This document shows, piece after piece, positions 1 to 64,000 of a stretch of 64,000 bases of DNA (positions within the stretch are counted from its first letter, which is position 1; every line of letters begins with the position of its first letter). The stretch is from contig OY970194.1 of assembly GCA_963708075.1 (NCBI GenBank), positions 2,656,001 to 2,720,000 on the forward strand. Direction: 5' to 3'. This DNA comes from Sedimentisphaerales bacterium (GTDB lineage Bacteria; Planctomycetota; Phycisphaerae; Sedimentisphaerales; Anaerobacaceae). The position numbers and the translations under genes are program-made. A model generated the notes under the pieces. That model had not been told where the DNA came from, did not search any database, and was given only the letters and a program-made list of their open reading frames with translations.

Positions 1-2124
1 GACAGGGTCCGTGCCGTTCGAGCGTCCCAGCCAATCGTCCCCAAGCAGCGCACGGATCTGCCCCAGCCTCTCCCGTGCAATAAGTCCGAGATGGGTATTG
101 ACGAACTGGATGGCTCTGCCGTCCAGTTCGATGGCCACCCACAATGCCCCTCGCAGCTCGAGCCGGTGTCTGTCCGACAGCGTAGGAAGCACGCCCGTTT
201 TCACAAGCCGCATCGGCAGACGGCTCAGGATACAGTCCCCGTAGCGCTCCTCTGCAACCTGGATCGTCGGGTAGAAGTGGTAATTCATCTTCAGGCACTG
301 GCCAATCAGTTGCGCCTGGTCTGCCTGCCTCGTGCGAGGGCGGCCCACGTCCACCTCCTGAAGTGCAACGACATCCGGCCTGTAGCGAGCAATCACCCTT
401 GCGATGCGATGGGGCGACAGCTTGCCGTCGATGCCCACGCAACTGTGCACGTTATACGTCATCACGCGCAGCAGGCCTCGCCCCGAGGCGATCTCCGGAG
501 CAGACGGGAGCGGATACCGGTAGCGGCCCAAGTGCCGCAACGCCGCGTTGCGCAAATCAAGCGGTCGAAGGTACCGCTTTGTGCCGATGTCCAGCGGGGC
601 ATCGTCGGGCAACAGGGCGAAGGCGTGGGTCTCCTCCAGGCCCGGGCCGGCGTGAGAGCCGTTCTCAATCGGAAATGTGTAGGCAGGCCCATTTCGGCTC
701 CACCCCCAGAGGACAAAATCCCCTGCGTTCGGGTGCCGGCAAAGCCTTATGAAGTCGTGGGTGATCTCCTCCAGGAACGGATGATGGGCAGCGAAGACCT
801 GCTCAGCATCCTGCGGCAGGATGAATTGCTTCTCCTTTGTCCAGACGCGGACCTTATCCGCGCCTTCCGTGACGCTGACCATGGGCACCTTCGCCTGCTC
901 CACGAGCGACCTGGCCAGCCGTTCCCGCTCCCCGCCATCCAATGACTGGTCTGTATAGACGTGTCCCACCGGCCCCATCGCCGCCACAATGGGCTCATTG
1001 CGGCCCGTCGGCGCCGGCCCAACGTCTCGCATGGGCATCTCCTGCCCAGCGCCACGCATATACGCGCGCATCCTCTTGGACTGGATTCCCCTGTTGTCGT
1101 GCTCGGTCACGAAGACCTTGGTGGTCGCACCGAAGACCTCCGAGATCGCCTCTTGCAGGGTCCGCCCGCGCTCGCGAGGATAGGAAAGCATCGCCTCGCT
1201 GCCGTGATCGGAGAAGACCCACACGTCGTAGTCCCGCACGGCAGAACGCTGGGCGGCCCTCCAAATACGGGCAATCGCATCGTCGATGCCTTTGAGCGTC
1301 CAGTGGGCAAACCGCGAGCCGGGCCCGCGTCGGTGACTCTGCTCGTCGTAGCCGACCAGGTCCAGGTAGATCACCGGCAGGCCGCGAGTCACATCGATTT
1401 TCGCGCCGATCGTCGCCAGCTCCCGCATGAGGATCGACACGCCTACCCGCGACGGGATGAACTTGATTTCCTTCCACAAGTCCTGCCCGGCAATGAAACC
1501 CCGCACCACGTCAAACAGCGCGAGCAGAAACTCGATGACAAGCAAGACACCCACGCGAATCCAACTGTATATGCTCAGCAGGACGATGAGGGCCATCCGA
1601 AGCGGGTAGTTCGACTTGAACAGGTAGTCCAGCCCCAGAGTGGATGCACAGAAATGCGTTTCCTCCGCTCCGCCCGTATAGATGGCGGCGTAGGCACTGC
1701 CCCCCGCAAGTAACGGTTGCCCCTGTGTTTGCAGCCGCTGGTCGAGTTCCTTGGCGGCTCGCGGCTCGAACATGCGGTACATGGCCCCATCGGCCCGATC
1801 GTAGAAACTGAACGCGGGGACAGCGCACTTGACGCCGTACAGAAGCTCCGCCGTCATGGCCGGCGTGCTGGAGGGTAGCCCGCTGTACAGGGAATGCACC
1901 TGATACCTGTGTTTGCGTCGAAGTTCCGTGAGGAAAGGCATGTTCCCCTTCCTCATCGCCCGCTCCAACTGATGGCGGGACAGCCCGTCGATCTGGATCA
2001 GGACAAGCCCCGGCTCGCACGCCTGCCCCCCGGCCTTCGTCAGGCGCAGCAGCCGGATCAACCATTCACTTCGGCTCAGCCACCGGCGAGAGCTCCTGAT
2101 AAAGGTCTCAATGAAGTTCAGCAT
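1..2124 (-). CDS. Alkaline-phosphatase-superfamily domain fused to a C-terminal endonuclease/exonuclease/phosphatase (EEP) domain; 3' end runs off the window
   Basis: Manual translation from ATG 2124: MLNFIETFIR...GLVLIQIDGLS...SGLPSSTPA...DLVGYDEQSH...VFSDHG (AlkP-like), then VMTYNVHSCVGIDG...DVVALQEVD...NTHLGL (EEP). Missing from the ORF track because there is no stop in the window. Confidence 0.8.
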   Translation of the reverse strand, partial: MLNFIETFIRSSRRWLSRSEWLIRLLRLTKAGGQACEPGLVLIQIDGLSRHQLERAMRKGNMPFLTELRRKHRYQVHSLYSGLPSSTPAMTAELLYGVKCAVPAFSFYDRADGAMYRMFEPRAAKELDQRLQTQGQPLLAGGSAYAAIYTGGAEETHFCASTLGLDYLFKSNYPLRMALIVLLSIYSWIRVGVLLVIEFLLALFDVVRGFIAGQDLWKEIKFIPSRVGVSILMRELATIGAKIDVTRGLPVIYLDLVGYDEQSHRRGPGSRFAHWTLKGIDDAIARIWRAAQRSAVRDYDVWVFSDHGSEAMLSYPRERGRTLQEAISEVFGATTKVFVTEHDNRGIQSKRMRAYMRGAGQEMPMRDVGPAPTGRNEPIVAAMGPVGHVYTDQSLDGGERERLARSLVEQAKVPMVSVTEGADKVRVWTKEKQFILPQDAEQVFAAHHPFLEEITHDFIRLCRHPNAGDFVLWGWSRNGPAYTFPIENGSHAGPGLEETHAFALLPDDAPLDIGTKRYLRPLDLRNAALRHLGRYRYPLPSAPEIASGRGLLRVMTYNVHSCVGIDGKLSPHRIARVIARYRPDVVALQEVDVGRPRTRQADQAQLIGQCLKMNYHFYPTIQVAEERYGDCILSRLPMRLVKTGVLPTLSDRHRLELRGALWVAIELDGRAIQFVNTHLGLIARERLGQIRALLGDDWLGRSNGTDPV

Positions 2125-2151
2125 GCCTTCCACATTCCCGGGATACTGCCG

Positions 2152-3407
2152 CTACTTGAGGGCGCGGGTGACCGCTTCCGCCATGTTCTTGAGCAGTTCC
2201 CATTCAGCCTTGACTTCCTCCGACGCCTGGTGCCAGACACTCTCGTCCCTCGGTCCGGGGGGCTGCTGCTTGAGAACATGTCTGTAAACGTCCAGGAGTT
2301 TGCGGGCACATCGATCCATGGAGAATCGTTGAGCCGTCTCACTGGCAGCTTGCCTGAGTTTGTCGCGACGCCGCGGTGAGATCGACGCGAGTTGGGCTAT
2401 GGCGGCAGTGAAATCGCTGACGTCGCGATGCTTGAGCAAGCGTCCATTGTACCCGTCTTTGATCACCTCTCGCACGCCCGGCGCATCCAGCGCCACCACG
2501 GGCCTGCATGCCGCCATCGCCTCGGTCAATACCATGCCCTGCGTCTCCGTGTACGAGGCGAAGACAAAGACGTCCATTGCATGATATGCGTCCACAAGGT
2601 TCTGCCCATCCAGGGAACCCGTGAGGTGCAGACGGCTGCTCAATTCGCCCTGATCGAATATCTCCCGGATCGCATCCTCGGAAGGGCCGGACCCTACCAC
2701 GAGGAATTGCGCGTTCTTCCTGCGGGCGACATACTTGCGAATCGCTTCCGCAAGGAATGGCAGGTTCTTCTCGGGCGCCAGGCGCCTACATATCCCGCTA
2801 CAAACGCCTCCTGGGGTATCCCCATGAACCGCCGAAAAGCGAGGCCATCTCCGTTGGCAAACCGCTGTACGTCCACCCCGGTGGGAACCACGCTGACGGG
2901 TGTTTCCACGCCCCGCCGGCGAAGGACCCTGGCGACGCTCTGGCTGGGCGCGATCACGTGATCGCAGAGATTGCAGTACCCGGTGACGAGGCTGACGACG
3001 AACTGCTGCATCCGGTTCGCCTCGGCCGGCACGTAATGAAGGTAATGCTCATACATCGTGTGATGCGTGAACACCAGCGGTCGGCTGAACCGGCTTGCGA
3101 TGCGAACGGCGGTATTGCCCAGCAGATGTGGATGATGGGAGTGAACGATATCCGGCCGGAACTGCTCGAGACGCAGTGAAAGATAGCCGGGGATGGGCAG
3201 AGCCACCGAGAAATCGCTTCCGTTGAAGTGCTGAATCGCAGGAATGCGAATCACATCCTCCTCCGATTCGGGCGCTCCGGCAAAAACAGGCGCCACAATG
3301 ACTACCCGGTGTCCGGCTTTGCGACATTCGTTGGCGAAGGCTGTCACCGACCGCGCCACGCCGCCCACGAACGGAGTAAACGTATTGGTTAGCATCAAGA
3401 TGTTCAT
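2152..3407 (-). pseudogene. Glycosyltransferase family 4 (GT-B), split by a 1-nt frameshift near 2785
   Basis: ORF 2694-3407 (GGVARSV, HSHHP, FTHHT) plus ORF 2152-2700 (ETQGMVLTEAMAA). Adding one base restores GYVGRLAPEKNL. Confidence 0.85.
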
Positions 3408-3409
3408 CT

Positions 3410-3545
3410 TTGGATTTACGATTTACGATTCTTGATTTATGATTCGCCACTGCGAGGGCGAAATCCCAAGTAATCACATAGTAGTATACGCAGGAGCCCA
3501 AACCCGGTTGTCAAATCGTAAATCGTCAATCGTAAGTCGTCGATC
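3410..3545. repeat. Inverted arms of degenerate heptamer repeats (GATTTAC)n ... (AAATCGT)n
   Basis: ggatttacgatttacgattcttgatttatgatt at 3412-3444 and aaatcgtaaatcgtcaatcgtaagtcgt at 3513-3540. Confidence 0.7.
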
Positions 3546-3548
3546 CGT

Positions 3549-3564
3549 TTAGGGATATTCCTGA
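3549..3564. promoter_or_regulatory. Candidate NarL/LuxR-type palindromic box TTAGGGATATTCCTGA
   Basis: Lies between the divergent GT4 and hsp20 genes; similar boxes at 9171, 16329, 17870, 18537 and 27559. Confidence 0.55.
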
Positions 3565-3616
3565 TTGAGCATGGGCCTGAGCCGGCGTACGTTCACAGGA
3601 AAGGAAAGGATATCGG

Positions 3617-4057
3617 ATGAACGTGCCGGACAAGCACAGTCGCCGAACCCTGCTGTACCATCGGCTCGACGCGGTAAAGCACCAGGGCTTACAATATCAT
3701 CATCACGAGATTCATGCCCTTTTTGATGAGCTGATTCACAAGCCGTGGGGAGCGTCCTGCTGGAATCCGCCCGTGGACATCTGGGAGAACGACAATACAT
3801 TCACGATCGAAATGGATTTGCCGGGAGTGAAAGCCGAGCAGGTGCGGATATGGGCTCAGGACAGAACGGTTACCATCGAAGGACAACGAGAGCGAAGAGA
3901 AAAGACGAAGGAGACGTCCGCCCGCCTGCATGAACGGTGTGAAGGCAGATTCTCCCGTGTCTTTGAGTTCGGCTTCAACATCGACGAAGAAACCATCGAG
4001 AACCACTGGCAAGACGGGGTACTGATACTGATCGTTCCCAAGTCGAAGAATGCGTAA
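3617..4057 (+). CDS. Hsp20/alpha-crystallin small heat-shock protein
   Basis: PPVDIWE..IEMDLPGV..IEGQR..ERCEGRFSRVF..DGVLILIVPK. Confidence 0.9.
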   Translation: MNVPDKHSRRTLLYHRLDAVKHQGLQYHHHEIHALFDELIHKPWGASCWNPPVDIWENDNTFTIEMDLPGVKAEQVRIWAQDRTVTIEGQRERREKTKETSARLHERCEGRFSRVFEFGFNIDEETIENHWQDGVLILIVPKSKNA

Positions 4058-4065
4058 GGTTTATC

Positions 4066-6606
4066 ATGGACGATACCCATAGGAATGAGTCACAAGGCAC
4101 GGCAGTCATTGCGCCAAACCACCAGCTTCAGACAGCAGCCCCGGTCCAGGAGTTGCCCGCCGAAGAAGCGGATCTCACCATCGATCTGAACGCTCTGGAT
4201 TTCGCCACGACGGCGGACCTGGAGCCACTGGACGAGATCATCGGGCAGAGCCGGGCCATGTCAGCCCTGGAAATCGGCTTGGGCATCAAAGAGAGAGGCT
4301 ATAACATCTTTGTGGCCGGGTTGACGGGCAGCGGCAAGATGCAGACGATCAAGCGCAGTCTGCAGAAGCGATTGGACGGGTCGGCGACGCCCGGAGACTG
4401 GGTGTACGTGCACAACTTCACCGATCCCGACCAGCCCTGGGCCATCGGCCTTGCGCCCGGGAAGGGCCGGCAGCTCGAGAAGGACATGGATCGACTCGTT
4501 CAACACCTGAAGGAAGCACTGCCCAAGGCGTTCCGCCAGCAGGACTTCCGGGAGGAGAAGGAGCAGCTCAGCCGCAAGTACGAAGAACGGATCGAGGAGC
4601 ACACAAGCCGGCTGGCGAAAATGGCAAAGGACCGCGGCTTTGAGATCGGGTTCAGCCCGGGCGGGCGAGTCTCATTTCTGCCTTTTATCGAGGGCAAGCC
4701 GGCCGAAACGCGGGAGCAACTCGAGACGCTCACGGAGACGGAGAGAAACCGGCTTGCAGAGGGAGAGAAGGAGCTTGCCCGCGAGGTCGGCAGGCTGATG
4801 CAAGAGCAGTACCAGATGATGCAGAACCTCAGCGAGGAAGTGCGGAGCGTCGAGCGGCAGTTCGCTGATTACGTGATCGCTCCCATGATCGAAGGCATCA
4901 AGCAATCCTACCAGGACTATGATCGTGTGCGGCAGTATCTTGACCACGTGCACAATCACATCCTTGACAATCTCTCCGACTTCCAGGAGGGCGGTGCGCC
5001 GCAGGCCGTCCCGCCGCAACTGCAGGCAATGCTCGGTCGCGAAACGGAACGCCCCCTGTTCGAATATAGAGTCAATGTCGTCGTGGATAATAGCGAGACC
5101 CAGGCTGCACCCATCATTGTGGAGGAAGTGCCCACCTACCGCAATCTCTTTGGGAGCATCGATCGTACCGTGGATCGCTGGGGCCGGCTCGCCACGGATT
5201 TCACCCAGATCAAGGCGGGCAGCCTGTTACAGGCGAACGGCGGCTACCTCGTGTTCAATATCGAAGATGCGCTGACCGAGCCGTTTGTCTACAAGGGTCT
5301 CAAGCGGGCTCTCAAAAGCGGACGCATCGAACTGGAAAGCTATAACTCCTGGATGCCTTTCAGCACAGGCGGGCTGCGCCCGGAGCCGATCCCGATCACC
5401 ACCAAGGTTGTCGTCGCAGGCAATCCGCTCCTGTACTACCTGCTCCAGTTTTATGATGATGAGTTCTCGCTCCTGTTCAAGATCAAGGCCGATTTCGGCA
5501 CGGAGATGCCTCGCGGCGACCGGGAGGAGATGCAGTACGCCCGATTCGTGGCGGCGGTCGCGAAAAAGGAGGACCTCAAGCCATTCACCCGGGAGGCCGT
5601 CGGCGAGATCATCCGTTTCGGCGCGAAACAGGTGGCGGACAGAACCAAGCTGCTGACTCGTCTCTCGGAAGCCGCCGATCTGATCCGGGAGGCCGGTTAC
5701 TTCGCACGGATTCGCGACTCCAGGTACGTTGAGGCCTCGCACGTGGAGGAGGCGCTGGACAATCGCATCTTCCGGTCTGACCGCATTGCGGAGAAGATCC
5801 GGGAGATGATTGAAGACGGCACGCTGCTTGTGGACGTGCAGGGACGCAGAATCGGTCAGATCAACGGTCTGGCGGTCGTCGATCTGGGCGATTACGCGTT
5901 CGGCAGGCCCACCCGGGTGACGGCCTCCCTGGGGCTGGGCGCCGAAGGACTGATCAACATCGAGCGCGAGGCGAAACTCTCCGGCCGAACGCACGATAAG
6001 GCAGTGCTCATCATCGGCGGGTTCCTGCGCAACAAATACGGGCAGAAAAGGCCGCTCACACTGTCGGCGAGCATCGCGTTCGAGCAGACATACAGTGGCA
6101 TCGAAGGCGATAGCGCCAGTGCGGCCGAGATTTACGTCCTCGTCTCCAATCTGGCCCAGGTGCCCATCCGTCAGGATGTCGCCGTCACCGGGTCAGTCAA
6201 TCAGTGGGGAGACATCCAAGCGATCGGCGGCGTCAACGAGAAGATCGAGGGGTTTTTTGATGTGTGCCGCGTCATTGGACTGACAGGCCGACAGGGCGTA
6301 TGCATCCCACAGAGCAACGTGAAGAACCTCATTCTCCGCAAGGACGTGCGGCAGGCCATTGCCGACGGCGAGTTTCACGTCTATCCGATCCGTACAGTGG
6401 ATGAGGGTCTCGAACTCCTGACAGGCTTTAAGGCGGGCTCGCCGGAAGAAGAGGGCACGATCCACTGGCGTGTGGAACAGCGACTGGACCAGATGACGGA
6501 AACGCTGCGCGGCCTGGCGGCCACGCGAGAAATCAGGATGATACCGACAGCCCCAGAACAGCCGGAGCCCCCCGCTCCCCCGCGGCTGCCCGATGATCAG
6601 CCGTAG
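4066..6606 (+). CDS. Lon-like protease (LonB/LonC-type AAA plus S16 protease domain)
   Basis: Walker A GLTGSGK, GSLLQANGGYL, catalytic GDSAS and GGVNEKIEGF. Confidence 0.9.
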   Translation: MDDTHRNESQGTAVIAPNHQLQTAAPVQELPAEEADLTIDLNALDFATTADLEPLDEIIGQSRAMSALEIGLGIKERGYNIFVAGLTGSGKMQTIKRSLQKRLDGSATPGDWVYVHNFTDPDQPWAIGLAPGKGRQLEKDMDRLVQHLKEALPKAFRQQDFREEKEQLSRKYEERIEEHTSRLAKMAKDRGFEIGFSPGGRVSFLPFIEGKPAETREQLETLTETERNRLAEGEKELAREVGRLMQEQYQMMQNLSEEVRSVERQFADYVIAPMIEGIKQSYQDYDRVRQYLDHVHNHILDNLSDFQEGGAPQAVPPQLQAMLGRETERPLFEYRVNVVVDNSETQAAPIIVEEVPTYRNLFGSIDRTVDRWGRLATDFTQIKAGSLLQANGGYLVFNIEDALTEPFVYKGLKRALKSGRIELESYNSWMPFSTGGLRPEPIPITTKVVVAGNPLLYYLLQFYDDEFSLLFKIKADFGTEMPRGDREEMQYARFVAAVAKKEDLKPFTREAVGEIIRFGAKQVADRTKLLTRLSEAADLIREAGYFARIRDSRYVEASHVEEALDNRIFRSDRIAEKIREMIEDGTLLVDVQGRRIGQINGLAVVDLGDYAFGRPTRVTASLGLGAEGLINIEREAKLSGRTHDKAVLIIGGFLRNKYGQKRPLTLSASIAFEQTYSGIEGDSASAAEIYVLVSNLAQVPIRQDVAVTGSVNQWGDIQAIGGVNEKIEGFFDVCRVIGLTGRQGVCIPQSNVKNLILRKDVRQAIADGEFHVYPIRTVDEGLELLTGFKAGSPEEEGTIHWRVEQRLDQMTETLRGLAATREIRMIPTAPEQPEPPAPPRLPDDQP

Positions 6607-6686
6607 ACGTGCATCTTGCCAGACCCGTATTTGATTCGGGATGACAATTGACCCGCAACGCCATGAGGGAATGCCGCTGTACGGCC

Positions 6687-7034
6687 TCAGCGACTCTCCA
6701 GGTACTCCTTGATTGCCTCGGCGTTGTTGAATCGCTCCTCTTTGGCGCCGAAGACCAGCGTCACTTCCCCGCTCTGCATCTTCTCTCGGAGCAACCGTAT
6801 CTCCTCAGGATGCGAGTCCAACTCCTTGAAGTAGCGTTTCCTGAATTCCTTCCACTTTTCCGGATCGTGACCGAACCACTTGCGCAATTGAGTGCTGGGC
6901 GCGATGTTCTTGAGCCACATATCCATCTTCAACTGTTCTTTGGTCACGCCGCGGGGCCACACGCGATCCACAAGGACCCGAAAACCATCGTTCCTTGTGG
7001 GTCTGTCGTAGGCTCTCTTCAAGCGGATCGCCAT
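6687..7034 (-). CDS. DUF488/YeaO family protein
   Basis: IRLKRAYD..DGFRVLVDRVWPRG..APSTQLRKWFGHDP. Confidence 0.9.
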   Translation of the reverse strand: MAIRLKRAYDRPTRNDGFRVLVDRVWPRGVTKEQLKMDMWLKNIAPSTQLRKWFGHDPEKWKEFRKRYFKELDSHPEEIRLLREKMQSGEVTLVFGAKEERFNNAEAIKEYLESR

Positions 7035-7058
7035 TGTTCGGCCCTCGTACCTCGCCGA

Positions 7059-7568
7059 TCAGACAGCTTGTCTGGCGGCTATGAGGGTCTCACGGCAAAA
7101 GGCCGGCAGATCCTCGGGTTGGCGGCTTGTAATCAGGTTGCCATCAACCACCACTTCCTGGTCGAGGTATTCAGCTCCAGCCGCCTTGGCGTCATCGCGG
7201 ATTCCCTGCCAGCAGGTGGCTTTCCTGCCCCTCAGGACGTCGGCGGAGATCAGCGTCTGGATGCCGTGGCAGATGGCCGCGACCGTCTTGCCGCCGTCGA
7301 GCATGCTCCTGGCGATCTCCACGGCCTTCGGTTGCAGTCGCACGCGCTCCGGAGCTTTGCCGCCGGGCAGGACAAGCAGGTCATAGTCTTCGGCGTTTGC
7401 CTCGGAGATCTTCATGTCCGGCTCGAAGTCATACCCGTGCTTGCCTACGATTTTCTGACCATCCGGCGTGGCCACATCGATTTCCCAGCCTTCCTCTTGC
7501 AGGCGATAGTAGGGATAGAAGAACTCGATGTCTTCTACGTCACTGGCAACCAGAATGAGAGCTTTCAT
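7059..7568 (-). CDS. PfpI/DJ-1 family protease/deglycase
   Basis: EDIEFFYP, LPGG, AAICHG, VVDGNLITSRQPEDL. Confidence 0.9.
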   Translation of the reverse strand: MKALILVASDVEDIEFFYPYYRLQEEGWEIDVATPDGQKIVGKHGYDFEPDMKISEANAEDYDLLVLPGGKAPERVRLQPKAVEIARSMLDGGKTVAAICHGIQTLISADVLRGRKATCWQGIRDDAKAAGAEYLDQEVVVDGNLITSRQPEDLPAFCRETLIAARQAV

Positions 7569-7582
7569 CGTGTCTGTCCCCC

Positions 7583-9085
7583 TCAATCCTGTGCAACCTT
7601 CAGAACGACATACTGACTGGCCTGGCCATCGGTTATAAGGAGCAGAGCCCGGCCTTTGGCGGAGGCCACGGTGACGGCATCCCTGAATTCCTGCACATTG
7701 TTGACCGGCCGGCGATTGACCTCCCGGATGAGGTATCCGGCCCGCAGGCCCTTTTCGGCCGCCTCGGAACCCTGCGTCACTCTTGTGATGATCACGCCAG
7801 TCTGGTCCTTGAGCTTGTACTGTCCCGCCAGTTCCGGCGTAAGATCCTGCACGGTCAAACCGAGACGCTGCGACTGCTCCTGGGAACGCTGTTGCGGCTC
7901 CTGCCGGCCGCGGAGGAGTTCCTCGGCCGATGGCCGCTTGCCCATGGTTACTGTAAGCGTTTTGCGCTCCCCGTCGCGCAGTACCGTCATTTCGACCTTC
8001 TCCCCCGCCTTATGGGCCGCCACGAGATTGCGAAATTGCGAGGCGGATTCGACAGTCGAGCCCCCGAACTCCAGGACAACGTCATCCCGCTCCATACCGG
8101 CATCAGCGGCGGGCCCTCCTTCGGAGATTTGCGTGATCACGACGCCTTTGGCATCTTTGACTTCCAGGGCTTCCGCGAGCTCCGGCGTCAGATCCTGCGG
8201 AAAGACGCCGAGATAGCCCCGCTCCACAGATCCCGTCTTCATAAGCTGATTGGCGACGTCCTTGGCCGTATTGATCGGAATGGCAAAACCAATGCCGATG
8301 TTGCCGCCGCCCGGCCCAAGGATCGCCGTATTGATCCCGACCACTTGTCCATCGAGATTGACCAAAGGCCCTCCCGAATTGCCCATGTTGATGGCCGCGT
8401 CGGTTTGAATGAAGTTCTCGTACGTGGCGATGTTGAGGCCGCTTCGGCCCTTGGCACTGACGATGCCCGCCGTGACCGTGTGGCTCAGACCCATGGGACT
8501 GCCGATGGCGACCACCCACTCCCCGACCTTTAGTGCCTCCGAGTCCCCCAGTACTACGGCTTTCAGATTGTTGGCATCAATCTTGATGACGGCCACATCG
8601 GACTCAGGATCCGTGCCGATGATCTTCGCCTCCAGGCTCCGGCCCTCGCCCAGATCTACCATAACCTGGTCGGCGCCGCCCACCACGTGATTGTTCGTGA
8701 GAATATAGCCGTCCTCTGAAATGATGAATCCCGAGGCCTGTGCCCTTTGGGTGAACTGACGCTCGGGCGTCCCTTCGCGGGGAGTTCGGCGGAAGAAGAA
8801 GTCAAAGAGGTCTTCGCGGGATGGGTCGAACGGTTCATCGGAGGGCGTCTGGTCAAGCCGCACGCTGGCCCGCGAGACTTTGCGCTTCGCCACGACCCCG
8901 ACGACTCCGGGCGAGGCCTTCTCGGCCACCGAGGCGAACGCGTTGCCCATTTGCCGCAGCACGGCGACGCTCTCCCGATCCTCTCCCGACACCGGCGCGC
9001 ACGCACTGACGAGCAGGCAAACCAGGGACAACATGGGAACCGTCCACGCCGGTCGCCCGTTCGAAAGCATCGCTTTCACATTCAT
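7583..9085 (-). CDS. DegP/DegQ (HtrA) serine protease with two PDZ domains and an N-terminal signal
   Basis: ILTNNHVV, SDVAVIK, IQTDAAINMGNSGGPL; possible lipobox VSAC. Confidence 0.93.
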   Translation of the reverse strand: MNVKAMLSNGRPAWTVPMLSLVCLLVSACAPVSGEDRESVAVLRQMGNAFASVAEKASPGVVGVVAKRKVSRASVRLDQTPSDEPFDPSREDLFDFFFRRTPREGTPERQFTQRAQASGFIISEDGYILTNNHVVGGADQVMVDLGEGRSLEAKIIGTDPESDVAVIKIDANNLKAVVLGDSEALKVGEWVVAIGSPMGLSHTVTAGIVSAKGRSGLNIATYENFIQTDAAINMGNSGGPLVNLDGQVVGINTAILGPGGGNIGIGFAIPINTAKDVANQLMKTGSVERGYLGVFPQDLTPELAEALEVKDAKGVVITQISEGGPAADAGMERDDVVLEFGGSTVESASQFRNLVAAHKAGEKVEMTVLRDGERKTLTVTMGKRPSAEELLRGRQEPQQRSQEQSQRLGLTVQDLTPELAGQYKLKDQTGVIITRVTQGSEAAEKGLRAGYLIREVNRRPVNNVQEFRDAVTVASAKGRALLLITDGQASQYVVLKVAQD

Positions 9086-9170
9086 CGGTCACATCCTTTC
9101 TACGATCGATGCCGCTTCGTCTCCACGGAGAACCCCTCATGACATTAGTGCGACAACCGGAGGAAAGAAA

Positions 9171-9186
9171 TAAGGAGATTTCCTAA
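9171..9186. promoter_or_regulatory. Candidate palindromic box TAAGGAGATTTCCTAA upstream of degP
   Basis: Same motif family as 3549 and 18537. Confidence 0.55.
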
Positions 9187-9299
9187 TTCGTCTTAGATAA
9201 ATATCGGCGGGTCCGGTGCGCCGCACACGGCAGTCAGGTGCGGGCTATAACATGGGTGCAAAATTCCGCAAGTTTTCGTAAGAATGTTGACAGTGACAG

Positions 9300-9329
9300 T
9301 TGACACAGCAAAGGCAAGGGGTTTAGGAT
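9300..9329 (+). promoter_or_regulatory. Putative sigma70 promoter for the response regulator
   Basis: TTGACA(9300)-N18-TAGGAT(9324). Confidence 0.4.
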
Positions 9330-9407
9330 TAGTGATAACAAAGGAGTGAAAGCCGCCCTCGCGGCATCAAGTGGAATGGAAACCGCAACAGAGGGGGACA
9401 GCAGAAC

Positions 9408-10061
9408 ATGGGTATTCGCGTAGTGCTTGCCGATGATCATGCGATTGTGCGTCACGGCCTGGGCAGGGCGCTTCAGCAGGAAGACGACATGGAAGTGGTC
9501 GGCCAGGCGGAGGACGGACATACAACTGTGGAGCTGGCAAGAGAGCTCACGCCGGATGTGGTGGTGATGGATATCAGCATGCCGGACCTCAACGGCATCG
9601 AAGCCACCCGGGAAATCCGACGCGAGACGCCCAGCGTCAAGGTCGTTGCTCTTTCGATGCACTCGGCGAAACGGTACGTCACTGAGATGTTCAAGGCCGG
9701 GGCCGTCGGCTATCTTCTCAAGGACTGTGATTTCGATGAGCTGGCCAGGGCCATCCGCACCGTCGCGGAGGGGAAAACCTACGTGAGCCCTTCCATCAGC
9801 AACGTGGTCGTGGAAGACCTGGTGCACGGGGAGGAGAGACTGGAGTCCAACGCGTTCTCCGTCCTGACCCAACGCGAGCGTGAGGTCCTGCAACTCCTGG
9901 CGGAAGGCAAGACTACGAAGCAGATCGCCCTGCGGCTTCACATCAGTCCCAAGACGGTCGAGGCCCATCGACTGCGCGTGATGAACAAGCTCGACATCGA
10001 TAACGTCGCGCAACTGACGAAATACGCCATCCAGGAAGGCCTCACGTCGCCGGAGCCGTGA
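9408..10061 (+). CDS. NarL/FixJ-family response regulator (orphan copy)
   Basis: LADDH, MDISMP receiver; LTQREREVLQLLAEG..ISPKTVEAHR LuxR HTH. Confidence 0.95.
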   Translation: MGIRVVLADDHAIVRHGLGRALQQEDDMEVVGQAEDGHTTVELARELTPDVVVMDISMPDLNGIEATREIRRETPSVKVVALSMHSAKRYVTEMFKAGAVGYLLKDCDFDELARAIRTVAEGKTYVSPSISNVVVEDLVHGEERLESNAFSVLTQREREVLQLLAEGKTTKQIALRLHISPKTVEAHRLRVMNKLDIDNVAQLTKYAIQEGLTSPEP

Positions 10062-10096
10062 CAGCATTCATGCGTCCAAAGTCTGCAATGTAAGCG

Positions 10097-10702
10097 TCAA
10101 AACCGGGCCGCGGGCTCCTTTGGGGTGCTCGGGGTGTCAACAACCTGCACCGTAGTCGCCTGCAGGCCCTTGTCGCCGACCTCCGCCGTGTACCGGACGC
10201 CCATGCCAATCTTCAGACGCTCAAAATGATTGTGCAGAACGCTGTTTCGGTGGAAATAGATCTCATCCTGCGTGTCAACCGTTCTGAGGAATCCGTATCC
10301 CTCCTTCGGAAACAGCTTGTGCACGATCGCCGTGGCCTGCTGTTCGGGATGGGCCTTCACTTCGCCCTGCTGCAGATCGACCAATTTCTGTAATCGCCGC
10401 ACCGCCGTGTTGAAGACGTCCCTGAGAACAACCTCCAGCGGATCATGCATGTCTCCCTCGGTGGACTCCCGTCGCACGACCAGCTCATGTCCGGGAGGAA
10501 TGGTCATATCGATTCGCACACGGTAGGGATTGCCGACACGTTGGTGCTCCTGCCGCTTTTCCACGGCGACGCGGCAACTCGTGATATAGCTGCAGACGCG
10601 TTCCAGCTTGGTCACTTTTGAGCGGATGAGGTTTTCGATTTCAGTGGTATTGACAATGCCCTTGAAGGCAATCTCCAATGGGACCTGCATGATGTTCTCC
10701 AT
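10097..10702 (-). CDS. HPF/RaiA ribosome-hibernation domain fused to a cold-shock domain
   Basis: QVPLEIAF..ITSCRVAVE..YRVRIDMTIPPG; C-terminal GYGFL..EIYFHRNSV. Confidence 0.85.
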   Translation of the reverse strand: MENIMQVPLEIAFKGIVNTTEIENLIRSKVTKLERVCSYITSCRVAVEKRQEHQRVGNPYRVRIDMTIPPGHELVVRRESTEGDMHDPLEVVLRDVFNTAVRRLQKLVDLQQGEVKAHPEQQATAIVHKLFPKEGYGFLRTVDTQDEIYFHRNSVLHNHFERLKIGMGVRYTAEVGDKGLQATTVQVVDTPSTPKEPAARF

Positions 10703-10957
10703 CTCACGCGACCCGAAGCTTTCGGCCGCCTATTGCACGCAATCACTACTGTAACGTGGCCTGTTGGCCTGTGGATTAGGAAATCCGCCATGTTCATAGC
10801 AACGATTTGCTTATACGGCAATGCAACCAGGAATCCAGGTGTCTGAGCAATACGACAGGGTCTTTTACGAGTCTCCCCTATTCTCAGGCCGACAGGGAGA
10901 CGGTAAGGTCGGCCATGCATGCTCCCGTTGAGCGGAGCTGCCATTGGAGAAAAGGAC

Positions 10958-11680
10958 ATGCTGCGGAGCGCCAAGAGCCTGCGCGATTACCATATCCGCG
11001 CGACGGATGGGAATATTGGCCGCGTAAACGATTTTCTGTTCGATGGCGAAGGATGGGTGATCCGGTACGCGGTTGTGGACACCAGCGAATGGCTGCCCGG
11101 CAGAAAGGTCCTGCTCATCCCGGATGTCCTCGGTCCGCCCAGCACGGAAGGCGAAATCCTGCCTGTGGCGCTGACCCGGGAGCAGGTGGAGAACAGTCCG
11201 GATATTGACACGGACAAGCCCGTATCCCGTCAGCATGAGGTGGATCTGTTTGAGCACTACGGCTGGTCTCCCTACTGGGGGGCCGGACGCGGCGGGCTGA
11301 CGACACACGTGGCAAGAACGACCCAGACGGTAGAAGCGCCGCCCGGGGACCCCAATCTGAGGAGTATGCGGGAGGTCGCCGGTTATTCCATTCACGCCAC
11401 CGATGGACATATCGGGCACGTGGAGGATTTCATCATTGATGACGAGGAATGGATCGTACGGTACATTGTGGTGGACACGAGGAACTGGCTTCCCGGCAGA
11501 AGAGTGCTCATCTCTCCCGAGTGGGTCAGCCGGATCGATTGGCGAAGCAATGCCGTATCGATCGGCCACTCTAGGGATGAGGTCAGGAAGAGCCCGCACT
11601 ACGATCCGAATCAGCCCGTGAACCGCCAGTATGAGCTCCGCCTTTATGATTACTACGGCCGGCGCAAGTACTGGATGTGA
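10958..11680 (+). CDS. Tandem PRC-barrel domain protein
   Basis: Two repeats of I(R/H)ATDGxIGxVxDF..W.(I/V)RY.VVDT..WLPGR; RBS GGAGAAAAGGAC. Confidence 0.85.
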   Translation: MLRSAKSLRDYHIRATDGNIGRVNDFLFDGEGWVIRYAVVDTSEWLPGRKVLLIPDVLGPPSTEGEILPVALTREQVENSPDIDTDKPVSRQHEVDLFEHYGWSPYWGAGRGGLTTHVARTTQTVEAPPGDPNLRSMREVAGYSIHATDGHIGHVEDFIIDDEEWIVRYIVVDTRNWLPGRRVLISPEWVSRIDWRSNAVSIGHSRDEVRKSPHYDPNQPVNRQYELRLYDYYGRRKYWM

Positions 11681-11748
11681 CGGACGAACCGGTGGGTGAC
11701 CGTTCCCCAGGAGCAGAGGAATGCGGGTCAGTCGTTAGGAGATACACG

Positions 11749-11885
11749 ATGACTACAGGCGTGAGCACGACCCGCGAGAGGCGGCGCAGGCCGTCTTCCG
11801 CGTGCTGGAGAGAAGGATGCCTGATGGCGAGATCGAGGATATCAAGAGAATCCTGCCGGAGCCAATCCGCGAGTTATGGCCATGA
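11749..11885 (+). pseudogene. Internally deleted DUF2267-like remnant
   Basis: RBS AGGAGA plus MTTGVST, joined out of frame to DPREAAQAVFRVLERRMPDGEIEDIKRILPEPIRELWP*. Confidence 0.6.
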
Positions 11886-12160
11886 GAAGAGTGTGACAGA
11901 GAAGCAGGAGGTTGCCGCTGCAATCTGCTCCAAACGTCGTTCTTTTGTCGTACACCTTTGAATATTCCTCGCAAGGTCAAGTCTTGACGTGAGACGCAAA
12001 ACACGGTAAGCAAGGCCGGTAGTCTTCCGGGTGCCTGCTGCTTTGCCGGCTGTCCGACAGGCTGTGCAGGAATGAGAACGGCTCTGGGCAACCCGGCGCA
12101 GCATGCACCTGTATGGACAGGGTTTGTTTTTGATACGTGAAAGGATTCAGGGATTTGCAC

Positions 12161-13879
12161 ATGACGGATCAGCGGTCAGCGAAGCCTCTACATAGAACGT
12201 CCATCGCCTATTTCTCCATGGAGATCGGTCTTCAGTCGGATATGCCCACCTACAGCGGCGGCTTGGGCATCCTGGCAGGCGATGTCGTCCGCACGGCCGC
12301 CGATATGGAGGTGCCCCTGGTGGCTGTCACGCTCCTGCCTCGCAAGGGTTACCTCGACCAGAAGCTCGATGCCTCCGGCAACCAGATCGAGAGCCCGGAA
12401 TCCTGGAAGATCTCGGATCACCTCCGGCCGCTCGACGCTCGGGTCACGGTAGTCATCGAACAACGAGAGGTTACAATTCGGGCGTGGCGATATGACGCTG
12501 TCGGCATGACCGGTTTCAAGGTCCCCGTGCTCTTCCTGGACACCGACCTGCCCGTGAATGAGAAGAAGGACAGGGAGTTGAGCTATTATCTGTACGGCGG
12601 CGACAGTTACTATCGGCTCTGCCAGGAATACGTGCTGGGCGTGGGTGGCGTGCGAATGCTGCGGACCCTCGGGTACGAGCACATCGACCGTTTTCACATG
12701 AACGAGGGACACGCCGCCTTTCTGGTCCTGCAACTGTTCAACGAGGAGTTGGAGCGAACAGGCGGGAAGAAGATCAAACCCGAGCACATCGAAAGCGTGC
12801 GAAAGAAATGTGTGTTCACGACACATACGCCTGTGTCGGCCGGCCATGACAAGTTTCCTATGGCTCTCGTGCGAAAAGTCATCGGCCCGCACCGAATCTG
12901 GCACATTGAGAGCCAACTCTCCGGCAACAGCGACACACTGAACATGACCTACCTGGCGTTGAATTTCAGCCACTACATCAATGGCGTCTCCAAACAGCAC
13001 GGGAAAGTATCGCAGGAGATGTTCAACTCCTATCGGATCGACGCCATCACCAACGGTGTTCACGCCGCCACGTGGACGGCCCCCCCGTTCCGCAAGCTGC
13101 TCGATCGCTACATCCCCGCCTGGCGAGAGGACAATTTCAGCATCCGGTACGCGCTGAGTATACCACCGGAGGAAATCTGGGAGGCACACGCCAGGTGTAA
13201 GACCAGGCTGATCGGGTATGTGGCAAAAGAGCAGAAGGTGAAGCTCAATCCCAAAGCCTTCACCATTGGCTTCGCGCGGCGAGCCACGGCTTACAAGCGA
13301 GCCGACCTTGTCCTCAGGGACGTAGACCAGCTCAGACGCATCACCTCTAATGCGGGAGCACTCCAGATCATCTTTGCGGGCAAAGCACATCCGAAGGATG
13401 ACCCCGGCAAGAAGCTAATCAAGCACATATTCGAGGCAAAGAAAACACTTGGGTCGCAGGTACGCATCGTCTATCTGCCCAACTATGACATTGATGTCGC
13501 CAAGGTCCTCATTCCCGGCGTGGACCTGTGGCTCAACACGCCTCTGCCCCCTCACGAGGCCTCGGGAACGAGCGGCATGAAGGCTGCCCTGAATGGCGTA
13601 CCCTCCCTGAGTATCCTCGACGGCTGGTGGATCGAGGGCTGTGTCGAGAACCTGACCGGCTGGGCCATCGGCAGCTTGAGAAAAAGGGGCAAGAAAGACA
13701 CTTCCGAGCAAGATGCGGCGGCGATGTACGATAAGCTGGAGAACACGATCATCCCCATGTTCTACAACGACCGCGAGCAATACATTCGCATCATGCTCTT
13801 TGCCCTGGCGCTCAACGGCTCGTTCTTCAACACGCAACGAATGCTCCAGGAGTATCTGTTGAAGGCCTACATGCAGTAG
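12161..13879 (+). CDS. glgP: Alpha-glucan (glycogen/starch) phosphorylase, short form
   Basis: YFSMEIG..YSGGLGILAGD, HMNEGH, GFARRATAYKR, EASGTSGMKAALNG. Confidence 0.92.
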   Translation: MTDQRSAKPLHRTSIAYFSMEIGLQSDMPTYSGGLGILAGDVVRTAADMEVPLVAVTLLPRKGYLDQKLDASGNQIESPESWKISDHLRPLDARVTVVIEQREVTIRAWRYDAVGMTGFKVPVLFLDTDLPVNEKKDRELSYYLYGGDSYYRLCQEYVLGVGGVRMLRTLGYEHIDRFHMNEGHAAFLVLQLFNEELERTGGKKIKPEHIESVRKKCVFTTHTPVSAGHDKFPMALVRKVIGPHRIWHIESQLSGNSDTLNMTYLALNFSHYINGVSKQHGKVSQEMFNSYRIDAITNGVHAATWTAPPFRKLLDRYIPAWREDNFSIRYALSIPPEEIWEAHARCKTRLIGYVAKEQKVKLNPKAFTIGFARRATAYKRADLVLRDVDQLRRITSNAGALQIIFAGKAHPKDDPGKKLIKHIFEAKKTLGSQVRIVYLPNYDIDVAKVLIPGVDLWLNTPLPPHEASGTSGMKAALNGVPSLSILDGWWIEGCVENLTGWAIGSLRKRGKKDTSEQDAAAMYDKLENTIIPMFYNDREQYIRIMLFALALNGSFFNTQRMLQEYLLKAYMQ

Positions 13880-13900
13880 CCCGTCCTCAAAGGTCGCGAC

Positions 13901-14503
13901 ATGAATGTCTTTTCTGCGGCACTGCTGCTGTTTCTGGTGATCGATCCGATCGGCAATATCCCGGCGTTTCTGTCCATCCTCACCAACGTGCCCGCGGAGA
14001 GGCGCAGAAAGGTCCTCACCCGAGAGCTTCTGATCGCACTGGCGACGCTCATCCTGTTTTTGTTTTTTGGCAAATACATCCTCACGGCCCTGCAGATTTC
14101 GCAAGCCTCGCTCGGGGCGGCGGGCGGCATCATTCTGTTCCTGATTGCCCTGCGGATGATTTTTCCGGGCCCGAAAGGGATCATGGTGGAGGAGGTGGAT
14201 GGGGAGCCCTTCATTGTTCCACTGGCCATACCTTTGATTGCCGGTCCAGCCGCCATGGCCACCCTGATGCTGCTCATGGCCCGCGATCCTGTGGACTGGC
14301 CCCGGTGGCTGGGGGCTCTGCTGCTGGCGTGGAGCGCATCGAGCATCATCCTGCTGTTGGCCAATCAACTGGCGCGGCTGCTGGGCAAAAGGACCATCAC
14401 GGCCATCGAGCGACTGATGGGACTCTTACTCACCGCCGTGGCCGTAGAGATGCTCATCAACGGCATTGAGCAGGCATATCGCACGATCGTGCAGAGCCCT
14501 TGA
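13901..14503 (+). CDS. MarC family membrane protein
   Basis: DPIGNIP, GGIILFLIAL, VPLAIPLIAGP, ERLMGLLL. Confidence 0.9.
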   Translation: MNVFSAALLLFLVIDPIGNIPAFLSILTNVPAERRRKVLTRELLIALATLILFLFFGKYILTALQISQASLGAAGGIILFLIALRMIFPGPKGIMVEEVDGEPFIVPLAIPLIAGPAAMATLMLLMARDPVDWPRWLGALLLAWSASSIILLLANQLARLLGKRTITAIERLMGLLLTAVAVEMLINGIEQAYRTIVQSP

Positions 14504-14538
14504 TACGCATTGAACGATGAAACGATCTCTGTGGGCGG

Positions 14539-15420
14539 CTATAGATCGTAGTACTCTCTGCACTCTCGCTCGCGGCCTCGGACCACCCGCTCACCCGCCA
14601 GCCTGCCGCGCTCGGCCGTCACGACCGTGCTCTGGCGCTGTTCGCCGCCCCGCTCGTAATAGATCACGACCCAATCATGGGTCTTGCCGCTCCTGTGAGC
14701 CAGCGCGGTATTCGAGAACAGGACTGTGAAGCTCCAGCCTTCGCGTCTGGCTCTCATGATGGGCAGCCACGCCTCCCCTTCCGGGTTGAATCGCTTCGGG
14801 GCGATCTTCCTCAATTGGTCCTTCTCCGCCTTCGTGCGGTACTCCTCATCAAGGTCAAGCAGCAAGTCGACCGATGGCCGCTCTTCCTGCTCGCCTTTCG
14901 GGGTTTCTTCCCTGAAGGCCTCCTGCAACCTGCGACGGGAAGACTGGCTCAGCATGCCTGCCAGGGCCACGCGAACACCTTCCGCCCGGTCGGGACCGAT
15001 CCCCTCCACCTGCTCCAAACGACCGTCGTGTGCCGCCAACTCAAGTTCCTCCAACGTGCTGATCCCCAGTTGTTCATGGATACGCCGCGCCAGCTCATCG
15101 CCTATCCCCGGCACCTCGGTGAAGAACATGCCGGGCCAGATCTCACTTTCGAGCTTCTCTTCCAAGCCGAAATGGCCCGTCGTCGCGATCTCCTTGATGG
15201 ACCCCGCCAACTTCTCCCCGATGCCCGGCAAAGTCCGCAACGCCCTCTCCCCATTCTGCTGCATGAGCTCGATGACGGGCTGATCCAGGTCCCGAACGGT
15301 CTGGGCCGCACTGCGGTAGCTGCGGACCCGGAAAGCATTCTCATCCTCAAGCTCCAGCATGTCCGCCACGTGGTCCAGTCTCTCCGCTATCTCCTCATTA
15401 CTGATCACATCTCGTCTCAC
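14539..15420 (-). CDS. Helix-hairpin-helix protein with a PolX-like N-terminus and an uncharacterised C-terminal domain
   Basis: NEEIAERL..ENAFRVRSYRSAA, LPGIGEKLA, VPGIG, VEGIG; no recognisable PolX palm or PHP domain. Confidence 0.75.
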   Translation of the reverse strand: MRRDVISNEEIAERLDHVADMLELEDENAFRVRSYRSAAQTVRDLDQPVIELMQQNGERALRTLPGIGEKLAGSIKEIATTGHFGLEEKLESEIWPGMFFTEVPGIGDELARRIHEQLGISTLEELELAAHDGRLEQVEGIGPDRAEGVRVALAGMLSQSSRRRLQEAFREETPKGEQEERPSVDLLLDLDEEYRTKAEKDQLRKIAPKRFNPEGEAWLPIMRARREGWSFTVLFSNTALAHRSGKTHDWVVIYYERGGEQRQSTVVTAERGRLAGERVVRGRERECREYYDL

Positions 15421-15434
15421 GGCACACCCTCACA

Positions 15435-16250
15435 TCAGGTATATACGGTGTCGACCACTTTCGCCTCGATGCCAATCGTGTCGATTTCCTGCATCTCCTC
15501 GACGGATAGCTCCCATCCGTCGAGGTCGATGTTCTCTTTGAGATGGTTGAGGGAGCCGGCCTTTGGAATGACGACGGCGCCCTTTTGGAGCAGCCATCGC
15601 AGGCTGACCTGGGCGGCCGACTTGCCATGTTGCCGGCCGATTCTCGTAAGGACGGGATCACGCAGGACAGCCCCCTTGGCCAGCGGGCAGTAGGCCGTCA
15701 ATGCGATGTTGTGCTCGCGGCAGAACTCCGGGATCTCCCGCCGGGGCCGGTACGGATGGTATTCCACCTGGTTATTGCAGATGGGGACATCCGAGGCCGC
15801 GATGGCCTCCTGCAGGCGTCCCACGTCGAAATTGCTCACTCCGACGCTCCGGACCACCCGTTGCTGCACAAGGTACTGCATTCCTTCCATTGTGTATTCT
15901 ATGGGGATCGCATCATTGGGCCAGTGGATCAGGTAGAGGTCGAGATAGCCGGTGCCCAGGTGGTCGAGGGACCGTCGGCAGGCGTCAATGAGGTCGTTCG
16001 TGCTGAGGTGCGCGCTGCTGACTTTGGAGGTGATGAACAGGGTGCTTCTGTCGAAGCTCCGAATCGCCTTGCCGATTTCCTCTTCATTGCCATACAGCTC
16101 GGCCGTATCGATCAGCCGGTAACCCAGTTGGACTGCCATGCTGACAATTCGCTCACACGTCGATCCGTTGAGCGTCCAGGTCCCAAGACCGAGAATAGGC
16201 ATGGAGTAGCCGCTTTGCAGTCGGCAGGTCTGGCTCAGCACGCTTTCCAT
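15435..16250 (-). CDS. Aldo/keto reductase
   Basis: GLGTW, IDTAELYGNE, DLYLIHWP, GVSNF, VIPKA. Confidence 0.93.
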   Translation of the reverse strand: MESVLSQTCRLQSGYSMPILGLGTWTLNGSTCERIVSMAVQLGYRLIDTAELYGNEEEIGKAIRSFDRSTLFITSKVSSAHLSTNDLIDACRRSLDHLGTGYLDLYLIHWPNDAIPIEYTMEGMQYLVQQRVVRSVGVSNFDVGRLQEAIAASDVPICNNQVEYHPYRPRREIPEFCREHNIALTAYCPLAKGAVLRDPVLTRIGRQHGKSAAQVSLRWLLQKGAVVIPKAGSLNHLKENIDLDGWELSVEEMQEIDTIGIEAKVVDTVYT

Positions 16251-16328
16251 CGGTCGTCTGCTTTCTCAACTGTGGACGTTTCCAGTTACCCCTTCTCACA
16301 TACAACTGCTCACATAACAACTGGACAA

Positions 16329-16343
16329 TAAGGCAATTCCTCA
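16329..16343. promoter_or_regulatory. Candidate palindromic box TAAGGCAATTCCTCA between divergent AKR and UDG
   Basis: Same motif family as 18537. Confidence 0.55.
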
Positions 16344-16420
16344 TACGCCTCTGCGCAACGGCCTATTTCTTCACGCTTGGCGATACGCTATAAGCGAAAG
16401 ATAGACCCGTCCACGCGGGG

Positions 16421-17005
16421 ATGGCATATATGACTAAAGAAGAGCGACAAAAGCGGATGCATCAGCTCGATGAGGGAATCCGCGTGTGCGTGAAATGCCC
16501 GCTGCACAAGAGCCGGACCATCGCCGTTCCGGGCGAAGGGCCTGTGCCCGCCGACGTATTGATTATCGGCGAGGCGCCCGGGGCCAAAGAGGATCGCCAG
16601 GGCCGGCCGTTTGTCGGGCCTTCCGGGATGCTCCTCGAACGGCTGCTGGAGGTGGCCGGACTGACCCGCAACGATGTCTATATCACCTCCTGCGTCAAAT
16701 GCAGGCCCCCGGGCAATCGGACTCCGCGCACGCTCGAGCTGAATACCTGTCAGGAAAACTGGCTGGATCAGCAAATCCCTCTGGTGGATCCCAAGCTCAT
16801 TGTCCTGCTCGGCAAGGTGGCGATTTCCCAGCTTCTTGGAGAGGAGGGAAGCCTGCGGGACCTTCACGGGCAAACCGTCGAACGTGACGGGCGGCTGTAC
16901 CTGATGACGTATCACCCTGCAGCGGCATTCCGGGTTCCGGAAACTAAAGAGATCATGAAACAGGACATGGCCATCCTCAGGGAGCTCCTGGCTGGCGTGT
17001 CATGA
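16421..17005 (+). CDS. Uracil-DNA glycosylase family 4 (4Fe-4S)
   Basis: CVKCPL, IGEAPG..ED..GRPFVG, VKCRPPGNR, TYHPAA. Confidence 0.92.
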   Translation: MAYMTKEERQKRMHQLDEGIRVCVKCPLHKSRTIAVPGEGPVPADVLIIGEAPGAKEDRQGRPFVGPSGMLLERLLEVAGLTRNDVYITSCVKCRPPGNRTPRTLELNTCQENWLDQQIPLVDPKLIVLLGKVAISQLLGEEGSLRDLHGQTVERDGRLYLMTYHPAAAFRVPETKEIMKQDMAILRELLAGVS

Positions 17006-17017
17006 AAGAAATAGCTC

Positions 17018-17428
17018 TTAGCGCCGTGCCACGGCGGCCTCTTGCCTCAGGTTCTCCATGATCCGCTCAAAGATCACCTCCGATTTGTTTTTGTCGCCGA
17101 AGATCCCCGCGCGGATGGTCAGGATCGTCCGCGATCCCGGCAGCGCCTCCACGTCGATCGTGATGTTCTCGCGCTGGGCGTCTATCGTGGCGACTTCTCC
17201 CGCGATCCCATCCTGGTCGTGCCACATTACCTTGAGATCAAGCTGATCGACGGCGTCGCTGGCCGCACCGAACACCTCGTCGATCGGGTAATCCAGCTTT
17301 GCTTTCAGGACATCCCACGTATATCTTGCCCGGACGTCCGGCCCGGTCTCCATTGACGATCTGCAGCTCTGGCACATCAGGCATACGCCCAGAATGAGTC
17401 CAACAAATGCGATTGTGACCGCTCTCAT
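17018..17428 (-). CDS. DUF3568-like exported protein
   Basis: Signal-like N-terminus; C-terminal TIRAGIFGDKNKSEVIFERI. Confidence 0.6.
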   Translation of the reverse strand: MRAVTIAFVGLILGVCLMCQSCRSSMETGPDVRARYTWDVLKAKLDYPIDEVFGAASDAVDQLDLKVMWHDQDGIAGEVATIDAQRENITIDVEALPGSRTILTIRAGIFGDKNKSEVIFERIMENLRQEAAVARR

Positions 17429-17479
17429 CCTTGCACCCTTTCAGAACGTATGACTGAATTCCTTTCGGCAGGATGACGT

Positions 17480-17842
17480 TCACTGGGCTCGCTGGATGTC
17501 GATGATCCTGACCAGCGTGCCCCACATACGCACTGAGACCTGCCCTTCAAGCGTCTCGATGCGGGCCTTGACACGCAGCCCATCCTGTTTGAACGCATCG
17601 GGCAGGTTCACCGGATCGAGCTTCTGCCCATCATCCGTGACGATACCGCAGAAGCCCCCTTCCAGATCCATGTACTTCACGGTGCCACTGATCGCTGCCG
17701 GCTGCTCCTCGGTGCCCGCAGGCGTGCCGGCCTGGTCGTCCCGTTGCCTGCTGCTGCACCCCCCTGCCACCATAAGCAGTGTCGTGCCCAGCATTGCCAC
17801 GGCCATTCCCACGATCTGCGCCTTCTTCTTCATGAGATACAT
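17480..17842 (-). CDS. Hypothetical lipoprotein
   Basis: Lipobox-like AGGC; GTVKYMDLEGGF..PVNLPDAFKQDGLRV. Confidence 0.65.
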   Translation of the reverse strand: MYLMKKKAQIVGMAVAMLGTTLLMVAGGCSSRQRDDQAGTPAGTEEQPAAISGTVKYMDLEGGFCGIVTDDGQKLDPVNLPDAFKQDGLRVKARIETLEGQVSVRMWGTLVRIIDIQRAQ

Positions 17843-17920
17843 TGTCTCATTTATCCGCGCAGCACAGGACGGGGAAATTGCCTATTCCCGCCCGGCGAAC
17901 TGCCTACGTCGTGGGGAAGA

Positions 17921-18040
17921 TTCGAAATTCGAATACCGAAATCCGAAACAAGCACAAAATACCAAAATCCCAAATACGAAACGGGCCAAGCCGGCGACGG
18001 CGTTTAGGACTTGTGAATTTTGGATTTGTTTCGGACTTCA
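17921..18040. repeat. MITE-like imperfect palindrome, copy 1
   Basis: Arms ccgaaatccgaaacaa / ttgtttcggacttc; inverse homolog at 54648-54792 shares the core ggccaagccggcgac. Confidence 0.75.
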
Positions 18041-18110
18041 AGGCGCAGACCAGCCTTTCGGCAGCAGGTGGTGCTGTGGCAGTAAGCGTGACGTCCGCCA
18101 CGGGTCCGGC

Positions 18111-18320
18111 TTACTCCTTCCCGTGCAGCACGAACGTGACCTTCATGTTCACACGGAACTCGGAGATCTTGCCGTTCTCCAGGCGCACCTCCTGCTCCTG
18201 GACCCAGGCGCCGCGGATATCGTCCAGCGTCTCACTGGCACGTTCAATCCCCTGGCGAACCGCGTCCTCGAAACTCTCCGGGGACGAAGCGCTGACTTCA
18301 ATGACTTTGGCAACGGACAT
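18111..18320 (-). CDS. Dodecin family (flavin-binding) protein
   Basis: MSVAKVIEVSASSPESFEDAV..GAWV..FRVNMKVTF. Confidence 0.9.
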   Translation of the reverse strand: MSVAKVIEVSASSPESFEDAVRQGIERASETLDDIRGAWVQEQEVRLENGKISEFRVNMKVTFVLHGKE

Positions 18321-18536
18321 CTCTACACCTCGCTCTCCCGCAATATGCGGCAAAGAAGTTCATCAGTCATGCGGCAGGGATCATCGTGAAAATGAACGCC
18401 ATAATCAGGGCAAATAGGATGTTGACTGCAAACACGCCGCAATCCCCCATTGCGTGAGCTGTATTGACCCGCCATTCTCTGCGGTCAGCTTGTGACACCT
18501 GTATTTCAGCCTACAGGGGGGGCTCGTTCCAGGGAC

Positions 18537-18574
18537 TAAGGAGATTCCTTATTTCGGATAGGTAAACCACCTAT
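18537..18574. promoter_or_regulatory. Two adjacent palindromes, TAAGGA-GAT-TCCTTA and ATAGGT-AAACC-ACCTAT
   Basis: Perfect 6-bp arms; between divergent dodecin and cheBR, just upstream of TTGCAC(18590). Confidence 0.6.
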
Positions 18575-18673
18575 TAGATTGAGTCAGCCTTGCACATGGG
18601 TCCGTTCGTGATAATATGTGGCACATCACGCAGGAGAGGCAGAACGGACCTCATGTGGTTTGGAGCTTTAGGC

Positions 18674-20740
18674 ATGGCTGGAGAAAAGAAAGATGAACAT
18701 TCAAGGGCCAAACCCAAACGGGAGAAGCCGCGGGACAGAGCTGGGGCCGTGGAAAAAGCGGAACTGAGCATGGGACAGCCAGGCGATGTACAAGCCGTAG
18801 AGCCGGAAGCTACGGCTGCCAAGCCCGAGCAGACGGAGACGCACGAGAGGACTCCCTGCCCGGTAGCGGGCGTGGGTGCCTCAGCCGGCGGACTAGAGGC
18901 ATTACAGGGGCTCTTTGCGCACGTACCTGCCGATCTGAACGTGGCTTTCGTCGTGGTTCAGCACCGCGCGGCGGATCGCACGAGCGTGATGCGGTCCCTG
19001 CTCGAGAAGCATACTCAGCTTGCCGTCAAGGACATCGAGGACGGCATGAAGATTGAGCCGGGCACCGTGTACCTCAGTCCGGCGGATAAAGACGTATCGA
19101 TCTTGAACGGGGTGCTGTTCCTCATCGAACCCCCGCCGCGCGTTGGTGTACACTTGCCCATCGACTCATTCTTCCGCTCCCTGGCCCAGGAGGAGGCGGG
19201 CCGGGCGATCGGCATCGTCCTCTCGGGCACCGGCTCCGACGGCACGCTCGGACTCAAGGAGATCAAGGCCGCCGGAGGTCTGCTCATGGCCCAGGACGAG
19301 ACCCAGGCCAAGTACGACTCCATGCCCCGAAGCGCCATCGACACAGGCATGGTCGATTTCGTCCTGCCGGTCGAGAAGATGGGCGAGCAATTGGCCCAGT
19401 ACCTCAAACATCCGCTCCTGGTGAGACCCAAGCCCGCGGACACGGAGAAGAACATAGAGAGCCAGTTCCAGAAGGTTTTCATGCTGATCCTCGCCGAGAC
19501 CGGCCACGACTTCTCCCACTACAAGCGCAATACCATCCAGCGGAGGATCGCCCGGCGGCTGGCCGTCCACCAGATCGAGAACCTCGATCGTTACGTCCGG
19601 TTTCTCCAGGAGAACCCGGAGGAAGTCAAAATCCTGGCCAGGGAGATGCTGATCACCGTGACGAATTTCTTCCGGGACCGCGAGGCGTTCGAGAAGCTTC
19701 AGGGACAGGTAATCGCCCCCCTCGTGGCGCAAAAGGCGCCGGATTCCTCCTTTCGGATCTGGGTGGCCGGCTGCGCCACAGGCGAAGAGGCCTACAGCAT
19801 AGCGATGATGCTATATGAGGAGATCACCCGGAGCGAAAAACGCTTCAGTGTTCAGATTTTCGCCACGGATATCGACGAGGAATCCATCGAGACGGCGCGC
19901 CATGGCCAGTATTCCAAGAGCATCGCCGGCGACATCTCCCCGGCACGTCTCAAGCGGTTCTTCACCGAGGAGAACAACCACTACAAAATCAAGAGCATGA
20001 TCCGCGAGATGGTCGTCTTCACCAAGCATAACGTGACCAAGGACAGCCCGTTCTCCAGGCTCGACCTGCTCTGCTGCCGCAATGTCCTGATCTACATGGA
20101 CGCGACCCTGCAGAAGAAGCTGATCCCCATGTTCCACTACACGCTGAATCCTGGCGGCTTCTTGTTCCTGGGCGAGAGCGAATCCGTCGGGTCGTATTCC
20201 GATCTGTTCACCCCGGTCGATGCCCGGCACAAGATCTTCCGGCGCAAACCCCTGCAGGCAGGCTATGAGCCCGACACGGAGGTCGGCTTTCATCCTCAGG
20301 CCGAGGCGGCGCCAAAAGACAAAGTGCGGGCGAAAGAGCAACGGCAGGAGATCGACGAGCTCTCCAAGGCCTACGACGACCTGAACAATCTGCTGGCGGC
20401 CACCGAGGTGGCCACGCTATTCCTGGACCGGGCCATGAAGATCCGGCGGTTCACGCCGGCGGCCCGCCAGATGTTCCACCTGATCGACCGCGATGCCGGC
20501 CGGCTCATCTACGATATGGGCAATCGTCAGTGGGACATCCCTGACTTGCGAAAGCTGCTCGAGCAGATCGTGCCCCAGAATACGAAGTTCGAGGGTTTCA
20601 AGGTCTCTCACAAGTTCCCGCAAATCGGGGAGAAGACCTTCCTGCTCGACGCCCGCCAGACCACCCTCAAGGGCGAAACTACCGGCCGAATCCTCTTACC
20701 CTTCGAGGACATTACCGGACAAGAGGAGGGCACATCGTAG
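18674..20740 (+). CDS. CheB methylesterase-CheR methyltransferase fusion with a shortened PAS tail
   Basis: GASAGG, VQH, LSGTGSDG (CheB); VTNFFRD, WVAGCATGEEAYS, CRNVLIY (CheR). Confidence 0.9.
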   Translation: MAGEKKDEHSRAKPKREKPRDRAGAVEKAELSMGQPGDVQAVEPEATAAKPEQTETHERTPCPVAGVGASAGGLEALQGLFAHVPADLNVAFVVVQHRAADRTSVMRSLLEKHTQLAVKDIEDGMKIEPGTVYLSPADKDVSILNGVLFLIEPPPRVGVHLPIDSFFRSLAQEEAGRAIGIVLSGTGSDGTLGLKEIKAAGGLLMAQDETQAKYDSMPRSAIDTGMVDFVLPVEKMGEQLAQYLKHPLLVRPKPADTEKNIESQFQKVFMLILAETGHDFSHYKRNTIQRRIARRLAVHQIENLDRYVRFLQENPEEVKILAREMLITVTNFFRDREAFEKLQGQVIAPLVAQKAPDSSFRIWVAGCATGEEAYSIAMMLYEEITRSEKRFSVQIFATDIDEESIETARHGQYSKSIAGDISPARLKRFFTEENNHYKIKSMIREMVVFTKHNVTKDSPFSRLDLLCCRNVLIYMDATLQKKLIPMFHYTLNPGGFLFLGESESVGSYSDLFTPVDARHKIFRRKPLQAGYEPDTEVGFHPQAEAAPKDKVRAKEQRQEIDELSKAYDDLNNLLAATEVATLFLDRAMKIRRFTPAARQMFHLIDRDAGRLIYDMGNRQWDIPDLRKLLEQIVPQNTKFEGFKVSHKFPQIGEKTFLLDARQTTLKGETTGRILLPFEDITGQEEGTS

Positions 20741-20855
20741 GGCGAGCGTCCTCGCCCAAGAGGTCGTGCGAGGACGCACGACCTGCAAGAATCGTCACGG
20801 GACGTGTGAAATGGAGCAGTGGCGGCCGATGAGCGCCGGCCGAAAGACTGAAAAC

Positions 20856-23800
20856 ATGGCCAGGAAGAAGAACAACTCAACCAAGGCATCCAACGATCTG
20901 CGTGAGCGGGCGGAGCAAGCGCTGGACCTCGAAACCGTGTCGGTGCGCGGCATGGCAGAGAACGAGGTGGTGGCCTTGGTGCATGAGCTGCGCGTCCACC
21001 AGGTCGAGCTGGAGATGCAGAATGAGTCGCTGCGCCAGGCCCAGGTCGATCTGGAGCAGTCGCGGACGAAGTACGCGGAGTTGTTCGACTTTGCTCCGGT
21101 CGGATACATGGTTTTCAATCCGAACGGAATCCTGGTGGAGGCCAACCTGACGGCTACCGGTATGCTGCAAGTGGAGCGGACCCGATTGGTCGGCACGTCG
21201 CTCAACGTATTCCTCCAGCCGGCAAGCCTGGATACGTGGCGATTCCACTACCAGGCGGTGTTCAAGTCCGGCCAGGCGCAGGAGTGCGAGCTTGAACTCA
21301 AGCGCAAGGACAAGACTGAAATGGTGGTGCGGCTTCGCAGCGAGCCCGTGAAGAACGAGCAGGAGGAGGTTATCCAGTGCCGCACCACGATGACCAACGT
21401 CACCGCCCTGGCCAAGGCCGAACGCCGGCTGAAGGATTCCGAGCGGCGGTTCCGCACCTTGGCCGAGAACTCCCCCGATATCATCGCCCGCATCAACGAG
21501 GACCTGCGCATCCTCTACGCCAATCGGCCGGTTGAGAACGTCCTGGGTATTCCTCCCAGCGAATTCATCGGACAGACCATCGATGAGCTCGGCCTGCCGG
21601 ATGAGCTGGTCAATACGTGGACCGGCGAAATCCGGGGGGTTTTCACGTCCGGCAAGGTCGGTCACATCGAGTTCAGCTATGGCGCCGCGCGGGGCGTCCG
21701 CCACTATAGCGCGATCCTCGTGCCGGAATTTGAGGAGGGACACGCCGTCGGCACCGTCCTGGTCAGCGTGCGCGATATTACTCAGCGAGTGGAAGCGGAA
21801 GAGAGGTACAGCACAATCATCCGCAACTCGCTGGAGGGTTTCTGCATCCTCGATCGGACGGGCCGATACATCGAGGTCAATGACAGTTGCTGCCGAATGC
21901 TCGGCCACAGCCGCGAGGAGTTGCTCACGATGTCGTTCGCCGATGTCCTGGCCCCTGAGCAGCGGCAGATAGTGACCGAGCACATGGCTAAGGTCCTCAA
22001 GGAAGGCTACGGCCGCTTCCACACGTGGTACCTGCGCCCGGATGGGCAGCGCGTGGACTGCGATATCAGCGTTCAGAAGCTCAACGGCGACCGCGCCCTT
22101 GTCATGGCCCGCGACGTAACGGAGCAGTACAAGGCGGAAGAGGAACGATTGGAGAGCCTGCGGCGGCTCGAACGCGTCGCAGCAGCCACCAATGACGGCA
22201 TTTGGGACATAGACCTGGAGACCGGCAGGCTCTGGCACAACGAGGCCTACACAACCGCGTTCGGCTACGATCCGGACGAACCCATCTCGCCGACCTGGTG
22301 GCAGGAGCGCATCCACCCGGAAGACAGGGACCGGGTGCTATCCACTCTTGACAGCACCATCCAGGAGGGAAAAGACCGGTGGCAGGCCCGCTACCGCTTC
22401 CAACGCAAGGACGGGTCTTACGCCTGGGTCATGGCCCGTGGCTACGTGCTCCGCGATGAACAGGGCAAGGCGGTGCGCGTCACCGGCTCGATGATCGACC
22501 TGACGGAGAGACTGGAGCTGATCGATCAGTTGGAGAGCGAGCGGACCAAGCTCACGGCGATTCTCCAGACCGTGCAGAGCGGGATCATCGTCGTCGATAC
22601 CAAGGGCCGGCTCATCTACGCCAACCCCGCCCTCCAGGAAATCCACCAGCGTCCCGTCGATATCGGCGAGGCTCTCGAACCGAGCAGGCAGTTCGGCCTG
22701 ATGCACCTCGATGGCACGCCGTATGAGGCGAAGGAGCTGCCCGCCGTTCGCGCTATGACGACCGGGGAAATCATCAGCAAAGTGGAGATGCTCGCCGAGC
22801 GCCCGGACGGGCAGCGGCGACATATCCTGGCCAACGCCAGTCCCCTTCGCGATTCCCAGGGCAAGATCATCGGCGCCGTCGCCATCGTGCAAGACATCAC
22901 GGAGCTCAAAGCCGCCGAGCAGGCGCTGCGCCAAGCTAAGGATGAGTTGGAGCAGAGAATCCGCCGGCGAACGACAGAGCTCGACGCGACCGTGGGCACG
23001 CTTCAGCAGGAAGTGGCCGAGAAGGTCGAAGCCCAGACCCAGTTGATGCGTCAGAACGACGTCCTGCAGAAGATCATCGGCAACATCCCCGTGATGCTGT
23101 ACTTCTATGACTCGCAGGGCAACGTGGCGATGGTCAACCACGAGTTCGAGCGGGTGCTCGGCTATTCTCTCAAAGACATCCAGAAGTCCGACCTCATGGA
23201 GTTGTTCTACCCGGACCCCCAGCAGCGGGAGCAGGTCCGGCAATACATGTTGTCCGGCGAGCCCGGGTGGCGAGATTTCTTCGTGCAGCGCAAGCGCGGA
23301 GGCAAGGTCCTCAGTTCCTGGGCCAACATCCGCCTGGCCGACGACTCCTACGTCGGGATCGGCATCGATATCCGCGAGCGGCAGCGATTCGAGAAACGCC
23401 TGCGCGAGAGCCAGGAACGGTATCGCACACTGGTCGAGATGGCACCCGACGCCATCATCGTCGCGCGGGATGGCACCATCCTGTTCGCCAATCCCACGGC
23501 GGCGAGACTCTTTGGGGCGGACAAGGCCGACGACCTCATCGGACGACCCGCCCTGGACGTTATCCACCCGGACTATCGCCAAGAGACTCAGGAGCAGCAC
23601 GCGGCTGTCCAGATACAGCGGGTGCCGCTGCAATCGGTGGAGAAGAGGATCGTACGTCTCGATGGCAGCTCGCTGGATGTGGAGGCGTCGGCGATGCCGA
23701 TCACGTTCGAGGGCGGTCCGGCTATCCAGATCGTGATGCATGACATCACGGAGCGTAAGCGGGCCGAGGAGCGTTTGCGGCGCAGCGCCTGGCAACTGCA

Positions 23801-25244
23801 GCAGCAGGCGGAACTGCTCAATCTCGCTCATGACACGATCATGGTGCACGACATGGACGGCCGCATTACTTTCTGGAATCGCGGCGCCGAACACACGTAC
23901 GGCTGGACCAGGGAAGAAGCCGTCGGCAAGGTCAGCCACGAGCTTCTCAAGAGCCGCTTCCCTCACAACCTTATGGAGATCACCGCCATGCTTCTGAATC
24001 AGGGCCGGTGGGACGGCGAGCTGACCCACACCACCCGCAGCGGTGAAACGATCATCGTCTCCAGTCGCTGGGCTCTGCAGCGCGATGAGAACGGCCAGCC
24101 CGCCGCCATTTTAGTGATCGACCGCGATATTACCGAGCAGAAGAACGCGGAGATGGCGACCAGCGAGGCGAGACGCTTTGCCGAGAGTGTCATCGACACC
24201 GTGCAGGAGGCATTGCTCGTGCTGGACTCGGGCCTGAAAGTGATCTCAGCCAATCACACGTTCTACGACACGTTCCAGGTTACGCCGGAGGAAACGCAGG
24301 GCCGTTACGTGTATGAGGTCGGTCAGGGCCAGTGGAACATTCCCGAGCTTCGCAAACTCCTGGAGGACATTCTGCCCCACAACACGAGCTTCGAGAGCTT
24401 TGAGGTCGAGCACGAGTTCGATCGCATTGGATACCGCACCATGGTGCTGAATGCCCGTAGAATCTACAGCGAAACACAGGAGACGGAAATGATTCTGCTG
24501 GCGATGCAAGATATCACGATCCGCAAGCAACAGGAGCGGGAGATCCACGAGCATCAGCGCCAGTTGGCCTCGCTGACCGAGGAGCTGCTGTTTGCGGAAG
24601 AGCGGGAACGGCACCGGCTGGCCGTCATGCTGCACGATTCCATCGGGCAATCCCTGGCCTTCTCCAGGCGGGAACTCGGTGTGCTGCAGAAGCGTGTTCC
24701 GGCCGAGATGACCGAGACCATTGAGAACATCAAGGAGCAGATCGATGTGGCAATCCATCAGACCCGCGATTTGACGTTCGAACTGAGCCCCACCACGCTG
24801 CACACGTTCGGCCTGGAGGCAGCGGTCGAGGAGCTTGGCGATCAATTCGCCCGGCATGAGGGATTCAAGTTCCGCTTCGAGGCGACCGCCGAGAAGCTGC
24901 CGCTGACCGAGCAAATCAAGACCCTTCTTTACCGGGCAGCAAGGGAATTGCTTATGAATATTGCGAAACACGCTGATGCGCACAGTGTGTCCGTGCAGAT
25001 CAATAGAACGGATAATAGCATCAGAATTCGGGTCGCCGATGATGGGCGGGGATTCGACGTTTCTGCAATGAGAGACGTTACAGGAGAAAAACAAGGTTTC
25101 GGCATATTCAGTATTCGGGAACGGCTGACGAACGTCGGCGGCTCGTTCCATATTACTTCCGAGCCGGGCAAAGGAACGGAAATCATATTGATTGCACCGT
25201 TAGATGTCCCCAGGGATACGGGAAAGAGGAGTGGCACACCATGA
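20856..25244 (+). CDS. Soluble multi-PAS sensor histidine kinase (HisKA_3/NarQ-type)
   Basis: Many PAS/PAC repeats ending DIT/DVT/DLT; EERERHRLAVMLHDSIGQ; ELLMNIAKHA, DDGRGF, GFGIFSIRER, GKGT. Confidence 0.92.
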   Translation: MARKKNNSTKASNDLRERAEQALDLETVSVRGMAENEVVALVHELRVHQVELEMQNESLRQAQVDLEQSRTKYAELFDFAPVGYMVFNPNGILVEANLTATGMLQVERTRLVGTSLNVFLQPASLDTWRFHYQAVFKSGQAQECELELKRKDKTEMVVRLRSEPVKNEQEEVIQCRTTMTNVTALAKAERRLKDSERRFRTLAENSPDIIARINEDLRILYANRPVENVLGIPPSEFIGQTIDELGLPDELVNTWTGEIRGVFTSGKVGHIEFSYGAARGVRHYSAILVPEFEEGHAVGTVLVSVRDITQRVEAEERYSTIIRNSLEGFCILDRTGRYIEVNDSCCRMLGHSREELLTMSFADVLAPEQRQIVTEHMAKVLKEGYGRFHTWYLRPDGQRVDCDISVQKLNGDRALVMARDVTEQYKAEEERLESLRRLERVAAATNDGIWDIDLETGRLWHNEAYTTAFGYDPDEPISPTWWQERIHPEDRDRVLSTLDSTIQEGKDRWQARYRFQRKDGSYAWVMARGYVLRDEQGKAVRVTGSMIDLTERLELIDQLESERTKLTAILQTVQSGIIVVDTKGRLIYANPALQEIHQRPVDIGEALEPSRQFGLMHLDGTPYEAKELPAVRAMTTGEIISKVEMLAERPDGQRRHILANASPLRDSQGKIIGAVAIVQDITELKAAEQALRQAKDELEQRIRRRTTELDATVGTLQQEVAEKVEAQTQLMRQNDVLQKIIGNIPVMLYFYDSQGNVAMVNHEFERVLGYSLKDIQKSDLMELFYPDPQQREQVRQYMLSGEPGWRDFFVQRKRGGKVLSSWANIRLADDSYVGIGIDIRERQRFEKRLRESQERYRTLVEMAPDAIIVARDGTILFANPTAARLFGADKADDLIGRPALDVIHPDYRQETQEQHAAVQIQRVPLQSVEKRIVRLDGSSLDVEASAMPITFEGGPAIQIVMHDITERKRAEERLRRSAWQLQQQAELLNLAHDTIMVHDMDGRITFWNRGAEHTYGWTREEAVGKVSHELLKSRFPHNLMEITAMLLNQGRWDGELTHTTRSGETIIVSSRWALQRDENGQPAAILVIDRDITEQKNAEMATSEARRFAESVIDTVQEALLVLDSGLKVISANHTFYDTFQVTPEETQGRYVYEVGQGQWNIPELRKLLEDILPHNTSFESFEVEHEFDRIGYRTMVLNARRIYSETQETEMILLAMQDITIRKQQEREIHEHQRQLASLTEELLFAEERERHRLAVMLHDSIGQSLAFSRRELGVLQKRVPAEMTETIENIKEQIDVAIHQTRDLTFELSPTTLHTFGLEAAVEELGDQFARHEGFKFRFEATAEKLPLTEQIKTLLYRAARELLMNIAKHADAHSVSVQINRTDNSIRIRVADDGRGFDVSAMRDVTGEKQGFGIFSIRERLTNVGGSFHITSEPGKGTEIILIAPLDVPRDTGKRSGTP

Positions 25245-25894
25245 CTATACGGGTATTGCTTGCAGACGACCATGCTATTGTACGTCATGGTCTGAGTCGA
25301 TCCATCCAACAGGAGGAAGACATGGAGGTGGTCGGCCAGGCCGGTACGGGGCTGACCGCCATGGAGATGGCCCGGGATTTGATGCCCAACGTTGTGCTCA
25401 TGGACATCAGCATGCCCGACATGAACGGCATGGAGGCAACGCGCCTGATTCTCCGCGAATCTCCTCAACTGAAAGTGATCGCCCTGTCCATGCACTCGGC
25501 CAAGCGGTACGTACGCGAGATGTTCCGGGCCGGCGCCACGGGCTACCTGCTCAAGGACTGCGAGTTCGATGAGTTGATCGGCGCGATCCGCATGGTGGCG
25601 GAGGGGCAAACCTACGTGAGCCCGTCGATCAGCGAGGTGGTCGTAGAAGACTACGTGCGAGGCTCCCTCAAAGAGGAGGCCGACGCCTTTTCCGTCCTGA
25701 CGCAGCGGGAGCGAGAGGTCCTGCAACTCATGGCGGAGGGCAACAGCACCAAGCAGATCGCCGCCAGGCTGTTCATCAGCCCCAAGACCGTGGAGGCCCA
25801 TCGGCTGCGCATCATGCACAAGCTGGACATCGACAACGTAGCACAGCTTACGAAGTACGCGATTCAGGAGGGCCTGACGACACCTGAGCCGTGA
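25241..25894 (+). CDS. NarL/FixJ-family response regulator, cognate of the kinase
   Basis: ATGA overlap with the kinase stop; same length as, and closely similar to, 9408-10061. Confidence 0.95.
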   Translation: MTIRVLLADDHAIVRHGLSRSIQQEEDMEVVGQAGTGLTAMEMARDLMPNVVLMDISMPDMNGMEATRLILRESPQLKVIALSMHSAKRYVREMFRAGATGYLLKDCEFDELIGAIRMVAEGQTYVSPSISEVVVEDYVRGSLKEEADAFSVLTQREREVLQLMAEGNSTKQIAARLFISPKTVEAHRLRIMHKLDIDNVAQLTKYAIQEGLTTPEP

Positions 25895-25979
25895 TTCCTG
25901 CCGAGTCCATGGGGGGGTTCGGCCGCCTGCCAACGGCAGGAGAGGCACGAACATGTCTGACGCATAGCGTTCTTCTTCT

Positions 25980-26675
25980 CTATCGCACGGGTAGCAAGGA
26001 AGCTGGGGCCGAGGCGATCGCCTTGCGCAACTCCTCGATCGCTATCCCTCTGTCCTTTTTGCCGAAGATAGCGCTTCCGACGACCAGAGTATCGGCCCCG
26101 CAGCCGACAACGATCGGCGCCGTTTCCGGCGATATGCCGCCGTCGACCTGAATGCGTGTGGCGGGTCCTACCAGTTCGCGCACCTGCCTGACCTTCTTCG
26201 CCGTTTCCGGGAGGAACTTCTGACCGCCGAATCCCGGGTGAACGGTCATCACCAGGACCAATTCACAGTACGGGGCCACGTCGATGATGCGCAGAACGTC
26301 GGTTTCCGGGTTCAAGGCAACGCCGGCAGTGACCCCGGCCTTATGCAGCTCGTCCACGAGGTCCAGCGGCCTGTCCTCCGTTTCAATGTGGAACGTGATA
26401 TGATCCGCGCCGGCACGAACGAACGCTTCCACGTACTGTCGCGGATTGGAGATCATCAGTTGCACGTCGAAGGCCAGCGCACTGTACCGGCGCAAGGCAG
26501 CCACGACAGGAGGTCCGAAGCTGATGTTCGGGACGAAGTGGCCGTCCATGATGTCGAACTGGATCATCTTGACGCCCGCCGCTTCGACCTCGGCCACCTC
26601 CGCCGCCAATCGGCCGAAATCCGCCGCAAGCACCGACGGCACGATCTCGATTGTGCCCGTCCTTGGTAATCGCAT
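25980..26675 (-). CDS. rpe: Ribulose-phosphate 3-epimerase
   Basis: PSVLAADF, DIMDGHFVPNISFG, VMTVHPGFGGQKF, IQVDGG. Confidence 0.92.
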   Translation of the reverse strand: MRLPRTGTIEIVPSVLAADFGRLAAEVAEVEAAGVKMIQFDIMDGHFVPNISFGPPVVAALRRYSALAFDVQLMISNPRQYVEAFVRAGADHITFHIETEDRPLDLVDELHKAGVTAGVALNPETDVLRIIDVAPYCELVLVMTVHPGFGGQKFLPETAKKVRQVRELVGPATRIQVDGGISPETAPIVVGCGADTLVVGSAIFGKKDRGIAIEELRKAIASAPASLLPVR

Positions 26676-26687
26676 GACACTGCCCCC

Positions 26688-27449
26688 TCAGGCTCCTTCC
26701 GAAGCTCGCTCGGGTCCCTGGGCCTGCTCAAGGCGAGCTGCGGCAAACGGCCAGTTGGCGATCTTCATGAAATTGTCCACCCACGCCGCCCGGTTGTTCT
26801 GATATTGCAGATAGTAGGCGTGCTCCCACACATCGCAGACCAGCAGAGGGATCGTGTTCCAGATCGTGAGATTCTGATGCTTGCCCGCCTGGAGGATCAG
26901 GAGTCTGTCGGCGATCGGCTCGTAGACAAGCACTCCCCAGCCACTGGCCTCGACGGCCTTGGTCGCAGCCGCAAACTGGCTCTGGGCATTCTGCACCGAT
27001 CCGAAACTCCTCTCCAAGGCCCGCGCGAGATTCGACGGTACCTGCGGCTTGTCGGGGCTCATGGAATGCCAGAACAAGGTATGCAGCACGTGGCCGCTGC
27101 CATTGAACGCCAGTTTCTCGCTGAGGGCCTGGATGTGGGTATAGTCGTTGCCCTTGCGAGCCGCTTCGAGTTGTTCCATCGCGGCGTTGAGCCCTTTCAC
27201 ATACGTGTCATGGTGCTTGTCATGGTGGATTCGCAATGTCTTCTCATCATAAATGGGCTCCAGAGCGTTGTAATCATAGGGCAGCGGCGGCAGGCGGTAC
27301 ATGCCGTCCTTGTGCGCCTCTTCGAAAATCTCGGAGGACGAGCCCGACGGCATCTTGCGCCCCAGAACCGATTCTTCCACCGCTCCCATGCTCAAAAAGG
27401 CAAACGGACCGAACTCGAGCAGGTCTCTACGTGAACGGTTTGTCCTCAT
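26688..27449 (-). CDS. Fe/Mn superoxide dismutase with an N-terminal extension
   Basis: LPPLPYDYNALEP, HHDKHH, GHVLHTLFW, DVWEHAYYLQY. Confidence 0.92.
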   Translation of the reverse strand: MRTNRSRRDLLEFGPFAFLSMGAVEESVLGRKMPSGSSSEIFEEAHKDGMYRLPPLPYDYNALEPIYDEKTLRIHHDKHHDTYVKGLNAAMEQLEAARKGNDYTHIQALSEKLAFNGSGHVLHTLFWHSMSPDKPQVPSNLARALERSFGSVQNAQSQFAAATKAVEASGWGVLVYEPIADRLLILQAGKHQNLTIWNTIPLLVCDVWEHAYYLQYQNNRAAWVDNFMKIANWPFAAARLEQAQGPERASEGA

Positions 27450-27839
27450 GATCTATTCCCTTTCGAATCCATGTTGCGAGGTTGTTGCAGCACTGAATCG
27501 AGCCTGAGGGTAAGGTCCGGCCGGGCACCTGACAATGAGCCAACTGCTGAGAAGCATGTAAGAGAATTCCCCGCCCCGCCGGCTCGGGCAGGACGCAGTC
27601 AACAAGACCTCATGGCTACGCAATTGGAGCCATAAGAGCCGGCCTATCAGGGCTTTCCAGAGACATAATGCGGAAACCCCTTAGCCCGGGGCCGTGCCTG
27701 CACACAAGGCCACTCCGTACAATCCTATAGGCAATCCAGTGCAAGTCATGGTTTCCGTTCGACGAGATGTGGGGGCCTTGGCTCCACAGGATGTGCCGGA
27801 AAACAGGAAGTGCTTTAATCACGAAAGGAAGTGTGTGTT

Positions 27840-28272
27840 ATGAAAATCAGCGAGATCATGACAGTCAGGTTTGAAACGATTGATTCTACAAGTACATTGA
27901 CGGATGCGGCCAGGCAAATGAAGGAGTTTAACGTGGGGTTTCTGCCCGTGAAGGAAGGGGCCGGCCTCATCGGAGTCGTCACAGATCGGGATATCGTCAT
28001 CCGGGCGCTGGCTGAGAAACGAGAACCCGGGTTCCACGCAGGTGAAAGACATCATCAGTTCCGATATTGTTTACTGCTTCGAGGACGACAGTATCGAGGA
28101 TGCCGTGAGGCTGATGGAGGCAAATCAGGTCAGACGTCTGATCGTTTGCCGGTCCGACCGAACACCAGTCGGCATCGTCTCTCTCGGGGATATCGCGGTC
28201 AAGGCGGGAGAGGAGTGCCTTTCCGGCGAGGCCCTGGAACAGATCAGCGAGCCGGCAGCACCTTCCAGGTAG
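27840..28272 (+). pseudogene. CBS-pair protein split by a +1 frameshift at about 28030
   Basis: MKISEIMT..GVVTDRDIVIRA continues in another frame as VKDIISSDIV..QVRRL..GIVSLGDIA..EQISEP*. Confidence 0.8.
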
Positions 28273-28337
28273 GACGATCCCCAGATATACGCCGGCAGCA
28301 GCCCTGCTTTGTGGCCGCACGTGGGTTTCTGAATCAC

Positions 28338-29654
28338 ATGAAGATCATAGAGTATTACAGGGCGCCGAATGTTCGATCGCGAATGATCGAGTTTCTCGGC
28401 GGGCATAGTCTGGATGAGGCCACGTGCTATTACATCGGTCGGTGCTGGGACACGATAAGACCGGGGTTCAACATGAGAAAGCCAGGCGACTTGGACGTGT
28501 TCCTGGAAAACGAGTGGGATGTGGCACGCTCGCTGTGGGATAGAGACTGGCTCATGGTGGACCTCGATGTCGAGTACACGAACTTCGAGTTTCCGGCTGA
28601 ACCGTTCCTCGACTACCAGCGCACCTTCGCTTTGCAGCAGCCGGTCCTCCACGCAATCCAGCGGGTGCTGAGCAGTGTGGGGATACAGCCCCTGCACAGC
28701 GTCAGCGGGCGAGGCCATCACTTCGTATGGAAAGTGCATCGCACGAGCGAGGCATTCCAACAGTTGGCCGGGATTGGCAGGCTCTCCCCCGCCCTGGAGC
28801 GACGGTATACTGCTCGGCATCCGCCGGCCGATGAGTCCGTCGGTCTTCAGCTTGGCAAGGCATTCTCGGGATTGGGTCTGGTGATGGAATATGTTGCCTA
28901 CCACGTCCTGTCCGAGTCACAGCCGGCCTGTGCGATCCCTGTGTTTCCTGAAGCTGTGGACTTCGGACCCCAGGAGAGAGGCAGGGAGATGATCTCCCTG
29001 GACATCAGTGAATATGCCGACCCTTTGCACACCCGAGGCGTGCGCATTCCGTTCAGTGTCTACATCAAGCCGTGGCAGCACCCGGAGATGCTCACGCCGG
29101 AGATTCAGGGGAAGGTGCCACTCATGGTGATGGTGCCCAGCAATGGGTTGGACACGCATGAGGTTGCCGCGATTATGCGGGACTTGGGCAAGGCCGCGGA
29201 ATGGGCGTCGCACACAAGCTGCCTTATCCCCGATTGCTCGCACGGAATGGAGGCATTGGCATCACTGTACCTGCGTTCCGATGCCCGCCGGTTTCACGAC
29301 TGGTTCTATTCCGTGGAGCCGGAGCCGCCCGAGGAATGGCCGCTCACCTACGACCGGGCGTCGATGATGGACGTCCCGCCTTATATCAAGTACATCCTGG
29401 AGAATCCCAATGACTCGCTGCTCAAGCCGGGCCCTGTCCGACAGCTTGTGGCCTTTCTCCTGGAACAGGGCTGGCATCCCCGGCATATCGCCGGCTTGAT
29501 TCGATCGAAATACGAGCGAGATCATGGCTGGTTTAACCAGTGGTATATCTATGACGCAGGGATGCGGGCGGACTTCCACGCCCGCGTGCTCGCAGGCATG
29601 ATCAAGATGGGGTATGACCATCAGGCGGACATTCCAGCCGCCGTGCGCGTGTAA
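28338..29654 (+). CDS. Hypothetical protein with archaeo-eukaryotic primase (AEP)-like motifs
   Basis: LMVDLDVE (hhhDhD), SGRGHH, ISLD..RGVRIPFS; C-terminal PPYIKYIL helical region. Confidence 0.6.
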   Translation: MKIIEYYRAPNVRSRMIEFLGGHSLDEATCYYIGRCWDTIRPGFNMRKPGDLDVFLENEWDVARSLWDRDWLMVDLDVEYTNFEFPAEPFLDYQRTFALQQPVLHAIQRVLSSVGIQPLHSVSGRGHHFVWKVHRTSEAFQQLAGIGRLSPALERRYTARHPPADESVGLQLGKAFSGLGLVMEYVAYHVLSESQPACAIPVFPEAVDFGPQERGREMISLDISEYADPLHTRGVRIPFSVYIKPWQHPEMLTPEIQGKVPLMVMVPSNGLDTHEVAAIMRDLGKAAEWASHTSCLIPDCSHGMEALASLYLRSDARRFHDWFYSVEPEPPEEWPLTYDRASMMDVPPYIKYILENPNDSLLKPGPVRQLVAFLLEQGWHPRHIAGLIRSKYERDHGWFNQWYIYDAGMRADFHARVLAGMIKMGYDHQADIPAAVRV

Positions 29655-29715
29655 ACGAGCCTGCTGTCATCCGCGTGCGTGCCCACTTGGCCGCTGACGC
29701 GAGGAGAAACAAACG

Positions 29716-30603
29716 ATGAGCGATTGGCCTGTAGGAATCTCAACCGGATGCTTTTACTACATGAATTTCTTCGATTGTATCCAGCCCATCCTTCGTGGCG
29801 GATTCTCCATGATTGAGATCGCCTCCTCCAGAGGCCACCTCGACTATCACGATAAGCACTCTATGAGAAGAGCGGCGCATGTCCTGGAAAAGGAGGGCAT
29901 TGAAGCCTATTCCTTCCATGCCCCGTTCCGCGAGGACATCGACGTCACCTCGCTCGACGAGGGCGCGCGTGCCCATGCGCTCAAGGAGATCTTCGCGGCG
30001 GCTGAGGCGGCGGCTATTCTCGGCGCCAGGCATTTCGTCTTTCATCCCGGCCCGGAGAAGAGCTATACGCCGGCGCCGGAAGAACGCCTCCTTCGCATGG
30101 ACAACGCCGCGAGGATCATCAACGACGTCTGCGACCGCTGTCGCGAACTTGGTGTGGGCATCGCCCTGGAGAACATGCTGCCACATCTGTTCTTTGGCAA
30201 TATGCGCGACATGTTGTGGATCATCGGCGCCATCGACAGCCCCATCGTCGGCACCTGTCTCGATACGGGACATGCCTTTCTTGCCGGTGACATCTCCAGA
30301 ATCATGTACAAGCTGTCCGGTCATCTGCAATTCCTGCACGCCAACGACAACATGGGCCGGAGCGACGATCATCTGCCTCCGGGCAAAGGCAAGATCGATT
30401 GGAAACCACTGCTGCACGAGTTGAACGAAATTGACTTCGAGGGCGCTTTCATCCTCGAGTTGATGGGCAATGCCCAGAAGAACCCGGAGGAAGTCATGGC
30501 CGAAGCGAGGCAGTCCCGCCGTTACCTCAGAGATCTCTCACGGCGGCTGACCCAGGCCGCCCCGCCGACTGTCCGCGGCGCGGCGAGGAATGTTGCCGAG
30601 TGA
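29716..30603 (+). CDS. Xylose-isomerase-like/AP endonuclease 2 TIM-barrel metalloenzyme
   Basis: FHAPF, FHPG, LENM, LDTGHA, LHAND, DDHLPPGKG.IDW, ILEL. Confidence 0.85.
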   Translation: MSDWPVGISTGCFYYMNFFDCIQPILRGGFSMIEIASSRGHLDYHDKHSMRRAAHVLEKEGIEAYSFHAPFREDIDVTSLDEGARAHALKEIFAAAEAAAILGARHFVFHPGPEKSYTPAPEERLLRMDNAARIINDVCDRCRELGVGIALENMLPHLFFGNMRDMLWIIGAIDSPIVGTCLDTGHAFLAGDISRIMYKLSGHLQFLHANDNMGRSDDHLPPGKGKIDWKPLLHELNEIDFEGAFILELMGNAQKNPEEVMAEARQSRRYLRDLSRRLTQAAPPTVRGAARNVAE

Positions 30604-30891
30604 TCGCTTTGCGTCTCCATTGGCTCATCCCCACTCAGCTCGTTTTGGCGCGGGTCCTCCCTCTGATTGTGAGCAAACGGCGAACGGCAAAATAGGGAGG
30701 TTGCCAATTCCGCGCACCAGCCAAAACACTATCATTCGACATGCGTGCCATCGGAACGTGACTGAACAGGAACCTTGATATGGCTGCAGCCACCTGTGTG
30801 GACGAGAGGATGAACGCAGACAGGATCGACCGGCGATCTGTTCGCGGCACAGTCGAACGCCGGCGCTGCGGTCCGAGAAGGAGCGATCTCG

Positions 30892-31572
30892 ATGTTTCCG
30901 GCGGAGAAACGATTTGCAGACCGTCGTGAGGCGGCGTTGCTGCTCAGTGAACATCTCGCAGAGTACGGGGCGCGCCACCCTGTCATTCTCGGCATTCCTC
31001 GCGGCGGCATGGTCATCGCCGACACAATCGCAGATGAGTTGCAGACGGATTTGGATGTCGTCTTGACGCGCAAGCTCGGCGCTCCCGGAAACCCGGAATT
31101 GGCTATTGGAGCGGTTTCTGAGCATGGTGAAGTCCTGATCGACCCGAGGATCGCCAGGGCCGTGGGCGCCGACGACGATTACATCGAGCGGGAGAAAGCG
31201 AGGCAGCTTGCGGAGATCGAGAAGCGCCGGGAGCGATACCGAAGCGTGCTGCCAAAGGTCCCTCTGCAGGGGCGAACAGCCATCATTGTCGATGATGGCA
31301 TCGCCACCGGCGCTACCATGCGGGCATCCGCCCGGGCCGCACGTGCGGAAGGCGCGGCTGAGGTGGCCGTCGCCGCGCCGGTGGGAGCTCCGGACTCCGT
31401 AGAGATGCTTCGCGAGGAGGCCGACCAGGTCGTCTGCCTGCTGGTGCCCGAGTACCTGTACGCCATCGGACAGTTCTACCTTGACTTCCAACAGGTGAAT
31501 GACGAAGAGGTGATCAGCATCCTCAAAGCACATAGTGAGAAACAAACCAGGACTATGGAGTCTCAGGTGTGA
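30892..31572 (+). CDS. Phosphoribosyltransferase (Rv0571c/Rv2030c-like)
   Basis: FADRREA, GIPRGG, RKLGAPGNPELAIGAV, IIVDDGIATGAT. Confidence 0.88.
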   Translation: MFPAEKRFADRREAALLLSEHLAEYGARHPVILGIPRGGMVIADTIADELQTDLDVVLTRKLGAPGNPELAIGAVSEHGEVLIDPRIARAVGADDDYIEREKARQLAEIEKRRERYRSVLPKVPLQGRTAIIVDDGIATGATMRASARAARAEGAAEVAVAAPVGAPDSVEMLREEADQVVCLLVPEYLYAIGQFYLDFQQVNDEEVISILKAHSEKQTRTMESQV

Positions 31573-31624
31573 GGCGTCCAGTGAGCGGACTGCTCCTTTC
31601 GGACCGACAACCAGGATCGACGAC

Positions 31625-32347
31625 ATGAGCATGCGACTGTCACCGAATCACGAAGTAATGATAGAAAGCCCGGAAGTAGCGCTTCGAGCGGTACTGGCCA
31701 TTCCGAAGAACGCCCGCTCGATTGTGCTGTTCGCACACGGCGCCGGCAGCGGTCGCCACAGTCTCCGCAACCAGTATATCGCCCAGAAGCTCCAGGACGC
31801 GGGATTCGCGACTCTGCTCATGGATTTGCTCACGGAGGACGAGGAGAGGATCGATGCCTACACAGCGCGTCTTCGCTTCGATATTCCCCTGCTGGCCGGA
31901 CGCCTCGAATCCACGACCGGATGGCTGCTATCCCAGGAGCAAATGAAGGACCTCGATATCGGGTACTTTGGCGTCGATACCGGGGCGGCGGCGGCGCTCG
32001 TGGCGGCGATCCAGAGACCGGAAGCTATCCGTGCCATCGTCAGCCGGGGCGGGAGACCCGATCTCGCGTTCAATGTCCTGCCGGAGGTCAAGCCTCCTGT
32101 CCAGTTCCTCGTCGGCGCTAAGGACCAAATTGTCCTGGAGATCAACAAGGAAGCCGCCAAGAGACTGACGACGGAACACAACCTCGTCATTGTTCCCGGG
32201 GCCTCCCACTTCTTCGAAGAGCCCGGCAAACTCGATATGGTGGCCCGACGTACCGAACGATGGTTCGCCCGATATATGAGAACACCCGACCATCCCCTGG
32301 AAGCCAGCGACAAACACAATCACGTCGAATCCTGCTCGTTCCTCTGA
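31625..32347 (+). CDS. Dienelactone-hydrolase-like alpha/beta hydrolase
   Basis: VLFAHGAGSGRHS.RN, SRGGRPDLA, VPGASHFFEEPG. Confidence 0.85.
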   Translation: MSMRLSPNHEVMIESPEVALRAVLAIPKNARSIVLFAHGAGSGRHSLRNQYIAQKLQDAGFATLLMDLLTEDEERIDAYTARLRFDIPLLAGRLESTTGWLLSQEQMKDLDIGYFGVDTGAAAALVAAIQRPEAIRAIVSRGGRPDLAFNVLPEVKPPVQFLVGAKDQIVLEINKEAAKRLTTEHNLVIVPGASHFFEEPGKLDMVARRTERWFARYMRTPDHPLEASDKHNHVESCSFL

Positions 32348-32574
32348 GCATGACCGGATGGCGCAGGGTCGCCTTCGCCTGCCTGCGACACTCATTGCAG
32401 GAAGCGTGTTTTCCCATGAGCAAGTCCCACTTGGGGTTACAATCCGCCCGATGGGTCCAGGGGTCTTGTGCTGGAGCGGTGCTTTGGTTATGCTGACTCC
32501 AGAGTCACAGGAAGAATCTGACTGGCAAAGCAATCCCTCGCCCGGGCGAGGGCGCGTCTGGAGAGGTGTAACTT

Positions 32575-33624
32575 ATGAGTCCGGCTTTCATCACGTTCGC
32601 GGCGATGCTGAGTTTCGCCGCCACCCAGGATCCCGCTGCGTCCAATCCCGAGGGATCGACCACGGCGCCGGTGTCGACGCCGATGCCGCGCGAGGCTCTG
32701 AACCTGAAGGAGATCCCGTTCAAGATCGTCTATGAGACGTACCGCAAGACCGACGGGAAGGAGAACTGGGAGCTCTGCATGATGAACGCGGACGGCTCCG
32801 AGGCCCAAAACATCACGAACACGCCGGGGATCGACGAGATGTACCCGCACGTCTCGCCCGACGGCACGAAGATCTGCTTTTCCGCCGACGAGATGGACGA
32901 GAAGGACAAGGTCCGCAACGTCTACTACATGAATCTCGATGGCAGTGACCGCGTCCGCGTGGCGACGAACGGGCGGGAGCCCTGCTGGTGCATCGACAGC
33001 AAGAGCATCGCGTACCTCAAGGGCGAGTACACCCGCTATACGACCCGCGAGTATGCCACGGCGGAACTGATGTATTACCACCTCGAAGGGGACTGGCACA
33101 CCCCTCATCGCAACAAGGAATTGCAGCATCTGTACGCGATCTGCTGGTCGCCGGACAGTAAATGGTTCCTGGCCGCCATCCACGGCGGGATGGGCTACAG
33201 TGACACAATCATCGCCTTCGACGCCTATGGCACAAGGACCTTCGATCTGGCAAAATGGGGAGTCAAGGGGTGCAGGCCGGACCTCAACTCCGACGGCACC
33301 CGGATGGTCTGGGGCGAGACGGACTGGAATCTGCGCACCGGGGACATCGACCTGCGATCCGCCGAGCCCAAGGTCACCAACATCCGGGATATCCTCCGGG
33401 TCGCCCGGAGCTCCAAAGTCTATCACGTCGATATCTCCCCGGACAGCAGGTATATCACGTTCAGCTATGGCCCCTTCAGCGGCGGCCAGCAGGTCGGGGG
33501 GATGGCCGAGGGCTGGAATATCTGCGTGGGTGACCTGAACGGCAATTGGGTGCAGATCACCACGGACGGTAATCACAACAAGGAGCCCGACTGGGTCCCG
33601 CCAAGAGCGAGTGCGGTGCGCTGA
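32575..33624 (+). CDS. Exported TolB-like (PD40) beta-propeller protein, paralog 1
   Basis: Signal peptide; SPDG repeats; ends HNKEPDWVP. Confidence 0.75.
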   Translation: MSPAFITFAAMLSFAATQDPAASNPEGSTTAPVSTPMPREALNLKEIPFKIVYETYRKTDGKENWELCMMNADGSEAQNITNTPGIDEMYPHVSPDGTKICFSADEMDEKDKVRNVYYMNLDGSDRVRVATNGREPCWCIDSKSIAYLKGEYTRYTTREYATAELMYYHLEGDWHTPHRNKELQHLYAICWSPDSKWFLAAIHGGMGYSDTIIAFDAYGTRTFDLAKWGVKGCRPDLNSDGTRMVWGETDWNLRTGDIDLRSAEPKVTNIRDILRVARSSKVYHVDISPDSRYITFSYGPFSGGQQVGGMAEGWNICVGDLNGNWVQITTDGNHNKEPDWVPPRASAVR

Positions 33625-33786
33625 GCAGAGGCCGGCACATTGTGCAGAGTCCATGCGATGATCCGCGTGCTCCAGTTGCGATGTTTCGGCCTTGACGCTG
33701 CAACCGGGCGCGGGGACAATGCAGGACAGATAAGAAGTCGTCTCGGTGTATGAGCCTGCGTCAGTGGGTAGATAAGGAGATGGAGC

Positions 33787-34824
33787 ATGGCGAAGCGATT
33801 CCGCATTATGCGACAGCAATTACGTGTCGTTCTCTCTCTATCATTCCTCTTATGGGCCGCGGGAAGCAATGCCTTTGGGCAGGAAAGCCTCAAGCCAGGG
33901 ACGGATATAGACACGAAGAGCATTCCATTCAAAATCGTCTATGAGTCTCTCCGGGAGGCCAACGGCACGAAGAACTGGGAGCTCATCATGATCGATGCCG
34001 ATGGCTCCAACCCGGTCAATCTCACGAAGACCCCCAACGTCAGTGAGATTTACCCGCATGCCTCGCCCGATGGGACCAAGGTCTGTTTCGAGGGCGAGGA
34101 AGGCACGGGCAGGGAAAAAGTCCGAAGCGTCTATTGCATGAACATGGACGGGACCGACCGCGTAAAGGTCGCTCACAACGCCCGCCAGGCATGCTGGAGC
34201 CCGGACGGCCGGACCATCGCGTTCCTCAAGGCGGAATTCGATCGCTACACGATCCAGGACTACGCCACGAAGGGCGTCTACTTCTACGACCTCAAGAACG
34301 GTAAGACCACGGAGCACCCCAATTGTGCGAAGCTCTATCACCTGTACAACCTTTGCTGGTCGCCGGACGGCAAGTGGTTCGCCGCGACCGTGCACGGCGG
34401 CATGGGCTTCGATCATGCGGATCTCGCCTTCCCGGCCGACGGGAATGATATCTTCGATCTCACGCCGTTCCACGTCACCGGGTGTCGCCCGGATTTCAGC
34501 TTCGACGGCAAGATGATCTCGTGGGGAGCGACGGACTGGGACCTGTGCGTCGCCTCAATCGATTGCAGTTCCGGCAAGCCGCAGGTGACCAACGTGCGGA
34601 CCATCGTCAAGTGTGACAAAGAACACGAAGTGTACCATAGCGATGTCTCGCCGGACGACCGCTACATCGCGTTCAGTTATGGGCCCGAAGCCAATGAGAT
34701 GGGCGCCGGCGAGGCGCCGGGCTGGAATATCTGCATCGGCGACCTGACGGGTAAATGGGTGCAGGTCACCACCGACGGACATCACAACAAGGAGCCCGAC
34801 TGGGTACCGATTGCCAAGCAATGA
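33787..34824 (+). CDS. Exported TolB-like beta-propeller protein, paralog 2
   Basis: IPFKIVYE, WSPDG repeats and HNKEPDWVP shared with paralog 1. Confidence 0.75.
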   Translation: MAKRFRIMRQQLRVVLSLSFLLWAAGSNAFGQESLKPGTDIDTKSIPFKIVYESLREANGTKNWELIMIDADGSNPVNLTKTPNVSEIYPHASPDGTKVCFEGEEGTGREKVRSVYCMNMDGTDRVKVAHNARQACWSPDGRTIAFLKAEFDRYTIQDYATKGVYFYDLKNGKTTEHPNCAKLYHLYNLCWSPDGKWFAATVHGGMGFDHADLAFPADGNDIFDLTPFHVTGCRPDFSFDGKMISWGATDWDLCVASIDCSSGKPQVTNVRTIVKCDKEHEVYHSDVSPDDRYIAFSYGPEANEMGAGEAPGWNICIGDLTGKWVQVTTDGHHNKEPDWVPIAKQ

Positions 34825-34853
34825 CGCCGAGCCGATTGGAGAACTGACAGCCG

Positions 34854-36686
34854 ATGAACATGAATACTCTCTTCTTGAGGACCGTGGGTTTCTGTCTGCT
34901 CGTGGCGATGGTCTTGCCGGGCTGCCGGCGGGACGAGCAGACAGTGCCGATGCCTGAAGTCGTGGTGACGAAGAGCGGCATCGAGATGGTTGTCATTCCC
35001 GGCGGGTCATTCGAGATGGGCAGCAAGAGCACATCGCCTGACGAAATGCCAGTGCACAAGGTGTCGATCAGTCCCTTCTGGATGGATCGTTACGAGGTGG
35101 TTCAGGAGGAATTCCGGAAGTACCAGCTTCCCGACCCGTCGCATTTCAAGGGGGCGAAGCAGCCGCTGGAGCAAATCAACTGGACCGACGCGGCCCTCTA
35201 CTGTAACGATCGCTCGCGCGCCGAGGGTCTTGAGCCATGCTACGACGAGAAGACGTGGGAGTGCAACTTCGCCGCGAGCGGGTACCGATTGCCCACGGAG
35301 GCCGAATGGGAATACGCCTGCCGGGCGGGCAACAGCACACAGTACAGCTTTGGCAACGGCCCAGGGGCATTGAAGGACTATGCCTGGTACACGCAGAATT
35401 CCACCGGGACCACGCATCCGGTCGGGCAGAAGAAGCCGAATGCCTGGGGTTTGTACGACATGCACGGGAACGTCGCCGAGTGGTGCAATGACCGCTACTC
35501 AGAGACCTATTATCAGCAGAGCCCCGGCAGCGATCCCCGAGGCCCCACCGAAGGAAAGGAACGGGCCCTCCGTGGCGGAGCGTGGAATTCCAGCGCCGAG
35601 AGCTGCAGATCCGCGTATCGCGCCAGCGATCCTTCAATCGACGACACGTGTCTGGCCAATGACGCCATCGGGTTTCGTTGCGTGAGGAATGCACCCGCCG
35701 GGCAGCGCGAGGCAGATGGAGGTGGAGCCATGGAATCTCAGCCGAAATCACAGACGGGATTTGTGTACCACGACATCTACATGCAGCACAAGACCACGCC
35801 GGGCCATCCGGAGACGCCGCGACGACTTACGGCGATCGTGGAGAAGCTCAAGGTTAGCGGGCTGCATGCCCAGTTGAAGCACCTCACCCCGGAGGCGGCG
35901 CCGTTGAACTGGATTCAAACCATTCACGCGCCCGCCTACGTGGAGCGAGCCAGGAGCAGTTGTGCAGAGGGTGATGAGTACCTGGATTCGCCCGATGTCC
36001 CGATCTCCACGAAATCCTATGACGTGGCGGTGATGGCTGTTGGCGGCGTGCTTTGTGCCGTGGACGCGGTCATGCGAGGCGAGGTCCGCAATGCCTTTTG
36101 CGCGGTTCGCCCGCCGGGCCATCATGCGATGCGCGACATGGCGATGGGCTTTTGCATCTTCAACAATGTGGCTATCGGCACGAGATACGTCCAGCAGAAG
36201 TACGGCCTGTCCAAGGTGCTCATCGTGGACTGGGACGTCCATCACGGCAACGGCACGCAAGCCGCCTTCTATGAAGACCCGAGCGTGCTGTACTTCAGCG
36301 TGCACCAGTACCCCTTCTATCCCGGCACGGGCAACGAAGCCGAGAAGGGCCGGGGCAAGGGCCTGAACCACACAATCAACGTGCCGCTTTCCGCAGGGTC
36401 GGGCGACAGGGAGTTCATCGATGCGTTCGAGCAGCGGCTGCGTCCGGCGGCTATCTCCTTTTCCCCTGATTTCGTCTTTATCTCCGCGGGCTTCGATGCC
36501 CACGAGAACGATACGCTTGGCGGCATGAGGGTCACCACGGAGGGGTACGGCAAACTCAGCGGAATCGTCAAGGGGATCGCCGAGCAGTGCTGCAGGGGCC
36601 GCCTGGTTTCCGTGCTGGAAGGAGGCTATGGTCTGGATGGACTGGCCGCGTCAGTGGAGGCGCACGTCCGCGTTCTGATGGACTGA
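34854..36686 (+). CDS. Lipoprotein: FGE-sulfatase (SUMF1) domain fused to a histone-deacetylase-family domain
   Basis: Lipobox LPGC; RLPTEAEWEYACRAG, GLYDMHGNVAEW, GFRCV; then HPE, RPPGHHA, GFCIFNN, DWDVHHGNGT, SAGFDAH, LEGGY. Confidence 0.88.
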   Translation: MNMNTLFLRTVGFCLLVAMVLPGCRRDEQTVPMPEVVVTKSGIEMVVIPGGSFEMGSKSTSPDEMPVHKVSISPFWMDRYEVVQEEFRKYQLPDPSHFKGAKQPLEQINWTDAALYCNDRSRAEGLEPCYDEKTWECNFAASGYRLPTEAEWEYACRAGNSTQYSFGNGPGALKDYAWYTQNSTGTTHPVGQKKPNAWGLYDMHGNVAEWCNDRYSETYYQQSPGSDPRGPTEGKERALRGGAWNSSAESCRSAYRASDPSIDDTCLANDAIGFRCVRNAPAGQREADGGGAMESQPKSQTGFVYHDIYMQHKTTPGHPETPRRLTAIVEKLKVSGLHAQLKHLTPEAAPLNWIQTIHAPAYVERARSSCAEGDEYLDSPDVPISTKSYDVAVMAVGGVLCAVDAVMRGEVRNAFCAVRPPGHHAMRDMAMGFCIFNNVAIGTRYVQQKYGLSKVLIVDWDVHHGNGTQAAFYEDPSVLYFSVHQYPFYPGTGNEAEKGRGKGLNHTINVPLSAGSGDREFIDAFEQRLRPAAISFSPDFVFISAGFDAHENDTLGGMRVTTEGYGKLSGIVKGIAEQCCRGRLVSVLEGGYGLDGLAASVEAHVRVLMD

Positions 36687-36695
36687 AACAGCCGA

Positions 36696-38072
36696 ATGTT
36701 ATTCCAGACTCTGCCATTCCTCGTATTCTTCGCCGTCGTCTATCCGATCTACCTGCTCGTCAAAGGGACACGCCTGCGACTCCCGTGGATGCTGGTGATT
36801 TCCTATGCCTTCTATGCATGGCTCGGCTGGGCCTATCTGATTCCGCTGGCCTACGTGACCATCGTGGACCACCTCGTGACCGGCCGAATGGTCAAGAGCC
36901 GCCGGCCGCGAGCATGGCTGGCCCTGAGTATCGCCAATGACCTGGGCGTGCTCGTCTTCTTTAAGTACGCCGGCTTCATCACGGACAATATCAACTTCCT
37001 GCTGCAATCGCTGAGAATCTCCTACGTCATTCCACCGGTGGATTTCCTATTGCCCGCAGGCCTGTCCTTCTATCTCCTGCAATCCATCGGCTACACAATC
37101 GATGTCTATCGCGGCCACACGCAGCGAGAGAACAACTTCCTGGCATATGCGACGTTCGTATCGTTCTTCCCGCGCCTGCTGGCGGGGCCGATTGAGCGCG
37201 CGAATCACCTTCTGCCGCAGTTGCATGGCAATTCTCACGTGACGTTGCGAGACTTCACGGATGGCTTATCGATTTTCGTCGTGGGGTACTTCAAAAAGGT
37301 CGCGCTGGCCGATTATCTGTCGCTATATGTCGCCACAGTGTACGGTGCGCCGGGACAATTCCAGGCCCCCGCCCTGCTTTTGGCGACGTTCCTGTTCGCC
37401 TGGCAGATTTACTTCGACTTCAGCGGTTACACGGACATGGCGCGGGGTATAGCGAGGATGATGGGCATCCGGCTGATGCGAAACTTCGACCACCCGTACC
37501 TGGCGATGAGTATGGGTGACTTCTGGAAGCGCTGGCACATCAGCTTGTCCTCCTGGTTTCGCGACTACGTCTATATCCCTCTCGGCGGCAATCGCAAGGG
37601 CAAATTCGCCACGTATAGAAACGTCTTCATCGCCATGGTGCTCTCGGGACTGTGGCACGGAGCGGCATGGACCTTTGTCCTGTGGGGTGTCATTCACGCT
37701 CTTGGCAACTTCGCGACGCGGGAGTTGGAACGAACGGATTTCTACGTGCACAAGTTGCCGAGAATCGTCAAGCAACTGTTCGTGTTCGCGCTAGTGACAT
37801 TCGCGTGGATTTTCTTCCGGGCCCACAGCATCGGCGACGCATGGACGATCATCGGGAGGGTATTCGCCTCCGGTTCCGCAAATCCCGCTGTCCCTCTCTG
37901 GTCGCTGGCGTTGATCGCCGCGGTATGGTGCTATCAATGGCTCATCGAATCCCGCCTTCGCTGGCTCCTCGAACTCGCGGTCGTGCGCGTGTTGCTGGTG
38001 CTTTCTATGCTGGCCTATATGATCCTGACCGTGCCCGCGGAAGGACAGCCGTTTATCTACATGCAGTTCTGA
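36696..38072 (+). CDS. MBOAT O-acyltransferase (AlgI/DltB-like)
   Basis: LPAGLSFY, FFPRLLAGPIER, QIYFDFSGYTDMA, FWKRWHISLSSWFRDYVYIPLGG, SGLWHGA. Confidence 0.93.
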   Translation: MLFQTLPFLVFFAVVYPIYLLVKGTRLRLPWMLVISYAFYAWLGWAYLIPLAYVTIVDHLVTGRMVKSRRPRAWLALSIANDLGVLVFFKYAGFITDNINFLLQSLRISYVIPPVDFLLPAGLSFYLLQSIGYTIDVYRGHTQRENNFLAYATFVSFFPRLLAGPIERANHLLPQLHGNSHVTLRDFTDGLSIFVVGYFKKVALADYLSLYVATVYGAPGQFQAPALLLATFLFAWQIYFDFSGYTDMARGIARMMGIRLMRNFDHPYLAMSMGDFWKRWHISLSSWFRDYVYIPLGGNRKGKFATYRNVFIAMVLSGLWHGAAWTFVLWGVIHALGNFATRELERTDFYVHKLPRIVKQLFVFALVTFAWIFFRAHSIGDAWTIIGRVFASGSANPAVPLWSLALIAAVWCYQWLIESRLRWLLELAVVRVLLVLSMLAYMILTVPAEGQPFIYMQF

Positions 38073-38083
38073 GCGTGATACGA

Positions 38084-39202
38084 ATGAAAGAGAAGACAAA
38101 CCAATTGAGCCCACCAGACATGGACGAGATAGCAGCGTTCGACTGCTCACATTACGTGCGCCTGTCCGGGCGCCAGTGGCTCATTGTGACGGTCGCTCTG
38201 CTAGCGTTGATCGGGTTGGGGCCGCGCATATGGGAACGCATCGAGGGATTCAATCCCGGCGGCGACTATCGTGTCCCTTATGAACTGAGCAATGATTACT
38301 GGCTGTACAATCGTCACTGCAACCATATGTGTGAGCAGGGCAAGATTCTGGTCATCGGGGACTCAGTCGTCTGGGGGCATTACGTCGAGCCCGATCGGAC
38401 GCTTTCGCACTACCTGAACGAGCTCTCAGGGGGCGACAAGTTCGCTAATCTCGGAGCGGATGGCACGCATCCGGCGGCCTTGCAGGGACTGCTCAGGTAT
38501 TACGGCGCCGACATCCACGGGCGGACCGTCCTTCTGCACCTGAATCCGCTGTGGATGAGCTCCGCCAAGCACGATCTGCAAACGACAAAGGAGTTCCGCT
38601 TCAACCATGCGGAGCTGGTTCCGCAGTTCACTCCGAGGATCCCGTGCTACAAGGCTCCGCTATCCGCGAGGATTCGCATTGCCATGCGGCGGGAAATCCC
38701 ATTCGCCAACTGGGTCTCGCACATGCGAGCCGCCTATTTTCAGAACTTGGACCTGGCGGCGTGGACACTCGAGCATCCGTATGATTGTCCCATAGCCGCG
38801 ATGGGGCGGAAGCTTCCCGAGCCGCGAGCCCCGGAGAAGCCGCCGCAGGCATCGAAGGAACCGAGGACGCAGGATATGGCCTGGGTGGACCTTGAAGGCT
38901 CGCTGCAATGGCGATTCTTCAGGCAGGCGGTGCAATTGCTGCAGGAGCGAGGCAACAAGGTGTTTGTGCTTGTGGGGCCATTCAACGAGCATATGCTTAC
39001 GGACCAGAACAAGATCATTTACGGCAGGCTCAAAGACGGCATCGAGGCCTGGATGCAGGGGAACCATGTCCCTTATCTCATCCCCTCCGCCCTGCCGCCC
39101 GAGTTTTATATTGACGCCAGCCATCCTCCCGCCGAGGGATATGCGCTTCTGGCCAAAACATTGATGGAAAGTCCCTCATTCAAAGCCCTGATGCTGAAGT
39201 AG
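38084..39202 (+). CDS. Membrane-anchored SGNH-like acyl-transfer partner (AlgJ/DltD-like)
   Basis: One TM segment; VIGDSVVWG and C-terminal DASH (DxxH); directly follows the MBOAT gene. Confidence 0.65.
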   Translation: MKEKTNQLSPPDMDEIAAFDCSHYVRLSGRQWLIVTVALLALIGLGPRIWERIEGFNPGGDYRVPYELSNDYWLYNRHCNHMCEQGKILVIGDSVVWGHYVEPDRTLSHYLNELSGGDKFANLGADGTHPAALQGLLRYYGADIHGRTVLLHLNPLWMSSAKHDLQTTKEFRFNHAELVPQFTPRIPCYKAPLSARIRIAMRREIPFANWVSHMRAAYFQNLDLAAWTLEHPYDCPIAAMGRKLPEPRAPEKPPQASKEPRTQDMAWVDLEGSLQWRFFRQAVQLLQERGNKVFVLVGPFNEHMLTDQNKIIYGRLKDGIEAWMQGNHVPYLIPSALPPEFYIDASHPPAEGYALLAKTLMESPSFKALMLK

Positions 39203-39211
39203 ATACGAGGC

Positions 39212-41252
39212 ATGACTCCCATGACGACACAACTGTCGAATCTCTGGCCCACTATTTTCGCAGTTTGTCTGGCAATCCAGCCCGTCTTAGCCACGAGCGA
39301 CGCGAGGCATCCGGTCCCCCGGGAGCATCCCCGACTGCTCGGCTCGCGCGATCACCTGCAGCAGTTGGCAAAGGACCGGGCCGAGGCGTACCGTCGCACG
39401 GCGGCAATCGCACGTGGACAAGGAGGCGACGATTATTCGAAGATGATCTCGATGTCTCTGGTCTGTGCCATCGAGCAGGACGCGGCACTCGGGAAAAGCG
39501 CGGTGGACATGGCGATGAAGTATGTCCGCGGTCCCATCAAGGTCGGGCACGTCCCATTCGCCCAGGACCTTGCAATCTGCGGGATCGTGTACGACCTGTG
39601 TCACGAGTACTGGACCCCGGAGCAGCGAGCGGAATTTCACCAGTATCTCAACAAGACGGTCGATGAAAACCGCCAGTCGGAGACGCACGTCTTCCACAAC
39701 GGCTGGTACGGCTATAAGCACTGGGGCATCGGGGTGGCGTGCTATGCGAGCTACTATGAGAACGAACGCTCCCCCGCCATTCTCAAGGACCTGGAGGAGG
39801 ACTGGCATGCACGGGCGGCCCCCGCCCTGAACCTCGCCGGCGCCGGCGGTGGCTGGGCGGAGGGCTACTACATCAACTACTGGCTCTATGAATGGCTGTT
39901 TTTCTGCGAGGTGGCCCGCACCTGCGAGGGCGTGGACTACTACGCGGATGCGATGCCCTTCTTTGCGAATCGCGCCGTCGCGTCGATGTTTGAAGCTTAC
40001 CCGGGGATCAGCACGTACAACTCTCGCAGGCCCATTCCCATGGGCGATGGCGGCGGGCGGGTCTTCGGCGGAGACCGGGACAAGGTCCTGTCCGCCCGGC
40101 GGATTCTGGTGAACTACTTCCGCGACGATCCCAACCACCAGGCCGTCCACACCTTCAACGAGACAACGTCCCGGTCGAGCGTGGGGACGTATGCCTACAA
40201 GGATTTCCTGTGGCACGATCCCACGGTGCCGAAAGGCGATCTCAAGAACTTCAGGCTGTCGCACATCAGTGGGGGGCCCGGGTACGTGTACGCCCGCAGC
40301 TCATGGGAGGAGGACGCCACGCATTTCTTCTTCAAGTGCGGCGACCGCTTCACGGCCCACCAGCATCTCGACAACGGCCATTTCCTCATCTACAAGCACG
40401 AAGAACTGGCCGGCGATGGCGGCCACTACGATTCCTTCGGCTCCATCCACGATGTGAATTATCACCTCCGCAGCATCGCCCACAGCACCATCCTTGTGTA
40501 CGATCCATGCGAGACCTGGCCACAGATACGCGCCGGACAGGTCTCCTGCAATGACGGGGGCCAATCACATTCCTGGCCGCATCACAATGGCGCGGTCCAG
40601 GACCCGGCGGAATGGGAAAAGGGACGGAAGCTCTATGATATTGCGGACATCGTAGCCTTCGAGGATCAAGGGGCCTACTTGTATGTGGCAGGCGACTGCA
40701 CGCGCGCGTATCGGCCTGATAAGCTCGCGTGCTTTACGCGCCAGATCGTATTCATCCGACCCGGCACGTTCGTTGTCTTTGATCGTGTAGTCTCAAAAGA
40801 CCGCGGATTCAAGAAGACATGGGTGCTGCAGGCTATGAAGCCTCCGATGCAGCAGGGTGAACACTGGGTAGTCACCAATGGAGAGGGGCGATTGTTCATC
40901 CAGACCCTGTTGCCCGCGAATCCGCAGGTCAGGCTTGTCAGTGGCTCGGAATTGTACAGTTGCGGCGGCAGAGCCTATCCGCCGGAACGAGACACGGGAC
41001 CAGCCCCCGAATGCCGCATCGAGGTTTCCGCCTTCCGATGCGGCAACCGCCGACTACTTCTTGCACGTCCTGACGGCCGCAGACTCCGCTACGGCCCCAG
41101 TGACAGCGGCAATCGTGGAGATAGACGGCAACCACGTCACCATCGGTTCAGGTCCGACGAGAGTCACCTTCCAAACGGACGAACTCGCAGGTGAAATTCT
41201 GATCAACGGATCACGCCGCGCACTTACCGACAAAGTAAGCAGCGCACCCTGA
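39212..41252 (+). CDS. Exported heparinase II/III-like polysaccharide lyase; +1 frameshift near 41028 in the C-terminus
   Basis: HPRLL, GGWAEG..Y, ARSSW, HQHLDNGHFLIY, AHSTILV; the tail DYFLHVL is in the ORF 40878-41252 frame. Confidence 0.65.
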
Positions 41253-41372
41253 GATGCTAAGGAAATGACGGCGGGCTCCCGAGCAGGCTGCTCTCCTGTC
41301 AGGGCTGATCTCTCATGAATGTCGAACGAATGCTACCGACTCGCGGATTCCCCTCGCACCGACGGCCCCTGC

Positions 41373-41576
41373 TTACTCGGGGACGACGTTGGTCGCGCAC
41401 GGTCCCTTACGACCCTGGCCGATCTCGAACTCCACTTTCTGCCCTTCGCGCAGCGTTGTTCGGCCTTCGGCCTTGATCTCGGAGTGGTGCACGAACAGGT
41501 CCTCTCCCCCGTCATCCGGAGTAATGAACCCGTAGCCCTTCTGATCGTTGAACCATTTGACTGTACCGGTACTCAC
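41373..41576 (-). CDS. Cold-shock protein
   Basis: [22 protein letters not shown]. Confidence 0.93.
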
Positions 41577-41810
41577 TGTTTGTGTCTCCTTAACTCACTC
41601 AATGAACTGTCTGTTGCTCTCACTGGCTATCTAACCAGAGCAGGCCGCACAGGTCAAGTAGAACGTCCTGCTATCGCAGTATTCTACAGGGCCACGTGGC
41701 GGGAATTCAACAGGAAATACTCAAGGAAAATCTCTCCCCGGGAAAGCCATGAATTCAGCCGGATTCAGGGCCGCCAACGATATACCCGCTGCCTGGTGCG
41801 GGAAAAGCCC

Positions 41811-42644
41811 TTATGGAGCCGCCGTTTGGGCGGAAGGCGGCGTTTGCGACGCAGTTTTTAGCTGCTCCCGCAGCTTTTTGACCTCCTCAGCCCGTTCCGC
41901 ACCGGGCCCCCACGGGTCAAAAGAGAGGTCCGTCTTATTCAGGGTGCGAACGATCTTCCAGGCGGCAATTCGAACGCCAAGGTACTCATGCTCCAGGGCA
42001 TCGAGCACCACCGGCAAGACACCGGGCCCCCCCTTAAGCAGGCTGTCGATGGCGTCCTGACGCACCTTAGGTTCTTTGTGGCCCAGGAGATCCGTCAACT
42101 GAGCGGGGCCCTGGGTCGTGGTCTGAGGCGCCTTCTGTCCCTCACCGTCTGGTCCCTCCACCGGCCGGCCGACCTGGGGAGCTTTCTTCGTACCGACAGT
42201 CGTATTCAGGTATGGCTGAATATCCGCCAGGAGTTGAAGGAACGCCTTGGTATCGCGATAACCCAGCCAGTCGCCGATAATCTCGTTCTGCGTGTTGAGG
42301 ACGATGATCCTCGGCATCGAGACGACTCCGTACACCATCGCAACATCACGGTTCTTATCCACGTCGAGCTTCACGCAGACGAATTTCCTTAGCTCCGAAA
42401 CGACCTTCGGCTCCACCAGTACCTCCCGTTCCAGTTTCTGGCACCACTGGCACCAGGAAGCCGTGAAGAACAACAGGACAGGTGATTTCTCCATCGCCGC
42501 CACCTTCGTGCTCACGTCGTAGGACTGCGACCATGCCACGCCGCTTTCCCGTTCGGCCGGAGGGGATTTCGCCTGCTCCTCGGCCGCCAGTTGCGCGGAC
42601 ATGATGAACAGGATGAATGCTGCGCAAACCTTAGTCTTTGCCAT
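41811..42644 (-). CDS. Exported thioredoxin-fold protein with a HEAT-like C-terminus
   Basis: Signal peptide; FTASWCQWC. Confidence 0.8.
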   Translation of the reverse strand: MAKTKVCAAFILFIMSAQLAAEEQAKSPPAERESGVAWSQSYDVSTKVAAMEKSPVLLFFTASWCQWCQKLEREVLVEPKVVSELRKFVCVKLDVDKNRDVAMVYGVVSMPRIIVLNTQNEIIGDWLGYRDTKAFLQLLADIQPYLNTTVGTKKAPQVGRPVEGPDGEGQKAPQTTTQGPAQLTDLLGHKEPKVRQDAIDSLLKGGPGVLPVVLDALEHEYLGVRIAAWKIVRTLNKTDLSFDPWGPGAERAEEVKKLREQLKTASQTPPSAQTAAP

Positions 42645-44037
42645 GAGTGATCTTCTCCCAGTAGCGGCCTGAGTCAAAATTCGGGCTGTTTTCCTTATCA
42701 TGACAATCCAGGCACCGAGGCGCCTTCATCAGCACTTTCTTGCCGGCGGCACTCTGGCTGGCCATAAGCTTGTTGTGATGGTCACCGCGCCCGTGACAGG
42801 CCTCGCAGGAGACATTTTTCAGATGACCGGTCAATTCCTGGCTCACGTAGCCATCCGAGGCCATGTACCCCACCGTGTGGCATTTCAGACACCTCGGATT
42901 GTACTGATGCCCCTGCTGCTCCAGCGACTCGAACGCGTGCGCGTGCTTGGACGCCAGCCAGATCTGGTACCCCACCTTGTGACAATCCCGGCAGCTCTCG
43001 GGCCCGACGTACCGGTCGGCGGTCTTACTGCGTGCGGCCGAGATGGAGGAAAGGCCCTCTTCATCGTCCTTGACGGGCCGGAAATCCCGAGCCTTAAGCT
43101 GCTCTTTGTATTCCTCGACCAGCGCCGTGATCTGTGCATCCTTCTCCATGGATTCTTCCAGCACGGTCATGCTGCCGGCGTACTGCCATGGCTCGTTCTT
43201 TTGATAGCGGATATCCAGTCGTCCGACGTTCTTTCCCTTGTCCGTGTTGAACACGATGGCTGACCGGTTCGCCAGGACCGGGTCCGTGGTGGCCTGTCGA
43301 ACCTTGCCGCCGACGATGACGTCGATCTCGAAAAACTGCGTCGCCAGGGCCTGCATCTGCGGCTCATCCGCGAATGCAAGCAGAACGATGAAATCCGCTT
43401 TCTGTTTGAGCTCGGGCAGGTACTTCGCAATCGCTTCCGTCGGCGCGACCAGACGAAGCCCGGCGCCAACCTGATCCGGCTCCACGCGATCGTCCACGAC
43501 GCCGATGATGCCGCAACGGTATCCATTGGACAGCTCCACCACAACATACGGCTCGACCACCGGCGCTCCATCGGGATCGAGCACGTTGGCCGAGATGAGC
43601 CGTCCGTAGTCCCGCCGGATGCGCCGCAAGCCCTCCAGGCCAAGGGAAAGCTCCCGATGCCCAACGTTGACGGCATGGTAGCCCATGACCTCATAGCCCT
43701 TGAGGATGTACTCCATCTCCAGGAGCTCCCATTCACGGGGCCCGGCGACAACATCCCCGGCATCGACGAGCAGAAAGTCCCTGGGGATATTGTGAGCCAG
43801 GAACGCGCGGCGGCGGCTGATCCCCCCTGCCATGCCGCTTGCACAGCCGCACGGCTCCATGTGCCCCTGGGTGTCACACGTGTAAAAGATGGAAAACGTC
43901 TCCGGCGGCCGGGCCGCTGCAGAGCCCAACCCCGGCCTTGATCCGCGCATGACAAATGCCAGCAAAAGCAGCACGAGTATTACCAGACTCGCCACGGCGA
44001 TGGCGGCACGGGATTTCTTCTTGCCTTCTACTCCCAC
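42631..44037 (-). CDS. UshA/5'-nucleotidase-like metallophosphoesterase domain plus tetraheme c-type cytochrome
   Basis: DTQGHMEPCGC..GG, VDAGD, NVGHRE, SANV; CRDCH, CLKCH, CEACH, CLDCH. Confidence 0.8.
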   Translation of the reverse strand: MGVEGKKKSRAAIAVASLVILVLLLLAFVMRGSRPGLGSAAARPPETFSIFYTCDTQGHMEPCGCASGMAGGISRRRAFLAHNIPRDFLLVDAGDVVAGPREWELLEMEYILKGYEVMGYHAVNVGHRELSLGLEGLRRIRRDYGRLISANVLDPDGAPVVEPYVVVELSNGYRCGIIGVVDDRVEPDQVGAGLRLVAPTEAIAKYLPELKQKADFIVLLAFADEPQMQALATQFFEIDVIVGGKVRQATTDPVLANRSAIVFNTDKGKNVGRLDIRYQKNEPWQYAGSMTVLEESMEKDAQITALVEEYKEQLKARDFRPVKDDEEGLSSISAARSKTADRYVGPESCRDCHKVGYQIWLASKHAHAFESLEQQGHQYNPRCLKCHTVGYMASDGYVSQELTGHLKNVSCEACHGRGDHHNKLMASQSAAGKKVLMKAPRCLDCHDKENSPNFDSGRYWEKITHGKD

Positions 44038-44048
44038 TCAAACCGCTC

Positions 44049-44726
44049 CTAATGAGTCAGCGCATACGTGAAGATGTTCACATTGATCTCCTGACTGTTC
44101 TTGATCTCGTTGCCCCCGCAGCAGCAACACTGGCGGCCGCCATCCTTGCCGGCGTTGCCCGTGTCGTTCAGGCCCTCCGGCGAGTAGATCAGGACGATTT
44201 TGCCCTCGATTTCCAGTCCCTCAAGCTGCGTTGTCCCGCCCTTCTTCAGTTGGATGGCGTGGACATCGAACACCGTGTGAAAGATCGGATGGTCCATGCC
44301 GATCTTGACGAGCTTCTTGTCCGGGAAGATCCTGCGGACCTCCTGCCGGAAGGACTGGTCCCACGGCGCGGAGGAGCAACCCGCCGAGGCAAGCAGGAAT
44401 CCCCCTCGCGTCAAATAGGATTTCAGGATCTGACGCTCCCTTTCCGTCAGGCCGAACGATCCTTCGCCCGTCATGATGGCGAACGGGAACCGGAATACCT
44501 CCTCATCAGCGAGCTTGACGGCCGTGAATCTCCGCTCGGGTTGGCAGTTGGTCTCGCGGCTTACTGTAGCCAGGAACTGGTCGCTGAAACATACCGAGCT
44601 CTTGGATACCGCGTAGACAAGGTTGGCGCATCTGAGTTTCTCCCCTTCATCGGAGGATTGATTCTGTGCCCCTGACACGCTGAGCAGGACCATCGGCAGG
44701 ATCAGGTACATGGCTTTCTTGTTCAT
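44049..44726 (-). CDS. DUF4159 domain protein
   Basis: FPFAIMTG..YLTRGGFL..DHPIF..NIFTYALTH. Confidence 0.8.
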   Translation of the reverse strand: MNKKAMYLILPMVLLSVSGAQNQSSDEGEKLRCANLVYAVSKSSVCFSDQFLATVSRETNCQPERRFTAVKLADEEVFRFPFAIMTGEGSFGLTERERQILKSYLTRGGFLLASAGCSSAPWDQSFRQEVRRIFPDKKLVKIGMDHPIFHTVFDVHAIQLKKGGTTQLEGLEIEGKIVLIYSPEGLNDTGNAGKDGGRQCCCCGGNEIKNSQEINVNIFTYALTH

Positions 44727-44749
44727 CGTTCAGTTCTCCCGCGTGTTAG

Positions 44750-44777
44750 CGCGGGCGGGATTGAAACCCGCCCCTAC
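44750..44777 (-). repeat. GTAG-type REP palindrome overlapping a stop codon
   Basis: Minus strand GTAG-GGGCGGG-TTTCAAT-CCCGCCC. Confidence 0.65.
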
Positions 44778-47656
44778 TTGTCCTCGGCCAGCCGCCGGAA
44801 GTAGGCCTCAATCAGTTGTCTGTATTCGGCCATCATGCGGCTGTCACCCGCGACATTGGACTCCTTGTCCTGTTTGGATTGAGGGGTCAGCTCCTCGATG
44901 TTCCCGGACAGATCATGCCGGGTCGGAGCATTGATTGCCTGCGCCTCTGCCTTCTCGACGCCTGGAATTGTCGTGGACTCCTTCAGCATGTCCCGGCCGA
45001 ACGTGTCATTGCCGAACACGGACATACTGGACTGCCCGCCTCCATACCCGGAGGCGCCCCGCCCAAGCGCACCCATCAGTCCCATGCCCATGCCCTGGCC
45101 CTGGCCCATCCCCATGCCAAGCCCCTGGGCCAGTTGGTTCATCGTATTGCCTGGATTCAGCATCATCTGAATCTTCAGCCGGAACTCACAGTTCTTGCAG
45201 CCCTTGCCGCCGGTGTTCTCACAAAAGGAAATCATGGCGGCCATCTGTTTCAGGGCCTCGGCCACGTTTGGATAACCCTCCACTCCGCTGCCCCGATTGA
45301 GAAAGCCGGCCCCGGTCTGCATCAAGTCGACGATGCGCCGCTCTTCGATCTCGGCGGCGATTTTCTGAGCATCATCGGCGACCTTCGGATAGGCCTCTCT
45401 GATCTCCTCGCCATGCTCCCGGAACTGCTTCTTCAACGTGTCGAGCCCCTTCTGAACGGCCGTCTCCCGTTCACCAAGCTCCTTAAGGCGAACGCGGGTC
45501 TCAAGATCATCCGCTTCGACCTCGCTGAACGACTTCGTCTCGCGGGTCAGATGCTTCTGCTCCATGTACAGCATCTTGAAGGTTTCGACATCGGCCATCA
45601 GCTTCATCACCTGCTCGATCTCCCTGTTGGCCTGCTGGATCTTGTCCTTCATCTCCTTCGTCTGTGCCCCAAGCGCTTCGAGGGCCTTCTTCTGTTCCTC
45701 CATGGCGTTGGCAACATGCGGCGAGGGCTTTGCGCCGGCCTGAGAGCCGTCCTTCATCTCCTGGGCACTATTGGCCATGTGGCCCTCGGCTGTGGTCATA
45801 CTTGTGCTGAAGTCCGCCAGGAATTGCTTATAGTCCTTCTCAATATCGAAGACCGGCGGATTCTTCGATTCCTCCGCCAGTTTCTCGGCCAGCGACTGCG
45901 CCTTCTTCGCCAGCTCATCCTGCCGCTTCTCCAAGTCCTGCAGCTTCTCCTGCGAAGCCTGGGACGGCGGCGCGTCGCCGGCTTTGGCGAGACTCTCCTG
46001 AAGAGCTTCCGTCTCGCGAGCCAGTTGCTCCTGGGCCGCGACAAGCTGGTCCATCTGGCTGATGATGTTGTCATATTTGAGCCGCAGGTCCTTCGCCGTC
46101 ATCTCATTCCGCATCATCTCGGCGAACTCCTCCTCGGAGATGATCTGCAGCTTGTACGGCTCAGTGGATATCGTTTGGGGCGATGCGGGAAGCGAGTCGG
46201 TGGCCGTGGCGTAGAAATCGATTACGTCGCCCGGCCGGACGCCCAAGTCCGCCAGGTCCAGCGTCTCCATCACGTTGACGAATATCCCGCCGCCCCCCTG
46301 CTGCATCAGATGTTTGCGGGCGTCGTCCGAGTCATTGAAGCTGCGGTAAATACTGACATCGCTGATGCCGAGATCGTCCTGTGCCTCGATCAGGATGGGG
46401 ATCTTGGCCGTGGGGATGGCCAGCGACTGGATGGCGGGACTGGTGATACTGATCATCGGCTTGTTGTCGGGGATGATCGTCGCCCTGCCTTTGAACGGCT
46501 CGGTGCTGGCGTTGCCTTCGACATCCTTGACGGTCAGGGAGAAGTCGCCCTGGTCGGTCAATGGAAAGACAACCTGTGCCGTGTTATCCGGCTGGCCCGT
46601 GCACGTGTACGACCGATTGCCGATGCTGATCGTTCCGCCGCTCAGCGGGCGATTGGATGCCACGTTCATCGTCACCTCGGTGCCCTTGTACGCCTTCAGT
46701 GTGCTGTCGCCCTCGCTCAACGTGGTGTTTCTCTCCTGAAGCCGCGAATACGACGGATAACGATAGTGCACGCGGACCGACTCGATCCGAGGCGTCTTGC
46801 ACAGGGAGACTCGGTAATACTTGCTCCTTCCCCGCTCTACGCCCGCCCAGTAGATCAGGTCGGAACGGATGTCTTCGATAGTCTGGAAGTAGCTGCCGTC
46901 CTGGGATTTGAACATGGGGACCTTGTTGGCCTCGCCGCCTTCCGGATTCTTGACGAGGAGCGAGACGTCCTTGGGCGTCCGGCCACGAGCGGTCACCTTC
47001 ACGGTGAGCGCCTTGCCGTAATCCACCACGGCCCCGGCGGGATCGACGATCAGTTTCGTCGCGCTGTAGGGCGGATGATCCGCGTACGGCGAGAGAAACC
47101 GCGGCAGCTCGGTGAACATCCAGCCGGAGAAGACAATCATGGAGACCACCCACACCGCCAGAACACCCGCGAGAATGTAATACTCCTGCCGCAGCGTCGG
47201 CGGCTTGAGGCTTTCCAGTGCCTCCAGATGATCGAAGGACTGGACGGCACGCTCGATGCCTTTGCGCATCAGCGCCGGCGATGCGCCGCCGATACCGCGA
47301 TCGTCCAGCCGGTGCTCAAAGTCAATAGCGTTGGTCAGGTCGTTGCCGATCTCGGGATGCTCGCTCTCCACGAGGCGGGCCAGCATTTTGTCTTTGGCGA
47401 CCGTCCGGTTCAGCCGCCACTGGGTCACCACCACTACGGCAAGGGTTGCCGCGATCGCCGCCAGGTTCAGGGTCATGCGTGCCCACGAGCCCAACTGCAT
47501 GACCGCGTCCAGGTAGAAGCAAAGGGCGATCAGCGTCAACCCGACCCACAGGCCCCGCACGAGGGCCAGCCGCCACACCGCTCGCCTGCGAACGCCATTC
47601 AGCAGCGCCACGGCATCTCTCACCGACACTTGCGCCTCGATTGCTGGATTCATCAT
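44774..47656 (-). CDS. Large membrane/coiled-coil protein (DUF4175-like) of the MoxR operon
   Basis: Three N-terminal TMs, AQDDLGI, AxDS, long Q/E-rich coiled coil, EYRQLIEAYFRRL end; RBS GAGGTGG. Confidence 0.75.
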   Translation of the reverse strand: MMNPAIEAQVSVRDAVALLNGVRRRAVWRLALVRGLWVGLTLIALCFYLDAVMQLGSWARMTLNLAAIAATLAVVVVTQWRLNRTVAKDKMLARLVESEHPEIGNDLTNAIDFEHRLDDRGIGGASPALMRKGIERAVQSFDHLEALESLKPPTLRQEYYILAGVLAVWVVSMIVFSGWMFTELPRFLSPYADHPPYSATKLIVDPAGAVVDYGKALTVKVTARGRTPKDVSLLVKNPEGGEANKVPMFKSQDGSYFQTIEDIRSDLIYWAGVERGRSKYYRVSLCKTPRIESVRVHYRYPSYSRLQERNTTLSEGDSTLKAYKGTEVTMNVASNRPLSGGTISIGNRSYTCTGQPDNTAQVVFPLTDQGDFSLTVKDVEGNASTEPFKGRATIIPDNKPMISITSPAIQSLAIPTAKIPILIEAQDDLGISDVSIYRSFNDSDDARKHLMQQGGGGIFVNVMETLDLADLGVRPGDVIDFYATATDSLPASPQTISTEPYKLQIISEEEFAEMMRNEMTAKDLRLKYDNIISQMDQLVAAQEQLARETEALQESLAKAGDAPPSQASQEKLQDLEKRQDELAKKAQSLAEKLAEESKNPPVFDIEKDYKQFLADFSTSMTTAEGHMANSAQEMKDGSQAGAKPSPHVANAMEEQKKALEALGAQTKEMKDKIQQANREIEQVMKLMADVETFKMLYMEQKHLTRETKSFSEVEADDLETRVRLKELGERETAVQKGLDTLKKQFREHGEEIREAYPKVADDAQKIAAEIEERRIVDLMQTGAGFLNRGSGVEGYPNVAEALKQMAAMISFCENTGGKGCKNCEFRLKIQMMLNPGNTMNQLAQGLGMGMGQGQGMGMGLMGALGRGASGYGGGQSSMSVFGNDTFGRDMLKESTTIPGVEKAEAQAINAPTRHDLSGNIEELTPQSKQDKESNVAGDSRMMAEYRQLIEAYFRRLAEDK

Positions 47657-47707
47657 ATATCCACCTCGGATTCTCGTGCCGATTCCTTCCGAGAATTTCG
47701 CATCTAT

Positions 47708-47803
47708 GGGTGGCAGCGCCAAGCGCAGCTTGGCGATGGTTTGCCCAGGCAATGGCTTGTCCATTCGCCATCGCCAAGGCCTTCAGCCTTGACGCTGCCA
47801 CCC
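47708..47803. repeat. Palindromic element GGGTGGCAGCG...CGCTGCCACCC, copy 1
   Basis: Homologs at 53268-53347 and, inverted, at 61731-61786. Confidence 0.8.
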
Positions 47804-47842
47804 GGATTGGCGTCCCGTACCACGCTATTTCAGCTTCACTTC

Positions 47843-50092
47843 TTACAGCAGTCCTGAGGCTCTCCTCAGGAACCACTCGATGCCAAGGACACAAATCAGC
47901 ATACTGAATACCGGCAGGCGATCCCAGATGTCCTTCGGCTTGACGCGTTCCCTCGCCAGCGTCTCAAACGCCTGCATCTTGTCCGGCAAGGCGTCCAGTT
48001 CCGCCACCTCGAGCATTTCCCCGCCCGTGACCTCGGCAATCAGGTTCATCATCTCCCTGTCGGCTTGCACGCAGCGCTGCTCGACGGAATCATCATAGAC
48101 CGTGAAGCGCACCATGTCCTTCTCGGGCTTGCCGATATTGCTGAAGAGGATCGCCTCGTACTCGCCTTCGGCCTCGGGAGCAAACTGCGCCACGTAGACA
48201 GCCTCGTTATCCTGCCGGGGCTCCGGGGTGAGCCGGACCTTGCGGCCGTCCGGCTGTGCCAACTCGATCCTCGGCTTATAGCGCGACCGCTCCACGAGCT
48301 TGGCGCTGACGGTCATCCGGATCATCTCCCCCGGCCGGTACGTGTTCTTGTCGATCTGGAACGAGACGTCCCGGCCGGGCAGAAATTCCGAGCCCGAGAC
48401 CAGCCAGCGAATCATCTGGCTCCAGAACCGCCCGTAGACATCATCATACTGCTCCAGCCGCTCCGGGAGGAAGCTCCACTGCCACAGGCCGGAGGCCCCG
48501 ATGCTCATGACCTTGCCTTTGCCGTACCGCTGGTAAACCACCGTCGCAATCTGCTCGCTGCGCCGGCCCTCTTCGACACGGGCCAGCACGACAGCCAGTG
48601 ATTTCTCATCCGTGACCCTCGTGACGCTCGTCATCGCGGGAAGCTCGCGGATGATAACGTCGCTGGCCTTCCCGCGAGAGCCGTAATCGAATATCGGGTT
48701 TGCCTTGCCCTCCTCCGTCAGCTCGAAGTGCGCATCCGTAAGTGTCCCGTCGCCCCACCGGACCGGCTCAATCTTCGCCAGCTCCGGACTACTTCCCGCG
48801 TAGGGCTTGCCCCGAAAGAACACGACGCTGCCCCCGTCTTCGCCGATATACTCCTGGAGCAGTTTCAACTCGCTACTCGAGAAAACCTCATCGATATCCT
48901 TGCCCAGGAAGATGCAGTCGTACTTTCGCAGTTCCTCTCGCGTCCGCGGCATCTGGAGCCCCGGCATCACCGTTTTCTCCGTCGTTTTGTCCTCGGAGAG
49001 CTTCTCCACGACGGCAAACGTCTTATCCGGATTGATATAGAAGATCGAGGTGACTTCCACGTTCATATCCGCGCGGAGCGTGCGAAGCAGGAACTTGCTG
49101 TCCCAGTGCGGCCGGGCCTCTACCACCAGGACTCTCGTCTTGTCGTCGATCACACGGGCGATCACGCTTCGCTTGTTGTTCGCCGGGTCGCTCTCGCCTG
49201 CCAGCGGGTCCACCTCCACGCGGTACTGGAACGTCCCTCTTTGCTCCTCGCGGATGGGGAAGCTGGTCTCCGCGTGCCCATTCTCGAGCATCACCTGCTT
49301 CGACGTGACGAGCTTATCCTCGCGATACAGGTGGATGTTGGCTGTCCAATCGGCATACCCGGTCCCCATGAGCGAGACGTTCACGGACGCGGGCTGTCCC
49401 GCCAGCAGGAAATTTGAGTTCAGCCGGGCGAGGACGTGGATGTCCTTCACCTCCGAGGCCGTCCCGACAGGAACCGTCCACACCGGGACCTTCAGGGTCC
49501 GAAGGTAGCGGGCCGCACTGCGCATGCTGGACTGCGGGTCCAGTTCATTGCTCCTGCCGTCGCTGAGGAGCAGGATGCCGCGCGTCCTGTTGTTTGCGCC
49601 GCCTTTGACGGAATCGGTCAGCGCTGCACCGATATGCGTTTCCCGGCCTTCCACTTGCTTGCTGTCGGCCAGGAATCGCAACGCCGTTCTCCGAAGGCCC
49701 TTGTCGAAACTGAATAGTTGCACCTCGTAGTTCCTGCCCAGCTTTGTGAGCAGGGAATTCTTCTTGGCTTGCAGAGCGCCGACGGCGGCCTCGTATCGGC
49801 TTTGATTTTCCACGTCCTTCGTGTTCATGCTCTGCGAGGTGTCCACGAGCACGGACAAAGCGGGCTTGTCCCGCGACTCCTCCTGCGGGATCAGGGCCAT
49901 CGGCCTCATCAGCAGGACGATCAGACCACAGAGCACCCCGACGCGCATCAGCACCAGAGCGATTCGCAGGAATCTGTGCATCCCACGGGCGGTACGCGCA
50001 TAGACCAGCAGGACCACAAGGGCCGTCACCGCGCCGATGCCCAGGAGCAACGGGACCGAAAACAGCGGATCAAATATGATGTTCCAGCCCAT
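47843..50092 (-). CDS. vWA plus GATase-like membrane protein
   Basis: MIDAS DTSQSM, LLSDG; C-terminal EWFLRRASGLL. Confidence 0.8.
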   Translation of the reverse strand: MGWNIIFDPLFSVPLLLGIGAVTALVVLLVYARTARGMHRFLRIALVLMRVGVLCGLIVLLMRPMALIPQEESRDKPALSVLVDTSQSMNTKDVENQSRYEAAVGALQAKKNSLLTKLGRNYEVQLFSFDKGLRRTALRFLADSKQVEGRETHIGAALTDSVKGGANNRTRGILLLSDGRSNELDPQSSMRSAARYLRTLKVPVWTVPVGTASEVKDIHVLARLNSNFLLAGQPASVNVSLMGTGYADWTANIHLYREDKLVTSKQVMLENGHAETSFPIREEQRGTFQYRVEVDPLAGESDPANNKRSVIARVIDDKTRVLVVEARPHWDSKFLLRTLRADMNVEVTSIFYINPDKTFAVVEKLSEDKTTEKTVMPGLQMPRTREELRKYDCIFLGKDIDEVFSSSELKLLQEYIGEDGGSVVFFRGKPYAGSSPELAKIEPVRWGDGTLTDAHFELTEEGKANPIFDYGSRGKASDVIIRELPAMTSVTRVTDEKSLAVVLARVEEGRRSEQIATVVYQRYGKGKVMSIGASGLWQWSFLPERLEQYDDVYGRFWSQMIRWLVSGSEFLPGRDVSFQIDKNTYRPGEMIRMTVSAKLVERSRYKPRIELAQPDGRKVRLTPEPRQDNEAVYVAQFAPEAEGEYEAILFSNIGKPEKDMVRFTVYDDSVEQRCVQADREMMNLIAEVTGGEMLEVAELDALPDKMQAFETLARERVKPKDIWDRLPVFSMLICVLGIEWFLRRASGLL

Positions 50093-50127
50093 GATATCCC
50101 ATCATCGCGAGTACATAAGTCACCCGT

Positions 50128-52239
50128 TCACTGCCGGAGCAGCATCGTCAAAAGCTGCTCGACGCACAACAGACCGATCGCCGCCAGCAGGAAATAGTGC
50201 CACAGCGGCCGTCCCTCCAGCAGGGCCTCGATGCCCACCGTGTCGGCGCTGGCCAGGAACGCCGCACTGGGGCCCTTTTTGGCAAGCTCCTTCAACTGAC
50301 CGGTGTCGAGCTTCTCCAGGTTGCTCTCCAGCGGGTCCACATTGACGGCAATGGACCCCGCGACCTTGCCGGAAGCGTGAACACGATAGAAGCCGCACGC
50401 ATTTGTCTTGGGGAAAAAGACGGCCGTGCCGCCCTGCCCCTTATCCAGGTTGCCCTCAATGGCCTGCCCGGCGGGGTTCTTGAACTCAAGCGGATCGGTG
50501 TCGGCCACCGGCGGAATCGTCGTGTAGCAGGGCTCGCCGACAAGGAACGCATTGCGGCGGCCGGTGCTGGGCCTGAGGCCCTTGACGATCTCATGGATCA
50601 GCGGCACGAACAGCGTATGCCGGGCCAGATCGCTGTGGCTCAGGGAGCAACTAAAATTGCACAGCAGAAGCGTGCCGCCGCCTACAACCGTCTGGGCCAT
50701 GGCGATGTTGCCGTCATCGTATTGCAGCAGGACCTGCCCTTTCTGCTTGATTCTCTCCGTGCTGAAGAACCTCTGAAACCTGAGCTCGCCCAGCTCGGGC
50801 GCTTCCCGGAACTTGCGGAGAATGTCATTATCGAAATTGCCCTGGGCAAGGCTTGCGTGTCCGCCGCGCTGAGACAGGTCGATCTGGCCCGTGAGCTTGA
50901 ACGGAAGCGTCAGGTTGCCTTCCGACCAGGCGGCGAGATGATCAAGGTTCTGGCTGCCCGCAGACCCCACGTGGAAATAGACTGCGCTGCCGCCGCTCTT
51001 GAGGTACTCCAGCAAGGCCTCTCCGGAGCGCCTCGACAATTCATGAATATCGGACAGCACAACCACCTGCGCAGCAGCCAGTGCCGCCGGGTTCAACTCG
51101 CTGGACGGAATGACTGTCGCGACGGCTGCCGCCTGGCGGGCTTCCTCAAACGGGTTGATCGCATTGACCAGAAAGCGAGCGCCGCTTTGCTCGCGGGTCC
51201 GGTCGTCATCGGTGACCACCAGCACGCCGATCTTCTCTGCCAGCGAGAGGATGAAATATCGCTGATTATCGATTTCGAGGCCGTCTTCAGGAATGAACAC
51301 CCGCCCCTCATATTGGCCGCTGTTGTGAATCCGCAGGTGAAAGCTGGTCGAGACGGTGGACTGTGGCTCAAGCTCCAGCTCCTGCTTGAAGCTTTCGCTA
51401 TCCCGAAACCGCATCTCGACGGGCAAGCGGTGCGGCCGATCGCTGTAATTGGCGACTTTGCACACGATTTCGATGTTCTCCGAGACGGTCGGAGAACCCG
51501 GCCGTATGGCCACGTCGGTCACGGCACAATTCTCCGCCCGCTCGGGACCCACCGGCAGAAACACCAGTTCGACATCCGGTTCGATTTTGCCGAAATCCAC
51601 GGACGACCAGTTCGTCCTCTGGAAGTCGGAAATGAAGCAGATGTGCTTGCTGCCCGCTGCGGCCTTGAGCTGGCTAACGGCCTCGGCAATCGCGGCGCCG
51701 ATATTGGGACACTCCTGCCGGACCGTGGCGTTGCGAATGTCCCTCCGGAGCAGAAAGAGGTTGTCACTGGGCTCGTCGAACGAGCTGTCCGGGGTCGCCC
51801 CCATGAGGATCAGATTGAACTGGTCCACCTTGCCATAATGGTCGAGCAGCGTCGTCGCCGCGGCTTTCGCCTGCGTCAGAGGGCTGACGCCTGCATACCG
51901 GTATTCCATGCTTGCGGAGACATCCATCAGAATGATCGTGGTCCGCCCCGCCTTTGGGTCCTGGGACCGGCCGCTTCCCTGCATGAGGGTGGGCCGCAAG
52001 AACGCAAGCAAAATCAACAGCAGCAAAGCGGTTCTCACCAGCAGCAGCAGGATATGCCGTACATGATACAGTCGCGACTGGTGGGCTCGGGCGGCCAGCA
52101 GGAACCGCAGAGAGGGGAAGGTCATGTTCTTCGGCGTGCGGCGGGTGAGCAGGTGGATCAGCAGCGGCACGCCGAGCGCGAACACCCCGATGGCCAGTGC
52201 CGGATTGGCGAACAGGATATTTCCTAAGAGAATCCGCAT
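50128..52239 (-). CDS. BatA-domain plus vWA membrane protein
   Basis: FANP..PLLIHLL..FPSLRFL..LLLLVR; DVSASM; ISDFQ; VNVDPLES. Confidence 0.85.
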   Translation of the reverse strand: MRILLGNILFANPALAIGVFALGVPLLIHLLTRRTPKNMTFPSLRFLLAARAHQSRLYHVRHILLLLVRTALLLLILLAFLRPTLMQGSGRSQDPKAGRTTIILMDVSASMEYRYAGVSPLTQAKAAATTLLDHYGKVDQFNLILMGATPDSSFDEPSDNLFLLRRDIRNATVRQECPNIGAAIAEAVSQLKAAAGSKHICFISDFQRTNWSSVDFGKIEPDVELVFLPVGPERAENCAVTDVAIRPGSPTVSENIEIVCKVANYSDRPHRLPVEMRFRDSESFKQELELEPQSTVSTSFHLRIHNSGQYEGRVFIPEDGLEIDNQRYFILSLAEKIGVLVVTDDDRTREQSGARFLVNAINPFEEARQAAAVATVIPSSELNPAALAAAQVVVLSDIHELSRRSGEALLEYLKSGGSAVYFHVGSAGSQNLDHLAAWSEGNLTLPFKLTGQIDLSQRGGHASLAQGNFDNDILRKFREAPELGELRFQRFFSTERIKQKGQVLLQYDDGNIAMAQTVVGGGTLLLCNFSCSLSHSDLARHTLFVPLIHEIVKGLRPSTGRRNAFLVGEPCYTTIPPVADTDPLEFKNPAGQAIEGNLDKGQGGTAVFFPKTNACGFYRVHASGKVAGSIAVNVDPLESNLEKLDTGQLKELAKKGPSAAFLASADTVGIEALLEGRPLWHYFLLAAIGLLCVEQLLTMLLRQ

Positions 52240-53189
52240 CGTCGTCGCCGTCTCTCTATATATCCCTGTAAAGCCGCCGGATACGGGGTCTCCGTGCTCA
52301 TCAGCTCGTAATCGATCCTTCGCGCCTCGGCCATGGACATGATCGTGTCGATATACTGCTGCAGCTCGCGGCTGTACGCCTGCCGGACGTCATCGGGGAC
52401 AGACGTCAGCCTCTCACCGGATTCCAGGTCGACGAAATTCACGCTCGCCAGGTTCGGCAGCTCCAACTCGTGCTTGTGCAGAACGTGGAACAGCACGACC
52501 TCGAAGCCGCGGTGCAGATACATGTCCAGCACGCCGAACAAGGCCTCGGGATCGTCCAGGAGGTCGGAGATCACAACGAGGATCCCCCGCCGCTTCAGCA
52601 GCGAAGAGGCCTGCTGCAATACCTTCGACGTGCAGGTCTTGCGATGGACCTTCTGCACTTCCAGCGCATGGAGAATCTCGTTGAGATGGGTGAACGTGCT
52701 GCCCGCGGGCAAATGCTGCTCGATGTCGGAGCCGAACAGCGTCAGACTCACGCGGTCCCCCTGCTTGAGCAACAGATAGCTCAGCGCAGCGCTGAGAAAG
52801 CACGCGTAATCGTACTTCGAGACATCCTCCTTCCCGAAGAACTTCTCATGCGAGGACCCGCCGAACGCCATGGACGCGCTGCAATCGACCAGCAGGTAGC
52901 AGGTCATCACCGTCTCCTGCTCGCACAGCTTGATCACGTAGCGGTCGGTCCGCCCGTACACCTTCCAGTCGATCTTTCGGATATCGTCGCCAGGCATGTA
53001 CTCGCGGTAGTCGGTGAACTCCTGCGAATGGCCCTTGATCAGTGACTTGTGCTTGCCCGTGTAGGCGCCATCAACGGCCCCGCGAGGAGAAAAGGACAAG
53101 TGCTTCAAGAACCCGAGGGTGCGTTCATCAAGGTACTTGTGTGATTCGCTTCGCAACGGAATGTCCACACCCTGTCGCATCCTACTCAT
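52224..53189 (-). CDS. DUF58 protein
   Basis: G.HKS..GHSQEFTDYREYMPGDDIRKIDWK; DCSASM. Confidence 0.92.
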   Translation of the reverse strand: MSRMRQGVDIPLRSESHKYLDERTLGFLKHLSFSPRGAVDGAYTGKHKSLIKGHSQEFTDYREYMPGDDIRKIDWKVYGRTDRYVIKLCEQETVMTCYLLVDCSASMAFGGSSHEKFFGKEDVSKYDYACFLSAALSYLLLKQGDRVSLTLFGSDIEQHLPAGSTFTHLNEILHALEVQKVHRKTCTSKVLQQASSLLKRRGILVVISDLLDDPEALFGVLDMYLHRGFEVVLFHVLHKHELELPNLASVNFVDLESGERLTSVPDDVRQAYSRELQQYIDTIMSMAEARRIDYELMSTETPYPAALQGYIERRRRRCGFS

Positions 53190-53219
53190 ATCTGTTTAGC
53201 CTGGAAAGGCCCCAATGCT

Positions 53220-53418
53220 GGGTGGCACGGGCAAACTCGTTGGGTTCGTCCCAAGTTCTTGAGTTTTGGGTGGCAGCGGCAAGCGCAGCTTGCCGATGGT
53301 TTGCCCATTCGCCATCGGCAAAGCCTTCGGCCTTGCCGCTGCCACTCGTCTGGGTAGCTTGTATCAGGCCCATCCGAAGGATTTGGGGCGTTACCAACGA
53401 GTTTTGGCGGTGCCACCC
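53220..53418. repeat. Nested palindrome: outer GGGTGGCAC..GTGCCACCC arms enclosing copy 2 of the GGGTGGCAGCG element
   Basis: Outer arms aaactcgttgg / ccaacgagttt; inner element at 53268-53347. Confidence 0.75.
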
Positions 53419-53452
53419 GGCGAACGGCCGGCTTCACGCTAAACACATACTC

Positions 53453-54598
<1,146 letters not shown>

Positions 54599-54647
54599 AC
54601 TCCCCTAAACCACCGCGCAGCTTGTTGCGAAAGGCCAATCTACGCCT

Positions 54648-54792
54648 CGAAATCCGAAGCACGAAACCCGAAATCCGAAACAAATCCAAAACTCGAAGGT
54701 CCCAAACGCTGTCGCCGGCTTGGCCACGTTCCGAATTTGGGATTTCGATCCTTCGTGCTTGTCTCGGATTTCGACACTCGGATTTCGAATTT
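54648..54792. repeat. MITE-like imperfect palindrome, copy 2 (inverse of 17921-18040)
   Basis: cgaaatccgaaacaaatccaaa...gtcgccggcttggcc...cggatttcgaattt. Confidence 0.75.
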
Positions 54793-55049
54793 GACCCTAC
54801 GGCATAACCTTAGACGTACAAGAACTTTACGACCAACACCCGATTTCAACTTGCCCTGTGGTGCTAATCTACAATATAGCGGTTGCAGAAGGCCTCGCAA
54901 CACGCCATTTCCCTATTCTCCGCCCGGAAACAGCCCCCTCAAGCCCCGGATTCATGCCCTATGGCCGTTCCTATACTTAAGGACGCACAGCCCCCACGTA
55001 TGTTACAAAAGAAATCCCCCGGCCCGGCCTCCGCCCGCAACCAAATCAT

Positions 55050-55129
55050 CTCGCGCAGAGACGCTGAGACGCAGAGAACTGCAGGAAAGAATCGCGTTTT
55101 CCCCTCTGCGTCCCTGCGTCTCTGCGCGA
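55050..55129. repeat. Palindrome CTCGCGCAGAGACGC..GCGTCTCTGCGCGA
   Basis: Second copy at about 58160-58242. Confidence 0.7.
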
Positions 55130-55217
55130 TACACAATCCTCTTTGACGCCTGTACTTACGCGACTTCGTAGGGTGGGTCCTTGACCCACGCGGGCCTTTG
55201 AGCGAAGCATCCCTTGG

Positions 55218-55388
55218 CTCAGGGAGTCCGTCAACATCTCGCAGTCTCAGTTCGCCAGAATGATCGGCGTCAGCAAAGACACCCTCCAGAATTGGGAGCA
55301 AGGCCGCAGACGCCCGCGAGGCCCCGCCAAAGCCCTCCTGCGAGTCTTCGAAAAGGACCCCAAAGCCGTCATCCGCGCCCTCGACTGA
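55218..55388 (+). pseudogene. 5'-truncated XRE/HigA-type HTH (antitoxin-like) remnant
   Basis: LRESVNISQSQFARMIGVSKDTLQNWEQGRRRPRGPAKALLRVFEKDPKAVIRALD*; no start or RBS seen; flanked by GTAG palindromes at 55168 and 55418. Confidence 0.7.
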
Positions 55389-55534
55389 CAGCACTGCCAC
55401 CAGCCTTAACGTATAGCGTAGGGGCTGACCGTCAGCCCCTCGGCATCGCGCCTTCTCCGATTTTTCTTCGAGAGCAGCGGTTCTTCTGCCGAAAAGTATA
55501 ATGGCAATGGCTATGCCATGCAGGAGACTCGTAC

Positions 55535-55879
55535 ATGCAGAAGTGGTCAAGTCAGGAATTGACGAGCGTGAACCATTCAGCCGATTTCTTCTGCCCGCAC
55601 TGTGAGGCCGGGAGTTTTGAGGTCCTCGGCGTCGAGCGGCACGTCGGCGAGCAGGACCAAACGCACTGCGCTCTGGTCATGCGATGCCTGGTCTGTCATG
55701 GCCGTTTCTGGCATCTGGCCGAGACCCAAAGTTCCTTCCTGCAAGCCCCCGCCCCAGCCGCAGTCCATTTACAGGTGAACCTGCCCGAACTGTCCCCCAA
55801 CCAGGGGACAGCAGTTCCATCCCCCTCCAAAGCACGAACCTGCTCGGGCACAATCCCCCCAGCCAGTTTCCTCGGATAA
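55535..55879 (+). CDS. Hypothetical protein with a possible zinc ribbon
   Basis: RBS GGAGA; CPHC...CLVC. Confidence 0.4.
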   Translation: MQKWSSQELTSVNHSADFFCPHCEAGSFEVLGVERHVGEQDQTHCALVMRCLVCHGRFWHLAETQSSFLQAPAPAAVHLQVNLPELSPNQGTAVPSPSKARTCSGTIPPASFLG

Positions 55880-55890
55880 TAAGAGCCCTA

Positions 55891-56112
55891 TCAGTCCAAA
55901 ACCGAGATAAGTGAGGCGTCCCTGGGACTCAAATCTACTTCAGAGAAGAGGACCTGACATCCTCTCCCCCCGACCTCGGCCCATCTGCCAATAGTTGATA
56001 ATTGAGACTCGACCCCACGTCCCGCGGCGGTCGCCTTAGGGCTATTCGTCCTTTTGCAGCCAATGAAGGCCACGATCATCACCAATCCGAGCGCTACGAG
56101 TGTGGTTCGCAT
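55891..56112 (-). CDS. Short, probably truncated lipoprotein
   Basis: MRTTLVALGLVMIVAFIGC lipoprotein-like signal; RBS GAGGG. Confidence 0.4.
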   Translation of the reverse strand: MRTTLVALGLVMIVAFIGCKRTNSPKATAAGRGVESQLSTIGRWAEVGGRGCQVLFSEVDLSPRDASLISVLD

Positions 56113-56189
56113 CCTACCCTCAGCATTCTGTTAGACCTTTGAGCCTGCTGGATACGGCCTCTGCGAAGCCTAGGGTGCCATACCTAATC

Positions 56190-57021
56190 TTAGCACTCCT
56201 GAGATATGGTGCCATATAATTGTGAAATCCTGCAGAACATGCGTCCGTTCTTGGTGTTTGAGCCACGCGAGATTCCCACTGCATAAAGGTAGAGCGAGCG
56301 TGACACCCAACTCTCGGCGGGAGTGGCGGGGGAAATCAGGACTTCGTCAAGAAGATCATATAGCTTGTCAATGGCAACAGGAATAATCCCGGTAGACGAG
56401 ATCTCCTCTGGCAGCACGATATAGCGGTATTCGGCCTCGTGGCGAAATACCGTTCTTTTGATGAAGAGGCCTGAGGCTGTCCCGAGTGAGATCATCGCTT
56501 GGTCGATCACCTTATCGCCGGGCACATATTGGACTTTTCCTCTGAACCCCTGTCCATTGCGCCGGCTCTTCTCGAGCAATCCTGTTATCTTGCCCAGAGA
56601 TGTTCGTATTCTCACGCCGCCGTTCTTACAGTAGCTCTCCCACATGGCAGCAGATCCGTGCTGCCCAAGTTCTCTCATGGCCACGCTATGGTCTTCAGGC
56701 GTGTACAATCTGGCATCCTCCGTATGGAGGGTCCAGCAGCTTCCGTACAGGTCATCCTTGTTTCTACCAAAGAGATGTGGATCTTTCCGATGCTTGTTGA
56801 GGAACTCAAATGCAAGGCCCTCATAGGCGTCGGGCCAATCGCAGATTCGCGAAAGACCAAGTTGCCCGAACTCGCGTAGGTGGAGAAATGCATTCGTGGA
56901 GAGATATCTGTATAGCGGCGTATCATCAGGTAGATCATCTTCGCCAGGGGGCAGACACGGGCTTACTGAAATAGGCATCGTCTTCCTCACTTGATGACAA
57001 GCGAAACTGGGGTGGTTGCAT
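56190..57021 (-). CDS. DUF2971-like hypothetical protein, lower GC; true start probably 57021 with a frameshift near 56960
   Basis: LYRY, WPDAYEG, SCWT, AMWESY, FIKR..FRHEAEYR; AAGGAG RBS precedes the out-of-frame ATG 57021. Confidence 0.6.
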
Positions 57022-57333
57022 ATCTTCTCCTTGCTTCACCCCGAACGCGAGGACAGCCACCTAGTCCCGCCTTCTCTTGTCTTATTTAGGCTTCAACGTT
57101 CAGACGCTCACGGCCGTGCAATTCAACTTGGCCTCACCACATTCATCCGGCCGACAGCGGGGCGGAACGCTCATTTTTGCACCTGCACCAGAAGTAGGTC
57201 TCTGACGATTATTATCGGGAATGGAGGAGGAAGTGTCAAGAAAACGACAGTTTGGTGATCGTCCCAAGGATTGGGGGCCTTCGAGGGTGGCCCTTAGGGG
57301 AGTTCCAGAGGGGGTCAGGGGGTCAGGGCTGGT

Positions 57334-57522
57334 GGGGTCATCCATATAGGGTTCTTGTCAAGTACAAAAGTATTCTCCCTGAACCGAAATCTTTACGCCT
57401 ATGCCGAGTCGGCGCTTCGGTTGGGGCAGGAAAAGGGGTCGTCCATATAGGGTTCTTGTCAAGTACAAAAATACTCTCCCTGAACCGAAATTTTTACGCC
57501 TCTGCCGAGTCGTCGCTTCGGT
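57334..57522 (+). repeat. Two near-identical 88-bp direct repeats, period 101 bp
   Basis: ggggtc(a/g)tccatatagggttcttgtcaagtacaaaa...cgcttcggt at 57334 and 57435. Confidence 0.9.
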
Positions 57523-58635
57523 CGGGCTCTGTCGGCCTGTGTTTTGCTGCGCGACAATAATCTCACGAACCGCTCCGGGCGTCCGGCTCTGCTGTGCACC
57601 TGCGAGTTCTCTGTCGTTTCATTCGTCGAGTCCGCCTGTCCCCAGGCGGCTCTTTCGCGCAGTCATCCATCCGGATCTAGGCCGGACGCCACAGGCCCTG
57701 TGAGCCAAGGTCCGGCCCCATCCCGACCCCGTCGGGACCAGAACAACGTCAGTACCGTGCCCTGTTCACTCGATGCCCATCCCGCAGGACGGACGTGACA
57801 GACCCAATGACTCGCCTCATCCGAAGGGGGGAAAGGGGGGGAAAGGGGTCAGGCTTTGGATTTAGGTGTCTGAGTGAGGAAAGCCTTATCCGTCGCGATC
57901 CTCTTTTCTCCGTGTCCTCCGTGATCTCCGTGGTAGGCGCCGTTGAGGGTCAGCCCTTACGTTAGACTTCAGTGGGCGAGCGGGGTCAGCGACTTGAATT
58001 CCGGGGAGGCATTGGTTGCTTGTTTCGGTTTCCCATTGGGTATGGTGTCAGCAGAGAGCAGACGGCATTGATCTGCGCTGCTAACTCGCAACAACTGAAG
58101 AACATTTCCAGATGATTCCAGGCGGACACTGCAAGGCCTTGGAACAAAACGGATCATATCTCGCGCGGAGACGCAGGGACGCTGGGGTTTCACACATATT
58201 GCCTTCATGGTTTTTCTCTGCGTCTCCGCGTCTCTGCGCGAGGTAATATCCGTTCCGGCCGGAGGCGGGGCTGTGTTCATCGGCGGTTTCCCCCTTCGTG
58301 GTTCAGGGGGTTGGTGCGTGGTACGCACTCTGCGGAGTGAGGCGAGGTCCGGCGGAAAATCTTCATGTTTTCCGGATTTTCCTGCAACAGCAAACGGCGG
58401 CGTGCGTCTGATATATAGAGAACAACTCGTTGCGAGCCGTACGGGGCATTCACCATGGAGGCACAGAGATCGCGGAGATAAGCTTGAGACTACCGGTGAG
58501 ATGGCCTTGGCGTTCATTCTCTGGGTCTCTATGGCGAGAATTCATAGGCTCGGCGGGACAGGATGGCCGGGGGACACGGGATTGCGGAATGCGGAGTGAA
58601 GGGCGGATACCTGCGATGGCAAACACGGACAGCCG

Positions 58636-59384
58636 TGCAAAACAAACCCAATTCCGAAAAGGTGTGAAGTGTCAAGGAGTCCTGCTGAACCTCAGACTGC
58701 GCACCTCACACCCGACACTTCCCGGCAGACGCCCTGCCGCGTCACTACGAGCGGGACCTGTTCTCCAAAACAAAGCCAATCTGGCGGCTCGCCAGGCGGG
58801 AGTCTGGGCCATATCGTGCGAAACAAACCCAATTCGGCAGTGGGCCGGCGTGTGAAACAAAGCCAATTCTGAGGGAGTTTCAAGTTTGAAGTGTGAAGTG
58901 GCAAGCGGGAGGGGCAGGGCACGAGCCGTCTGACTTCAAACTTCAAACGTCACACTTCAAACTCGCCCCGTGCGGAACAAAGCCAATTGGGCAAGAAGTT
59001 CGATGTTTGAGGTGTGAAGCAGGTGGGACCCGGTGTGCGAAACAAAGCCAATTTGTCAGGAACAGGCCCCAGGCCGGAGGCAGGTGCGAGCGTTATGCGA
59101 AACAAAGCCAATTGAGGCCGGGGGCGAGGGATTGCGGATTGCAGATTGCGGAGTGCGGATTGAAGGATGGCGGAACAAAGCCAATTTGGTGTGCGGGGCT
59201 TGCCCGCGAAACAAAGCCAATCCGGGGGGCTCGACAGGCGGGAGTCCGGGCATATCATGCAAAACAAACCCAATTCGGCGCGAGGCCGGCGTGCGAAACA
59301 AAGCCAATTGTCACAGACAAACAGAGCCCGAGCCTGGCCTTGGTCTGATCGGGGGATATGCGATATGGAGAAACAAAGCCAATT
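58636..59384 (+). repeat. Array of 12 co-oriented (A/G)AACAAA(G/C)CCAAT(T) motifs with variable spacers
   Basis: Starts at 58640, 58768, 58821, 58855, 58975, 59040, 59100, 59173, 59209, 59262, 59296 and 59371. Confidence 0.9.
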
Positions 59385-59430
59385 GCGGGTCGTTCGGCTT
59401 CTACGCGATCGCTACCGCCTGGGGGCTCTG

Positions 59431-61015
59431 AGGCTGTGAGAGAATTCGAATTACTGTGATGGTTCGACTGCATCTCTGCGACCTGATCGGTCCTTGTTCA
59501 TTCTGTAGATCTCAGTCTATTCAGGTTCGTTCAGGGGTCGATCTGTCTTGTCCAAACCTCCATCAGTTCAGCAGCCGGCCCGATCGGGCCCTGGGGCGGT
59601 ACTCTATGCCCCTTTTGGACTCTCAGCCCACCAATAATGCCTCACCAAAATGTATCATGTTGTACGCCAGCGCAGACCACAGCGCAACACAACGCACCTT
59701 GTGCAGCCCACGGACCAGCAATCGAGCCAACCCGCGATAGGTCCGCAGATCGGCGTTGACCGTCTCACTGGTCGCCGCCCGTTCCTTATAGATGCTCTTG
59801 CCTTCTTCACTGGCCATGCGCGTCCGCCAGGCGGCGATCTCAGGGCTGTCCGTCTTACGCACCTGACAGGGGTCCACACACCCTCGACCGCCCTGCGGCG
59901 GAGCGTAGATGCGTACACCCGCCTGCTCGGCCGCCTGGATCTGCTCCAACTTGACAAAGCCTCCATCCATCAAGTGCTCCTTCACCTGGCCGTCCGTACG
60001 CTCCTCGACGTGCTCACGCATCGGCGCACTCTCGGCCTTGTCCGTGCCCGCGTTGGTCACGTCCACGCCCAGGATCGCCCGCGATTGCGTGTCGCTGGCG
60101 AACTGCAGGTTATAGGCTGGACGAAAGCCGCCATCAGGCATTTTCATCACACGGGCTTCACTGTCGGTCGTCGAGGCACGCGGCGGGCTGGGTTTGTCCC
60201 GCTGATTGTTCCGCGCTTGGGCTTTGACCTTCTTGATCTCCTCCAAGGCCCCCAGCGCCTTTTCCACTCGCTCCAGCCGCTCTCGAGCCGCTCGTTCTTT
60301 CGCCGCCACCTGCCGCGCATGGCGATCCGTAAGGGCGGGCGACTCCCGCTGGGCCTTCAGAGCTTCCACCTGGCCCTTGGCCTGGTCGAGCAACTCGTTC
60401 AATCGCCGCTCCCGTCGAAAACTGCCTTTGCCGGCGCTGGCCCGCACACGCATCCCATCCTGGCTGATCCGATGCACGCTGACCAGCTTACGCTCCATCA
60501 GCATCGCCAGCACCTCGGTCATCAGACCGTCCAACGCCTCTTCATGACTGACGCGAAAATCACTCAACGTGTGATAGTTCACGCCAACCCCGCCGCACAG
60601 CCAGCGATACGCCGCATGATGCTCGCACAGCCGCTCCAACTCCCGCGCGCTGCCCACCCCCTGGGTCGCCGCATACAACCACAATGCCACCAGCAAGCGA
60701 ACGTCCGTCGCCGACCGCCCGGCCTGTCCCTCACTGACCTTCAGTCCCTCGGTAAACTTCGACAGGTCCAGCCGCTCCACCACGGCCCAAAGCACCCGCA
60801 CGTGATGGCCCGGCGGGATCGTCTCTTCCAGGGACAACGGAACCATCCGCGTTTGTGACCGGTCCGGCCGACGAAACCGCAACGGACCCGCAGGCACACA
60901 GTCTCTCGAATCTTGTTCCATCTCACTAACCTGAGATTCCATTCCCGGCAGAGTTCCTTGCTCTTTCATGCCCGTTATTCTACCATCCCCGTCAAGACCG
61001 ATTTCTTCACAGCCT
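59431..61015 (-). mobile_element. IS1182-family insertion sequence
   Basis: Ends AGGCTGTGA(G)AGAA / TTCTTCACAGCCT; flanking direct repeat CTCTG (or TCT if each end is 1 nt longer). Confidence 0.85.
59623..60969 (-). CDS. IS1182-family DDE transposase
   Basis: LWLYA..GVGSARELERLC..AYRWLCG..YHTLSDFR; QDGMRVRASA; TDSEARVMK..PAYNLQ; MDGGF; YKERAATSE; AYNM. Confidence 0.9.
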   Translation of the reverse strand: MKEQGTLPGMESQVSEMEQDSRDCVPAGPLRFRRPDRSQTRMVPLSLEETIPPGHHVRVLWAVVERLDLSKFTEGLKVSEGQAGRSATDVRLLVALWLYAATQGVGSARELERLCEHHAAYRWLCGGVGVNYHTLSDFRVSHEEALDGLMTEVLAMLMERKLVSVHRISQDGMRVRASAGKGSFRRERRLNELLDQAKGQVEALKAQRESPALTDRHARQVAAKERAARERLERVEKALGALEEIKKVKAQARNNQRDKPSPPRASTTDSEARVMKMPDGGFRPAYNLQFASDTQSRAILGVDVTNAGTDKAESAPMREHVEERTDGQVKEHLMDGGFVKLEQIQAAEQAGVRIYAPPQGGRGCVDPCQVRKTDSPEIAAWRTRMASEEGKSIYKERAATSETVNADLRTYRGLARLLVRGLHKVRCVALWSALAYNMIHFGEALLVG

Positions 61016-61039
61016 CTCTGCTCCGGCCCTCAAATACGC

Positions 61040-61074
61040 AAAAACCGCGTTCCGGCGGGTGGGAACGCGGTTTT
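61040..61074 (-). terminator. Intrinsic terminator downstream of the tRNA
   Basis: aaaaccgcgttcc-loop-ggaacgcggtttt. Confidence 0.75.
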
Positions 61075-61077
61075 CAA

Positions 61078-61151
61078 TGCGCCTGGAGGGACTCGAACCC
61101 CCAACCCTCAGCTCCGTAGGCTGATGCTCTATCCAATTAAGCTACAGGCGC
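61078..61151 (-). tRNA. tRNA-Arg(ACG); CCA not encoded
   Basis: GCGCCTG TAGCTTAATTGGATAGAGC A TCAGC CT ACG GA GCTGA ... GTTCGAGTCCCTC CAGGCGC A. Confidence 0.95.
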
Positions 61152-61164
61152 GAAGAACAACCTG

Positions 61165-61193
61165 AGTGTACTGCGCCGTTACACCTCTGTCAA
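61165..61193 (-). promoter_or_regulatory. sigma70 promoter of the tRNA
   Basis: TTGACA-N17-TACACT. Confidence 0.75.
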
Positions 61194-61576
61194 CTCTCAG
61201 GCAAAATCCTCGCAAAAGATGCTTACCGCCTTCGTACCATACCGGCACGAAGCACAAGTCCACTGGTAACTACGCTGCGTAAGTGCTGCTGCGGTAAGGC
61301 TTTCGCGATCCGTCCGAAAAAAATTTCAGGATTTCAGGGAAACGCCGTTATATCCCGTTGCCCTAGCGGCACTCTTATACGGACACCAATGAAAAAGCAA
61401 TCAATACAACGAGGTCCGAAGGTGGTGAAAACGATGATTCGCAGCGAAACCCAGGCAAATAGCTTTTCTAACATAACCCAAGTGGCACCCAAGTTGAACC
61501 CTGAATCCCAACGTATGACCAAACCACTAGCGCTTCTCTCGTGATGGCAGCTCTCTATCACCTGCCTCCACCAAAT

Positions 61577-61613
61577 CAGGCCCCGTTTCCCCCGAAACGG
61601 GGCTTGGTATTTT
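61577..61613 (+). terminator. Intrinsic terminator
   Basis: gccccgtttc-ccc-gaaacggggc followed by ttggtatttt. Confidence 0.65.
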
Positions 61614-61829
61614 GAGGGGGTGCCCAGGGGATTCTTACGAGGTCCTCATACCGATTGCATCTGAGTATTCCACATCTCCGCGCAGCATCGGTAAGAGCCT
61701 GCCCTGAGCGCAGTCGAACAGGCCAGAGGTTTTGCCGATGGCGAATGGTCAAACCATCGGCAAGCTAGCGCGTGTCGCTGCCACCCGAAGCTTGATGGTA
61801 CGCTGCGAGGAACTCGGGCGGAATCAGTA

Positions 61830-62957
61830 TCACTTCTGCGGGAGTTCCACTCCGATGTTGACGGTCACCTGGGGCGGAATAGTGAAGCTGACCGGCAGGG
61901 CCTTATTCGGGCCGATCAGGTAATTCCGCACGGTGTATGACAGCTCCGTTTGGGATTCGACGTTTTTCACCTTGAGCTTGAGCAGTGCTTTTCCATTGGG
62001 TGGGATCAGCAGTTCCTTGGGCCCCGGACCACCGGTTCTGTCCAGTTTGAGGTCGATATCGCAGTTGTTCTCCAAGGCCAGCCGGACGGTGGTCTCGCCC
62101 TCATAGTCAATATTCCGAACCGCGACCGCCTTGTCCAAGATCGCCTGGAGGTATTCGCGTTTGCCGATGAGCTGGTCATTGTGCCAGACTGCCGTCCGGC
62201 CGTTCACCAGAGCATCCTTCACGGCCTCATGCGTCTTTTCTTTGGCGAAGACCAGCGTCATCGGCCGGTGACGCTCGGCAGTCGTCTTGTCCACGGGGCA
62301 CGGGTCGTGGAGGTCGGTGTTGCCCATGAAGGTGAGATTCTTGTCGAGGGCCCACTCATGCACCTCCGGCTCATAATCCAGGCCGTTGACGACCTCGATG
62401 CCGCGCAGGTACTTCTTCTCATACAGCTCCGTGTGGATATCGAGCCACCCCTTCTTGTCCGGCTTCCAGTTCGGATGATTCCACCAGATGAATGCCCCCT
62501 GCTTGCTCGCCGCCTCCATGGCGTCCAACAAATCATTCGTATCCAGCGGCGCCACATCCTCCAGGAAAATGGCATTGAAGTGCCCGGGCGGCGTGTCCCG
62601 CGTGATCTCCGCGCCTCGGATGAGCAGGATATCGCGCTCCTTCGCCCGCGGCAGTGCGATCTCGTACGGCCGGTTGTGCTTCGTCGGGACGTCGTCCTTG
62701 TGCGGCTGATACTCGATATGGTCCGTGATCGAGATCGCATCGAGCCCCTCGCGCCACGCCTCATCGACGCGCACCGTCGGCCAGACCGCGCCGTCGGAGA
62801 ACACCGTGTGCATGTGGAAATCACATTTCAGCGTCTTATACCCCATGATCCCCGGGATGCGGATCTCCTGCCGGACCTGCGCCGAGAGCATGGCCGCTTG
62901 AAGCAGAATGACGAGGACACCCATGACCGCCCATCGAAGTTGCACCGCTCGTTTCAT
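61830..62957 (-). CDS. Exported PHP-domain metallo-phosphoesterase
   Basis: Signal peptide; CDFHMHTVFSDG, ITDHIE, GHFN, NHP, GNTDLH. Confidence 0.85.
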   Translation of the reverse strand: MKRAVQLRWAVMGVLVILLQAAMLSAQVRQEIRIPGIMGYKTLKCDFHMHTVFSDGAVWPTVRVDEAWREGLDAISITDHIEYQPHKDDVPTKHNRPYEIALPRAKERDILLIRGAEITRDTPPGHFNAIFLEDVAPLDTNDLLDAMEAASKQGAFIWWNHPNWKPDKKGWLDIHTELYEKKYLRGIEVVNGLDYEPEVHEWALDKNLTFMGNTDLHDPCPVDKTTAERHRPMTLVFAKEKTHEAVKDALVNGRTAVWHNDQLIGKREYLQAILDKAVAVRNIDYEGETTVRLALENNCDIDLKLDRTGGPGPKELLIPPNGKALLKLKVKNVESQTELSYTVRNYLIGPNKALPVSFTIPPQVTVNIGVELPQK

Positions 62958-63192
62958 CGACTACCCTTTCTTTGCTTGAATCACCAGTCACGGTAGGAAA
63001 TCCGCCTGTGACGCAACTAACCGCAGGCAGTATAGCGGCTGGTCTGGAGTCTGGCAACGCTTTGTCGCCGAGGAGACGTTTCCCGCTCGTCACGAACCCC
63101 GGAATCGGCGGTCCAGCAGGCTCTTGAAGAACTCAACCCTGTTTGGGTCCCGGCATAGAGTAGAAACGGCAAAGCCGTCAGTGAGTTCACAA

Positions 63193-64000
63193 CTACCGTA
63201 GGAAATCGGGCAAATACTCCGTCGGTGCCGTGTCTTCGGAGTGATTCTTTGACTTTTGCGTGGCACGCTCATTCCGCAGTGCGATGTATGATCCGCTCAT
63301 GATGCGATCCTCTTTGCCCTCGCCCGCCAGCACCTGGATGGCGCCATGCTTGAGCAGATGCTTGACCTTGACGTTGATGGCGTGACATCGCATCTGGCAC
63401 AGGCCACACCCGATGCATCGGTCCTTACGCACCACGGGGGCCAGATGCCCGCTGCCCTCGACCGGCTCACCTTGCTCGTCCAACTCGCCGCCGACGCGGA
63501 TGAACTCAATGGCGTCGTAGCCGGCCATCCTGCATTCGTCGACGCACAGTTGGCACGATCCCTGTCCCGCGTACGGCAGGCACGTGTGCTGATCCACCTG
63601 GGCGAGCCCAATCCGTGCCGCACGCTTTTCGTCCAGGGTTAGAGCCCTGACTGCCCCGGTCGGACACACATGCCCACAGTTGTTGCAGCTCGGCTCGCAT
63701 CCCGACCAGTCCGGCACCACCTTGGGCGTCCAGAGACCGTTGAAACCATGCTCAAACCCGGCCGGCTGCAGGACATTGTTGGGACAGACCTTGATGCACT
63801 GGCCACACCGCACGCACAACTGCAGGAAACGATCCTCGGGGACACTGCCCGGCGGACGAATCGGCGGATTGGCGTCCGGCCCACCTGAAGCACCGCCGGC
63901 TGCAAGTGACGCCCCCGCACCCGCCACAACCGCGCCGCCCAGCCCTGCAAGGACGCCGCGACGGGAAAAGACCGCCTCGGACGAGGCACCCGCTGCGGCC
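63193..64000 (-). CDS. MauM/NapG-type 4Fe-4S polyferredoxin; 5' end outside the window
   Basis: IRPPGS..FLQLCVRCGQCIKVCP, CNNCGHVCPTGA, CQLCVDEC, CIGCGLC. Confidence 0.85.
   Translation of the reverse strand, partial: AAAGASSEAVFSRRGVLAGLGGAVVAGAGASLAAGGASGGPDANPPIRPPGSVPEDRFLQLCVRCGQCIKVCPNNVLQPAGFEHGFNGLWTPKVVPDWSGCEPSCNNCGHVCPTGAVRALTLDEKRAARIGLAQVDQHTCLPYAGQGSCQLCVDECRMAGYDAIEFIRVGGELDEQGEPVEGSGHLAPVVRKDRCIGCGLCQMRCHAINVKVKHLLKHGAIQVLAGEGKEDRIMSGSYIALRNERATQKSKNHSEDTAPTEYLPDFLR

Follow-up and report, generated by a model that had tools for sequence, protein, structure and literature searches.

In the 64,000-nucleotide stretch of DNA analyzed here (the window), an AEP-superfamily protein of 438 aa is encoded on the forward strand at 28338..29654 (ATG at 28338, stop at 29654), with a catalytic domain at approximately aa 1-315. 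It is followed on the same strand by the gene for a 295-aa TIM barrel of the AP_endonuc_2 family (29716..30603). Directly upstream of the AEP gene is a forward-strand CBS-pair gene (27840..28272) in which Pfam CBS is matched in two frames. The frameshift, at about 28024, is probably an assembly error, as contigs from three of four runs are one base shorter at that position. Downstream of the barrel are forward-strand genes for a phosphoribosyltransferase (PRT) and a dienelactone hydrolase (DLH) (30892..32347), which are stress-island neighbors and not core parts. A scan for promoters and terminators stayed at chance level (2 versus 1.4 expected, and 4 versus 3.6). The region 11-14 kb upstream also holds two genes overlooked in the initial annotation, a family-4 UDG at 16421-17005 and a PolX-N-like HHH_8 protein at 14539-15420.

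Motifs and predicted fold of the AEP protein

The motifs of the AEP superfamily are described in PMC5862659 as hhhDhD/E for I, sxH for II and hD/E for III. All three are present as D77-x-E79, G126-x-H128 and L221-D222, and their residues sit on model strands 71-82, 126-134 and 217-222. By residue conservation, motif I (D77-x-E79, the predicted metal ligands) occupies 28566..28574, motif II (S123-G-R-G-H-H128, with H128 the conserved histidine) 28704..28721, and motif III (D222, then D228..R233..R236-x-P-F-S) 29001..29057, all on the forward strand. The initial annotation had read LMVDLDVE, SGRGHH, ISLD..RGVRIPFS and PPYIKYIL in this open reading frame, and each string is where it was placed; that they exceed chance follows from the 1259 homologs, the predicted AEP fold and the invariant acidic and histidine residues. 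Its ordering of motifs I to III stands for II and III, but motif I lies two residues away from the proposed D75-x-D77. Among 70 close homologs D77 is kept in 69 and the E79 position is E in 68 and D in 2, while in the wider family (n=73) the first motif I position is D in 68 and E in 3 and the second is E in 43 and D in 26. H128 (70/70 close, 68/73 wider), D222 (70/70 and 73/73) and R233 (70/70 and 70/73) are similarly constant. The predicted conservation of a DxD and histidine set is thus borne out for D77 and H128 but not for D75, where close homologs carry H (37/70) or D (33/70) and only 10/73 of the wider family have D. We reject a catalytic role for D75, since the position varies while D77-x-E79 is kept.

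The protein (P0001) has no match in Pfam, NCBIfam, PDB, PADLOC or PHROGs, and the AEP-side profile (A1) has none in PDB. PF21686, which covers LigD-POL and Prim-PolC, does not match it, the 73 family members or anything else across the window's genome. The motif II stretch weakly matches that of the LigD-POL at locus L036 (hhalign, E 0.081). Homologs at E<=0.001 number 1259 out of 7619 candidates when counted at 90% clustering, and 538 clusters remain at 50%. We found no published description of the family.

The AlphaFold model (mean pLDDT 91.9) places the protein among the AEPs, as do all 15 of its best structural matches. Prim-PolC is the closest (Z 17.2, rmsd 3.4, 246 aligned residues), followed by LigD-POL from P. 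aeruginosa (Z 15.5) and M. tuberculosis (Z 15.1) and the Methanocella NHEJ polymerase (Z 14.5), with CAPP (Z 11.5) and PriS/Pri1 (Z about 11) lower. Foldseek ranks the same repair AEPs at the top (best E 2.2e-3), so that the AEP fold proposed earlier is upheld, with Prim-PolC and LigD-POL nearest. On the strength of this model, 28338-29654 is predicted to encode an AEP-fold nucleotidyltransferase. LigD-POL and Prim-PolC align only from their residues 30-32 onward, and their N-terminal segment therefore appears to have no counterpart here. In those enzymes, the segment forms the 5'-phosphate pocket.

Structural alignment of the model also suggests a PriL-CTD/PriX-like helical domain at aa 337-438 (29346..29651, forward strand). 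Within the full-length model this range matches yeast PriL-CTD (6di2, residues 320-424) with a middling Z of 6.6 (rmsd 3.3, 95 residues), and photolyases match the same range at Z 5-5.7. A language-model comparison gives archaeal PriS-PriL fusions and PriX clusters as look-alikes of the protein (score 0.94), and the wider family contains a single weak PF04104 match (E 0.029). The four PriL-type cysteines are present in 67, 66, 67 and 64 of 73 wider-family members. The look-alikes, the weak PF04104 match and the cysteine pattern back the structural match, and with it the suggestion that the C-terminal region resembles PriL/PriX. In the window's protein, Y349 replaces the first cysteine and the tail bearing the other three is absent; judged by sequence, this lineage has lost the set. 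These natural versions, presumably with and without the cluster, would offer a clean comparison for the role of the PriL Fe-S cluster.

On a rival reading, the AEP would be a de novo primase of the monomeric PriS-PriL type, acting in repriming or restart while the barrel trims or removes primers. The archaeal look-alikes and the four-cysteine pattern of the wider family would suit this role, and PriS-PriL fusions are described as priming without the cluster (PMC10250227). However, the residues critical for initiation in yeast PriL, R355 and K363 (PMC2852410, which also gives the conserved P334/C336 and F361-L367), map by spacing from those conserved elements to positions 367 and 375, both hydrophobic in the family, with I, V, L or M at 367 in 70/70. 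R355 corresponds to R72 of PriX. The PriX-type D-x-RKR is missing where the central helix begins, and there is no helicase or replicon context. We regard a priming function as very unlikely. A mobile-element primase of the PrimPol-PV1 type is also unlikely, as searches of 72,556 plasmids, 50,697 phages and the IMG/VR viral contigs gave no match, which argues that the AEP is not a replicon primase.

The TIM-barrel partner

The motifs HAPF, HPG, ENM, DTGH, HAND, DDH and E noted in the initial annotation are all found in the 295-aa protein. Taking the nine metal ligands of E. coli EndoIV as our assumed reference, the corresponding residues are H68, H110, E152, D183, H186, H208, D217, H219 and E248, so that the EndoIV-type order is complete. 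They are invariant in 80/80 barrels, apart from E248, which is seen in 79, the remaining sequence being truncated there. E34, H41 and H157 are also invariant. The barrel is predicted to be a three-metal phosphoesterase.

Whether it is an AP endonuclease, as had been proposed, is more doubtful. In that case the barrel would incise abasic sites and the AEP would fill the one-nucleotide gap, giving a two-gene base-excision-repair core. The ligands speak for this, and the M. tuberculosis EndoIV ranks third among the PDB matches of the barrel profile (E 5e-13). The best sequence and fold match, MJ1311 (E 9e-18, Z 32.5), is listed in PMC2770678 as the EndoIV predicted for M. jannaschii. No further Nfo match is present in the window's genome, and glycosylases adjoin the AEP or the pair at L036, L041 and L049. 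The residues with which EndoIV recognizes DNA are given as R37, Y72, L73, N75 and R230 (PMC13113976; PMC6341776), and only the aromatic type of Y72, which follows the first ligand histidine, is kept, as F71 (F in 76, Y in 3 and W in 1 of 80). R37 becomes H41 (ungapped register), L73 is variable, N75 becomes D76 in 80/80, and R230 becomes D/E218 in 74/80. Against the nfo model TIGR00587 the barrel reaches 31.9 bits, with the cut-off at 129.65, and four of five pair-bearing hosts tested have a separate Nfo above it. PF1383, an Nfo homolog encoded next to a UDG gene, is reported to be without AP activity, yet it lacks some key residues (PMC2770678). The EndoIV-like ligands of the earlier claim stand, the DNA-contact residues of EndoIV are replaced, and we consider an AP endonuclease unlikely.

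Databases would instead have the barrel be a sugar epimerase that merely co-travels in the island. Ketose 3-epimerases and xylose isomerases come next after MJ1311 among the fold matches (Z 27-29), and JGI names the AEP-TIM fusions 'sugar phosphate isomerase/epimerase'. The substrate arginine of P. cichorii DTE, R217 (PMC7008614), aligns with the invariant H219 of the barrel, while H68, H110 and D217 have no counterpart in the epimerase. There is also no conserved Glu corresponding to epimerase Glu158 after E152 (N-x-L-P-H-L), and the repeated in-frame fusion to the AEP is hard to square with co-travel, leaving this identity extremely unlikely.

A third view is that the pair handles a stress nucleotide, with the AEP and its PriL-like domain joining nucleotides into a product, short or capped (pppNpN-like, cyclic or dinucleoside polyphosphate), that the barrel degrades and that CBS, USP or cNMP-binding neighbors read. 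The acidic mouth of the barrel, with the extra invariant H41 and H157, would fit a small substrate, and the barrel family includes a non-DNA phosphodiesterase, CbiR (bioRxiv 10.1101/2020.09.02.280537), whose NCBIfam model NF041277 is matched weakly (50.7 bits against a cut-off of 105). Obligate-looking pairing and repeated fusion suit opposing activities; CBS is directly upstream of the AEP (<=700 nt) in 10/80 loci, USP is near the pair in 5/80 and cNMP-binding genes in 4/80, and one protein (P0248) is a CBS-AEP fusion. Against this, the nearest structures are template-dependent repair polymerases, no conserved dedicated receptor is seen, CBS and USP are generic in stress islands, and a glycosylase takes the barrel's place at L036 and L041. 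We hold the idea to be unlikely. In its fullest form, to which we give equally little credence, the AEP would be a nucleotide-signal synthase that a PriL-type 4Fe-4S cluster gates by redox sensing in most lineages, with a dedicated EndoIV-fold phosphodiesterase as eraser. If true, the folds of primases and of DNA repair would here form the basis of a new second-messenger or alarmone system.

Linkage, distribution and neighborhood

The barrel gene is directly 3' of the AEP, often overlapping it, in 78/80 genome loci and, after clustering at 70% identity, in 42 of the 48 clusters. All 28 long barrel-profile matches, together with P0134, are AEP-TIM fusions of approximately 750 aa, which fall at four places on the tree. 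Adjacent or fused, the two occur across several bacterial phyla, and this very tight linkage supports the earlier suggestion of a functional pair. Among divergent AEPs, the barrel is absent from 7 of 12 loci when identity is 30-40% and from 5 of 5 when it is below 30%. In tree comparisons 32 of 42 supported AEP splits recur in the barrel tree and 4 conflict (Spearman 0.62); this is no proof of co-evolution because shared descent already predicts congruence. No AEP fusions of much greater length (876-2500 aa) were found among 5942 candidates, which is weak evidence. In the window's genus, 8 of 23 other genomes have an AEP match, 6 of them strong. Two Planctomycetota genomes have weaker barrel matches (E about 1e-42) with no adjoining AEP, which look like a different subfamily. 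A single-protein metagenome scan gave 4 loci, and scans with wide alignments gave no usable pattern.

The neighborhood supports the stress-island setting. Recurring neighbors are Hsp20 (19/80), CBS (18/80), and SOD, DLH, encapsulin and PCMT (6/80 each), with PRT in 3/80. Within 6-kb flanks, recognized DNA-repair genes occur in only 5/80 loci (L029, L036, L037, L041 and L049). At L036 and L041, near-identical relatives that count as one event, the barrel is missing, the gene after the AEP stop is of the UDG superfamily, two Ku genes lie upstream, and LigD-POL or PolX is nearby. Fpg adjoins the pair at L049, and Nfo and/or PolX are near it at L029, L037 and L090. Ku is found in 2/80 loci and LigD-POL in 1/80, and there is no ligase among the scanned neighbors. 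The earlier remark that no Ku, ligase or phage genes lie nearby holds for the window's genome within the searches made: the single Ku match in the genome is approximately 1.6 Mb away, the pair has no PHROG match, and the genome (92.8% complete) has no ATP-dependent ligase or LigD-POL match.

Alternatively, the barrel may open 2',3'-cyclic or 3'-phosphate RNA ends to which the AEP adds ribonucleotides. RtcB and archease are directly upstream of the pair, divergently oriented, at L051, and AEPs are mentioned in predicted RNA-repair systems (PMC5862659). However, this is a single locus among those scanned, with neither RNA ligase nor Ro among recurring neighbors, and we think RNA end repair highly improbable.

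Proposed function and comparison with known systems

Our preferred reading, held tentatively and at a little short of an even chance, is that the pair is a stress-island DNA module, with the barrel healing 3' ends, the AEP extending them and gaps being refilled in stressed or dormant cells. The barrel would hydrolyze a 3'-end phosphoester rather than incise duplex AP sites alone, with a 3'-phosphate, 3'-phosphoglycolate, lyase-left sugar or misinserted terminal nucleotide as candidate targets. The AEP, which probably provides most of the DNA binding, would then add a few nucleotides to the freed 3'-OH at a two-metal D77/E79/D222 site. More speculatively, the PriL-like domain may, in place of an initiating NTP, grip the template or the downstream 5'-phosphate and may hold a 4Fe-4S cluster in most relatives, with none in the window's lineage. 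A general host ligase would seal the product.

In favor of end healing are the repair AEPs as nearest folds, the near-invariant catalytic residues, the linkage, the barrel ligands, and the glycosylase, Ku, PolX and Nfo neighbors at L036, L041, L049, L029, L037 and L090. EndoIV is described as also stripping 3'-blocking groups, where 3'-backbone-binding residues are argued to be of little weight (PMC6341776), and archaeal PriSL is described in break repair (PMC12019639). PolX, which links gap filling to a PHP phosphoesterase, is a further precedent (PMC6616362). Against it, AEP and barrel alike are net acidic (median pI 5.6 and 5.8, respectively), and the PHP precedent requires basic DNA-binding residues (PMC6616362). 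Repair genes are near few loci, and stress islands carry such genes anyway. There is no ligase partner, unlike LigC/LigD, the N-terminal segment of LigD-POL/Prim-PolC appears to have no counterpart, and divergent members lack the barrel.

The AEP and barrel together may well be a previously undescribed DNA end-cleaning and gap-refilling kit. A sizeable AEP family has been wholly unannotated. None of Pfam, NCBIfam, PHROGs and PADLOC covers its architecture, in which, as modeled, a catalytic core like that of LigD is joined to a tail of the PriL Fe-S type and has an EndoIV-fold partner of its own. This gives a testable job to a barrel subfamily now mislabeled 'sugar isomerase' and a route toward the function of MJ1311/TTHB071-type barrels. 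Biochemistry is eased by the single-chain fusions and by a cultured carrier, Desulfurivibrio alkaliphilus (P0094).

Of the known systems, the Prim-PolC/LigC operon of mycobacteria and LigD-POL share the nearest AEP fold, motifs I-III and a plausible stationary-phase repair role, and Prim-PolC is described as acting with EndoIV and glycosylases (PMC5663958). Unlike them, the present AEP has a DxE motif I, only 10-15% identity and no PF21686 match, carries a PriL-CTD-like domain where they have helix 8/Loop 3, and has its own TIM-barrel partner in place of ligase or Ku. Monomeric PriS-PriL (N. equitans NEQ395, PolpTN2) and PriX share the predicted PriL-CTD-like domain, fused to an AEP, and the four cysteines of the wider family; the present protein is instead bacterial and accessory, sits in chromosomal stress islands, has a catalytic domain closer to LigD-POL than to PriS, and apparently lacks the initiation-site Arg. 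CAPP (CRISPR-associated Prim-Pol), likewise a bacterial AEP, also has a helical domain at its C-terminus, but Cas1 occurs in 0/80 close loci and only near one very distant family member (L082). The barrel shares its fold and nine-ligand set with Nfo, from which it differs in its sub-threshold score, recognition residues and coexistence with Nfo. Its best sequence and fold matches are the H-x-P-F type AP_endonuc_2 proteins MJ1311, TTHB071 (E 6e-8) and CbiR, which have the same aligned ligand pattern, but identity is approximately 25%, the CbiR cut-off is not reached, and no cobamide genes recur among scanned neighbors. Although its polymerase fold is unrelated and its barrel different, bacterial PolX-PHP provides a functional analogy, joining gap filling by a polymerase to a nine-His/Asp phosphoesterase (PMC6616362).

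An AEP-like protein with a PriL-like tail

P0001, the 438-residue product of the ORF at window positions 28338-29654 (+ strand), gave no match in sequence searches against Pfam, NCBIfam, PDB sequences, PADLOC, or PHROGs. Its homologs, 1259 among 7619 candidates, form 538 clusters at 50%; the nearest named relatives are from Planctomycetota, and none of the best 120 of the 1259 carries a Pfam domain or functional name. The AlphaFold model (pLDDT 91.9) most resembles Prim-PolC (Z 17.2, rmsd 3.4, 246 aligned residues), followed by LigD-POL (Z 15.5 and 15.1), the Methanocella NHEJ polymerase (Z 14.5), CAPP (Z 11.5), and PriS/Pri1 (Z about 11). Foldseek ranks its matches in the same order, none with an E below 0.001. 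The predicted structure thus agrees with the AEP fold proposed in the initial annotation. That annotation also placed motif I in LMVDLDVE, where a motif is indeed present, but D75 is not its conserved residue: among P0001 and 69 of the 120 homologs (alignment A1), position 75 is H in 37 and D in 33 of 70 sequences, and D75 was rejected as a catalytic residue. Residues D77, E79, H128, D222, D228, and R233 are conserved both in A1 and in A4, an alignment of P0001 with 72 near-full-length proteins from 150 listed representatives that excludes fragments and most fusions. Motif I is therefore D77-x-E79, which the definition hhhDhD/E admits (PMC5862659).

Over residues 337-438, the model aligns to yeast PriL-CTD at Z 6.6 (rmsd 3.3 over 95 residues) and to the C-terminal domains of photolyases at Z 5-5.7; these two are a known structural pair (PMC2852410). 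Atlas matches to P0001 are archaeal PriS-PriL fusions and PriX clusters (score 0.94). Four cysteines spaced PPC...C-x8-C-x4-C are retained in 67, 66, 67, and 64 of the 73 sequences in A4, and most family members are accordingly predicted to bind a 4Fe-4S cluster. All four are missing from P0001 and its closest relatives (A1), much as PriX is without the cluster (PMC5700102, PMC10250227). Residues R355 and K363, which serve initiation in the yeast protein, map by spacing onto positions 367 and 375 of P0001, both hydrophobic, which would argue against ordinary priming; that the AEP serves as a primase seems quite improbable. Very distant relatives at five loci (L081-L084 and L099; 21-25% identity) keep D77 and D222 and have neither cysteine tail nor barrel, and the one in L082 is close to Cas1 and to a gene resembling a reverse transcriptase.

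The endonuclease IV-like barrel

P0002 (295 residues; 29716-30603, + strand) is an AP_endonuc_2 member by Pfam and is nearest to MJ1311 and TTHB071. When it was aligned with 63 of 74 full-length barrel genes (A2), H68, H110, E152, D183, H186, H208, D217, H219, and E248 were invariant in 64/64 sequences, and the same positions are invariant in 80/80 paired sequences, one of them truncated at E248. These nine residues align with the metal ligands of EndoIV, of which the E. coli enzyme has nine, and the ligand set recognized in the initial annotation is upheld across the family. The substrate arginine of ketose epimerases (PMC7008614) aligns with H219. Because the EndoIV ligands are aligned and this arginine is replaced, P0002 is predicted to be a phosphoesterase; the same replacement makes sugar chemistry by the barrel very unlikely. 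The AP_endonuc_2 family also includes the cobamide phosphodiesterase CbiR (bioRxiv 10.1101/2020.09.02.280537).

EndoIV contacts DNA through R37, Y72, L73, N75, and R230 (PMC13113976, PMC6341776). Only an aromatic at the Y72 position is kept in the P0002 family, the other four positions being H41, variable, D76, and D/E218, respectively, and P0002 scores 31.9 on the nfo model versus a cut-off of 129.65. Both results speak against true incision of AP sites, as do the separate Nfo in 4/5 hosts tested and the precedent of PF1383, which shows that resemblance to Nfo in sequence is not by itself a guarantee of AP activity (PMC2770678). No other Nfo was found in the window's genome, which favors incision, but we consider that activity unlikely.

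Linkage and genomic setting of the pair

A scan of GTDB genomes returned 387 coding stretches. Among the best 80 loci, from Planctomycetota, Fibrobacterota, Verrucomicrobiota, Desulfobacterota, Acidobacteriota, Omnitrophota, and others, the barrel gene lies immediately 3' of the AEP in 78, commonly with a gene overlap of 4 or 59 nt. Adjacency extends to 86/100 distinct loci (81/83 at identities of at least 40%, 5/12 at 30-40%, and 0/5 below 30%) and to 42/48 clusters at 70%, so the juxtaposition first seen in the window is a real observation. In an Acidobacteriota subfamily the two genes remain together at identities of about 32% for the AEP and 30% for the barrel; in a Desulfobacterota clade the AEP stands alone, and the only barrels are distant and located elsewhere. 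In all 28 long barrel-profile matches, and in the family protein P0134, an AEP is fused to the barrel and the catalytic residues are intact. Twenty-four of these fusions group in a single clade; three singletons fall outside it and could be artefacts produced by frameshifts where the genes overlap. The module occurs in 8/23 further genomes of the genus (6 with strong matches), 5/300 sampled Planctomycetota, and 2/250 and 9/250 genomes of two other phyla (centre genomes excluded), and is accessory. Locus L085 holds a decayed copy (5895-6383), where a piece of the barrel follows straight on from residues 1-77 of the AEP. In a single sequence, P0248, an AEP of this family carries an N-terminal CBS-pair domain, a fusion that could be an artefact.

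The pair is present once in the 7.5-Mb genome, between a CBS-pair gene (27840-28272, +; Pfam) and downstream PRT and dienelactone-hydrolase genes (+). Further upstream are SOD, ribulose-phosphate epimerase, a two-component cluster, dodecin, a family-4 UDG (16421-17005, +), a stand-alone, PolX-N-like HHH_8/HHH_5 protein with an unassigned C-terminal part (14539-15420, -), DUF488, and Hsp20, along with PfpI-, DegP-, and phosphorylase-like genes labeled from their translations. These surroundings are a general-stress island, and no GC step was seen across it in the window. The CBS gene is frameshifted by an extra base at 28024, probably an assembly error since contigs from 3/4 runs are without it; a GT4 glycosyltransferase (window 2155-3407) and the genome's PolX (G000:C1:2787257-2788997) also appear split. 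A probable IS transposase (59626-60846, -), read from its translation and matching PHROG 8928 (function unknown), lies ~29 kb from the pair. The sole Ku match in this genome (G000:C1:4314134-4314739; L109 5134-5739), 202 residues covering part of the profile, is possibly a degenerate gene, and no LigD was seen beside it.

Flanks of the 80 loci, searched by tblastn with 21 queries, contained Hsp20 (19), CBS (18), SOD, DLH, encapsulin, and PCMT (6 each), USP (5), cNMP-binding (4), Ku, PolX, Nfo, and DUF72 (2 each), and LigD-POL (1), with Cas1 in 0/80. A UDG-superfamily gene, SMUG-like by reading, flanks 2/80. A Pfam scan at E 1e-18 covering 93 of 205 singleton neighbors found Fpg immediately beside the pair in L049; in L051 it found RtcB and archease upstream. 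Two close loci without the barrel, L036 and L041, have a glycosylase 3' of the AEP and Ku alongside: a tandem pair of Ku genes comes first, the AEP follows, and a SMUG-like UDG takes the place of the barrel (L036 2993-7096; L041 4065-11871), with LigD-POL (L036), PolX (L041), and a NUDIX gene nearby. Repair genes are thus present near the AEP or pair in 5/80 loci, which is suggestive and not an enrichment in any tested sense.

Possible roles of the pair

No description of the AEP family or its pairing was found in full-text searches covering the main text of mostly non-subscription papers; the supplementary sequence lists of Kazlauskas 2018 could bear on the family's novelty. The best fit for the pair, proposed tentatively, is 3'-end healing or editing by the barrel followed by short AEP extension, because the barrel keeps the catalytic metals, loses the duplex-binding residues, and is tied to a repair-type AEP. 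The barrel would act on the 3' end of a substrate gripped by its partner, and the AEP would then add a short extension. Alternatively, the pair might make and break down a stress nucleotide, which we think doubtful, or repair RNA, for which the chances appear slim. DNA repair in either form, 3'-end healing or AP incision, is reasonably probable. A polymerase with a phosphoesterase is a recurring repair design, as in PolX-PHP (PMC6616362) and in Prim-PolC working with EndoIV (PMC5663958).
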